In this document: positions 1 through 20,174 of the stretch, piece after piece | How positions within the stretch are numbered: the stretch's first letter is position 1 | How the letters are laid out: each line of letters begins with the position of its first letter | Virus record (IMG/VR): IMGVR_UViG_2802429251_000001 | Source of the DNA: a virus | Lineage: Duplodnaviria; Heunggongvirae; Uroviricota; Caudoviricetes | Length of the DNA: 20,174 nucleotides | Reading direction: 5' to 3' (one strand) | Position numbers and translations under genes: made by a program | The notes under the pieces: model-generated | Database searches by the model: none | Seen by the model: only the letters and a program-made list of their open reading frames with translations | What the model was told of the DNA's origin: nothing

Positions 1-1814
1 ATCGTATCGGAGCCTTTTGACGCAGCCAGGTAGAAGGTGGTCTGGCTGTTATCATCAAGACGAGGCTCTGCAATAACGGTCGCAAAATCTTTCACCGGGT
101 TAATAATACCGGCGTTAATGTCAGCCCCCTTGACACTTGAGGAGCGAATGACCTGGTTAGCAACAGACTCCATCGCCGTCGGTACCAGTACGAACGCAGG
201 ACGAATATTCAGATGACGCTCCCCCTCTTTCTGAACACGCATCAACTGGCGGGCTTTATCCAGCGATGCCACGTCCATTGCAGCGTCCTCCAGTACGTTT
301 GCATGTTTCGCTTTATCGAACAGACTTACATTATCTGTGGAGATTTTCGGGTTAGACGTCAGAATGGCATAAACCAGATCGGCAATAGTGGATTTCGCCG
401 CACGGCCCAGCTTCATCGGGACATCGGTCAGCATATTCAGATCATCATTGATAATGGCCTGACGGGTGATACTGAACAGCTCGCCATAGGTCGCCAGTGC
501 AATAGTGGCCTGTTTATCTCCGGTGGTGACGTATTTATATTCCGCCCCTTCACGCACCTGACGCAGAGCACTGAAGCCCCCCATACCCACGCGATGGGCA
601 ATTTTAAAATCAGACAACTGACCTTTCCGCGTCCACTGTTCATAGGTTTCAGGGGCATCCTCCCAGCCCTGCAGAATGGCTTTGTTCGCAACATCCAGCA
701 GAATATTACCGAAGTCAGACGTACTGTGTGTGAACGCCGCACCGACCATCTGCATCGGGTTATAACCGGAAACCCCAATACCCCGTTCAGTCAGTGACAT
801 ACGGGCATATTCACGCAGGGTCATCCCGTTGTAGACATTATCACGTTCGGTTTTTTCAAATCCGGCACGCGCCATCAGCGCCTGGCGGATCCCGTCCCCC
901 ACAAAATTACCGTTACCGGCATAAATATGAGCCGGGGTATTTTTATTGGATGGCGTGGACTCGCGCCCCATCTCGTTCAACAGCTTTTCGCGGGCCTGCT
1001 CCAGCGAACATTCAGGATCGGCAAGACACTGAGCCTGCAGCGTCTGATAACGCCCGCCAAACATGGCAAACAGATCATTAATACCGTTTACACGCGCTTT
1101 TTGCTCTGCCAGTACCTGCGCACGGATACTGTTTTCATCCACCACGGGTGCTGCTGCCTGCACTGGCGTCCGGGAGGCTGCAGGTTCATCATCCTGTACG
1201 CGTGGAGCACTGTTGCGTGGCGGAGTAATCATGTTTCGAATGGATTCCGGCATCTTTTTAAATTCCTCTGTACGTTTTGACTGAATACATGCCATTGCCT
1301 TAACGGCTGGCGTCACCTGATCAGCAAATCCATGTGCCAGACATTCGGCACCGGACATCCAGGTCTCATCCGCCAGCATGGCAGCAATTTCATCGGTGGT
1401 TTTCCCGGTTTTCTGTGCATAAGCGGGTAACAGAACCGCCTCAACCTTATCGAGCAGGTCGGCATAGGTGCGCATGTCCTCCGCATCACCGCCCGTAAAG
1501 CCAAATGGTTTATGAATCATCATGAAGGTGTTTTCCGGCATAATGACCGGTTTTCCCACCATCGCAATGACCGACGCCATTGACGCCGCCACACCGTCGA
1601 CATAAACGGTAATGGACGCACCATGTGTTTTCAGCGCATTAAAAATGGCGATGCCTTCAAAGACATCGCCACCCGGTGAATTGATATGGAGATTAATGTG
1701 GGTGATATCGCCCAGTGCATTCAGATCACTGATAAACTGCTTCGCTGTAACACCCCAGAAACCAATCTCGTCATAAATATAAATATCCGCGTCACTCTGG
1801 TGACCAGCCTGCAT
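1..1814 (-). CDS. Prohead protease (ClpP/S14-like N-terminal domain) fused to a capsid-type C-terminal region; partial, starts at ATG 1814 and runs off the left edge
   Basis: Absent from the ORF track because it has no stop inside the window. My hand translation of the minus strand from ATG 1814-1812 reads MQAGHQSDADIYIYDEIGFWGV... with ClpP-like motifs (INSPGGDVFEGIAIFNALK, GVAASMASVIAM, MIHKP) and appears open to position 1. Plus-strand ORFs at 213-1284 look like antisense shadows. Sits directly downstream of the portal gene. Confidence 0.65.
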   Translation of the reverse strand, partial: MQAGHQSDADIYIYDEIGFWGVTAKQFISDLNALGDITHINLHINSPGGDVFEGIAIFNALKTHGASITVYVDGVAASMASVIAMVGKPVIMPENTFMMIHKPFGFTGGDAEDMRTYADLLDKVEAVLLPAYAQKTGKTTDEIAAMLADETWMSGAECLAHGFADQVTPAVKAMACIQSKRTEEFKKMPESIRNMITPPRNSAPRVQDDEPAASRTPVQAAAPVVDENSIRAQVLAEQKARVNGINDLFAMFGGRYQTLQAQCLADPECSLEQAREKLLNEMGRESTPSNKNTPAHIYAGNGNFVGDGIRQALMARAGFEKTERDNVYNGMTLREYARMSLTERGIGVSGYNPMQMVGAAFTHSTSDFGNILLDVANKAILQGWEDAPETYEQWTRKGQLSDFKIAHRVGMGGFSALRQVREGAEYKYVTTGDKQATIALATYGELFSITRQAIINDDLNMLTDVPMKLGRAAKSTIADLVYAILTSNPKISTDNVSLFDKAKHANVLEDAAMDVASLDKARQLMRVQKEGERHLNIRPAFVLVPTAMESVANQVIRSSSVKGADINAGIINPVKDFATVIAEPRLDDNSQTTFYLAASKGSDT

Positions 1815-1827
1815 CCTGAACCAGGAA

Positions 1828-3336
1828 TTATTCTTCGGACTGGTCGTCGGTGTGCTGCGGCTCCTGTCGTTTCGTTGCGGCACTGCTGCCTCCTTTATCA
1901 CTGGCCGGATCGGTATCAAATACCAGATCCAGCTTGCGGTTTTCATCAATTTCGGCCTTGCGCCGACGTTTGACATCATCCGGATTACGACCACCTGCAC
2001 GTACCCAGTCTGATTCTGTCGCCGCTCCACCACGAATCTGGATTTTCCAGGCCTCAGCCTCCTTAACAGGGTCAATCCACGGCATCACCGGTCCGGAATA
2101 CACCGCGGTATACAGTGAAGAACGGTCAAGATCGCGGGGTAGCCTGATAACACCGGATGCCACAGCCTGTTTCAGCCAGGCACGGTACATCGGGCGGGTG
2201 ACGGCACCAATAAACCAGTCCTGCAGGATCAGGTAGCCATCAGTGGATTCAACCAGCTCCTGACGCTGGGCGCTGTAAGTGCCGTTATAGTTGCGCGCTG
2301 TACTGGAAAAACTCAGACGACTGCCAGCCGCCACTGCACGCAACTGACCATTACGAAAAGTTTCAAGATTAGGATTGGGGCGATCCGACTTCACCATTCC
2401 GATTTCTTCGCCGGGTTTCAGATCGTCGTAAATAATGCCTGGCTGAATGGTAAGCTCGCGTTCCTTATCCTTGCTGCCATTACCATCCGGTTCATAGCTC
2501 TGCCCGTCGCCTTTGCGGATGTACATCCCCAGAGCAGCGGCGATCCTTGCTGCAGTCAGCTCATAATCTTCATAATCTTTCAGGGCACTGAGGCGGATCA
2601 GCACACCGGACAACAAAGACGTCCCGCGCATCTGGTGCAGACGGCGAACAAATTTAAGATGCAGCATTCGCTCTGCATCCACTTCTTTGGTTTCCATCTG
2701 CCGTCCGGATACGGGACGGCTTTTATACACCAGATATTTTTCGGGACGCCCCCAGTCATCAACAAACACGCCCTGATTCAGCCTGTTGCTCTCATCACTG
2801 GTCATGGGAATAAAGTCTGGCTCGAGCGCCTCCAGCCAGAAATGAACACCGGCAGAAGGCGTCAGGCTGTTTATGCGCCCGGAAACCATCTGGGCAAACA
2901 CCTCACCATCGCGCAGCCAGGTACGCAGCATCAGACGTTCCAGCATCGGACGGGTAAACTGCCCGGTGACTTCCGGGCTGACAGACCATTCACTCCATCG
3001 GGTGCGAATCTCCGCTGCCAGATCACGGGCAATGGCCCCATTGCGTAATACCGGATGTGGCTCGACAATAATCCCGTTTTTCCCCACCACCCGTTCTTCC
3101 AGCTTGTCAAATACACCAATAACCAGATCGTGGTTGTTATCAAGGTAACGGGCCTGCTCACGTAACGACACGGCCCCGTACTGGCTTAGCTGGTCGGCAG
3201 TTCGGTTCTCCCGTCGGGCTTTGTGTGTCCGCGTCGTTTTTACGGCTTCATAAGCCTGGATCACCGCACGGGAACGCAGCCTTGCCGCTTTCCATCCAGG
3301 TGAAAAAACGCCAATCACATCATCAAGAATTGCCAT
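1828..3336 (-). CDS. Portal protein
   Basis: Track ORF 1828..3408 (526 aa). I place the start at the internal Met (MAILDD..., ATG at 3336), which overlaps the stop of the upstream gpW-like gene in an ATGA arrangement. Size of about 500 aa and position between gpW-like gene and prohead protease match lambda-type head gene order. Confidence 0.75.
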   Translation of the reverse strand: MAILDDVIGVFSPGWKAARLRSRAVIQAYEAVKTTRTHKARRENRTADQLSQYGAVSLREQARYLDNNHDLVIGVFDKLEERVVGKNGIIVEPHPVLRNGAIARDLAAEIRTRWSEWSVSPEVTGQFTRPMLERLMLRTWLRDGEVFAQMVSGRINSLTPSAGVHFWLEALEPDFIPMTSDESNRLNQGVFVDDWGRPEKYLVYKSRPVSGRQMETKEVDAERMLHLKFVRRLHQMRGTSLLSGVLIRLSALKDYEDYELTAARIAAALGMYIRKGDGQSYEPDGNGSKDKERELTIQPGIIYDDLKPGEEIGMVKSDRPNPNLETFRNGQLRAVAAGSRLSFSSTARNYNGTYSAQRQELVESTDGYLILQDWFIGAVTRPMYRAWLKQAVASGVIRLPRDLDRSSLYTAVYSGPVMPWIDPVKEAEAWKIQIRGGAATESDWVRAGGRNPDDVKRRRKAEIDENRKLDLVFDTDPASDKGGSSAATKRQEPQHTDDQSEE

Positions 3337-3554
3337 CAGAACCTCGCCAGCCGGTACCCGGGATGCCCCCGTCGTCGTGTAATCAGAGCCGCAAGGCGGC
3401 GCTCCCACTCCTGCCGTCCCTGCCGGATCTCAGATAAGTTTTCCATGGTCATCTGCTGACCATTAAAGGTGACGGATTTTCCGTCCAGCACCGCCATTTC
3501 AGCTTCCATATAACGCTGAATCATGGCTTCGATATCATTCTGGTTCATAACCAT
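3336..3554 (-). CDS. gpW-like head-tail joining / head completion protein
   Basis: 72 aa ORF between large terminase and portal, the position of lambda W. C-terminal pattern ...LAALITRRRGHPG resembles my recollection of lambda gpW (...RRRGPAG). Start overlaps the terminase stop. Confidence 0.6.
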   Translation of the reverse strand: MVMNQNDIEAMIQRYMEAEMAVLDGKSVTFNGQQMTMENLSEIRQGRQEWERRLAALITRRRGHPGYRLARF

Positions 3555-5647
3555 CCTCCGGAAGTCAGCCAGGGGTTAACATCGTCAGTTACTGTTTTCT
3601 TCCGTTTTTGTTTTTTAACAGGCGTGGATACCGGTTCCGGTGAGGATGACGGTTCGGTACTGTCCTGGACACACTCCAGCCAGGTTTCCCGGCTCGCCCA
3701 CTCCGGTGCATCCGGCCAGCGGATCTTTTCGTATCCATGCAGAATGACCAGAGCCTCGGCATACACCATCAGGTCAAAAGCTTCGTTGGCACCGCGACCC
3801 GGCTTACTCCATTTCCCGTCACTGCTCCGCTCTTCATACGTCAGTTCGTCGTAAAACCAGCTCCCCAGCCAGTCAGGGAAATGCACATAGCCGGGACCTG
3901 GCGAGTCACGCCATAACGCGTTATTCACCCGGTCTTTCAGTGCATCCGTCTGAAGAAGCCAGAGCGGCACATCACCTGCGGCCTGCGCCCGTCGGCCCGT
4001 TCGTCCGGTGTTATCAGGGAATGTACGGGTGATCAGTTTTGCGCGCCGGATGCTGTCGCCCTTAAACAGGTAAATACGTTTACCAAGGCCATCACGACGG
4101 CAACGACGCCAGAATTTATAGGCATTATCAGTGACCCCGTCTTCACCGCCGGAGTCCACCGCCATTGCCATCAGTCGCATTTGTTGAGAAGGATCGGAGG
4201 CTAGCGGCCAGCTTTTATGAAAAACATCCGTCAGCAGGACATCCCAGTCTTCCGGATAGCTGGCCGGATCAATTCGCTGGCTCTCCCCGTCGCTGTCACC
4301 GCGTAATGACTGCGTGATGTTGTAACGATCAATAATCCAGCGTTCGCCACGGCTGCCATAGCCCGTTACCTGAACCACAAAACGGCGATGACGTCCCGCC
4401 TGCACATCCACTGTCGCCACAAGGAAATTAACGCCATCCGGCACACTGCGGGAAGGAACTGGCTCTGCCCGCTGCTCAAGCAGTTCACTTTTTCGTTGCT
4501 CCATGCTGGCGCGGGGAAGATAAGGTAATCCCCAGTCGGTATTGATAACCGTCTTGAGTGTTTCTTCACTTCCGGTTGTCTCGTATTCCTGTTCTGCAGT
4601 AAGCAGTTTGTAAACGAGTTGCGAGAGTGTCTGGTAAGCAGCTGCCGGACCCTCCATCCAGAATGACGCAATACGTGAGCGTCGGGGATCACCATAACGA
4701 CTGCCATCCGCATTGATGGATTCACCATCCCGCAACCAGACCCCACGTCCGTTCAGCTCACGTTTGTGTTCAGGCATAATCCGTCCTGAACAGGAAGGAC
4801 ACTGAATATAAGCCGCCTCACTTGCCAGCACGGGATCGGCAATATCACGGAAACCAGCAACCACATCGCCGCAGGGCTGAAAATACTCACCACAGTGTGG
4901 ACAGGGCCAGTACCAGCGACGGCGATCACCACGGTTATAGAGCGACAGGATCCCCGTGGTTGGTGGAGCCTCATGCGGTGAAGTCCGTCGCCATTTCACA
5001 TCCTTCACATCCCTGCCGGGGGAACTCTCCACCAACGTCATACCGCTGGACATAAATGTGGTGGTACGTTTTGAGGCAAGAGAGAAGGCATCCCCCTCGC
5101 CATCAATATCTTCCGGAAAACGGTCATAATCCGTCAGCGCGACGCATTTATAATCTGATGAGGACATGATATTGACTGACGGCCAGCCGATTTTCAGGTA
5201 GTTGCCAGCAAGGAATGTTCTGTCATAAACGTTGTTGTCATTTTTGTTCGGACTCAGGCGACTGACCACTTCCGGGCTGACGCGAAACGTTCTGGCGAGT
5301 CGTTTTTTGGAGTGTTCGCGGGCTTTTTCCTCCGTCATCTGAATGATCAGCATATCAGCAGGATCGCAAATCACGTTGTAAATCACCCAGCCGTCAATCA
5401 GGCCGATAGTCTTGCCGGTTCGTGCCGGGCCAACAAATATCACTGCGTCGTATTCACGCGAGGCCAGGCAGTTCATCGGCTCAATAACATACGGTGCCAC
5501 CAGCGGATCCCACGGGACTGAGTTCCCGGCCCCCATGGGCACCCGCATATACTGAGCAACGGCATCAGCAACCCGCATTCGTCTCGGTGCGCGAAGGATA
5601 TAACCTGAATCGGTTCGTGCTGCCTTTGCGGTTTCCTGATTCAGCAT
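3545..5647 (-). CDS. Terminase large subunit (GpA family)
   Basis: 700 aa ORF with N-terminal Walker A (VIFVGPARTGKT), Cys cluster (CPHCGEYF...CPSC) and strong RBS (AGGAGGAG) before the ATG. Start overlaps the stop of the upstream small-subunit gene by 1 nt (TAATG). Confidence 0.85.
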   Translation of the reverse strand: MLNQETAKAARTDSGYILRAPRRMRVADAVAQYMRVPMGAGNSVPWDPLVAPYVIEPMNCLASREYDAVIFVGPARTGKTIGLIDGWVIYNVICDPADMLIIQMTEEKAREHSKKRLARTFRVSPEVVSRLSPNKNDNNVYDRTFLAGNYLKIGWPSVNIMSSSDYKCVALTDYDRFPEDIDGEGDAFSLASKRTTTFMSSGMTLVESSPGRDVKDVKWRRTSPHEAPPTTGILSLYNRGDRRRWYWPCPHCGEYFQPCGDVVAGFRDIADPVLASEAAYIQCPSCSGRIMPEHKRELNGRGVWLRDGESINADGSRYGDPRRSRIASFWMEGPAAAYQTLSQLVYKLLTAEQEYETTGSEETLKTVINTDWGLPYLPRASMEQRKSELLEQRAEPVPSRSVPDGVNFLVATVDVQAGRHRRFVVQVTGYGSRGERWIIDRYNITQSLRGDSDGESQRIDPASYPEDWDVLLTDVFHKSWPLASDPSQQMRLMAMAVDSGGEDGVTDNAYKFWRRCRRDGLGKRIYLFKGDSIRRAKLITRTFPDNTGRTGRRAQAAGDVPLWLLQTDALKDRVNNALWRDSPGPGYVHFPDWLGSWFYDELTYEERSSDGKWSKPGRGANEAFDLMVYAEALVILHGYEKIRWPDAPEWASRETWLECVQDSTEPSSSPEPVSTPVKKQKRKKTVTDDVNPWLTSGGWL

Positions 5648-6141
5648 TACTCCTCCTGCTGTAATTCCTCCTCATCATCCGCACCTGCTTCAGTCACCCG
5701 CAGGGCTATCTGATCGCGCAGATCATCAATAATGGACTGAACACGGCTCACAGCGGCAGGCTGCAGACCGCAGTCACGTTCAAGAATATCCGGTAATGTC
5801 TCCAGCACCTGCACGACCGCTTTTGCCCAGATGGCAAACTCCCGTCTGACATCACTGGCCGGAATGAGTTGTGCCGTTTCCTGTTCGAACTTAAGACGCT
5901 CACGTTCAGACTGATACCAGGCTTTGCGCTCATGCGCGTCCATTTCGCCTTCTGCAACCGGCGGTGGTAATGCCAGAAATGCCGACACAATATCAACCAC
6001 CCGATAAAGCTTGAGGTTGCTTTCATGCCCCCCTGCAACGGGTAGATTTTGCAGCCTTGCCGCAGCAGTCTGGCGATGTACACCTGACAGTGCCGCCAGT
6101 TGACTGATATTCAGCGTCAGATTTTTTAACTCTCGATCCAT
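5647..6141 (-). CDS. Terminase small subunit (putative)
   Basis: 164 aa ORF immediately upstream of and overlapping the large terminase. N-terminal HTH-like segment (NISQLAALSGVHRQTAAARL), acidic C-terminus. Lies about 180 bp downstream of the cos-like sequence. Not similar to lambda Nu1 as far as I can recall. Confidence 0.6.
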   Translation of the reverse strand: MDRELKNLTLNISQLAALSGVHRQTAAARLQNLPVAGGHESNLKLYRVVDIVSAFLALPPPVAEGEMDAHERKAWYQSERERLKFEQETAQLIPASDVRREFAIWAKAVVQVLETLPDILERDCGLQPAAVSRVQSIIDDLRDQIALRVTEAGADDEEELQQEE

Positions 6142-6294
6142 ACCCGCTCCAGAATGTTTTAAACATGCATCTTGCGAACAACTTTAGGCAAACGGTGTTA
6201 GTGGTGAACAAAAAACAATCAAAATCGACACCATAAAAATAAAATCACCGTAATATCAATACATTACAGTAGTGGTGATGACGAATGAAATTTC

Positions 6295-6345
6295 AAAAAC
6301 TAGCCTTTTTCCGCGCCGCTCCCGCCCCGTGGCAGGCCACCCCAC
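6295..6345. other. Putative cos site (cosN-like)
   Basis: Minus-strand sequence ACGGGGCGGGAGCGGCGCGGAAAAAGGCTAGTTTTTGAAATTTC resembles my recollection of lambda cos (ACGGGGCGGCGACCTCGCGGGTTTTCGCTATTTATGAAAATTTTCC). It sits about 180 bp upstream of the small terminase gene, as cosN does for Nu1. GTGGTGA-containing repeats at 6204-6283 could be small-terminase binding sites. Exact cut sites not determinable by eye. Confidence 0.4.
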
Positions 6346-6721
6346 CGGGAGGACCCGTCAGCCTGACAGCTCTGACGAACGTCTGATACAACGCCTTGCA
6401 TGAATGGCATCGGGATAATCCAGAAAGGCATAGCATCGTGCCCACAAGAATCTGTGTAAGTGTCCTGTTTCTTCCCCCCCCGCACAGGACTGGCGAGCAT
6501 GAGGGACAAACCCGCGAACCATAAACGCGGTAAAAACCCGGTGTGCATCGTTTTTGATTATTCCCGCACACTCGCGCAGAAGGAGTTCCCCGTCGGGCTA
6601 CGGTCTCTGTTAATACGGGAATACGGCGACGATACAGCGCATGATGTGTCAGGCTTGAATACCTTTATCCGTTAAAAGGGATATCAGTTAAGCTATCCCG
6701 TGTAGGGTATAAGCCATTATC

Positions 6722-6750
6722 AAAGCCACTCTGTAGGGAGTGGCTTTTGT
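6722..6750 (+). terminator. Rho-independent terminator (plus strand)
   Basis: Perfect 10 bp inverted repeat AAAGCCACTC / GAGTGGCTTT with 6 nt loop, followed by TTTTG. Confidence 0.5.
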
Positions 6751-6757
6751 AATGGCA

Positions 6758-6782
6758 ATAAAAAGCCCCGCGAATGCGAGGC
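6758..6782 (-). terminator. Rho-independent terminator (minus strand), downstream of Rz
   Basis: Minus-strand RNA GCCUCGC-AUUC-GCGGGGC (7 bp stem with one G-U pair) followed by UUUUUAUU. Convergent with the plus-strand terminator at 6722-6750. Confidence 0.45.
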
Positions 6783-6956
6783 TAAATTCTGGTATTTGTA
6801 ATGACTGGCTCTTATCTCAACGCAGCCCCTTACCGCGCGCAAGATGCTCAATATCAAGCATCAGCAATGAGATGTTTAATCTGGATTCACTCCAGAAGTG
6901 ATCACCACCCTGTCTACAGAGCCAGATGTGAAGGATGATAAGTAAAATTATCGCTA

Positions 6957-7424
6957 TCATCGAAGGCATTGCGTCCTGATGTATTCCTGAAGCGTTCTCA
7001 GTGCTGTTTGGTCGCTGATGATTCCGTCCCGGATACCGAGAACGTTTCGTCCAGCAACTGGAGAGAGTTCGACGGTGGCATCATTGCCCATGCCGGAGGC
7101 GCTGGAGGTTTCGGCTGAGGATGGCACAGGGCATTTTCCTTTGACGAACACCCGACCACCATTATCAAGCTTGCGCCGAAGAGCATCATTTTCAGCTTTC
7201 GCATCAGCTAACTCCTTCGTGTATTTAGCATCGAGTGCATCAGCAGAACGCTGGCGCTGCTGCATGTCAGTAATGGTGGCGGTCGCCTGCTTCAGCTCAC
7301 TGACTTTTTTATCTCGCTGTTCTTTGTAGGCGATGGCGTTATCACGGTAATGATTGACCGCCCACGACAGGCAGACGATGATGCAGATAACCAGAGCGGA
7401 GATAATCGCGGTTACTCTGCTCAT
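6957..7424 (-). CDS. Rz: Rz i-spanin
   Basis: Translation [30 protein letters not shown]... closely matches my recollection of lambda Rz. ATG at 7424 overlaps the endolysin stop (ATGA); the track start at 7436 is a GTG extension. Confidence 0.9.
6998..7204 (-). CDS. Rz1: Rz1 o-spanin lipoprotein, embedded in the +1 frame of Rz
   Basis: [21 protein letters not shown]...PKPPAPPAW: lipobox (VVGC) and proline-rich segment, closely resembling lambda Rz1 (MLKLKMML...). Entirely inside Rz in another frame. Confidence 0.85.
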
Positions 7425-7924
7425 TGTTGCCCCCACAAACAGACTTCACGCTCAATCTCACGACGAGTCATCAGGCCTTTCCATTGCTTACCGCCAGCGT
7501 ATGTCCAGCGACGTAGCTGGTCACATGCGCCTTTGATATCGCCCTGGTTTATTTTGCGAAGAAGCGTCGATGTTCTGAAATTGCCAGCACCCACGTTGTA
7601 GACGAACGAGTAAAGAGCGCCGCGCGTTGTTTCCGGTATATCGACTTTGATGTACGGGTTAATTTGTCTGGCGACCGTGGCAAGGTCTTTATTCAGGAGG
7701 GCTTTGCATTCTGCTTCGGTATACGTTTTACCGAGCATGATGTCTTTTCCGGTGTGTCCGTGACATACAGTCCATACGCCAACGATATCTTTGTATGGTA
7801 TGTAGCTGACACCTTCCAGGCCATCGTCACCACTTGGGCCAGTGATTAACACTGATGCTATAGCAATAGCCCCACCACTTATCGCCGCTATTACGCTATT
7901 TCGTAGTGCCGGTGACATTGCCAT
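7421..7924 (-). CDS. R: SAR endolysin (T4-lysozyme-like, phage 21 R-type)
   Basis: 167 aa with N-terminal Gly/Ala-rich weakly hydrophobic segment ([17 protein letters not shown]), typical of signal-anchor-release domains, and a lysozyme core ([16 protein letters not shown]...). Near-identical to my recollection of phage 21 R. Start overlaps the holin 3' end. Confidence 0.9.
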
Positions 7925-8099
7925 TCAATCTGTCCTCGCGCTCTTTGCGCTTGTAGTACCAGTTGATGCCAAATGTGCCGACAGTACAAAGAATACCAAT
8001 GATGACAGCCCAGTCATTCAGGGAGAGGATGCCACCCATCGCAGTCAGTCCTCCGAAGCTGTAACTGAACCATTCTCTGATTTTGTCCATACGGTACAT
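7896..8099 (-). CDS. S: Class II holin (pinholin-like) with dual-start motif
   Basis: 67 aa, two predicted TM segments, starts M-Y-R-M-D-K (Met1 and Met4 separated by a basic residue, like S21 MKSMDK and lambda S MKM). Immediately upstream of the SAR endolysin. Confidence 0.75.
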
Positions 8100-8105
8100 G
8101 CTCTA

Positions 8106-8121
8106 CCCCTTCATTGAGGGG
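8106..8121 (-). promoter_or_regulatory. sdi-like RNA hairpin sequestering the holin ribosome-binding site
   Basis: Minus-strand CCCCUCAAUGAAGGGG directly upstream of the holin start, in the same position as the lambda CCCCUUAUUGGGGG sdi stem-loop. The leader from about 8122 to 8290 closely matches my recollection of lambda sequence upstream of S. Confidence 0.45.
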
Positions 8122-8395
8122 ATTTGCTCTATTTAATTAGGAATAAGGTCGATTACTGATAGAACAAATCCAGGCTACTGTGTTTAGTAATCAGATTTGT
8201 TCGTGACCGATATGCACGGGCAAAGCGGCAGGAGGTTGTTAGCGCAACCTCATGCCACCCGCTTTCACGAAGCCAGCCATTACGCTGGTTTTCTTTTATG
8301 CAAAGCACACCGCACCGTAGCCACAGCGGATAAGGTGATTATTTTTGTCTGTCTGGTATTTGGGTTGATGTGCTTTCAGAAAGGTCGTGATTAAA

Positions 8396-8432
8396 ACGCA
8401 AAAAGCCCCGAGCTATTAACTCAGGGCTTTAT
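8396..8432 (-). terminator. Promoter-proximal intrinsic terminator of the pR' transcript (tR' analogue)
   Basis: Minus-strand RNA AAAGCCCUGAG-UUAAUAG-CUCGGGGC (8 bp stem, one G-U) followed by UUUUUGCG, beginning about 27 nt after the predicted pR' start. Confidence 0.55.
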
Positions 8433-8463
8433 TTAACGAGTGCATTTATCCATCGTTGGGTCA

Positions 8464-8492
8464 AATTTACCCAACTTTATTCAAAAAGTCAA
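8464..8492 (-). promoter_or_regulatory. Late promoter pR' with probable Q-utilisation (qut) region
   Basis: Minus strand TTGACTTTTTGAATAAAGTTGGGTAAATTTGACCCAACGATGG: -35 TTGACT, 17 bp spacer, -10 TAAATT, nearly identical to my recollection of lambda pR'. Lies just downstream of Q. Confidence 0.7.
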
Positions 8493-8534
8493 TATCATGC
8501 CGTTAATATGTTGCCATCCGTGGCAATCATGCTG

Positions 8535-9158
8535 CTAACGTGTGACCGCATTCAAAATGTTGTCTGCGATTGACTCTTCTTTGTGGCATTGCACCACCAG
8601 AGCGTCATACAGCGGCTTAACAGTGCGTGACCAGGTGGGCTGGGTAAGGTTTGGGATTAGCATCGTTACAGCGCGATATGCGGCGCTTGCAGGCATCCTT
8701 GAATAACCGACACCTTTGCATCTTCCGCACTCTTTCTCAACAACTCTCCCCCACTGCTCCATTTTGGCTATATCAACCGCACGGCCTGTACCGTGGCAAT
8801 CTCTGCATCTTGCGCCCGGCGTCGCGGCACTACGGCAATAATCCGCATAAGCGAATGTTGCGAGCACTTGCAGTACCTTTGTCTTAGTATTTCCTTCAAG
8901 CTTTGCCACACCACGGTATTTCCCCGATACCTTGTGTGCAAATTGCATCAGATAGTTGATAGCCTTTTGTTTGTCGTTCTGGCTGAGTTCATGTTTACCA
9001 CAGAATGCAGCCATTCCGAATCCGGCTTGTGATTGCGCCATCCCCATAGCAGCCATCACATCAGTACCGGAAAGAGAGTCAGAAGCCGTAGCCCGTGGTG
9101 AGTCGCTCATCATCGGGCTTTTTGGCGAATGAAATTTAGCTACGCTTTCGAGTCTCAT
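8535..9158 (-). CDS. Q: Late gene antiterminator Q (lambda Q type)
   Basis: 207 aa, MRLESVAKFHSPKSPMMSDSPRATASDS...CRDCHGTGRAVD...: matches recalled lambda Q nearly residue for residue. Start overlaps NinH stop. Confidence 0.95.
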   Translation of the reverse strand: MRLESVAKFHSPKSPMMSDSPRATASDSLSGTDVMAAMGMAQSQAGFGMAAFCGKHELSQNDKQKAINYLMQFAHKVSGKYRGVAKLEGNTKTKVLQVLATFAYADYCRSAATPGARCRDCHGTGRAVDIAKMEQWGRVVEKECGRCKGVGYSRMPASAAYRAVTMLIPNLTQPTWSRTVKPLYDALVVQCHKEESIADNILNAVTR

Positions 9159-9343
9159 GGTCTCCCCCTCTTGCCCTGTTTGACCATCATGACGCCGTTA
9201 ACTATTACGTGACGCTCGCCTTTGTTGTCTCGGTTGTACTTGAGCACTGTTCCTCTTGCGCAGGAAAGCATCCTCGCCACTTCGGTCTGATTTCCTCGTG
9301 TCTGGATAAGAAGCTCTGGTATCGTTTGAATTGTGGCGTTCAT
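9155..9343 (-). CDS. ninH: NinH-like protein
   Basis: 62 aa, ...IQTIPELLIQTRGNQTEVARMLSCARGTVLKYNRDNKGERHVIVNGVMMV... resembles recalled lambda NinH (...VKTIPDMLVEAYGNQTEVARRLKCSRGTVRKY...). ATGA-coupled to neighbours. Confidence 0.8.
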   Translation of the reverse strand: MNATIQTIPELLIQTRGNQTEVARMLSCARGTVLKYNRDNKGERHVIVNGVMMVKQGKRGRP

Positions 9344-9702
9344 GCGTTCTCCAGTTCGGTGATTTTTATTCCAAGCCTTCCGCCTGGTACTTTCACACCA
9401 CGAATTACGCGAATGTCATCGAATTGCTCGTCGTCTTCCGCAAATCCGGCGTGGATAAGTGAGTCGAGTAAACCTTTCAGGATGTTGTCGAGGTCGCGGC
9501 GGCGGGAGTCTGGAACGTCTGCGATGACTTTGATGCGGAGTCGTGCTTTGGTGAAAATATCTAACTTGAGTTGGCGGATGATTTGCTGAACGTCTTTTCG
9601 GTATTTCTGGCCTTTATCGCTGATGTAGTATTGGCTTCCCCGTCTTCGCCAGTAGGTATTCACCGACGGCGGGTATGGAAGCACAAACTGATATTCGTTC
9701 AT
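9340..9702 (-). CDS. rusA: RusA-family Holliday junction resolvase
   Basis: 120 aa with RusA hallmarks (PPSVNTYW, DSRRRDLDNILKGLLDSL, GGRLGIKITE). Resembles E. coli RusA from memory. Confidence 0.9.
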   Translation of the reverse strand: MNEYQFVLPYPPSVNTYWRRRGSQYYISDKGQKYRKDVQQIIRQLKLDIFTKARLRIKVIADVPDSRRRDLDNILKGLLDSLIHAGFAEDDEQFDDIRVIRGVKVPGGRLGIKITELENA

Positions 9703-9989
9703 GGCTTAATCTTCCCCTCCTTCAGCAATACCGCCTGCGTCCTGATCACGCCTTCGAGGTGGTAAAGTCTGGCGTCTTTGTTGTCGAGAATCCTTGTGCG
9801 TCGGTCGATCTCCGCGTGGCAGTCACTACAAGCCCATGCACCGATCAGGTCGTCAGGCTTCATTCCCGTTCCGCAAATTCCAGCCATCCGGTAATGTGCC
9901 AGAACTGTAGTTTCAGGATTACCATTGCATACGCCGTAAATACGTACCTGGCATTCTCTGCCGCGCGCTTCTTTGCGTAGATTAGCCAT
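9699..9989 (-). CDS. YbcO-like (DUF1364) nin-region protein
   Basis: 96 aa, MANLRKEARGRECQVRIYGVCNGNPETTVLAHYR...WACSDCHAEIDRRT: Cys/His-rich, resembles DLP12 YbcO from memory. Immediately upstream of rusA, as in DLP12/phage 82-type nin regions. Confidence 0.75.
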   Translation of the reverse strand: MANLRKEARGRECQVRIYGVCNGNPETTVLAHYRMAGICGTGMKPDDLIGAWACSDCHAEIDRRTRILDNKDARLYHLEGVIRTQAVLLKEGKIKP

Positions 9990-10208
9990 TTAATACTCCA
10001 GTTCAGGGTCATTTTTTAGGTCATGTTTTTTGCAGAATTGCTGCCACTCTCTTTCCAGCCGCTTACCTGTAAATTTCACTCTGCATTTTGAGTAAGTGCT
10101 AATGGCATTAAATGGTGCTGAGCCTTCAGGAAATCGAGAGCGGAATACTTCTGCCACAGGTACTAAAACCAAATACAAATAATCAGAGCTACTAAACGAA
10201 TCACTCAT
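9990..10208 (-). CDS. Hypothetical protein (nin region)
   Basis: 72 aa ORF; its ATG overlaps the NinF stop (ATGAGTGA) and its stop abuts the YbcO-like start, so it is translationally coupled within the operon. No family recognised. Confidence 0.5.
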   Translation of the reverse strand: MSDSFSSSDYLYLVLVPVAEVFRSRFPEGSAPFNAISTYSKCRVKFTGKRLEREWQQFCKKHDLKNDPELEY

Positions 10209-10377
10209 CGTCTTCTTCCTCGTGCATTGAGCTATTCGGATCGCTCATTAGTTCTGCGCAGCAGTGCTCACACACGTGAACTTCCAGCACATGCAGCTTC
10301 TGGCCGCAGTTAGCGCACGTTAAAGCCCGCTCGACGCTTTCTTTCTGGTATTGAAGGGATTGGGATGGGCTAAGCAT
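10201..10377 (-). CDS. ninF: NinF-like small Cys-rich protein
   Basis: 58 aa ORF below the track threshold, found by hand: MLSPSQSLQYQKESVERALTCANCGQKLHVLEVHVCEHCCAELMSDPNSSMHEEEDDE. CxxC...CxxC pattern and size fit lambda NinF (57 aa). Start overlaps the upstream gene stop (TAATG). Confidence 0.6.
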   Translation of the reverse strand: MLSPSQSLQYQKESVERALTCANCGQKLHVLEVHVCEHCCAELMSDPNSSMHEEEDDE

Positions 10378-10736
10378 TATTGGATTCTCTGCATCATGAG
10401 AAAGACAATCATGGCGGCGCGGAGGGGATTTTCATGTATAGCTCGCTTAGATTTACAGTAGGCCACACCGCGTGCACCCCACTCGTCTTCATCGAGATTG
10501 ATAATGCTAATCCTGTATTTTTCAATAATCGGCCATGCGTCTGCTGGGTTTGCGCATGGGTTAAAGGATCCGCGCTCAACTTCTACTTCAACTGCGTCTC
10601 CGTTTACAATGTCTCCCTCAAATGAGACAAACACCATATCGCCATTCTCACCTTCTTTGTAATCCGGTGATCCGTTATGAATGGCTTCGAATACCGCCAC
10701 GTTAATTTCAAAATCACTTAACTGTGAATAATCCAT
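10377..10736 (-). CDS. Hypothetical nin-region protein (possibly NinX/DUF2591-like)
   Basis: Track ORF 10377..10778 begins with GTG; I prefer ATG at 10736 (MDYSQLSDFEINVAV...), 8 nt after a GAGGAA Shine-Dalgarno. Acidic, 119 aa. Occupies the slot of lambda ninE. Confidence 0.55.
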   Translation of the reverse strand: MDYSQLSDFEINVAVFEAIHNGSPDYKEGENGDMVFVSFEGDIVNGDAVEVEVERGSFNPCANPADAWPIIEKYRISIINLDEDEWGARGVAYCKSKRAIHENPLRAAMIVFLMMQRIQ

Positions 10737-10881
10737 TGTCATTTCCTCGCACGATTTCTTAGCCACCGGATATCCCACAGGTGAGCCGTGTAGTTGAAGG
10801 TTTTTACGTCAGATTCTTTTGGGATTGGCTTGCGTTTATTTCTGGAGCGTTTCGTTGGAAGGTATTTGCAGTTTTCGCAGA

Positions 10882-11055
10882 TTATGTCGGTGATGCTTCG
10901 TCGCTGTCTCGCCACACGTCCTCCTTTTCCTGCGGTAGTGGTAACACCCCTGTTGGTGTTCTTTCACACCGGAGACACCATCGATTCCAGTAAGGTTGAT
11001 TTGGTCGGAAGCGGTTATCTTCTTTGCATTCACCGCACCGATAACATCGCATCAT
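10882..11055 (-). CDS. ninD: NinD-like small zinc-ribbon protein
   Basis: 57 aa from the internal MM start ([22 protein letters not shown]...), which overlaps the NinB stop (ATGA). The track ORF 10882..11115 is an upstream extension into NinB. Confidence 0.65.
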
Positions 11056-11492
11056 GCTGCCCGGTCTCCCCATCGCGCTTTCCACTCCAGAGCCAGTCGC
11101 GCTTCGTCTGACCACTTAACGCCACGCTCTGTACCGAATGCCTGTATAAGCTCTAATAACTCCGCAAATTCGCTTACACGCATCCTGCTGGTTGACTGGC
11201 CTATTACCACAAAGCCATTCCCGGCAAGGTTAGGAACAACGTCCTGCTGCTTTAATGCTGCGGTAAACACACACTTCCAGCTTTCTGCATCCAGCCAGCG
11301 ACCATGCCATTCAACCTGACGAGAGACGTCACCAAGGCAAGCCCAAAGCTTCCGATTCTGGTCTAAGCTGCGGTTGCGCTCCTGAATGATCACTACGATT
11401 GGCTTGGTTGGGTCTGGAAGGATTTGCTGTACTGCGTGAATAGCGTTTTGCTGATGTGCCGGAGATCGAATTTCAAAGGTTAGTTTTTTCAT
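11052..11492 (-). CDS. ninB: NinB (Orf-family recombination mediator)
   Basis: [34 protein letters not shown]... (146 aa) closely matches my recollection of lambda NinB. Strong RBS GGAGAGGGA before ATG 11492; the track start at 11510 is an extension. Confidence 0.9.
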
Positions 11493-11508
11493 GACTTCCC
11501 TCTCCCCC

Positions 11509-11540
11509 AAATAAAAAGGCCTGCGATTACCAGCAGGCCT
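11509..11540 (-). terminator. Intrinsic terminator between replication genes and nin region (tR2-like)
   Basis: Perfect 8 bp inverted repeat AGGCCTGC / GCAGGCCT with 8 nt loop; on the minus strand it is followed by UUUUAUUU. Confidence 0.5.
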
Positions 11541-11569
11541 GTTATTAGCTCAGTGATGTAGATGGTCAT

Positions 11570-13450
11570 TTAATACTCCGTCACGTTTTCCTGTCGCCAC
11601 GCCTCGTCATATTCCGATTTCGGCATATTGGCGATGTAGCTATATGGCGATCCTGATTCAAGTTGCAGGAACTGGTGCGATTGCTCGTCAAGGAACAACG
11701 GGACACCACCTTCCCAACCTTCGCCGTTACGTTGTTTTTCAAGCATCAAAACAGATGCCGGAGACGCCAGTAGCTGTTCGTCCTTCTCTGACATCTTTTC
11801 ACCACTCTGAACTCTCTGTAACGCTCTCTCGCGAGCCTTGTTACGCCAGATGATGAAAAGGTTGTCTGTCAGGTCTGTTATCGCTCCAGAGCCTTTTACG
11901 TCCATTTTCCCGGTTGGTTTTTCTTCGCTGTCTCCTTTTCGCGAGTGAGTAACGAGAATGACGTGGGAGTTTGTTTTGTTTTTGAAGTCGCAAATCGAGT
12001 CAACAAACGCCTTCTGCCCGTTATAGTCATCGTCGCCTATGCCACATTTCATCAGGCTGTCGATGATGAATAACTGGATCCCGTATCGGCGGCGAGCGTA
12101 GTCGAATATTTCGATCAGCCTGTCGGCTTTCGCCGTTCCGGTCAGGCCAAACACCCAAAGTCTTTCGTCATAAAATTTAAATGCAGAGTCAATTTCCAGC
12201 ACTGGCGGAATCTTGCAGCACGTCGCCTGACGGGTAAGGCGCTTAAGGAGAATACCAGGCTTCAGCTCAAGTGACGCGATGCACGTCTTCACACCCTGAC
12301 GCATTGCCTCAAGTGCCATATGCCCGACAACCTCCGTTTTTCCGTGACCGTTCACACCATTGACCAGCGTCAACTCTGCCTCACGGAACTGGAATTTATC
12401 TGCCAGAGATTCCCACGGTGGATTAAACAGATACTGCTGCTTGCCGTAGAAAGCATTGATAGTGTCCTGGTAAAACTCTCGCGCACTGTAGAGTTCTTCA
12501 GGATCGAAGTAGGATGCCGTGCCGATGTACTGCCAGATTTCATCCTCGGTAACACCGTTCATCAGGCATTCGTTGATGTCTTTGTACGGCAGAGTAACAA
12601 GACGGCAACGATGTTCACCGAGTCGGCTTGCGATTTCCCTTGCGGCTTCACGACCAACATCATCAACGTCCATCGAGATGAATATTTCCTCAAACCTGTC
12701 GAGATTGTGATACTCAAACTCAATCCACTGCTGCTTAGCGCCTTTCCCGCCACCAAACGGCACGGATAACGCCGAGATGCCGTATTGCGCATAGCTCATA
12801 CAATCAATTTCGCCTTCGCAAAGTACAACCGCCCTCACGCCAGCGTCCAGAGCCTGCCATCCGAACAGACAAGGTTCGCAATCACCTTCTGCCATAATGA
12901 CTTTCTTCCCGTCCGGGCGCTCAGTGCTGATTCGCTTGACCTGCAACAACTCACCATCGCGTTTGTACGGAATCACCAGAGCATCCAGTTCCCGCTCTCC
13001 ATTCCACACCTTGCCGCTGACAACCTCGTAGCGCTTTACGATTTCTGGCGATATGCCACGCGATTGCAGGTACTCAAGATGGGATTCTGTTCTGGTAACG
13101 TAGCGGGCGATTTTCTTGCGATCAGGTCTGGAGAATTTCTTCTCACGTTTGGCATCGAAATGGTGATCGTCATCCTTGATACCGAGAAATGCTTTCGCTT
13201 CCTGCATAGCCTGATGCAGGTTAATTCCACGACATGCCATCCACAAATCAAGCATGTCACCGCCGTCTCCCTCAGCGAAATCAGCCCATTTTTTCTTGCC
13301 GCTAAGGTTGACCTTAAGGCTGTTTCCCTTGTCACCGTTGACGTTACCGGCAACCCACTCATGCCCCTCTTTCTTGCCATTTGGCAACAGGTGCGGAGCC
13401 ACCCTGTCAACCTGCGCCCAAAGCAGGTCGCTAAGTTCACTTGGCGTCAT
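11570..13450 (-). CDS. Replicative primase-helicase (Toprim domain plus DnaB-like helicase domain)
   Basis: 626 aa with Toprim-like acidic motifs (VVLCEGEIDCMS, FISMDVDDVGREAA), Walker A (NGVNGHGKTEV), Walker B-like (LFIIDSLMK) and HSRK. Occupies the position of lambda P. Confidence 0.8.
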   Translation of the reverse strand: MTPSELSDLLWAQVDRVAPHLLPNGKKEGHEWVAGNVNGDKGNSLKVNLSGKKKWADFAEGDGGDMLDLWMACRGINLHQAMQEAKAFLGIKDDDHHFDAKREKKFSRPDRKKIARYVTRTESHLEYLQSRGISPEIVKRYEVVSGKVWNGERELDALVIPYKRDGELLQVKRISTERPDGKKVIMAEGDCEPCLFGWQALDAGVRAVVLCEGEIDCMSYAQYGISALSVPFGGGKGAKQQWIEFEYHNLDRFEEIFISMDVDDVGREAAREIASRLGEHRCRLVTLPYKDINECLMNGVTEDEIWQYIGTASYFDPEELYSAREFYQDTINAFYGKQQYLFNPPWESLADKFQFREAELTLVNGVNGHGKTEVVGHMALEAMRQGVKTCIASLELKPGILLKRLTRQATCCKIPPVLEIDSAFKFYDERLWVFGLTGTAKADRLIEIFDYARRRYGIQLFIIDSLMKCGIGDDDYNGQKAFVDSICDFKNKTNSHVILVTHSRKGDSEEKPTGKMDVKGSGAITDLTDNLFIIWRNKARERALQRVQSGEKMSEKDEQLLASPASVLMLEKQRNGEGWEGGVPLFLDEQSHQFLQLESGSPYSYIANMPKSEYDEAWRQENVTEY

Positions 13451-13554
13451 GATTCCCTCAGATTGAGATTTTTAAACCAGAAATCGACAAACGAAATACT
13501 TAACCAGCCGTGGTTATAACCAGCGACCAGTAGCGATTTGATTTTTGATTTCAT
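13447..13554 (-). CDS. Small hypothetical ORF (35 aa) between O-like gene and primase-helicase
   Basis: Found by hand: MKSKIKSLLVAGYNHGWLSISFVDFWFKNLNLRES. ATG at 13554 lies 3 nt after the O-like stop; its TGA overlaps the helicase ATG (ATGA). AGGTGA 3 nt upstream. Could be a coupling artefact. Confidence 0.3.
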   Translation of the reverse strand: MKSKIKSLLVAGYNHGWLSISFVDFWFKNLNLRES

Positions 13555-13557
13555 GGT

Positions 13558-14418
13558 TCACCTGTCGAAAAACACGTAGCCAGTTTTCGATACGGTGATT
13601 GCGGATGATGGTTTGGATTGTGGTTGAATGGTTTCTGGCTTCTCGTCGTTCCAGCGTTGACCGTTCAGGTAGCTCGATGGTAACAACCTGTCGAATCCGA
13701 ACTGCTTACCATTCCTGCATGCGATGTCTTCTGCCAGCATCGTGGCAAACTCGCTTGCCGTACCCCTGGTAGTTTTACGCCATTCCCTGAACTGTGTTCT
13801 GAATGCCGAAGCTGCGTTTTTCTTCCCGGCCTTCCGCATGCCTGCACACCAGAATATTTCCTCGAATGCCTTGTCGGTTTCTTCGTGACGGTCAGGTGAT
13901 TTTTCACACTCCGTCCGAACACTTTCGGACATAGTGTTTTTATTATTTCTTTTTTCTTTTGTAATAGTTTCTTTTGTGTGTCCCTGTTTTGGTGACAGCG
14001 CTGTCACCGTTTTGGTGACACTTTTTGTCACCAATGCAGTGACATTATCACCAGAGTAGTGACACCCTTCGATTTGCCATTCCTCGATGTTCTTGTTAGG
14101 CCCGATTTGCTGGCCTTCGCGAAGGATAACCTTCATCGCGATAAGCTCATTCTTGGCCTTGTTTACCTTCTGTCTTGGCAGCCTGGTAATTTGAGCTAAC
14201 TGACTATCAGAGATGCGATCCATCTTTTTACCGTAGCCGTATGTTTTACGGCATATGGCGTGGGCAACCTTGCTCTGATTTTTCGTTAAATCTGCGCCGA
14301 TAAGCTCTTCATACAGGGCATTTGCAAGACGGGTATAACCATCTTCAACTTCTGCCACACGACGCTCCACAGGCCGTTGTGAAGGCCTTAAATGTGTTAC
14401 GGTTGCAAGATTACTCAT
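13558..14418 (-). CDS. Replication initiator, lambda O-like N-terminal domain
   Basis: 286 aa. N-terminal motifs [44 protein letters not shown] parallel recalled lambda O (DDGYARL, ADLTKRQFKV, RKTYGWNKPMDRITDSQL, GPNKNISEW). Contains an internal iteron cluster. Confidence 0.85.
13934..14065. repeat. Putative origin of replication: AT-rich tract plus palindromic iterons inside the O-like gene
   Basis: AT-rich run 13934-13980, then GGTGACAGCGCTGTCACC (13991-14008, perfect palindrome), GGTGACACTTTTTGTCACC (14013-14031), and further GTGACA copies at 14040 and 14059. Core motifs spaced about 11 bp apart. Same architecture as the lambda ori inside O. Confidence 0.55.
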
Positions 14419-14557
14419 GACCTTTCTCCTTCTGCATCAGCTTCACTTTTTCCAACTCAGCCCGGAATCGACCAGGTTGCTTGAAGCTGGACAGGAAGCG
14501 ATCACGTAGTATGTGTTTGTGAATTTTGTCCTGGTAAGGACTGAGTTGTTTTGTCAT
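14411..14557 (-). CDS. Small hypothetical ORF (48 aa) between the pO/oop region and the O-like gene
   Basis: Found by hand: [48 protein letters not shown]. Uses what I recall as the lambda O initiation region (CAGGAGTCATTATGACAAA); its TAA overlaps the O-like ATG (ATGAGTAA). Confidence 0.4.
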
Positions 14558-14567
14558 AATGACTCCT

Positions 14568-14644
14568 GTGGATTGATCCAGTAATGACCTCAGAATTCCA
14601 TCTGGATTTGTTCAGAACGCTCGGTTGCCGCCGGGCGTTTTTTA
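14568..14644 (+). ncRNA. oop: oop antisense RNA (lambda type)
   Basis: Plus strand GTGGATTGATCCAGTAATGACCTCAGAATTCCATCTGGATTTGTTCAGAACGCTCGGTTGCCGCCGGGCGTTTTTTATT matches recalled 77 nt lambda oop RNA with a few substitutions and ends in its terminator hairpin plus U-tract. Antisense to the cII 3' end. Confidence 0.7.
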
Positions 14645-14883
14645 TTGGTGAGAATCGAAGCAACTTGTCGTGCCAATCGAGCCATGTCGTCGTCAACGAC
14701 ACCCCATTCAAGAACAGCAAGCAGCATTGAGAACTTTGGAATCCAGTCCCTCTTCCACCTGCTGATCTGCGACTTATCAACTCCCACAGCTTCCGCTGTC
14801 TTCTCAGTTCCAAGCATTGCGATTTTGTTAAGCAACGCACTCTCGATTCGTAGAGCCTCGTTGCGTTTGTTTGCACGAACCAT
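14590..14883 (-). CDS. cII: Transcriptional activator cII (lambda type)
   Basis: [97 protein letters not shown], essentially lambda cII (97 aa). Lambda-like RBS TAAGGAAATACTTACATATG. The track ORF is an N-terminal extension. Confidence 0.95.
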
Positions 14884-14940
14884 ATGTAAGTATTTCCTTA
14901 ACAAATAAGAAGTTATGCGCATCAACTTATGCGCGTTGTA

Positions 14941-14985
14941 TTCCCGCATTTCGGCGGGAATGAGGACCATGACTGTTAAAGAGCA
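14941..14985 (-). promoter_or_regulatory. nutR (boxA plus boxB)
   Basis: Minus-strand RNA UGCUCUUUAACA (consensus-like boxA) followed 12 nt later by UUCCCGCCGAAAUGCGGGAA (hairpin). Lies between cro and cII. The same boxB sequence recurs at nutL. Confidence 0.65.
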
Positions 14986-14991
14986 ATTTGC

Positions 14992-15177
14992 TTATGCCGC
15001 TTTGCGGTAAGCGCTTTCTTGATACTTCAGGGCGCCAGCTGTAACGACTTCCAGTCGATAGGCGTCTTTCTCTGGGATGACTTCCTTCCACTGAGAGACT
15101 GCTGCGTCGCTAATGCCTAACGCTTTAGCTACAGCACGCTGGGTTCCGAAGTGGTCGATAACATCTTTCTTGTACAT
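14992..15177 (-). CDS. cro: Cro repressor (P22 type)
   Basis: 61 aa, MYKKDVIDHFGTQRAVAKALGISDAAVSQWKEVIPEKDAYRLEVVTAGALKYQESAYRKAA, matches recalled P22 Cro. Divergent from the c2 repressor gene. Confidence 0.9.
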   Translation of the reverse strand: MYKKDVIDHFGTQRAVAKALGISDAAVSQWKEVIPEKDAYRLEVVTAGALKYQESAYRKAA

Positions 15178-15189
15178 AGACTCGCTCCG

Positions 15190-15258
15190 AAATTAAAGAA
15201 CACTTAAATTATCCACTAAAGGAATCTTAAGTCAAGTTTATTTAAGATGTCTTAACTA
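15190..15258. promoter_or_regulatory. OR operator cluster with PR (minus strand) and PRM (plus strand)
   Basis: Three sites resembling the P22 operator consensus ATTTAAGA-NN-TCTTAAAT at about 15192-15209, 15215-15232 and 15240-15257. PR on minus strand: -35 TTGACT (plus 15230-15235), 17 bp spacer, -10 ATAATT (plus 15207-15212). c2 ATG at 15258 abuts the operators, suggesting a leaderless mRNA. Confidence 0.7.
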
Positions 15259-15908
15259 TGAAAACTCAATTGATGGGAGAGCGCATTCGCGCTCGGAGAA
15301 AAGAACTCAAGATCAGGCAGGCCGCACTTGGAAAGATGGTCGGCGTGTCTAATGTTGCCATATCTCAGTGGGAACGCTCTGAGACAGAGCCAAATGGAGA
15401 GAATCTTCTCGCCCTGGCTAATGCGTTGAAGTGTTCCCCTGACTATCTGATGAAAGGAGAGGGAAGTCTTTCAAACATTGCCTATCACAGTAGGCATGAT
15501 CCAAGAGGGTCATACCCTCTGATTAGCTGGGTGAGCGCAGGATGCTGGATGGAAGCTGTAGAACCATATCATAAGCGTGCAATAGATAACTGGTACGATA
15601 CAACCGTAGACTGTTCAGAAGATTCGTTTTGGTTGGACGTGAAAGGAGACTCAATGACGGCTCCGGCCGGTCTCAGTATCCCTGAAGGAATGATAATACT
15701 CGTCGATCCTGAAGTAGAGCCGCGTAACGGGAAACTGGTAGTTGCAAAGCTCGAAGGAGAAAACGAGGCAACTTTCAAGAAGTTAGTTATTGATGCAGGC
15801 AGGAAGTTTCTAAAACCACTTAACCCACAATATCCGATGATCGAGATCAACGGAAACTGCAAAATCATCGGCGTAGTTGTCGATGCAAAACTAGCAAACC
15901 TTCCATAA
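15258..15908 (+). CDS. c2: Prophage repressor c2 (P22 type, HTH plus LexA-like S24 autocleavage domain)
   Basis: 216 aa, MKTQLMGERIRARRKELKIRQAALGKMVGVSNVAISQWERSETEPNGENLL...GDSMTAPAG...KLVVAKLEGENEATFKKLVIDAGRKFLKPLNPQYPMIEINGNCKIIGVVVDAKLANLP, matches recalled P22 C2 with a few substitutions. Confidence 0.95.
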   Translation: MKTQLMGERIRARRKELKIRQAALGKMVGVSNVAISQWERSETEPNGENLLALANALKCSPDYLMKGEGSLSNIAYHSRHDPRGSYPLISWVSAGCWMEAVEPYHKRAIDNWYDTTVDCSEDSFWLDVKGDSMTAPAGLSIPEGMIILVDPEVEPRNGKLVVAKLEGENEATFKKLVIDAGRKFLKPLNPQYPMIEINGNCKIIGVVVDAKLANLP

Positions 15909-15932
15909 GGGGGCATTCGCCCCTTTTTTTAT
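15908..15932 (+). terminator. Intrinsic terminator after the repressor gene
   Basis: AAGGGGGC-ATTC-GCCCCTT hairpin followed by a T-run, directly after the c2 stop. Confidence 0.6.
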
Positions 15933-15970
15933 TTCCTTTAAAAATCAAAGCCAAACTTAAGTTACGAAAG

Positions 15971-16028
15971 AAAATTTAAGTTTTCTTCAAAAATACTCTT
16001 GACCATTAATTAAAGAGATCTTAAATTT
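15971..16028 (+). promoter_or_regulatory. OL operators and PL promoter
   Basis: P22-consensus-like operator sites at about 15973-15990 and 16008-16025 (AATTAAAGAGATCTTAAATT). PL: -35 TTGACC (15999-16004), 17 bp spacer, -10 TAAATT (16022-16027). Confidence 0.6.
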
Positions 16029-16073
16029 AAGCCATCAGCAGGACGATGGTAGCCAAACGGAACAGATTGGCAG

Positions 16074-16116
16074 GCTCTTTAACATTGATGGGATTGTCCC
16101 GCCGAAATGCGGGAAC
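16074..16116 (+). promoter_or_regulatory. nutL (boxA plus boxB)
   Basis: GCTCTTTAACA (16074-16084) followed 12 nt later by TCCCGCCGAAATGCGGGAA (16097-16116), the same hairpin sequence as in the nutR transcript. Confidence 0.65.
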
Positions 16117-16433
16117 CAAAGAGTAGTTGGCTTTGGGGTGACGTGACGTGAAGTGCAGCTGCACGACGGCAACCGGAAGATAAGCACCCGGCGCGTCACC
16201 GCCAAAGTCAATTCCATAGGCGTTATGCAGCCGCCACCATATTCAAGAAAGCTGCACAAGAGGTAGGAGGATTTATGTGAATACTTACATTCAATTGAGA
16301 GATTAATTAAATAGAACTGATCGAGCAGAGTCCATAAAGGCTCATAAATGCTCTTCCATCCCCGTCTAATTGGCGGGGAAGGAAACCACTTTGTAATAAA
16401 AAAAATTCCAAAGTTGTTTCATCGGAGGTCAAC

Positions 16434-16733
16434 ATGACAGTAGTCATTACATATCTGGCTGACGATAACGCCAGAAATCGCCGCAGAGCACGCAGACAGG
16501 CTCAACGTGAACAGGCAATGCAAGAGCAGCGACTGGCGCGAAAAATTGCGCTAAAGCTCTCTGGTTGCGTCAGAGCAGATAAAGCAGCATCACTCGGAAG
16601 CCTTCGCTGCAAGAAGGCAGAAGAAGTCGAGCGTAAACAGAATCGTATTTACTACCGCAAGCCACGCAGTGAAATGGGTGTGACTTGTGTTGGTCGCCAG
16701 AAAATGAAATTAGGCAGCAAACCACTTATTTGA
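16434..16733 (+). CDS. N: N-like early antiterminator
   Basis: 99 aa with N-terminal arginine-rich motif (DNARNRRRARRQAQREQ). GGAGG RBS 5 nt upstream. First gene after PL and nutL. Confidence 0.8.
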   Translation: MTVVITYLADDNARNRRRARRQAQREQAMQEQRLARKIALKLSGCVRADKAASLGSLRCKKAEEVERKQNRIYYRKPRSEMGVTCVGRQKMKLGSKPLI

Positions 16734-16741
16734 GGTGAGAT

Positions 16742-16993
16742 ATGGAGTTTCATGAAAGTGCGATTTGTGATTTTCGCGCTAACGCAAATTCAGTAAAACC
16801 ACAGCCAATTGCAGTTCTTTTTAAAACAATGGGTGCGTGGGCTGTTTTATGCTTCGCCTCTGATGACACTGACGCAAGAATGGCAATAGGCCAAGAGATG
16901 GAGATGGACCCGACAAACGATGAATTCATAATTTATGGCGCTCCATCTAATTACTTACTTGATACCTGCAACATTTACAACAAGGCTGCCTGA
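16742..16993 (+). CDS. Hypothetical protein (early-left accessory gene)
   Basis: 83 aa ORF with GAGGTGAG RBS, 8 nt after the N stop. Net acidic. No family recognised. Confidence 0.5.
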   Translation: MEFHESAICDFRANANSVKPQPIAVLFKTMGAWAVLCFASDDTDARMAIGQEMEMDPTNDEFIIYGAPSNYLLDTCNIYNKAA

Positions 16994-17032
16994 TGGCGGC
17001 CTTTATTTTTGGCATAAACAACAGAGGCTAAC

Positions 17033-17323
17033 ATGGAATTTAAAGATACTGAAGGTAAGTGGGAAATAATGATGGATGGCGATGAGATTAAAATCATCCA
17101 GGCAGACTCTCTTGAAAATGGCACAGGCTGGCGTTCGTATATTGCAATCTGTGAGGAAGTTCAATGCATTGAAGATGCCAATCTAATAGCGGCAGCACCT
17201 GACCTTTTAAATGCCCTGAAAGCGATGCTAAACAAGGCATACAAGCAAAACTGGAACGACCATTATCCTGATGAAGTATCGAAAGCACAGTCAGCAATTA
17301 GCAAAGCTCTTGGAGATGAGTAA
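17033..17323 (+). CDS. Hypothetical acidic protein (early-left accessory gene)
   Basis: 96 aa ORF with AGAGG RBS. By my count about 19 Asp/Glu versus about 9 Lys/Arg. AT-rich by eye. Stop overlaps the next start (TAATG). Confidence 0.55.
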   Translation: MEFKDTEGKWEIMMDGDEIKIIQADSLENGTGWRSYIAICEEVQCIEDANLIAAAPDLLNALKAMLNKAYKQNWNDHYPDEVSKAQSAISKALGDE

Positions 17324-17511
17324 TGAAAGTAAAAATAACTGCTTCCAATACCAGTTTTGTTAGTGTTGGTGATATTACAGAAGTAATAACGAATCATGAT
17401 GGAACACAAGTTATGTGGTCTGATTTTTGTAAAAGATATGAGCGAGTTAGTTGGTGTAAAAACACATGGGGAGTCGAATACGAAGAATTACCTGAAATTC
17501 ATGACGAATAA
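17323..17511 (+). CDS. Hypothetical protein (early-left accessory gene)
   Basis: 62 aa ORF coupled to the preceding gene, GGAGATGAG RBS, AT-rich by eye. Followed by a stable hairpin and then an intrinsic terminator. Confidence 0.55.
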   Translation: MKVKITASNTSFVSVGDITEVITNHDGTQVMWSDFCKRYERVSWCKNTWGVEYEELPEIHDE

Positions 17512-17606
17512 GCACTGTGTATTCATTCCAACGAGTGAATACACGGAGCAATGTCGCTCGTAACTAAACAGGAGCCGACTTGTTCTGATTATTGGAAATC
17601 TTCTTT

Positions 17607-17631
17607 GCCCTCCCGTGTGAGGGCTTTTTTA
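17607..17631 (+). terminator. Intrinsic terminator in the early-left operon (tL-like)
   Basis: GCCCTC-CCGTGT-GAGGGC hairpin followed by TTTTTT. Confidence 0.6.
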
Positions 17632-17696
17632 TATGCATACCAATAACGCTTCACTTGAGGCGTTTTCGTTATGCAATCAAACAGAAGGAGCATCCT

Positions 17697-17867
17697 ATGC
17701 AACAGTTCGCTATTGCAGGGGCGGCATCGGTTCGCCCTTTCAACCCGATTTTATCGGTGCAGCATTCACGAAAAAACATTTTAACCGGAGCAGATTTTAA
17801 ACAACCAAGAATGAAAAGTTTGCTCGAAAAGCTTTGGGATATTTTGAAACAACAAGGCCGTCCATGA
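17697..17867 (+). CDS. cIII-like protein (putative FtsH inhibitor)
   Basis: 56 aa from ATG 17697 (AAGGAG RBS 6 nt upstream): MQQFAIAGAASV...SLLEKLWDILKQQGRP, resembling recalled lambda cIII (MQYAIAGWPVAG...SLLERITRKLRDGWKRLIDILNQPG). The track ORF 17592..17867 is an extension across the terminator. Confidence 0.5.
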   Translation: MQQFAIAGAASVRPFNPILSVQHSRKNILTGADFKQPRMKSLLEKLWDILKQQGRP

Positions 17868-17971
17868 GTTTTACAGATAACTGGTCAGACGAAGAATTCA
17901 TTCGTCAGATGAACAAAATGCTCAATCAGCACAAAGAACAGGAGAAAGATGATGATTCTGACTCTGAATGA
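17864..17971 (+). CDS. Small hypothetical ORF (35 aa)
   Basis: Found by hand: MSFTDNWSDEEFIRQMNKMLNQHKEQEKDDDSDSE. ATG overlaps the cIII-like stop (ATGA). Occupies the slot of lambda kil but shows no similarity I can recognise. Confidence 0.3.
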   Translation: MSFTDNWSDEEFIRQMNKMLNQHKEQEKDDDSDSE

Positions 17972-18260
17972 TAAGTGTGAAATATCGCAAATCATCGCAA
18001 GTTTTACTGATGAAGATTACGAACGAATCAACAGTGAAGTTGATCGCCTCTGCAAACGTTGCGACCCAATAAGCGAAATGCTTCGCTCATATAAACCAGA
18101 TGAACACACTAAGGACGCTATCGACTGGCTGGAAGATGATGACTGTAACTATCAGGAAAAAGCCGCTGAATGGTTCTGGGATGCAATAACCGAAAGAGTT
18201 AAGGCTGAATATGCCTTCGCAATATTCAAACGCAGACACATTTTTGGAGAAGCAGCATGA
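17949..18260 (+). CDS. Hypothetical protein upstream of recT
   Basis: 103 aa ORF with GGAG RBS; stop overlaps the recT start (ATGA). No family recognised; too small to be a RecE/lambda-Exo-type exonuclease. Confidence 0.55.
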   Translation: MMILTLNDKCEISQIIASFTDEDYERINSEVDRLCKRCDPISEMLRSYKPDEHTKDAIDWLEDDDCNYQEKAAEWFWDAITERVKAEYAFAIFKRRHIFGEAA

Positions 18261-19159
18261 GCAATATCGTTGAATTCGTTAAACAGCAAGAGCAGTTATT
18301 CTGCGGAGCATTGACTGAACAGACGGTGACATGGGCTAAGGAAAGCCAGTTTGCAATTCAGTATTTCCAGAAAAACGATTACCTGGCTAAAACGGCACTG
18401 GCAAATCCAACCAGCGCACAGAACGCCATCATCAATGTTGCGGCGATCGGCATCACCTTAAACCCGGCCAGCAAACTTGCTTATCTGGTTCCGCGCGACG
18501 GCATGGTTTGCCTTGATATCAGCTATATGGGATTACTTCACCTTGCACAGTCGACAGGATCAATTAAGTGGGGGCAATGCAAACTGGTGTACTCAAACGA
18601 CACCTATGAATCAAACGGCCTTGATTCAGCACCAACCCACAAATACAACGCATTTGGTGAGCGAGGCTCTATTGTTGGTGGTTATTGTACGGTTAAAACA
18701 GCAGATGGTGACTACCTGACTGAAGAAATGAGTCTGGCAGAAATTAAAGCTGTGGAAGCAACGAGCAAGGCAAAGAATGGACCGTGGAAGACATTCTGGG
18801 AAGAGATGGCGCGTAAAACCATAGTTAAACGCGCCAGCAAATACTGGCCTAAAGCCCAGCGACTGGATAATGCCATTCACCTGCTTAACGAAGATGAAGG
18901 TATGCATCAGGAACCAGTTATGCCGCACAAATCAGAGGAAGATATCCGCGAAGATGAACGGAAACGCCAGCAGGAAATAATGGATAAAGCACAACTTCTT
19001 TGCGATGAAATGGCTCAGGCAGAAAACATGGATGATTTGAAGCGATATTTTGCAGAAGCATATCGCCTGACATCTGGAATGAAATTGCAGCAGAACGTAC
19101 AAGCCATTTACATAGAATGCAAAGCGAAACTGGAGGTTGCCAGTGAGCAAACTGTATGA
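18257..19159 (+). CDS. recT: RecT-family single-strand annealing recombinase
   Basis: 300 aa; motif KNGPWKTFWEEMARKTIVKRASKYWP parallels Rac RecT (NNGPWVTHWEEMAKKTAIRRLFKYLP). GGAGAAG RBS. Confidence 0.9.
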   Translation: MSNIVEFVKQQEQLFCGALTEQTVTWAKESQFAIQYFQKNDYLAKTALANPTSAQNAIINVAAIGITLNPASKLAYLVPRDGMVCLDISYMGLLHLAQSTGSIKWGQCKLVYSNDTYESNGLDSAPTHKYNAFGERGSIVGGYCTVKTADGDYLTEEMSLAEIKAVEATSKAKNGPWKTFWEEMARKTIVKRASKYWPKAQRLDNAIHLLNEDEGMHQEPVMPHKSEEDIREDERKRQQEIMDKAQLLCDEMAQAENMDDLKRYFAEAYRLTSGMKLQQNVQAIYIECKAKLEVASEQTV

Positions 19160-19625
19160 AATAGCCAATGAATACGCAAAGCTGATGGATTCAGATTTAG
19201 AGCCAGAGATGATTGCTGACACAATAGAAGGCATGGAAGGAGAATTCACCGATAAAATAGAGCAACTTCTTGCTATTATTAAAAATGAATCTGGTTATGC
19301 TGAACGCCTCAAGGAAGAGGCAAAGTCACTAAATGAGCGAGCCGCAGTAATTCAAAATAAGATTGACAGCATTATGGCGTATATAGCGTCATCGCTTGAA
19401 ATGGTTGGCAAGAAAAAGATTCGAGCAGGTATTCACCAGGTAACAATCCGCAAACCGTCAGAAACTGTAGAAATCATCGACTCAAGCGCCCTTCCTCCTG
19501 AATACGTTGAGTTTGAAACGACAATTAAAGCCGACAAACTGGCAATCAAACACCAACTAAAAGCAGGAATAAATATCCCCGGCGCTCAACTCAAAGTTGG
19601 GAAGCCTTCACTTCTTATCAAATAA
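19143..19625 (+). CDS. Gp157-like protein (Siphovirus Gp157 family, putative)
   Basis: Track ORF starts at a TTG; I prefer GTG 19143, 6 nt after GGAGG (VSKLYEIANEYAKLM...). Coiled-coil-like N-terminus and position right after recT fit the Gp157 family as I recall it. Confidence 0.5.
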   Translation: MSKLYEIANEYAKLMDSDLEPEMIADTIEGMEGEFTDKIEQLLAIIKNESGYAERLKEEAKSLNERAAVIQNKIDSIMAYIASSLEMVGKKKIRAGIHQVTIRKPSETVEIIDSSALPPEYVEFETTIKADKLAIKHQLKAGINIPGAQLKVGKPSLLIK

Positions 19626-19636
19626 CGGTATCGACT

Positions 19637-19951
19637 ATGAAAAAGACTCCATGGGAGAAATGGGAAGTCGATTTCTTGCGCGAAGTGGCGGCGACAATGC
19701 CAGTTGAAGTTATCGCTGAAAAACTGGAAAGGACTGAAAAAGCAGTAATGGCGAAAGCAACAAGGATTGGCGCTGACATTGTTAGCCGACTTCGTGGAAG
19801 ACGATGGACAAGAGCCGAAGTATCACTTTTCGGTAAGTTCTCCGCAGAAGAAATAGCAATTGCAACCTGCCGCTCAATTTATTCAGTAAGGGCTATGCGA
19901 TACAAGCTAAAAAAACTCGATGAAGAGAGAGCAGGAATACGAATAAATTAA
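19637..19951 (+). CDS. Hypothetical protein
   Basis: 104 aa ORF in the same operon direction; weak RBS. No family recognised. Confidence 0.45.
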
Positions 19952-19967
19952 CAAAGAGGAATTTACC

Positions 19968-20174
<207 letters not shown>

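Follow-up and report, generated by a model that had tools for sequence, protein, structure and literature searches.

Phage lambda carries the bor locus between its lysis genes and its cohesive end, a moron that lies between Rz and cos and is oriented against the late operon. This moron is recognised by its position between Rz and the cos/terminase genes, by a Bor/Iss lipoprotein encoded opposite to the late operon, and by a promoter of its own. Other described elements are also relevant for comparison. Lambdoid and P22-like phages have terminators after their lysis genes, some of them bidirectional, and RNA polymerase that has been modified by Q reads through terminators past the lysis genes. 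Polycistronic phage mRNAs contain hairpins that are processed by RNase III, such as the intergenic R sites of T7 and the N-leader and sib sites of lambda. Finally, lambdoid prophages of pathogenic Escherichia coli encode Hfq-associated small RNAs (AgvB, AsxR, the EcOnc series, and PasA-D), which are often antisense to the late operon and end in a terminator.

The locus analysed here is the interval at positions 6346-6956 in a stretch of 20,174 nucleotides from a tailed virus (IMG/VR record IMGVR_UViG_2802429251_000001), and we refer to this whole stretch as the window. The window represents a lambda-like phage or prophage, and the interval is 99% identical to the corresponding sequence in the phages mEp460 and Ayreon. 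While the interval resembles the lambda bor locus in map position, it differs in that the window contains no homologs to bor, p78, or p79, that no promoter was found on the plus strand around it, and that it contains hairpins instead. The reading that we favor, at a probability of roughly 0.45, is that the interval would be a bor slot without cargo, filled by a non-coding and hairpin-rich segment of the late-operon transcript between the lysis cassette and the cos/terminase region. The bor slot as such is known biology, and the more useful part is a conserved, unannotated core that shows RNA-type covariation and is present in lambda itself. The late operon of the window is located on the minus strand, with Q, S, R, Rz, Nu1, and A all in this orientation, and its landmarks are as follows:

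9158-8535, minus strand: Q, late operon gene
8099-7896, minus strand: S, late operon gene
7924-7421, minus strand: R, late operon gene
7436-6957, minus strand: Rz, late operon gene
6316-6356, minus strand: cos, the left border of the interval, placed by alignment with the right end of lambda and with the lambda-type cos in L145
6141-5647, minus strand: Nu1-like small terminase, late operon gene
5647-3545, minus strand: large terminase, late operon gene

The initial annotation of this DNA had placed a cos-like sequence to the left of the interval, and the alignments agree with this. On the minus strand, 6296-6420 can be aligned to the final 34 bases of lambda, beyond which the similarity extends into a lambda-type left end. 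The segment contains the 12-mer GGGCGGGAGCGG at 6327-6316 and the sequence GGGTCCT at 6356-6350, which we take to be the cohesive end and cosQ, respectively, from their likeness to lambda cos. An alternative location for cos, where the mEp460 record ends (window position 6167), was considered and rejected, since that record was opened at an arbitrary point some 25 nt ahead of Nu1 and the real cos is at 6316-6356. Also rejected were two annotated minus-strand reading frames, gp59 of mEp460 and the “late gene regulator” of Ayreon, which extend across cosN and lack conservation beyond this phage type.

The proposal that the interval occupies the position of bor is supported by homology in the flanking sequence. 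A block of 108 nt at 6534-6641 is 82% identical in a blastn search to positions 46868-46974 in lambda, which fall between p78 and bor, in a gap without annotation. It is part of a conserved non-coding core of about 180 nt at 6462-6641 in the window. The corresponding core in lambda is estimated at about 46868-47035, which is an extrapolation from the part confirmed by blastn, 46868-46974. The core is located just upstream of bor in lambda, HK630, phage 21, Min27, and the DLP12 prophage of Escherichia coli K-12, where it is found between ybcV and borD, and by this correspondence the plus strand of the window is the bor strand. The lysis gene Rz on one side and the cos/terminase genes on the other thus delimit the interval as in the lambda bor moron, but no Bor/Iss lipoprotein is encoded opposite to the late operon. 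Searches with tblastn for bor, p78, p79, and ylcI in the whole window gave no homologs, the best match to lambda Bor having an E-value of 5.4.

A comparison of the same interval in related phages, which had been suggested as a way to recognise a variable cargo site, shows that the cargo does vary. The relatives carry genes for Rha, KilA-N, GIY-YIG, DUF551, YlcI-like, or Bor proteins in this interval. The core is shared by lambda, 21, 434, the Stx phages, the mEp460-like phages, and the Salmonella phage ES18, whatever the flanking sequences are. In P13374 and ES18, the core is adjoined by Rha genes, and across the loci it separates lysis, bor, or Rha genes from four different packaging modules, which it precedes. 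The flanks are mosaic, and at least five different sequences follow the core while more than ten precede it (122 loci among the matches listed). Judged from these comparisons, the interval is a lambdoid bor slot without cargo and a mosaic junction.

The statement in the initial annotation that the interval contains no convincing protein gene was incorrect. One short reading frame on the late strand overlaps the end of Rz:

6969-6817, minus strand: ORF of 50 amino acids with an N-terminal hydrophobic helix, overlapping the Rz stop codon

The ORF starts 13 nt before the stop codon of Rz, so that its ATG overlaps the end of that gene. It matches the family phrog_11822 over its full length (E-value of 3.9e-38), and it is intact in 12 of 13 variants. 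The 17 variable columns are distributed as 10, 5, and 2 over codon positions 3, 1, and 2. The protein is labelled as hypothetical in the records of mEp460, Ayreon, and 569R4, and it is probably encoded by the last gene of the lysis cassette.

A different picture is obtained for the reading frame on the opposite strand, which the initial annotation had put forward as a candidate gene:

6460-6675, plus strand: ORF of 71 amino acids (58 amino acids from the ATG at 6499), judged to be spurious

The ORF is present as described. However, its frame is open in only 12 of 22 distinct full-length relatives and broken in the other 10. In JLK-2012 and DLP12 of K-12, single-base indels disrupt the frame. 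The variable columns number 21, 19, and 17 at codon positions 1, 2, and 3, which shows no codon periodicity and no excess at the third position. The ORF matches no family in Pfam or PHROG, and none of the ORFs in the interval had a match in Pfam. The YlcI/YnfO proteins (DUF3950), which are encoded at a similar position in K-12, are unrelated to it, and a tblastn search gave nothing. From these sequence patterns, we consider the plus-strand ORF to be spurious. In agreement with the earlier failure to find a convincing promoter, no sigma-70-like site was detected on the plus strand at 6111-7354.

The plus-strand gene had been proposed as part of a wider explanation, in which the lysogen would express a moron similar to bor from the interval, as a small RNA or as the protein of 58 to 71 amino acids, with transcription ending at a hairpin at 6722-6750. 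Its position does equal that of bor, and a hairpin followed by UUUUGU can terminate transcription on the plus strand. The broken reading frame and the lack of a promoter in the region searched argue against it. The hairpins between the 50-aa ORF and the core are:

6754-6783, minus strand: intrinsic terminator t1, with an 8-bp G+C-rich stem starting at 6783 and ending at 6764, a 4-nt loop, and the tail UUUUAUUG
6713-6756, minus strand: hairpin I1, in which the 19-nt arm 6713-6731 pairs with 6738-6756
6665-6712, strand not assigned: I2, an imperfect inverted repeat with 19-nt arms that are 74% complementary, or two small hairpins

The minus-strand terminator previously located at 6758-6782 is real and corresponds to t1, located 34 nt past the stop codon of the 50-aa ORF. 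It has the G+C-rich stem-loop directly followed by a U-run that is expected of a rho-independent terminator. The plus-strand hairpin at 6722-6750 also exists, but it is merely the inner part of the longer inverted repeat 6713-6731/6738-6756. I1 is close to symmetric: on both strands the 10-bp inner stem is preceded by an A-run and followed by a U-run, and the U-run pairs with the upstream A-run. If the inner stem is considered by itself, I1 fits the description of a terminator, with a U-run that is interrupted on either strand and reads UUUGAUAAU on the late strand. By its sequence, I1 could terminate transcription in either direction. Because of this near-symmetry, I1 provides no evidence for a transcription unit on the plus strand, as had been argued from the terminator. 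The Ayreon record independently marks 6711-6756 as a late-strand terminator, and a second type of I1 stem (GCCCA/TGGGC) is found in JLK-2012 and E2348/69. The strand signal in I2 is mixed.

The region that contains t1 and I1 (6708-6790) folds with energies of -40.9 kcal/mol on the minus strand and -40.8 kcal/mol on the plus strand, compared to an average of about -17.4 kcal/mol for shuffled sequences. With z-scores of -8.4 and -8.0, respectively, and no equal among 200 shuffles, the pair of hairpins is far beyond chance. A simple terminator scan by itself gave no enrichment, with 2 terminators found and 2.5 expected. The module formed by I1 and I2 (6664-6757) is also located downstream of Rz in the P22-like phages Sf6, HK620, epsilon34, and CUS-3, which do not contain the core. 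The hairpins are thus similar to the terminators after the lysis genes in lambdoid and P22-like phages, including the bidirectional ones, in the stem and U-run of t1 and in the A-run and U-run of I1, and the I1/I2 module is annotated as a terminator in both Ayreon and epsilon34. They differ from these in that the U-run of I1 is interrupted, and their role in the window is a prediction from sequence.

In favor of a small RNA on the plus strand, the Sakai prophages have the Hfq-bound RNAs EcOnc10, EcOnc11, and EcOnc12 in this interval, identified as Hfq peaks on the strand opposite to the late operon. Taken without correction, the EcOnc coordinates would place such a peak inside the core, on the plus strand. 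When the coordinates are shifted by an offset of about +140 nt, as calibrated on the Rfam match to AgvB and inferred for the EcOnc site, the peak falls at an (AAU)3 motif and a terminator, both located at the 3' end of ECs_1967, a ylcI-like gene that is missing from the window. These RNAs were therefore rejected as counterparts. No Rfam family matched any part of the window at its gathering score, including the prophage small RNA families (AgvB, AsxR, STnc100, Esr41, STnc560, and others), while AgvB and STnc100 were recovered from Sakai Sp10 as a positive control. The best weak match was to STnc560 (RF01407), a Salmonella Hfq-binding RNA, with 21.9 bits compared to a gathering score of 55 at 6694-6873 on the minus strand, where it covers the two terminator hairpins, and matches below the threshold are at chance level. 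The segment resembles STnc560 in that a terminator hairpin is followed by a second long hairpin, but with a score below gathering the window sequence is not a member of the family.

Other small RNAs could be set aside by location. The genes for anti-sRNAs of the AgvB/AsxR type lie between Q and the holin gene, downstream of PR', and none was detected in the window. The published coordinates place PasB between the tail genes I and J, E2348C_1409.1408.IGR in the region between Q and the holin gene, and the other Pas RNAs of EPEC in one or the other of these two regions. With the hairpin substitutions, described below, also in favor of the minus strand, we consider a plus-strand small RNA or protein expressed from a bor-like moron to be improbable. 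In our favored reading, the slot is empty and the bor-like gene on the plus strand mostly a false lead, and neither the plus-strand ORF nor a plus-strand small RNA is needed to explain anything that was seen.

In the core, the following helices were identified:

6544-6636, minus strand: rod-like hairpin of 93 nt, with about 29 bp in four stems separated by internal loops
6636-6629 with 6551-6544, minus strand: stem P1 of the rod-like hairpin
6623-6613 with 6569-6559, and 6610-6609 with 6571-6570, minus strand: stem P2 of the rod-like hairpin
6602-6598 with 6579-6575, minus strand: stem P3
6597-6595 with 6591-6589, minus strand: apical stem CCC/GGG, with a variable loop
6512-6530, minus strand: hairpin 2 (CCGCG/CGCGG), from alignments and from single-sequence folds of both strands, the weakest helix
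6462-6490, minus strand: hairpin 1, with a 7-bp stem (GTCCTGT/ACAGGAC) and a 15-nt loop

The core loci were taken from reference phages and from two pattern scans of IMG/VR, which give minimum numbers among the matches listed, and each of the two search patterns fixed a part of the core sequence. An alignment of 76 distinct variants of 6525-6645 in minus-strand orientation was used to examine the rod-like hairpin. Its 29 pairs are formed in 96.0% of the cells for these listed variants, compared to 31-62% when the partners were slid by one to three columns, where the cells come from recombining relatives and are not independent counts. Four pairs change on both sides, a number that is reached in 27 of 500 shuffles and is not significant. 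The number of further pair types is 20, compared to 16.9 ± 1.0 in the shuffles, none of which reached the observed value (0/500). One pair in P2, for example, is U-A in 44 variants, U.G in 29, and C-G in 3, and another is C-G in 53, U.G in 18, G-C in 3, and U-A in 1.

P1, P2, P3, and hairpin 1 were also recovered in a separate fold of eight phages, namely the window, lambda, Min27, ES18, P13374, Sp10, 21, and JLK-2012. In P13374 the apical part of the rod-like hairpin is deleted while P1 and P2 are retained, and in Min27 one of the P2 pairs is G.G. The loop of hairpin 1 contains GAAGAA, which is conserved (minus strand), along with a C-run (6474-6481) that differs in length between variants. 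On the minus strand, the pairs of hairpin 1 in 22 variants comprise 133 of the Watson-Crick type, 13 G.U, 4 A.C, and 4 others. Nine of the variants have U-A at pair 5, and eight have G-C there. In ES18, three pairs in the stem have undergone compensatory changes while the loop is kept. The sequence of hairpin 2 differs between phage types, other small hairpins can be drawn by eye at the same place, and this helix is missing from the consensus structure of the eight-phage fold. The comparison with relatives that had been proposed as a check thus indicates that the core helices have been preserved by compensatory and G.U changes on the minus strand.

Some of these observations could also be explained if the core were a functionless stretch at a junction between modules, kept similar by frequent homologous recombination among the lambdoid phages of E. 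coli, with helices that are incidental. The flanks are mosaic on both sides, most core variants share 85-100% identity, a level that is common among the modules exchanged by lambdoid phages, and the energy of the single-sequence fold is unremarkable (z-score of -1.4 on the minus strand). Against this stand the pairing in 96% of the cells, the double changes, and the many G.U pairs of one polarity. A stem that changes at three pairs around a conserved loop in ES18 and an apical deletion in P13374 that leaves P1 and P2 in place are also difficult to reconcile with incidental helices, and the core persists next to four unrelated packaging modules. We consider this explanation to be rather improbable, and return to the core as a part of the late-operon transcript.

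Since bases that form a G.U pair on one strand give an A.C mismatch on the complementary strand, variant pairs can be used to distinguish which strand is folded as RNA. For the first 22 pairs of the core, 95.1% of the cells are paired on the minus strand, compared to 85.8% on the plus strand, and the distinct states other than Watson-Crick pairs are 13 G.U and 4 A.C on the minus strand. Hairpin 1 shows the same ratio of 13 to 4. A similar polarity is seen in I1, where by our own reading of the variants G.U pairs result from about eight single changes when the minus strand is folded and from one when the plus strand is. Consistently, RNAalifold gave -17.8 kcal/mol for the minus strand and -2.8 kcal/mol for the plus strand for an alignment of 81 variants. 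Transitions in the unpaired columns of the core show a slight bias in the same direction (15 versus 12). In ES18, P2 has two C.A mismatches on the minus strand that would be U.G pairs on the plus strand. The substitutions in the hairpins point to an RNA from the late strand, and together with RNAalifold and the terminator annotation in Ayreon they suggest that the RNA belongs to the late operon, with the caveats of ES18, the relatedness of the sequences, the parts of the core fixed by the search patterns, and the z-score of -1.4. Compensatory and wobble changes on the strand that is transcribed are what would be expected for a cis-acting structured RNA, and the support for this is moderate because the sequences are related and ES18 is an exception.

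The two mismatches in ES18 P2 would fit better if the core functioned on the plus strand, as a promoter, operator, or 5' leader of bor or iss that was left as a relic when bor was lost or replaced. A transcript started in the core would then end at 6713-6756 and give a short, non-coding RNA from the plus strand. Such a role is suggested by the place of the core in lambda, HK630, phage 21, Min27, and DLP12, where it directly precedes bor, and by its central part, including P1-P2, being present 172 nt upstream of iss in about 600 conjugative ColV-type plasmids that contain no late operon. Moreover, a promoter is annotated inside the lambda-type core in HK630 (TGGACA-15-TACAAT), and is a plausible bor promoter in this type. 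However, both hexamers are lost in the window, where the equivalent sequence reads CGGTCT...TACGGC, and in the phage 21 type, where it is CGGTCA...TACGGC, and yet the block is still conserved. The promoter of its own that characterises the lambda bor moron is thus not found in the window, either as a predicted site or in the form of the HK630 hexamers. Furthermore, many prophages contain the core without any bor gene, in Sakai Sp10 the core abuts the stop codon of Rz, and the G.U patterns favor the minus strand. A role as a promoter or leader for bor is for these reasons unlikely, if still worth considering. The absence of a conserved ORF, of a promoter, and of bor, along with the strand preference of the substitutions, goes against the claim of a plus-strand transcription unit in the window.

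The least likely explanation is a function of the core at the DNA level, such as a binding site for a protein or an accessory site for packaging near cos. The core always has the same orientation with respect to the packaging genes, and it is located only 100-150 bp from cosQ or the lambda-type cos in the window and in L145. But in lambda, the core is about 1.5 kb from cos, and it adjoins unrelated terminases, including those in phages of the 933W and ES18 types. In addition, variation of the G.U type has no meaning for duplex DNA. We find a function of this kind highly improbable.

Our favored reading, a late-operon transcript in an empty bor slot, suggests the following arrangement on the late strand from 5' to 3'. 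Rz and the coupled 50-aa ORF would be followed by the terminator at 6783-6754, the near-symmetric hairpin at 6756-6713, the weaker repeat at 6712-6665, the core of about 180 nt at 6641-6462, and finally cosQ and cosN. Judging from standard lambda biology, t1 and I1 may stop polymerase in the lysogen that has not been modified by Q, which would keep the structural genes silent, while the Q-modified polymerase would read through both. The 93-nt rod-like hairpin may then act in cis on the late mRNA, a step to which we attach low certainty. It would most likely be a processing site or a barrier to decay, similar to a substrate of RNase III, which splits the lysis mRNA from the packaging/head mRNA. 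This role in processing or stability is a guess based on the shape of the hairpin. Like the RNase III hairpins in phage mRNAs, the core hairpin is irregular, with two stems of 8-13 bp and an internal loop, and is located between gene blocks of an operon, but the likeness is one of shape with no relation in sequence, and the core hairpin is longer and has a large apical domain.

More generally, the core may be a previously undescribed cis-regulatory RNA at the boundary between lysis and packaging in the lambdoid late operon, where it would control the processing, stability, translation, or elongation of the 25-kb late mRNA. We put this forward tentatively, as a possible but doubtful function. 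If it were true, a role for the core in the processing or expression of the late mRNA would add a new point of control to the best-studied operon of any phage, and it would be directly testable in lambda. Two more specific candidates were rejected. In the 21 and lambda types, a late-strand mini-ORF of 10 codons (MRCIVAVFPY) has CTG or GTG as its start codon, and an attenuator in which a hairpin (GUGUGC/GCACAC followed by U5) competes with P1/P2 is broken in the lambda and Stx types.

The core is a short non-coding block with the substitution pattern of a folded late-strand RNA, placed at the junction between lysis and packaging in lambda, 21, 434, the Stx phages, and many cryptic prophages, and almost everywhere it is unannotated. 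We found no described element between bor and p78 in the literature. Lambda and the majority of E. coli prophages contain the core, but it is missing from both annotation and Rfam. Among 5426 complete E. coli genomes, 4097 gave matches to 6346-6960, and the median genome has two such places. The matches mostly cover the core, and most of the partial ones have no annotated feature. The core also accounts for several doubtful “hypothetical protein” calls in phage records that run through the block, even across cos. A scan of genome contigs with a pattern of 15 specified bases gave 120 listed matches, nearly all of them due to chance, and seven carry the core, mostly as apparent contamination with lambda.

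The loop of hairpin 1, the stem-loop at 6462-6490 (-) in the conserved non-coding core between Rz and cos, holds a run of C residues that differs in length and composition between relatives, from CCACCCCC up to ten C. Within the same loop, ATGGTGGAAGAAAC forms the start of a late-strand ORF (MVEETG...) in phage 21, JLK-2012, and Sakai Sp10. The ORF is not conserved, ranging from 25 to 69 aa across these three, and its start codon could be masked by hairpin 1.

6474-6481, C-run of eight C in the hairpin 1 loop
Phage 21 (L011), ~1245 (-), start of the MVEETG... ORF
JLK-2012 (L004), 2997 (-), start of the same ORF
Sakai Sp10 (L251), ~6412 (+), start of the same ORF

Two ORFs carried by record annotations traverse both the conserved core and cosN (6316-6327), and they are likely miscalls, despite having a PHROG family (17397).

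6300-6548 (-), mEp460 gp59
6293-6571 (-), Ayreon "putative late gene regulator"

The Hfq-CRAC peaks EcOnc10/11/12, which are very abundant (Tree et al. 2014), appear to represent the 3' UTR of ECs_1967, a small ylcI-like gene of the RHH type, as mapped via an inferred offset of ~+140 nt. This candidate 3' UTR contains an (AAU)3 motif and a terminator, and directly adjoins the core.

Sakai Sp10 (L251), ~6444-6514 (-), candidate EcOnc-type 3' UTR, also in Sp9 and Sp12

At the other end of the interval, the Rz stop is overlapped by 13 nt by a conserved ORF of 50 aa, which P22-like phages also have (phrog_11822). The lysis cassette probably ends with this gene.

6817-6969 (-), 50-aa ORF with a hydrophobic helix at the N terminus

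The part of the core that contains the stems P1 and P2 (6542-6636) also accompanies iss on conjugative ColV-type plasmids, with 86.5% identity. The plasmid copy is located 172 nt upstream of iss, and its neighbours are an Rz1 remnant and IS2.

pAPEC-O2-211A-ColV (L315), 2001-2096, P1-P2 part of the core, likewise on ~600 other plasmids

One IMG/VR contig (L257) contains two core copies, at 5053-5172 and 6003-6122, ~950 bp apart. The long core pattern also matched genome contigs from assemblies named Pseudomonas sp. 30_B (L029), Chromatiales MAG (L035), Cohnella rhizosphaerae (L086), and Pseudomonadales MAG (L087), where contamination by lambda or E. coli prophage DNA is the most likely source; the core in L087, the sole one of the four that was checked, is of the lambda type.

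Follow-up and report, generated by a model that had tools for sequence, protein, structure and literature searches.

The window analysed here, 20,174 nt of DNA, is a lambdoid (pro)phage in reverse orientation, and it raises the question of what a frame of 48 codons is doing immediately ahead of the replication initiator gene, on the Shine-Dalgarno (SD) sequence and start codon that in phage lambda serve the initiator gene O itself. The original prediction had considered a leader peptide, a small regulatory protein and a by-product of recombination. We therefore set out what the frame is, where its borders lie, how it is constrained and which of these readings the evidence favours.

The 48-codon frame is the lambdoid-phage gene orf48

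The frame occupies positions 14411–14557 on the minus strand (48 codons plus TAA) and encodes, as had been described, a basic peptide of 48 residues (pI 10.1, net charge about +6). The peptide matched the Pfam family PF10872 (DUF2740) over profile positions 1–43 of 43, scoring 99.4 bits where the gathering threshold is 27 bits (E = 8.9e-29), and it also matched PHROG 1913 (phrog_1913, E = 2.7e-28). It is 100% identical in amino acid sequence to orf48 of HK022, hkaW of HK620 and HK630 and H0097 of VT2-Sakai, and the identical protein is also found in mEp043, mEp235, Stx2 II and others; the proteins of P22 (orf48) and P22-like Salmonella phages share 85% identity with it, and that of an Erwinia phage 58%. 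In the HK022 entry U02466, the same ORF carries the annotation 'orf48 gene product; unknown; sequence well conserved in phage P22', and the P22 record has orf48 at the same place (start 32349) with an oop promoter across its start. Hayes 2012 (PMC3349717) placed orf48 between oop and the initiator gene, and PGAP names the product 'DUF2740 family protein'. Given the Pfam and PHROG matches, the HK022 and P22 annotations, the placement by Hayes 2012 and the PGAP naming, the frame is an already known gene, orf48, which the original prediction did not recognise.

The window protein shares the traits of the family, namely a length of about 46–48 residues and, in alignments, the core HK[NH]I[LI]RDR..L, and the ORF lies where the family usually lies, after cII/oop and directly upstream of an initiator gene that it overlaps. 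Set beside P22 and HK022, it belongs to the same family and has the same length, the same 8-nt overlap, the same junction with lambda at 38694 and the same gene order (cII/c1, oop/pO, orf48, initiator); nothing material differs. Two labels attached to the gene or its name were set aside. The PHROG label 'tail protein' is a mis-annotation, as the gene lies in the early-right replication operon and the source records say unknown, and the 'orf48: gnarl1' of PMC12373910 is a gene of Klebsiella phage KpV79 that shares the name by a coincidence of numbering.

Lambda homology ends eight nucleotides inside orf48

In an ungapped comparison with the lambda reference NC_001416, the window was homologous to lambda over 14550–14900 (minus strand; lambda 38343–38693), and the right edge of this block is a mosaic joint 8 nt inside orf48. 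The block holds the lambda allele of cII (14590–14883, minus; Phage_CII, E = 1.7e-48; 98% nucleotide identity to lambda); cro lies at 14992–15177 on the minus strand and cI is on the plus strand. Identity to lambda was 288/293 (98.3%) over cII, 31/33 in the cII–O intergenic stretch, which contains the 5' end of oop and the SD, and 8/8 in ATGACAAA, beyond which it fell to the random level (17/60). The match to lambda through cII, oop and pO as far as the O start codon is therefore as had been described. As the first mismatch falls at lambda 38694, past the shared 8 nt, the proposed lambda O start CAGGAGTCATTATGACAAA is correctly placed, and the misplacement that would have spoken against the proposal was not found.

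The SD, the ATG and the 8 nt from the start are the same in lambda, where they begin O itself with no small cistron intervening, and past ATGACAAA the two sequences are unrelated. Relative to lambda, the frame is thus an extra cistron that starts from the SD and ATG used by O there, as the prediction had it. We also considered and rejected the idea that the frame is a remnant of O: similarity stops after the 8 nt, with 25–28% identity thereafter, and Pfam gives DUF2740 only. For a lambda/P22 hybrid, Hayes 2012 (PMC3349717) reports that the departure from the lambda sequence falls inside pO, at base -19 (38694), and the junction in the window is exactly this one.

Among sampled loci, the cII and initiator types that flank orf48 combine freely: HK022 cII with HK022 O (30 loci), lambda cII with a lambda-O-like initiator (21 loci), HK022 cII with a lambda-O-like initiator (15 loci) and lambda cII with HK022 O (15 loci), with a DnaB-like helicase, a primase-helicase or P22 gp12 as the helicase partner. 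The mix in the window, a lambda-allele cII with a lambda-O-like initiator and a primase-helicase, also occurs in phage vB_EcoP-720R6 and at 21 sampled loci. Because the two types combine freely, both edges of orf48 are recombination joints, and this part of the claim of an insertion at a mosaic junction stands. The insertion itself is less secure. The 8-mers that bound the gene, ATGACAAA and ATGAGTAA, differ at two of eight positions, and a deletion between them would give exactly the lambda O start ATGACAAAT (MTN...); since so simple a deletion could produce the lambda arrangement, insertion here and loss in lambda would both account for the difference. In the literature, lambda is viewed as the phage without orf48. 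The gene is also found without a preceding cII/pO, in the distant locus L150 and in about 7 of 141 loci, and there it keeps its overlap with the initiator; the initiator is for this reason the tighter of the two partners.

Both ends of orf48 carry other signals

The orf48 SD (AGGAG, 14563–14567, minus) was located from the sequence and the lambda alignment, in which it is the SD of O. For the oop promoter pO, an extended -10 (TGnCATAAT) was placed by homology at 14552–14560 on the plus strand (TGTCATAAT). It is the complement of the orf48 ATG and codon 2, and the promoter annotated for oop in P22 (32346–32374, minus) is its positional homologue. Loci that have the pO box nearly always carry NCA (ACA, CCA, GCA or TCA) as codon 2, whereby the TG is kept. 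A candidate -35-like hexamer, TGGTAA (TGGTCA in P22), lies inside codons 7–9 at 14532–14537 (plus), and in P22 the distal end of the annotated promoter falls there too; Hayes 2012 (PMC3349717) noted that the -35 regions on the right of the -19 junction are distinct.

An oop-like antisense RNA, nearly identical to that of lambda, would run from 14568 to 14647 (plus), its 5' end being set by homology to lambda, and a terminator scan found its terminator stem at 14614–14641, followed by a T run. The 5' end directly adjoins the orf48 SD; in Hayes 2012 (Fig. S1 legend, PMC3349717) it is given as -10 relative to the ATG. An Rfam scan of 13000–16500 returned only chance-level matches (E about 0.2).

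At the other end lies the O-like replication initiator (13558–14418, minus; PF04492, Phage_rep_O, E = 1.2e-37; TIGR01610), which starts MSNLATV and, as had been claimed, aligns with lambda O from its own Met1 (M[ST]N...). Overlap of the small-ORF stop with the initiator start had also been claimed, and it is 8 nt long (14411–14418, ATGAGTAA) and holds the initiator ATG. This arrangement is conserved: of 141 loci, 138 have the ATG 8 nt ahead of the orf48 stop; in the rare genes with altered C-termini (KEKRS*, KGKRP*) the overlap persists, by ATGA. The initiator has an SD of its own, AAGGAG (14426–14431, minus), in orf48 codons 43–44, so placed that SD and start both fall within the last eight codons (about 24 nt), and an SD-like purine run is retained in divergent homologues. 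A repeat search found four iteron-like repeats, TGTCACC-N6-GTGACA, at 13979–14064 inside the O-like gene, which by analogy with the lambda ori in O mark a putative origin. The module partner of the initiator is a primase-helicase (11570–13450, minus; phrog_239, E = 1.6e-171; Toprim_2, AAA_25, DnaB_C).

The orf48 frame is under purifying selection

We gathered 141 orf48 loci from genomes, IMG/VR and metagenomes; the gene occurs in phages of Escherichia, Salmonella, Citrobacter, Klebsiella, Enterobacter, Atlantibacter and Erwinia. Absence or interruption in relatives, which would have spoken against the frame, is not what the loci show: it is intact in nearly all of them. Among 11 divergent alleles, with up to 50 differences in 147 nt, dN/dS (Nei-Gojobori, NG86) was 0.13–0.46 in frame and about 0.6–2.7 in the two shifted frames, so that the purifying selection the prediction had proposed to look for is present.

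These data bear directly on the suggestion that the frame is a non-functional by-product of recombination. Both ends of orf48 do coincide with mosaic joints, as such an origin would have it, but of a by-product one would hardly expect an unbroken frame at nearly every one of 141 loci, occurrence in 400 of the 5426 complete E. coli genomes, a spread over phages of seven genera from Escherichia to Erwinia and purifying selection. The conservation data effectively refute this reading, to which we give next to no weight.

It could instead be argued that the conservation belongs to overlapping DNA or RNA elements (pO, mRNA structure and the initiator ribosome-binding site) and that the open frame is incidental. 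Such elements do take up much of the gene, with pO in the first ~26 nt, the initiator SD and start in the last ~24 nt and possibly a helix arm in codons 16–20, and the near-constant NCA at codon 2 where the pO box is present is a nucleotide-level signal. We therefore used as a test segment codons 21–41, which hold no promoter, SD or helix arm and thus no known nucleotide-level element. Here pN/pS was 0.04–0.65, with seven synonymous and one non-synonymous differences from P22 and ten and two, respectively, from a Citrobacter prophage. An incidental frame would not be expected to show this synonymous excess, which is specific to the orf48 frame and includes mid-gene, nor to stay open in species with 48/147 nt differences, nor to gather its substitutions at third positions (entropy 0.47, versus 0.30 and 0.24 at the other two). 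We consider this explanation very improbable.

An open frame of 48 codons is by itself unremarkable ((61/64)^48, about 0.1), but the Pfam match (99.4 versus 27 bits) and the pattern of conservation are far beyond chance. Taken together, orf48 is almost certainly a bona fide small-protein gene. Its family is narrow, comprising 54 clusters at 90% identity with essentially all named sources in the Enterobacterales. A profile search of 1.84 billion representatives gave 18 matches only, all of them enterobacterial small ORFs, fragments or repeats, and no larger protein carrying a DUF2740 domain. An apparent fusion to a DUF4752 protein in Salmonella phage PSP2-22 was set aside, as the record is marked UNVERIFIED_ORG and looks chimeric.

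A predicted mRNA helix may cover the initiator start codon

An RNAalifold consensus from ten divergent sequences predicted a helix between a 5' arm at 14500–14511 (minus; orf48 nt 47–58, codons 16–20, ILRDR) and a 3' arm at 14412–14422 (minus; orf48 nt 136–146, GGUCAUGAGUA) that contains the initiator AUG. Of 35 unique sequences, 34 retain the whole 7-bp core, CGUGAUC/GGUCAUG, and the few core changes seen are from U.G to C-G or to U-A. Across the same 35 sequences, the bulged A51, a third codon position, takes four forms, Arg18 is encoded by CGT throughout and Arg20 by CGC, CGG, CGT or CGA. Pair probability reached at least 0.7 in 10–11 of 14 divergent sequences, and in the distant locus L148 the AUG pairs with the same Arg codon despite a different overlap register. 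The alignment held no compensatory covariation in the helix, since coding and the start codon also constrain both arms. The whole-region fold z-score was only -1.7, and a synonymous recoding control was marginal, with 6.5% of recoded sequences occluding the AUG as well as the native one and 13.5% forming the core helix equally. We accordingly treat this predicted pairing of codons 16–20 with the initiator AUG as a lead, not a result.

orf48 resembles plasmid leader peptides in geometry

In the plasmid systems tap/repA of IncFII R1, with CopA, and repY/repZ of IncI-alpha ColIb-P9, with Inc RNA, leader peptides couple translation of the replication initiator, and the peptide sequences of tap and repY are irrelevant. 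The orf48 locus shares with both a short ORF upstream of a replication initiator that overlaps its start (by ATGAGTAA or ATGA here), a nearby antisense RNA, as the oop 5' end abuts the orf48 SD, and, more tentatively, a predicted structure that would hide the initiator start. It differs from them in that the initiator keeps its own SD and in that oop is known for acting against cII mRNA. A further difference lies in the peptide, as the amino acid sequence of Orf48 is under purifying selection. The likeness to plasmid leaders thus holds for geometry and fails on the irrelevance of the peptide sequence.

If orf48 were a pure cis-acting leader of the tap or repY type, only the act of translating it would matter, by opening or feeding the initiator start, oop would regulate it and the peptide would have no function. 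A short ORF that runs over this start at 138 of 141 loci, the predicted helix that would occlude the AUG and the oop 5' end at -10, adjoining the SD, are all in keeping with this, as is the presence in the same slot, in other phages, of a non-homologous 53-residue ORF that overlaps the initiator by 14 nt. The amino acid sequence is, however, conserved beyond any nucleotide need, with the low pN/pS of codons 21–41 set against values of about 1 or above in the other frames; charged residues are invariant (D19, R20, R30, E34, E36 and K39, with R18 nearly so); the length is fixed at 46–48 residues; and the initiator retains an SD of its own. This selection at the amino acid level argues against a pure leader, which we consider improbable, while coupling stays plausible.

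Small overlapping ORFs accompany replication modules with their own helicase

To sample the slot without regard to its content, 109 IMG/VR contigs were chosen solely by the conserved pO/SD box, blind to what lies downstream. The initiator followed directly after the ATG at 43 loci, and of the 37 of these that were classified, 33 had lambda P, four had an unclassified partner and none had a phage helicase. orf48 followed at 26 loci, where all 20 recognised partners were DnaB-like helicases (13) or primase-helicases (7), and an HK97 gp53-type ORF of 53 residues at 40 loci, with DnaB-like helicases at 31 and primase-helicases at three; among the partners classified, lambda P was never found with either. 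There is one exception, locus L092, in which orf48 occurs together with lambda P. The association is striking: a small overlapping ORF of the orf48 or the gp53 type goes with modules that bring their own helicase, and lambda-P-type modules are without such an ORF. It may, though, mirror a single lambda O–P lineage.

The HK97 gp53-type ORF occupies the same slot as orf48, taking its start, as orf48 does, from the conserved SD and ATG within pO, and it likewise overlaps the initiator and accompanies helicase-encoding modules. The first ~11 codons, which lie over pO, are common to both (MTKRRKKYQEK in gp53, MTK..S.YQDK in Orf48). Past residue 11 the two are unalike, with an hhalign probability of 0.7%, which rules out homology there, and the gp53 type has no Pfam family.

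A probable trans-acting role for the Orf48 peptide

AlphaFold2 modelled Orf48 as a two-helix hairpin, with helices at residues 7–23 and 28–44 (pLDDT 80). A sequence search of the PDB with Orf48 gave nothing below E = 1, and Foldseek with the model gave no match in the PDB and none that was significant in BFVD. PADLOC (defence and anti-defence) and NCBIfam likewise gave no match, and neither Rop/Rom nor lambda CIII matched in sequence or fold (Pfam, PDB, Foldseek). With no informative fold match, no target can be named for Orf48, and searches of the literature with DUF2740, PF10872, hkaW and translational coupling returned no functional study of orf48 or experiment on it.

A small protein acting in trans need not concern the initiator at all. 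Orf48 could act by way of cII/oop on the choice between lysis and lysogeny, for instance by binding RNA duplexes as Rop does, or serve host take-over, and the overlap would then be mere operon packing. The usual place right after cII/oop with the 5' end embedded in pO, the predicted basic helical hairpin and the high conservation of the gene while both neighbours vary, as for a conserved host-factor or RNA target, would suit such a role. It fits less well with the loci away from cII/pO, in which orf48 is still joined to an initiator, with the correlation between its presence and the type of replication module or with the lack of a Rop, CIII or other family match. We regard a role unrelated to the initiator as unlikely, although less so than a pure leader.

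Discussion

The reading that we favour for orf48 is that of a trans-acting small protein that is also coupled to the initiator. The replication block of the pR transcript begins with orf48, and ribosomes would load at its strong, conserved SD and ATG, a sequence that doubles as the extended -10 of the oop promoter on the other strand. They would read 48 codons and terminate 5 nt beyond the AUG of the O-like initiator. Because termination would fall so close to this AUG, initiator synthesis is probably coupled to orf48 translation, through termination–reinitiation, with opening of the helix between codons 16–20 and the AUG as a possible contribution. As the initiator has its own SD, the coupling is perhaps partial or unnecessary. 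The purifying selection on the amino acid sequence makes it likely that the peptide acts in trans as well, and it may do so as an accessory of modules that bring their own helicase. That this action lies in replication is a more tentative proposal, and we hold it somewhat doubtful. Lambda replicates without orf48, and the gene is therefore not universally required. As a whole, a real protein, coupled to the initiator and most likely also acting in trans, seems the best explanation of the locus, and we put moderate confidence in it.

Lambda-P-type modules hijack host DnaB. On a more speculative view, which we think unlikely as it stands, Orf48 and, in parallel, the gp53-type peptide could be dedicated accessories of lambdoid modules with their own helicase. 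Each would work in two ways: as a coupler by which initiator output is set, with oop as a possible gate in the manner of CopA on tap/repA, and in trans as a hairpin in contact with the initiator, the helicase or a replication factor of the host. Lambda-P modules would have dispensed with such a peptide.

As a finding, the ORF is ordinary, as it has appeared in annotations ever since P22 and HK022 were sequenced. Few pieces of the lambdoid early-right operon are nevertheless as well conserved, and it is identical in phages with differing cII, initiator and helicase genes. If orf48 controls initiator synthesis or helps phage helicases, it would be a new component in a textbook replication system, and it would then also be relevant to the replication and induction of Stx phages.

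Probable record and annotation errors surrounding orf48

The PHROG 1913 family, to which the small initiator-overlapping gene orf48 belongs, carries the label 'tail protein', and from there it has spread to the orf48 annotation of numerous RefSeq phages (for example NC_002371 orf48, NC_019706 and NC_070949). It is almost certainly a mis-annotation; orf48 is an early-operon gene. Two further records call for caution. The orf48 found on a 386-bp contig of Xanthomonas pisi DSM 18956 (L011, grouped with L009, a Shimwellia pseudoproteus locus) encodes a protein with 100% identity to the E. coli version, and probably represents assembly contamination rather than a true extension of host range. In Salmonella phage PSP2-22 (L006; ON886116, UNVERIFIED_ORG), an in-frame fusion joins orf48 codons to a DUF4752 protein. 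Lambdoid genes (cIII, kil) stand alongside T7-like ones (ligase, RNA polymerase) in this record, which looks like a chimeric assembly.

Mosaic boundaries and elements of the replication region

Identity to lambda (98%) begins abruptly approximately 17 nt upstream of cII, where window position 14900 corresponds to lambda 38343, and cro (14992-15177), cI and the pR region are not lambda-like. The 351-bp cII-oop segment is therefore a discrete mosaic module of its own. Downstream of orf48 in the viral contig IMGVR_UViG_2600255177_000002 (L088), the overlap at ATGAGTAA is with a non-initiator gene encoding a 200-aa protein (MSNDFFGLPEITGSNY...), and the next gene encodes a replication-type protein of 246 aa. 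It appears that an additional cassette has entered precisely at the 8-nt joint.

Within orf48 itself, nucleotides 17-30 form a perfect 5-bp inverted repeat, GTCCT-TACC-AGGAC (14528-14541, plus strand), that covers the -35-like region of the oop promoter pO. Almost every orf48 allele retains this repeat, which folds into a small hairpin in the consensus structure. Either a protein binds there, or coding constraint alone could account for the conservation; both readings are possible.

The O-like gene contains four iteron-like repeats, TGTCACC-N6-GTGACA, at 13979-14064 with a spacing of 20-24 bp, adjoined by a T-rich stretch at 13940-13978. Together these are presumed to constitute the replication origin, the layout of which is the same as in lambda. 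The O-like gene is separated from the primase-helicase gene by a second micro-ORF of 35 aa (13447-13554, minus strand; phrog_21848, E=4e-26), which starts 3 nt past the O stop and shares 4 nt with the primase-helicase start. In phage vB_EcoP-720R6 this micro-ORF is annotated as hypothetical.

Small ORFs and helicase-type modules

Among the IMG/VR loci L151-L270, 109 contigs have the conserved pO/SD box. The initiator-overlapping small ORF is orf48 in 26 of these and of the HK97 gp53 type in 40, and it is confined to modules whose encoded helicase is of the DnaB-like or primase-helicase type. The initiator lies directly at the ATG in 43/109 contigs, the partner being a lambda-P-type loader in 33 of those classified. 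One locus, L092, in which orf48 is combined with lambda P, is an exception to the association between small ORF and helicase module, which may reflect lineage linkage.

Follow-up and report, generated by a model that had tools for sequence, protein, structure and literature searches.

We found that the window, the whole stretch of 20,174 nucleotides of viral DNA analysed here, carries on its minus strand an array of four 19-bp dyad repeats of the form TGTCACC-N5-GGTGACA, and that the region around them is very probably a vegetative (theta-mode) replication origin of a lambdoid prophage, of the oriLambda type and lying within the linker region of the gene for its initiator. This reading is drawn from sequence comparison. 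It follows from the position of the repeats in the O gene, the lambda geometry of the array, the signs of selection on the DNA itself, the co-variation of the iterons with the N-terminal domain (N-domain) of O, the modularity of the locus and the presence of a true primase-helicase as partner. The features are listed in Table 1.

Table 1. Positions of the features of the origin region and of the neighbouring genes in the window
Feature	Position	Strand	Remarks
Primase-helicase gene	11570..13450	-	626 aa; Toprim plus DnaB/RecA-like helicase; T7 gp4/Twinkle family
35-aa ORF	13447..13554	-	between O and helicase; position of ES18 gp60; phrog_21848, E=4e-26
O-like replication initiator gene	13558..14418	-	286 aa; Phage_rep_O
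Imperfect 32-bp palindrome	13906..13937	-	ACACTATGTCCGAAAGTGTTCGGACGGAGTGT; immediately after the AT-rich tract; travels with the C-module
AT-rich tract	13934..13978	-	45 bp, 80% A+T; CACAAAAGAAACTATTACAAAAGAAAAAAGAAATAATAAAAACAC; directly follows IT4
AT core	13946-13978		CACAAAAGAAACTATTACAAAAGAAAAAAGAAA
Iteron array	13979-14064	-	four 19-bp dyad repeats
Iteron 4 (IT4)	13979..13997	-	TGTCACCAAAACAGGGACA; right half degenerate, resembling lambda ITN4 AAAACAGGGGGACA
Perfect 18-bp palindrome	13991-14008		GGTGACAGCGCTGTCACC
Iteron 3 (IT3)	14002..14020	-	TGTCACCAAAACGGTGACA; best dyad; AAAAC centre as in lambda iterons
Second inverted pair	14014-14032		GGTGACACTTTTTGTCACC
Iteron 2 (IT2)	14026..14044	-	TGTCACTGCATTGGTGACA; zero mismatches to TGTCAC-N7-GTGACA; aligns with lambda ITN2
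Iteron 1 (IT1)	14046..14064	-	TGTCACTACTCTGGTGATA on the O-coding strand; furthest from the AT-rich tract; aligns with lambda ITN1
cII	14590-14970	-	upstream of O, same strand
P22-type cro	14992-15177	-	upstream of O, same strand
pR-like promoter	15208..15235	-	TTGACT-16-GATAAT; between repressor and cro; consensus match only
S24 repressor	15258-15908		divergent from O

The region is the early-right arm of a lambdoid prophage. Transcription from the pR-like promoter would run through cro, cII, O and the origin, and an oop terminator identical to that of lambda is located upstream. Beyond the primase-helicase gene lie NinB, NinX, Q, the lysis genes, terminase and portal. No match to Rfam was obtained at the gathering threshold anywhere in the window.

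The O protein contains the Phage_rep_O domain (Pfam PF04492) at aa 20–114, covering model positions 1–95 of 95 (E=1.2e-37), and is matched by phrog_277 ('replication initiation O-like') over aa 1–174 (7e-55) and by phrog_33384 over aa 157–286. Its layout is an N-domain (∼aa 1–118), a linker encoded by the origin and an ES18-type C-domain (∼aa 157–286). The array lies between the Phage_rep_O domain and the C-domain, which places the putative origin inside the initiator gene. A PDB sequence search with O gave no relative, and single-sequence AlphaFold2 modelling of aa 1–125 (mean pLDDT 45) yielded no reliable structure of the N-domain.

The repeat search of the window returned families of 19–20 nt units together with the perfect 18-bp palindrome. 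The four units start at nt 355, 375, 399 and 422 of the gene, with start-to-start spacing of 20/24/23 bp. The original prediction had pointed to an AT-rich tract of roughly 45 bp, a perfect 18-bp palindrome, a second inverted pair and two more GTGACA copies, and all of these are present (Table 1; the additional copies are at 14039 and 14059). Two degenerate half-sites escaped it, TGTCCC (13979) and TATCACC (14046), and the iterons number four. The spacing of about 11 bp that it gave for the core motifs is actually an alternation of about 10–13 bp between half-site starts.

Over the whole window, GTGACA is not enriched (14 sites observed, 10.4 expected), and six of these 14 sites fall within 73 bp. 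Among 2000 dinucleotide-preserving shuffles, the largest GTGACA cluster per 75 bp averaged 1.29 with a maximum of 3, and none had six. With at most one mismatch allowed, TGTCAC-N7-GTGACA occurred four times in the 20 kb, all at 13979–14064; no other iteron cluster was found by this search of the window.

The palindromic repeats of the original prediction are all there, but were parsed in the wrong register. According to that register, the binding units would be the outward-facing palindromes GGTGACA-GCGC-TGTCACC and GGTGACA-CTTTT-TGTCACC, and a dimer would straddle the inter-iteron spacer. The palindrome at 13991–14008 is indeed more perfectly palindromic than the single 19-bp units, which are self-complementary at 10–14 of their 19 positions. 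However, pairing the half-sites in this way gives inconsistent spacers of 1, 5 and 4 bp and leaves an unpaired half-site at either end of the array, whereas the 19-bp register has a constant centre of 5 bp. The GCGC centre is also among the least conserved columns, being ACCC, GCCA, GGGG, GGGT, AGGG or GCGT in relatives, and is replaced by GGGT or GCCC in 19 of 80 IMG/VR loci. Moreover, it is the 19-bp register that aligns with the annotated and footprinted iterons of lambda (PMC7466680). We consider the outward-facing arrangement very unlikely; the unit is the 19-bp internal dyad, and the perfect palindrome is the junction of two such units.

In experimentally defined oriLambda, a 38-bp AT-rich sequence is joined to four 18-bp iterons (PMC3349717). 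The iterons are inverted repeats to which O binds as a dimer (PMC7466680), origin binding by O resides in its N-terminal 162 aa (PMC2629481), and the AT element of ∼40 bp melts at initiation (PMC12661323). The iterons annotated in the lambda record start at 39034, 39054, 39078 and 39101, a spacing of 20/24/23 bp that is equal to that of the window, and a MAFFT alignment put the two arrays in register, column for column. The AAAAC centre of the lambda iterons recurs in IT3 and IT4. In this lineage the centres of IT1 (TACTC) and IT2 (TGCAT) lack the central A-tract, a feature linked to intrinsic bending; this is a point against the reading, as is the degenerate right half of IT4. The A-tract is present in all four units of more distant members of the TGTCACC class. 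Other likenesses to lambda are the location in the O linker, the palindrome after the AT-rich tract and the order pR-cro-cII-O. The lambda ori architecture within the O linker, as originally predicted, is thus borne out by the Phage_rep_O host ORF, the spacing and the AT core, and in a more literal sense than the prediction had put it.

The differences from lambda are equally clear. The half-sites are TGTCACC/GGTGACA in the window versus ATCCCTC/GAGGGA in lambda, the N-domain of O is only 53% identical to its lambda counterpart, and the C-domain is unrelated to that of lambda. The locus departs from a strict lambda O-P module, as it has an ES18-type C-domain and no P homologue downstream of O; the next large gene is the primase-helicase, in agreement with the earlier proposal that such an enzyme takes the place of P. 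Origins of the P22 gene 18/HK97 type have the same architecture, with a rep_origin annotated inside gene 18 and a ACACAAAAGACA element in common with the window. Their half-sites are TTTACC (P22) and TTAGCC (HK97-type), and their partner, unlike that of the window, is a DnaB-like helicase.

The AT maximum of the 20-kb window is in the region of the AT-rich tract, the most AT-rich 45-mer (84%) starting at 13931. On the O-coding strand, purines make up 76% of the tract, and its core has 32 of 33 bases as in the lambda AT-rich element. By analogy with lambda, we presume that the tract is the DNA-unwinding element. The imperfect palindrome at 13906–13937 would fold as single-stranded DNA with -11.9 kcal/mol (z=-7.4). 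It is shared with ES18, weakened in three of the prophage loci (L011–L013) and present as a compensatory variant in another (L022). Although the palindrome is strong in the window and in ES18, its retention in L012 and L013 is poor and its compensation in L022 only partial, and we rejected it as an origin element of conserved function.

Scanning genomes with the N-domain of O gave 27 prophage loci with 39–100% identity, in Shimwellia, Pseudescherichia, Citrobacter, Pantoea, Serratia, Xenorhabdus, Photorhabdus, Providencia, Rahnella, Tatumella, Erwinia, Arsenophonus and other hosts. TGTCACC was found in all 24 genomic loci having at least 66% N-domain identity and a readable ori region; this count includes L024, whose O gene is truncated after the array, and leaves out L035 (67% identical), which is disrupted before ori. 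These 24 loci have 3–8 TGTCAC-N7-GTGACA units each, usually four at 20/24/23. A locus with 48% N-domain identity had the HK97-type TTAGCC/GGCTAA unit. The exact IT3-N4-IT4-AT-core string was present in at least 119 IMG/VR contigs.

We measured conservation over 20 distinct arrays, in which IT3 is nearly invariant. The half-site columns had 1.78 bits (37 of 56 invariant) compared to 1.17 bits in the adjacent coding DNA. As the compared sequences are phylogenetically related, such raw counts overstate independence, and the contrast at codon position 3, 1.69 bits in the half-sites versus 0.73 bits in the coding region of the N-domain, serves as the internal control. This high conservation at codon position 3 indicates selection on the DNA itself.

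These data also bear on the possibility that the repeats are a passive by-product of a low-complexity protein linker, or a relic origin, and that replication starts elsewhere. The array does encode a V-T-K/A-rich linker peptide of O, and some related prophages with a disrupted O keep the array (L024; L035 is also disrupted). However, a peptide repeat explains neither the dyad symmetry of the DNA nor the conservation at codon position 3, and the exact 20/24/23 bp spacing of lambda and the tracking of half-sites with the N-domain would also be left unexplained. Furthermore, the same array is present in isolated plaque-forming phages (mEp043, Sf101, SEN22 and the PhiR12 series), and the window has no second iteron cluster. 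We regard a by-product or relic as very unlikely, and a functional origin of the oriLambda type remains our preferred reading.

The half-site follows the class of the O N-domain. We observed about 10 N-domain classes, each with its own half-site. Listed with their N-domain identity to the window, the representatives are as follows: a Proteus phage (68.6%), TGTCACC; Citrobacter Omnitron (64.7%), TGTATCC/GGGAACA; Midgardsormr38 (63.8%), TGTTACC/TGTTCCC; phiEt88 (59.5%), TGTTACC; Hafnia Pocitis76 (54.2%), TGTCTCC; lambda (53%), ATCCCTC; P22 (51%), TTTACC; mEp213 (45%), TTAGCC (HK97-like); PhiR26_1 (39%), TTACCYG; and Pseudomonas PAJU2 (39%), GTGCCG. All the half-site classes keep the 7-N5-7 unit, with ACACAAAAGA at the end. 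That each protein of the O family binds iterons of its own, located within the gene that encodes it, has been described (PMC8022706). The co-variation of half-site and N-domain class supports the earlier suggestion that an iteron unlike that of lambda implies a different initiator specificity. A scan for specificity-determining residues gave only P81, at the start of a class-fixed segment of the N-domain, as setting the TGTCACC class apart from each of its four neighbouring classes; H120 is simply a residue that iteron 1 encodes. We set P81 and H120 aside as a pointer to the recognition helix, the signal being too weak.

The same origin is found in several known phages. The whole O gene of mEp043, Sf101, SEN22 and vB_EcoP-720R6, including ori, is 98.8–99.7% identical to that of the window and is followed by the same helicase. 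The records of mEp043 and its kin annotate O with no origin annotated, and the Sf101 paper does not mention an origin (PMC4159516). In a Shimwellia prophage (L010), the N-domain is 100% identical, and the four units and the helicase are those of the window. In the PhiR12-series coliphages, the N-domain, the four iterons and the AT core are 100% identical to the window, but a lambda-type O C-domain and then lambda P and Ren follow.

The latter case illustrates that the locus is modular. BLAST matches to the O gene break at ori: those restricted to the C-half (ES18, epsilon34, g341c, Stx phages) end at window positions 13942–13991, and those restricted to the N-half (PhiR12 series) start at 13946. 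The AT-rich tract is therefore also the mosaic joint between the N-module and the C-module of O, as the BLAST blocks end at 13942, 13946 and 13991. The ES18/epsilon34/g341c module comprises gp59 (O-like), gp60 and gp61 (primase/helicase), with a rep_origin annotated 'similar to lambda ori', and its O C-terminal half is about 93–95% identical to the window in DNA. The last 110 aa of the ES18-type C-domain are 99% identical to the O of the window, ES18 gp61 is 93.9% identical to its primase-helicase, and both the palindrome and the 35-aa ORF are shared. The N-domain and iterons of ES18 are of the lambda type, unlike those of the window, and the modules are joined in the common AT core. As in the ES18-type module, O with a C-domain of this type is followed in the window by a small ORF and then by a T7 gp4-like primase-helicase.

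All four combinations of the modules exist. Lambda has CCCTC iterons with P, and ES18 (rep_origin annotated) has CCCTC iterons with the primase-helicase. TGTCACC iterons are combined with P in PhiR12_1 and with the primase-helicase in the window, mEp043, Sf101 and SEN22.

The class of the O C-domain predicted the downstream partner in all 91 loci where both could be classified, with no discordant case. The 22 genomic loci comprised window-type C-domains with primase-helicase (7), lambda-type with P (5) and P22/HK97-type with a DnaB-like helicase (10). The corresponding numbers among 69 IMG/VR loci were 53, 15 and 1; the set of 80 IMG/VR loci was chosen by the exact IT3-IT4 string, so that only IT1/IT2 and the partner genes are independent there.

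The partner in the window has the domains Toprim_2, AAA_25 and DnaB_C and belongs to phrog_239 ('DNA primase/helicase', 1.6e-171). It also matches the structures of T7 gp4 (PDB 5ikn/6n7i, E about 1e-23) and Twinkle (7e-14). It is presumably the replicative helicase recruited to the origin at 13934–14064. The start of its gene overlaps the stop of the 35-aa ORF, which represents a conserved phage family.

The placement of a multifunctional primase-helicase directly downstream could also suggest that this enzyme itself recognises the repeats and that O is not the origin-recognition factor. The alpha protein of phage P4 binds its own ori iterons in this manner, and the P4 type I iterons, TGTTCACC, superficially resemble TGTCACC. 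However, ES18 has a 93.9% identical enzyme and yet no TGTCAC-N7-GTGACA units, its locus having lambda-type ones. Conversely, the same four iterons occur with lambda P and without the primase-helicase in PhiR12_1 and in 15 IMG/VR loci. The helicase of the window is also of the T7 gp4/Twinkle family. As the iteron type is independent of the helicase in ES18, PhiR12_1 and the IMG/VR loci, the P4-alpha-like model is refuted, and we assign it only a negligible likelihood. Recognition of the iterons by the N-domain of O is the reading that we retain.

By homology with lambda, initiation may proceed as follows. Transcription from pR would express O, and dimers of its N-terminal domain would occupy the four 19-bp dyad iterons, wrapping this DNA into an O-some, the stress of which would melt the adjacent strand-asymmetric AT-rich tract of ∼45 bp. 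The analogy makes binding of O to the iterons, O-some formation and melting of the tract highly likely steps. The ES18-type C-terminal domain of O would then recruit the T7 gp4-like primase-helicase of the phage to the bubble, replacing the P-DnaB complex, and the conserved 35-aa ORF may assist this recruitment. We infer the role of the C-domain from its perfect association with the partner gene. The literature searched contained no documented delivery of a T7-type ring helicase by an O-type initiator, and for O plus primase-helicase modules it held genome descriptions only, with no experimental work.

Much of this was already known, namely the architecture, the rule that every O-family protein has iterons peculiar to it (PMC8022706) and the pairing of O with a primase-helicase in one module (ES18 record; PMC2629481; PMC10307801). 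The origin is of an ordinary, well-understood lambdoid kind, and the established picture of lambdoid replication is unchanged. No description of the TGTCACC iteron class was found in the literature searched.

We tentatively propose, with slightly less than even confidence, that TGTCACC-N5-GGTGACA defines a replication-specificity class of its own in the lambda O family, widespread in prophages of Enterobacterales (at least 119 IMG/VR contigs, >12 genera). According to this proposal, a T7 gp4-type primase-helicase that loads itself would here be brought directly to the O-some by the O C-domain, and initiation would in that case require neither the host proteins DnaB, DnaC and DnaG nor the removal of a loader by DnaK/DnaJ/GrpE. 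The AT core of ∼33 bp would act both as the unwinding element and as a homologous joint for shuffling origin-recognition and helicase-recruitment modules.

The assignment supplies the origin annotation that is missing from the records of a family of prophages and phages common in enterobacteria (mEp043, Sf101, SEN22 and the PhiR12 series). It also defines a replication-specificity group, which bears on phage-phage interference, the viability of hybrids and the design of lambdoid replicon vectors. The graded half-sites TGTCACC, TGTTACC, TGTCTCC and ATCCCTC, in a fixed 7-N5-7 frame with 20/24/23 phasing, form a natural data set for the co-evolution of initiator and site. Finally, the perfect association between C-domain and partner suggests that the O C-domain is the adaptor that decides which helicase system is used.

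Comparison of the O proteins (Phage_rep_O-family initiators) from related loci pointed to residue P81 of the window protein as a candidate specificity determinant. Proline is fixed at this position in all 26 sequences of the class sharing the window's TGTCACC half-site, and serine occupies it in all four neighbouring specificity classes, the relatives with other half-sites. P81 is the sole position of the O N-domain that is fixed in the TGTCACC class yet different in these four, and it opens a 12-residue class-fixed segment.

The number of iterons differs inside the TGTCACC class: eight units are present in the Arsenophonus endosymbiont of Bemisia tabaci (locus L033), and three each in Photorhabdus kayaii (L025) and Pantoea eucrina (L028). 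In Providencia alcalifaciens (L024), where the O gene is truncated to 178 aa and the partner gene is missing, the AT tract and the full set of four iterons persist, so the locus has the appearance of a prophage origin in decay.

Features around the origin in the window
Feature	Coordinates	Strand	Remark
Primase-helicase gene	11570-13450	minus	
35-aa ORF	13447-13554	minus	between O and the primase-helicase gene
Imperfect palindrome, 32 bp	13906-13937		directly adjoins the AT tract
Codon of O residue P81	about 14176-14178		
Terminator hairpin	14614-14641	plus	antisense to the cII 3' end

The window reads, on the minus strand, cro, cII, O, helicase, nin, Q, lysis, small and large terminase, and portal, which is the order of a prophage or of a circular form, running across cos (about 6200-6900). 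The hairpin beside cII is identical in sequence to the lambda oop terminator (CGCTCGGTTGCCGCCGGGCGTTTTTTAT), implying that a conserved OOP antisense RNA would adjoin the origin. Rfam at its gathering threshold gave no report anywhere in the window. Over 45 bp, an A+T content of 80% is also reached at two other places, 15953-15986 and about 16271, both just past the repressor gene, where pL/nutL is presumed to lie.

The stop of the 35-aa ORF overlaps the start of the primase-helicase gene, and its product matches phrog_21848 (E=4e-26). ES18 has the annotated gp60 at the corresponding position, and in mEp043 this ORF is not annotated. The product could be an accessory factor for the O/helicase module. 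By eye, we saw no Cys4 zinc-ribbon motif of the T7 gp4 kind in the N-terminal ~100 aa of the primase-helicase, and its PDB alignments to gp4 begin only at residue 191-192.

The palindrome following the AT tract stands out in an ssDNA fold (z=-7.4, -11.9 kcal/mol). Most of the C-module types compared, that is, types of the C-terminal half of O, carry their own palindrome 34-47 nt past the ACAAAAGA anchor, which is ATTCGTCAGAGAATTCTGGCGAAT in lambda and CCCCCTTACCCCCTAAAGGGGG in the P22/HK97/phiEt88 type. Among the window-type relatives, it is weakened in L011 and almost gone in L012 and L013; in L022 it takes the form of a compensatory variant, GAGCGAA...TTCGCTC.

The BLAST blocks of the O N-module (the presumed origin-recognition half) and the C-module end at 13942-13991, within the AT core and the right half of the fourth iteron, IT4. 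This right half (AAAACAGGGACA) resembles the fourth lambda iteron, ITN4 (AAAACAGGGGGACA), and the lambda record marks recombination points just beyond the lambda AT tract, at 39157/39158 and 39165/39166. The interval 13942-13991 is the mosaic joint of the O modules, and the common AT core appears to serve as the crossover site in module shuffling.

Follow-up and report, generated by a model that had tools for sequence, protein, structure and literature searches.

In the window, that is, the whole 20,174-nucleotide stretch of Caudoviricetes DNA analyzed here, three small open reading frames (ORF1 to ORF3) lie between the antiterminator gene N and cIII, accompanied by conserved linkers and hairpins. 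The features of this interval are as follows.

16434 to 16733, plus strand: antiterminator gene N (phrog_271, 4.8e-37, and PF25694)
16710 to 16746, plus strand: conserved 5' linker of slot 1, comprising the final codons of the preceding gene, the Shine-Dalgarno (SD) sequence and ATGGA
16742 to 16993, plus strand: ORF1, 83 aa, acidic, phrog_2471
16982 to 17012, plus strand: terminator-like hairpin (hairpin proper 16982-17003), 9-bp stem with 6 GC, plus a T run
16997 to 17025, plus strand: conserved 29-bp linker, with an insertion after it here and before it in phage Gally
17026 to 17510, plus strand: ORF2-ORF3 insertion module, 485 bp (9 bp in lambda, 8 bp in VT2-Sakai)
17033 to 17323, plus strand: ORF2, 96 aa, acidic, PF27050 (Phage_P22_Y8K6), phrog_1273
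17183 to 17209, plus strand: LIAAAPDLL codons, a near-invariant motif
17323 to 17511, plus strand: ORF3, 62 aa, acidic, phrog_10407, coupled to ORF2 by TAATG
17512 to 17635, plus strand: conserved hairpin/terminator block, 97% identical to lambda 34045-33920
17517 to 17544, plus strand: 12-bp hairpin inside this block
17607 to 17624 plus T run, plus strand: intrinsic terminator inside this block
17645 to 17664, plus strand: second terminator-like hairpin, upstream of cIII
17697 to 17867, plus strand: cIII, 56 aa (phrog_550, 1e-22), downstream bound of the variable interval

A first-pass annotation of this DNA had proposed three small SD-led ORFs of 83, 96 and 62 aa, and both ORF calling and the sequence itself confirmed them, the SD-like motifs being GAGGTGA, AGAGG and GGAG for ORF1, ORF2 and ORF3, respectively. 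The gap between N and ORF1 is 8 nt and the stop codon TGA of N lies inside the SD of ORF1, while the end of ORF2 and the start of ORF3 have TAATG as their common junction, an overlap that was already described and is present in the sequence. The dN/dS ratios of 0.16-0.49 across ORF1, ORF2 and ORF3 indicated purifying selection on all three, and synonymous sites were saturated in comparison with distant homologs; thus, all three are real coding genes. Judged by profile matches, all three belong to the families listed above and are not novel ones. Elsewhere in the window, an ORF at 213-797 on the plus strand was considered as an orphan gene and rejected as the shadow of a long minus-strand frame.

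The AT-richness claimed for the segment relative to N and recT was borne out by computation: GC was 0.400 (40.0%) for the three ORFs, compared with 0.490 (49.0%) for the whole window, 0.490 for N and 0.460 for recT. This value falls at the 0.7th percentile among all 770-bp windows of the stretch, and ORF3 (GC 0.333, GC3 0.206) is the lowest of all its 189-bp stretches.

Terminators and predicted expression from pL

Both structures reported behind the genes were recovered, namely the hairpin at 17517-17544 and the terminator, previously given as 17607-17631. Two further terminator-like hairpins had been missed, one between ORF1 and ORF2 (16982-17003) and the other upstream of cIII; cIII itself, which has the same location in related loci, had also been overlooked. 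The stop codon of ORF1 sits in the loop of the hairpin at 16982-17003. This hairpin is a homolog of the one at the end of lambda ral, and its counterpart in mEp234 is annotated as a rho-independent terminator. RNA folding gave z = -3.5 for this site and z = -5.4 for 17505-17680. Based on sequence and folding, the GC-rich hairpin, T run and conservation expected of pL-operon terminators were found at both 16982-17003 and 17607-17624, and the corresponding terminator sites are annotated in HK106 and mEp234. An Rfam search of 15800-18300 returned nothing relevant.

Analysis of promoter-like sites revealed no convincing internal promoter (5 found, 5.1 expected from shuffles). We therefore infer that pL would drive all three genes in lytic growth or upon induction, with no expression in the lysogen. 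ORF1 would be an immediate-early gene, co-transcribed with N upstream of the first terminator and probably coupled to N in translation. ORF2 and ORF3, lying past this terminator, would be delayed-early genes that require N-mediated read-through.

This predicted expression pattern bears on the possibility that the three genes are morons of the sieB, rex or BstA kind, that is, defence or superinfection-exclusion genes expressed by the prophage to shield its host cell. Morons typically have low GC, the adjacent intervals in related prophages hold sieB (lambda, P22) or BstA_C (L027), and one E. coli match has an annotated 'superinfection exclusion protein'. However, all three genes lie on the pL strand and their promoter-like sites do not exceed chance; the repressor would therefore be expected to shut them off in a lysogen. 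Moreover, PADLOC gave no match at E<=1, BLASTP against SieB gave nothing beyond chance, and both the ORF3 domain (virulent Krischvirus and 9NA-like phages) and the halves of ORF2 are found in strictly virulent phages as well, where there is no lysogen to be protected. On balance, a moron role appears quite improbable.

Modular composition of the N-to-cIII interval

Anti-restriction and exclusion genes are classically found in the early-left region of lambdoid phages. The first-pass annotation had drawn on this position, and the positional argument turned out to be stronger than claimed, as ORF1 occupies the same DNA slot as lambda ral. At the 5' side, the linker at 16710-16746 is 94.6% identical to mEp213 and 87% identical to lambda 34381-34353; it is common to mEp213 orf184 and lambda orf28 over approximately 30 nt, including the SD and the first two codons. 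At the 3' side, the hairpin and linker that follow ORF1 also follow lambda orf28-ral. Homology of the slot flanks was seen with lambda, mEp213, VT2-Sakai, mEp234 and Gally, and the 29-bp linker has an insertion after it in this window and one before it in phage Gally. Comparison of these sequences showed that the occupant of slot 1 is ORF1 in the window, orf28-ral in lambda and orf184 in mEp213, each framed by a common 5' linker and a common 3' hairpin plus linker.

Sequence comparison likewise showed the cargos to be mutually non-homologous. ORF1 had no Pfam match to the Ral family (PF11058), no BLASTP match to lambda Ral and an hhalign probability of 0.1% with it, lacks the conserved cysteines of Ral, and had an hhalign probability of only 1.5% with orf184; remote homology to either was thus rejected. 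For the proteins, the earlier statement that nothing resembles ral, sieB, ea10, kil or gam stands. Lambda Ral and ORF1 have their last four residues (NKAA) in common, as a result of a mosaic joint that falls within the 3' end of the gene, and orf184, which is small and acidic like ORF1 and has the same flanks, ends in DKAA although its sequence is unrelated. ORF1 abuts N here, whereas sieB stands between N and orf28-ral in lambda.

ORF1 is the equivalent of H0090 in VT2-Sakai, and its homologs down to 70% identity are always located directly after N, whatever the N allele, several unrelated alleles being represented. Of 5426 E. coli genomes, 403 contained its interior. The terminator block comes directly after ORF1 in Stx phages, HK106 and mEp234. 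A subset of Stx2 phages carries ORF1, as do about 7% of complete E. coli genomes. The predicted structure of ORF1 (pLDDT 55.6) was too poor for a fold search.

ORF2 was placed in PF27050 through homologs of 94-96% identity, for which this assignment is precomputed. PGAP names a locus with 97% identical DNA 'XkdD/Y8K6 family phage-associated protein', and the NCBIfam release searched contained no HMM of that name. P22 orf78 (Y8K6, 8.62 kDa) matched the ORF2-family HMM with 34.5 bits (E 1e-6 for a nominal million sequences). At the level of sequence, ORF2 is therefore assigned to PF27050 as a homolog of P22 orf78, the common part being the C-terminal helical half only. The family combines a variable N-terminal beta part with conserved C-terminal helices; ORF2 has an N-terminal G-T-x-G-x-W motif, the LIAAAPDLLxAL helix and an AISKALGEE tail, and both this helix and the C-terminal AIxKALGxE, which are invariant or nearly so in an alignment of 54 sequences, are found in ORF2 and in P22 orf78. 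A recurrent intragenic mosaic joint lies at about 17206, within the LIAAAPDLL codons. The structural model of ORF2 consists of a beta-hairpin plus a helical hairpin, and a fold search with it matched only uncharacterized phage proteins.

In all 11 loci sampled, the PF27050 gene belongs to the early-left operon (after N and before cIII wherever these were called or annotated), and a small gene either overlaps it or starts within 20 nt downstream. This small gene is ORF3 in 7 of the 11 loci. Comparison of these loci showed that slot 2 consists of a PF27050 gene plus a swappable small downstream gene, here ORF3. The layout of the segment therefore mirrors 24-ral-orf78-orf87 of P22, where the order 24-ral-orf78-orf87-17-c3 likewise gives antiterminator, slot 1 gene, PF27050 gene, small partner and cIII/c3, and where orf78 overlaps its small partner gene as ORF2 does ORF3. 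In contrast, P22 has Ral in slot 1 instead of ORF1 and the DUF551 protein orf87 instead of ORF3, and the window lacks both gene 17 and a sieB between N and slot 1. Several candidate relationships of ORF3 were rejected: profile comparison with DUF551 was negative; ORF2 and ORF3 do not represent a split form of a 144-aa Krischvirus protein, whose N-terminal part is unrelated to ORF2; a metal or disulfide motif was dismissed because the two cysteines of ORF3 are not conserved across the family; and long proteins matching the ORF3 profile were translated tandem repeats and hence spurious.

These observations bear directly on the anti-defence or exclusion cassette first proposed, taken here as a single co-adapted unit whose three products act together. 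At least the E. coli 88-3493 and VCSW5 prophages have the three genes in this order, translation of ORF3 is coupled to that of ORF2, and the location is the ral hotspot. On the other hand, the parts also occur apart: besides the 403 genomes with the ORF1 interior, the ORF2-ORF3 module was found at >=80% coverage in 60 of the 5426 E. coli genomes, and only 5 genomes contain most of 16400-18000, which covers N, the three ORFs and the beginning of the gene that follows. ORF1 stands alone before the terminator block in the phages mentioned above, ORF2 is seen with other partners and ORF3 behind other genes, Ral fills slot 1 upstream of the PF27050-ORF3 pair in one locus (L026), ORF2 has recombined internally, and a terminator-like hairpin parts ORF1 from ORF2. 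Distribution thus largely refutes a single cassette already, and we consider joint action of the three products very improbable. Instead, the segment very probably represents a composite of independently assorting accessory modules within the N-to-cIII 'ral region' of the pL operon.

Possible roles of the three products

Searches of the three proteins against Pfam, PHROGs, NCBIfam and PADLOC yielded only PHROGs of unknown function, Pfam anti-defence families gave no match, and single-sequence and profile searches of PDB sequences found nothing below E 0.09. A literature search on PF27050, peptide motifs, PHROG and accession identifiers and early-left anti-defence produced no functional data beyond a library entry in Silas et al. 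(2023, bioRxiv 10.1101/2023.04.06.535777), and no literature on the function of XkdD or orf78 was found.

In the study of Silas et al. (10.1101/2023.04.06.535777), the region containing ral was treated as an accessory region (AR), and lambdoid loci that match this region contributed orf57, orf60, orf87 (ral) and orf184 to the library. As in our segment, their ARs hold small (about 50-100 aa), non-essential and variable genes between conserved genes, and some AR alleles are known counter-defence factors. The features of a lambdoid accessory region were all found here, namely variable small genes between N and cIII, conserved linkers at the joints and known counter-defence alleles elsewhere. Ral scored in that screen, and orf184 of mEp213 was reported to trigger the gop-beta-cII abortive system (Silas et al., 2023). 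In contrast to orf184, the ORF1 homolog orf60, which differs by 1 aa, has no reported phenotype; both orf60 and orf57, the latter an alternative partner of ORF2, were in the screen and are unmentioned among the genes with a phenotype. Motif searches of the supplements revealed that ORF2 and ORF3 were absent from the library.

We found no evidence to support the anti-defence or exclusion activity that had been suggested. Of that original interpretation, the position was upheld, with ORF1 in the DNA slot of lambda ral, whereas neither a single unit nor an activity was.

The three products are small, acidic and soluble, lack catalytic signatures, and would most likely bind proteins of the host or of rival elements early in infection. 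In ORF2, a hypervariable N-terminal half on a conserved helical scaffold would suit a changing target-recognition surface. The leading candidate role is counter-defence, since Ral (anti-restriction) and orf184 (the gop-beta-cII trigger) occupy the same slot. From position alone such a role is plausible, and in our analysis it is possible, although not probable, that one or more of the three act in counter-defence. A more specific version, which we regard as speculative and doubtful, is that ORF1 is a non-homologous functional replacement of Ral, made together with N as an immediate-early product, and that PF27050 and its partner form a two-part counter-defence module, in which the hypervariable N-terminal half of PF27050 would determine the target and the effector would be its small coupled partner (ORF3 in this window), which virulent T4-like phages use as well.

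A special case of counter-defence would be DNA mimicry of the Ocr or ArdA type. The first-pass annotation had noted at least two acidic products, and in fact all three are acidic (pI 4.24, 4.37 and 4.82, and net charges of -7, -10 and -5, for ORF1, ORF2 and ORF3, respectively), which counts in favour of mimicry. However, acidic residues account for just 14-20% of the products, and the neighbouring proteins orf103 and RecT, which are not mimics, are likewise acidic with similar pI. Thus, the acidity is moderate and not distinctive. In addition, no Pfam or PDB match to the Ocr, ArdA or Gam families was observed and the ORF2 model did not match mimic folds, which makes DNA mimicry highly unlikely.

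The products could also modulate the phage programme or host physiology (N activity, the lysis-lysogeny decision, recombination or cell division), as do cIII, Kil and Arf in the same operon. The operon is rich in small regulators, ORF1 strictly adjoins N and is probably coupled to it, and the predicted helical hairpin conserved in ORF2 resembles many protein-binding adaptors. Nevertheless, unrelated proteins (Ral, orf184) can occupy the slot and lambda is fully viable without ORF2-ORF3, which argues against a core regulatory role, and ORF1 is found behind several unrelated N alleles; such modulation appears unlikely. Overall, the best explanation, which we consider fairly probable, is that these genes are ral-region modules expressed from pL whose products have early protein-binding roles.

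Implications for lambdoid accessory genes

The segment is an ordinary but well-defined mosaic accessory hotspot and not the discovery of a function. In many pathogenic E. coli prophages, some Stx2 phages among them, this region contains ORF1, which is an alternative to Ral and orf184 as cargo of a single slot with precise boundaries. In the 11 loci sampled, PF27050 genes were always accompanied by a swappable small gene close downstream. Together, the slot and the PF27050 pairing offer a simple map, open to testing, by which accessory genes can be mined and compared. Should ORF1 or the ORF2-ORF3 pair inhibit a defence system, this would be the first function for families that are present in hundreds of genomes and in the model phage P22.

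Genomic setting and coding potential of the three small genes

The phage genome in the window is of ordinary lambdoid type: its minus strand bears the genes for portal, terminase, endolysin, Q and primase/helicase, along with an O-like gene and cII, and the early-left (pL) operon lies on its plus strand.

Features of the window from the immunity region onwards
14992-15177, minus strand: cro (immunity region)
15258-15908: P22-type c2 repressor (immunity region)
16434-16733, plus strand: N (immunity region)
16742-16993, plus strand: ORF1, 83 aa
17033-17323, plus strand: ORF2, 96 aa
17323-17511, plus strand: ORF3, 62 aa
17645-17664: terminator-like hairpin
17697-17867, plus strand: cIII, the next gene after the cassette
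17949-18260: orf103, acidic 103-aa protein of phrog_3486 (family of unknown function), overlapping the recT start (ATGA)
18257-19159: recT
19137-19625: Gp157/Mu-Gam-like protein, after RecT
19637-19951: basic 104-aa protein, annotated in phage Gally as 'Anti-RecBCD protein 1 (Abc1-like)' and placed in PHROGs among D5-like transcriptional regulators

The three ORFs lie where the first-pass annotation had put them, each behind a Shine-Dalgarno (SD)-like motif, and the proposed coupling of ORF2 and ORF3 through a common TAATG junction was confirmed. Comparison with homologs gave dN/dS values of 0.16-0.49 and saturated synonymous sites, while the proteins remained 55-70% identical. This selective constraint shows that all three are real protein-coding genes. 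The AT-richness judged by eye proved real on computation: the cassette has 40.0% GC against 49.0% for the window (0.7th percentile of its 770-bp windows), and nowhere else in the window is a stretch as long as ORF3 (33.3% GC, GC3 20.6%) so AT-rich. At least two products had been described as acidic; in fact all three are (pI 4.24, 4.37 and 4.82; net charge -7, -10 and -5 for ORF1, ORF2 and ORF3), as are the neighbouring orf103 product and RecT. As the charge is just moderate, we consider DNA mimicry specifically to be highly improbable.

With regard to termination signals, both closing elements described earlier were recovered, namely a 12-bp hairpin (17517-17544) and a terminator (17607-17624), and RNA folding of 17505-17680 gave z = -5.4. 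The first-pass annotation had overlooked cIII, the hairpin at 17645-17664, and a terminator-like hairpin with a T run at 16982-17003, which holds the ORF1 stop codon in its loop and whose mEp234 counterpart is annotated as a rho-independent terminator. Therefore, the cassette fills the N-to-cIII interval and is split internally by a terminator.

The surroundings showed several further features. A strong terminator-like hairpin (15907-15926) directly after c2 is followed by approximately 500 bp of AT-rich non-coding DNA (within 15907-16430; GC 0.36 at 15800-16100), which should be the site of pL, its operators and nutL. This repressor-N gap contains no rex, sieB or other gene, in contrast with lambda, P22, VT2-Sakai and several related prophages. 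Related E. coli prophages carry BstA_C, as in the locus designated L027, where a BstA_C-domain defence protein gene (348-1253) lies between repressor and N, and two (L009/L010) have IS100 insertions beside the N-to-cIII interval; thus, the neighbourhood is plastic. The kil gene that overlaps the cIII end in related loci is missing after cIII here. A 35-aa ORF (17864-17971), which shares an ATGA with the cIII stop, has matches to phrog_17766 and phrog_2123 that are confined to their N-terminal 20-32 positions, and the DNA from 17864 on is the post-kil sequence of mEp043, mEp213 and VCSW5. From sequence, 17697-17971 has the appearance of a locus from which kil was cleanly deleted or replaced, with the short ORF left behind. 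The same 102/103-aa gene as orf103 is found ahead of RecT in several related prophages (L006, L022, L025 and L027), and the orf103 product may be a conserved RecT partner, since the window has no evident exonuclease gene next to RecT. Abc1, the name given to the Gally counterpart of the basic 104-aa protein, was reported to trigger a P4-encoded abortive system (Silas et al., bioRxiv 10.1101/2023.04.06.535777). Finally, a 194-aa ORF at 213-797 (plus strand), which had no PHROG, Pfam or PADLOC match, was rejected as a shadow ORF: opposite it runs a stop-free minus-strand frame of >630 codons (3-1898, running off the left window end), presumably the head gene downstream of portal.

ORF1 and the orf28-ral slot

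Window positions 16977-17025, comprising the last five ORF1 codons, the hairpin and a 29-bp linker, are 92% identical to lambda 34103-34055, where the same hairpin and linker follow the final ral codons. Just 9 bp farther on in lambda, 34045-33920 is 97% identical to window 17512-17635. On the 5' side, the start regions of mEp213 orf184 (94.6%) and lambda orf28 both match 16710-16746, which covers the upstream gene end, the SD and ATGGA. The Ral, ORF1 and orf184 proteins are not homologous; they end in NKAA, NKAA and DKAA, respectively, because the mosaic joint sits inside the 3' end of the gene. Given the matching DNA on both flanks of these non-homologous proteins, ORF1 is one of the alternative cargos that the orf28-ral slot (slot 1) carries.

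The family of ORF1, phrog_2471, is narrow, enterobacterial and without a domain, and the AlphaFold model of ORF1 is unreliable (pLDDT 55.6). The ORF1 interior was found in 403 of 5,426 complete E. coli genomes, each at ≥95% identity, and in 54 phage records, including Stx2 phages, HK106, mEp234 and Gally. Homologs with as little as 70% identity still follow an N gene immediately in every case, whatever the N allele.

The ORF2-ORF3 insertion and the P22 layout

In VT2-Sakai, HK106 and mEp234 the terminator block follows ORF1 within a few bases, and ORF2-ORF3 is a 485-bp insertion (17026-17510) at this joint (slot 2); Gally has an unrelated 149-aa gene on the opposite side of the 29-bp linker. 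The pair is nearly whole in 60 of the E. coli genomes, whereas the region spanning N, all three ORFs and the beginning of the following gene (16400-18000) was present for the most part in only five, none identical to the window. Thus, the location in a hotspot, as first proposed, was upheld, but not the single unit, since the modules assort independently. That the three genes form one co-adapted unit is contradicted by this distribution and seems very unlikely.

ORF2 (phrog_1273; Pfam PF27050, 'Phage_P22_Y8K6'), whose close homologs are named 'XkdD/Y8K6 family phage-associated protein' by PGAP, is itself mosaic. Identity to mEp043 and many E. coli prophages ends at ~17206, inside the LIAAAPDLL codons, and its two halves also occur apart in other phages. 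The DNA encoding this near-invariant PF27050 motif (17183-17209) is a recurrent recombination joint, at which at least three unrelated types of N-terminal half are spliced onto one common C-terminal half; the slot-border linkers (SD/ATGGA and 29-bp) act as joints in the same way. In the ORF2 model the C-terminal helices are confident and the N-terminal beta part is not; the fold had no match in PDB and resembled only uncharacterised ~100-aa proteins of diverse phages (TM 0.6-0.7). ORF3 (phrog_10407) represents a tiny family, for which 1.84 billion proteins yielded ~10 genuine cluster representatives, and its two cysteines are unconserved. In virulent Krischvirus phages the family also makes up the C-terminal domain of a 144-aa protein, and in 9NA-like and Aeromonas phages it is encoded by a gene of its own.

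In all 11 loci surveyed, a PF27050 gene formed part of the early-left operon, between N and cIII wherever these were called or annotated, and a small gene overlapped it or started ≤20 nt after it. This partner was ORF3 in seven loci (93-100% identical, TAATG junction kept), behind PF27050 proteins with three different N-terminal halves, and an unrelated 52-85 aa gene in the other four. One locus (L026) has a genuine Ral in slot 1 upstream of the PF27050-ORF3 pair. P22 has the order 24(N)-ral-orf78-orf87-17-c3, in which orf78 (78 aa, 8.62 kDa; 34.5 bits against the ORF2-family profile) is a PF27050 gene overlapped by orf87, encoding a DUF551 protein. Judged by gene order and the partner pattern, the window arrangement is a variant of this long-known, uncharacterised layout.

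Candidate functions

The 5 promoter-like sites found did not exceed the 5.1 expected from shuffled sequence, so the three genes would be expressed from pL, in lytic growth or induction. Exclusion genes expressed in the lysogen are an unlikely alternative, with no promoter and with homologs in virulent phages. ORF1 starts 8 nt from N, with the N stop codon falling within the ORF1 SD, and precedes the first terminator; its product would therefore appear along with N, ahead of antitermination. N-mediated read-through would be needed for ORF2 and ORF3, which both lie beyond that terminator. The products, being small, soluble and acidic without catalytic signatures, would probably act by binding, stoichiometrically, a protein of the host or of a rival element.

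Searches with the three proteins gave no match in PADLOC or NCBIfam, among the anti-defence families of Pfam or among PDB sequences. Phage accessory regions were defined by Silas et al. (bioRxiv 10.1101/2023.04.06.535777), whose screen in wild strains of E. coli covered 200 accessory genes made by synthesis. Their library includes orf60 (AFM76313.1 of mEp234), one residue off ORF1, as well as orf87 (lambda-type Ral) and orf184 of mEp213, described as in ral's own accessory region. Phenotypes were reported for Ral and orf184, the latter triggering the gop-beta-cII abortive system. Neither orf60 nor orf57, an alternative partner of ORF2, is mentioned in that text, which means no reported phenotype rather than a demonstrated null, or in the follow-up paper (PMC12373910); we found no other functional literature on the three ORFs or their families. 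The leading candidate function, which we put forward tentatively, is that at least one ORF is a counter-defence factor, because the slot is common with Ral and orf184, ORF2 has a hypervariable N-terminal half on a conserved scaffold, and the ORF3 domain occurs in virulent phages. A cIII- or Kil-like role in regulation or host physiology appears rather doubtful, if less so than lysogen exclusion.

Here, accessory gene families that had already been catalogued are combined anew within a region known to vary. The useful yield is the exact slot map, with ORF1, Ral and orf184 as alternative cargos and a PF27050 gene with a swappable partner, and the link to P22 orf78-orf87; between them, the map and the link open the candidates to direct testing.
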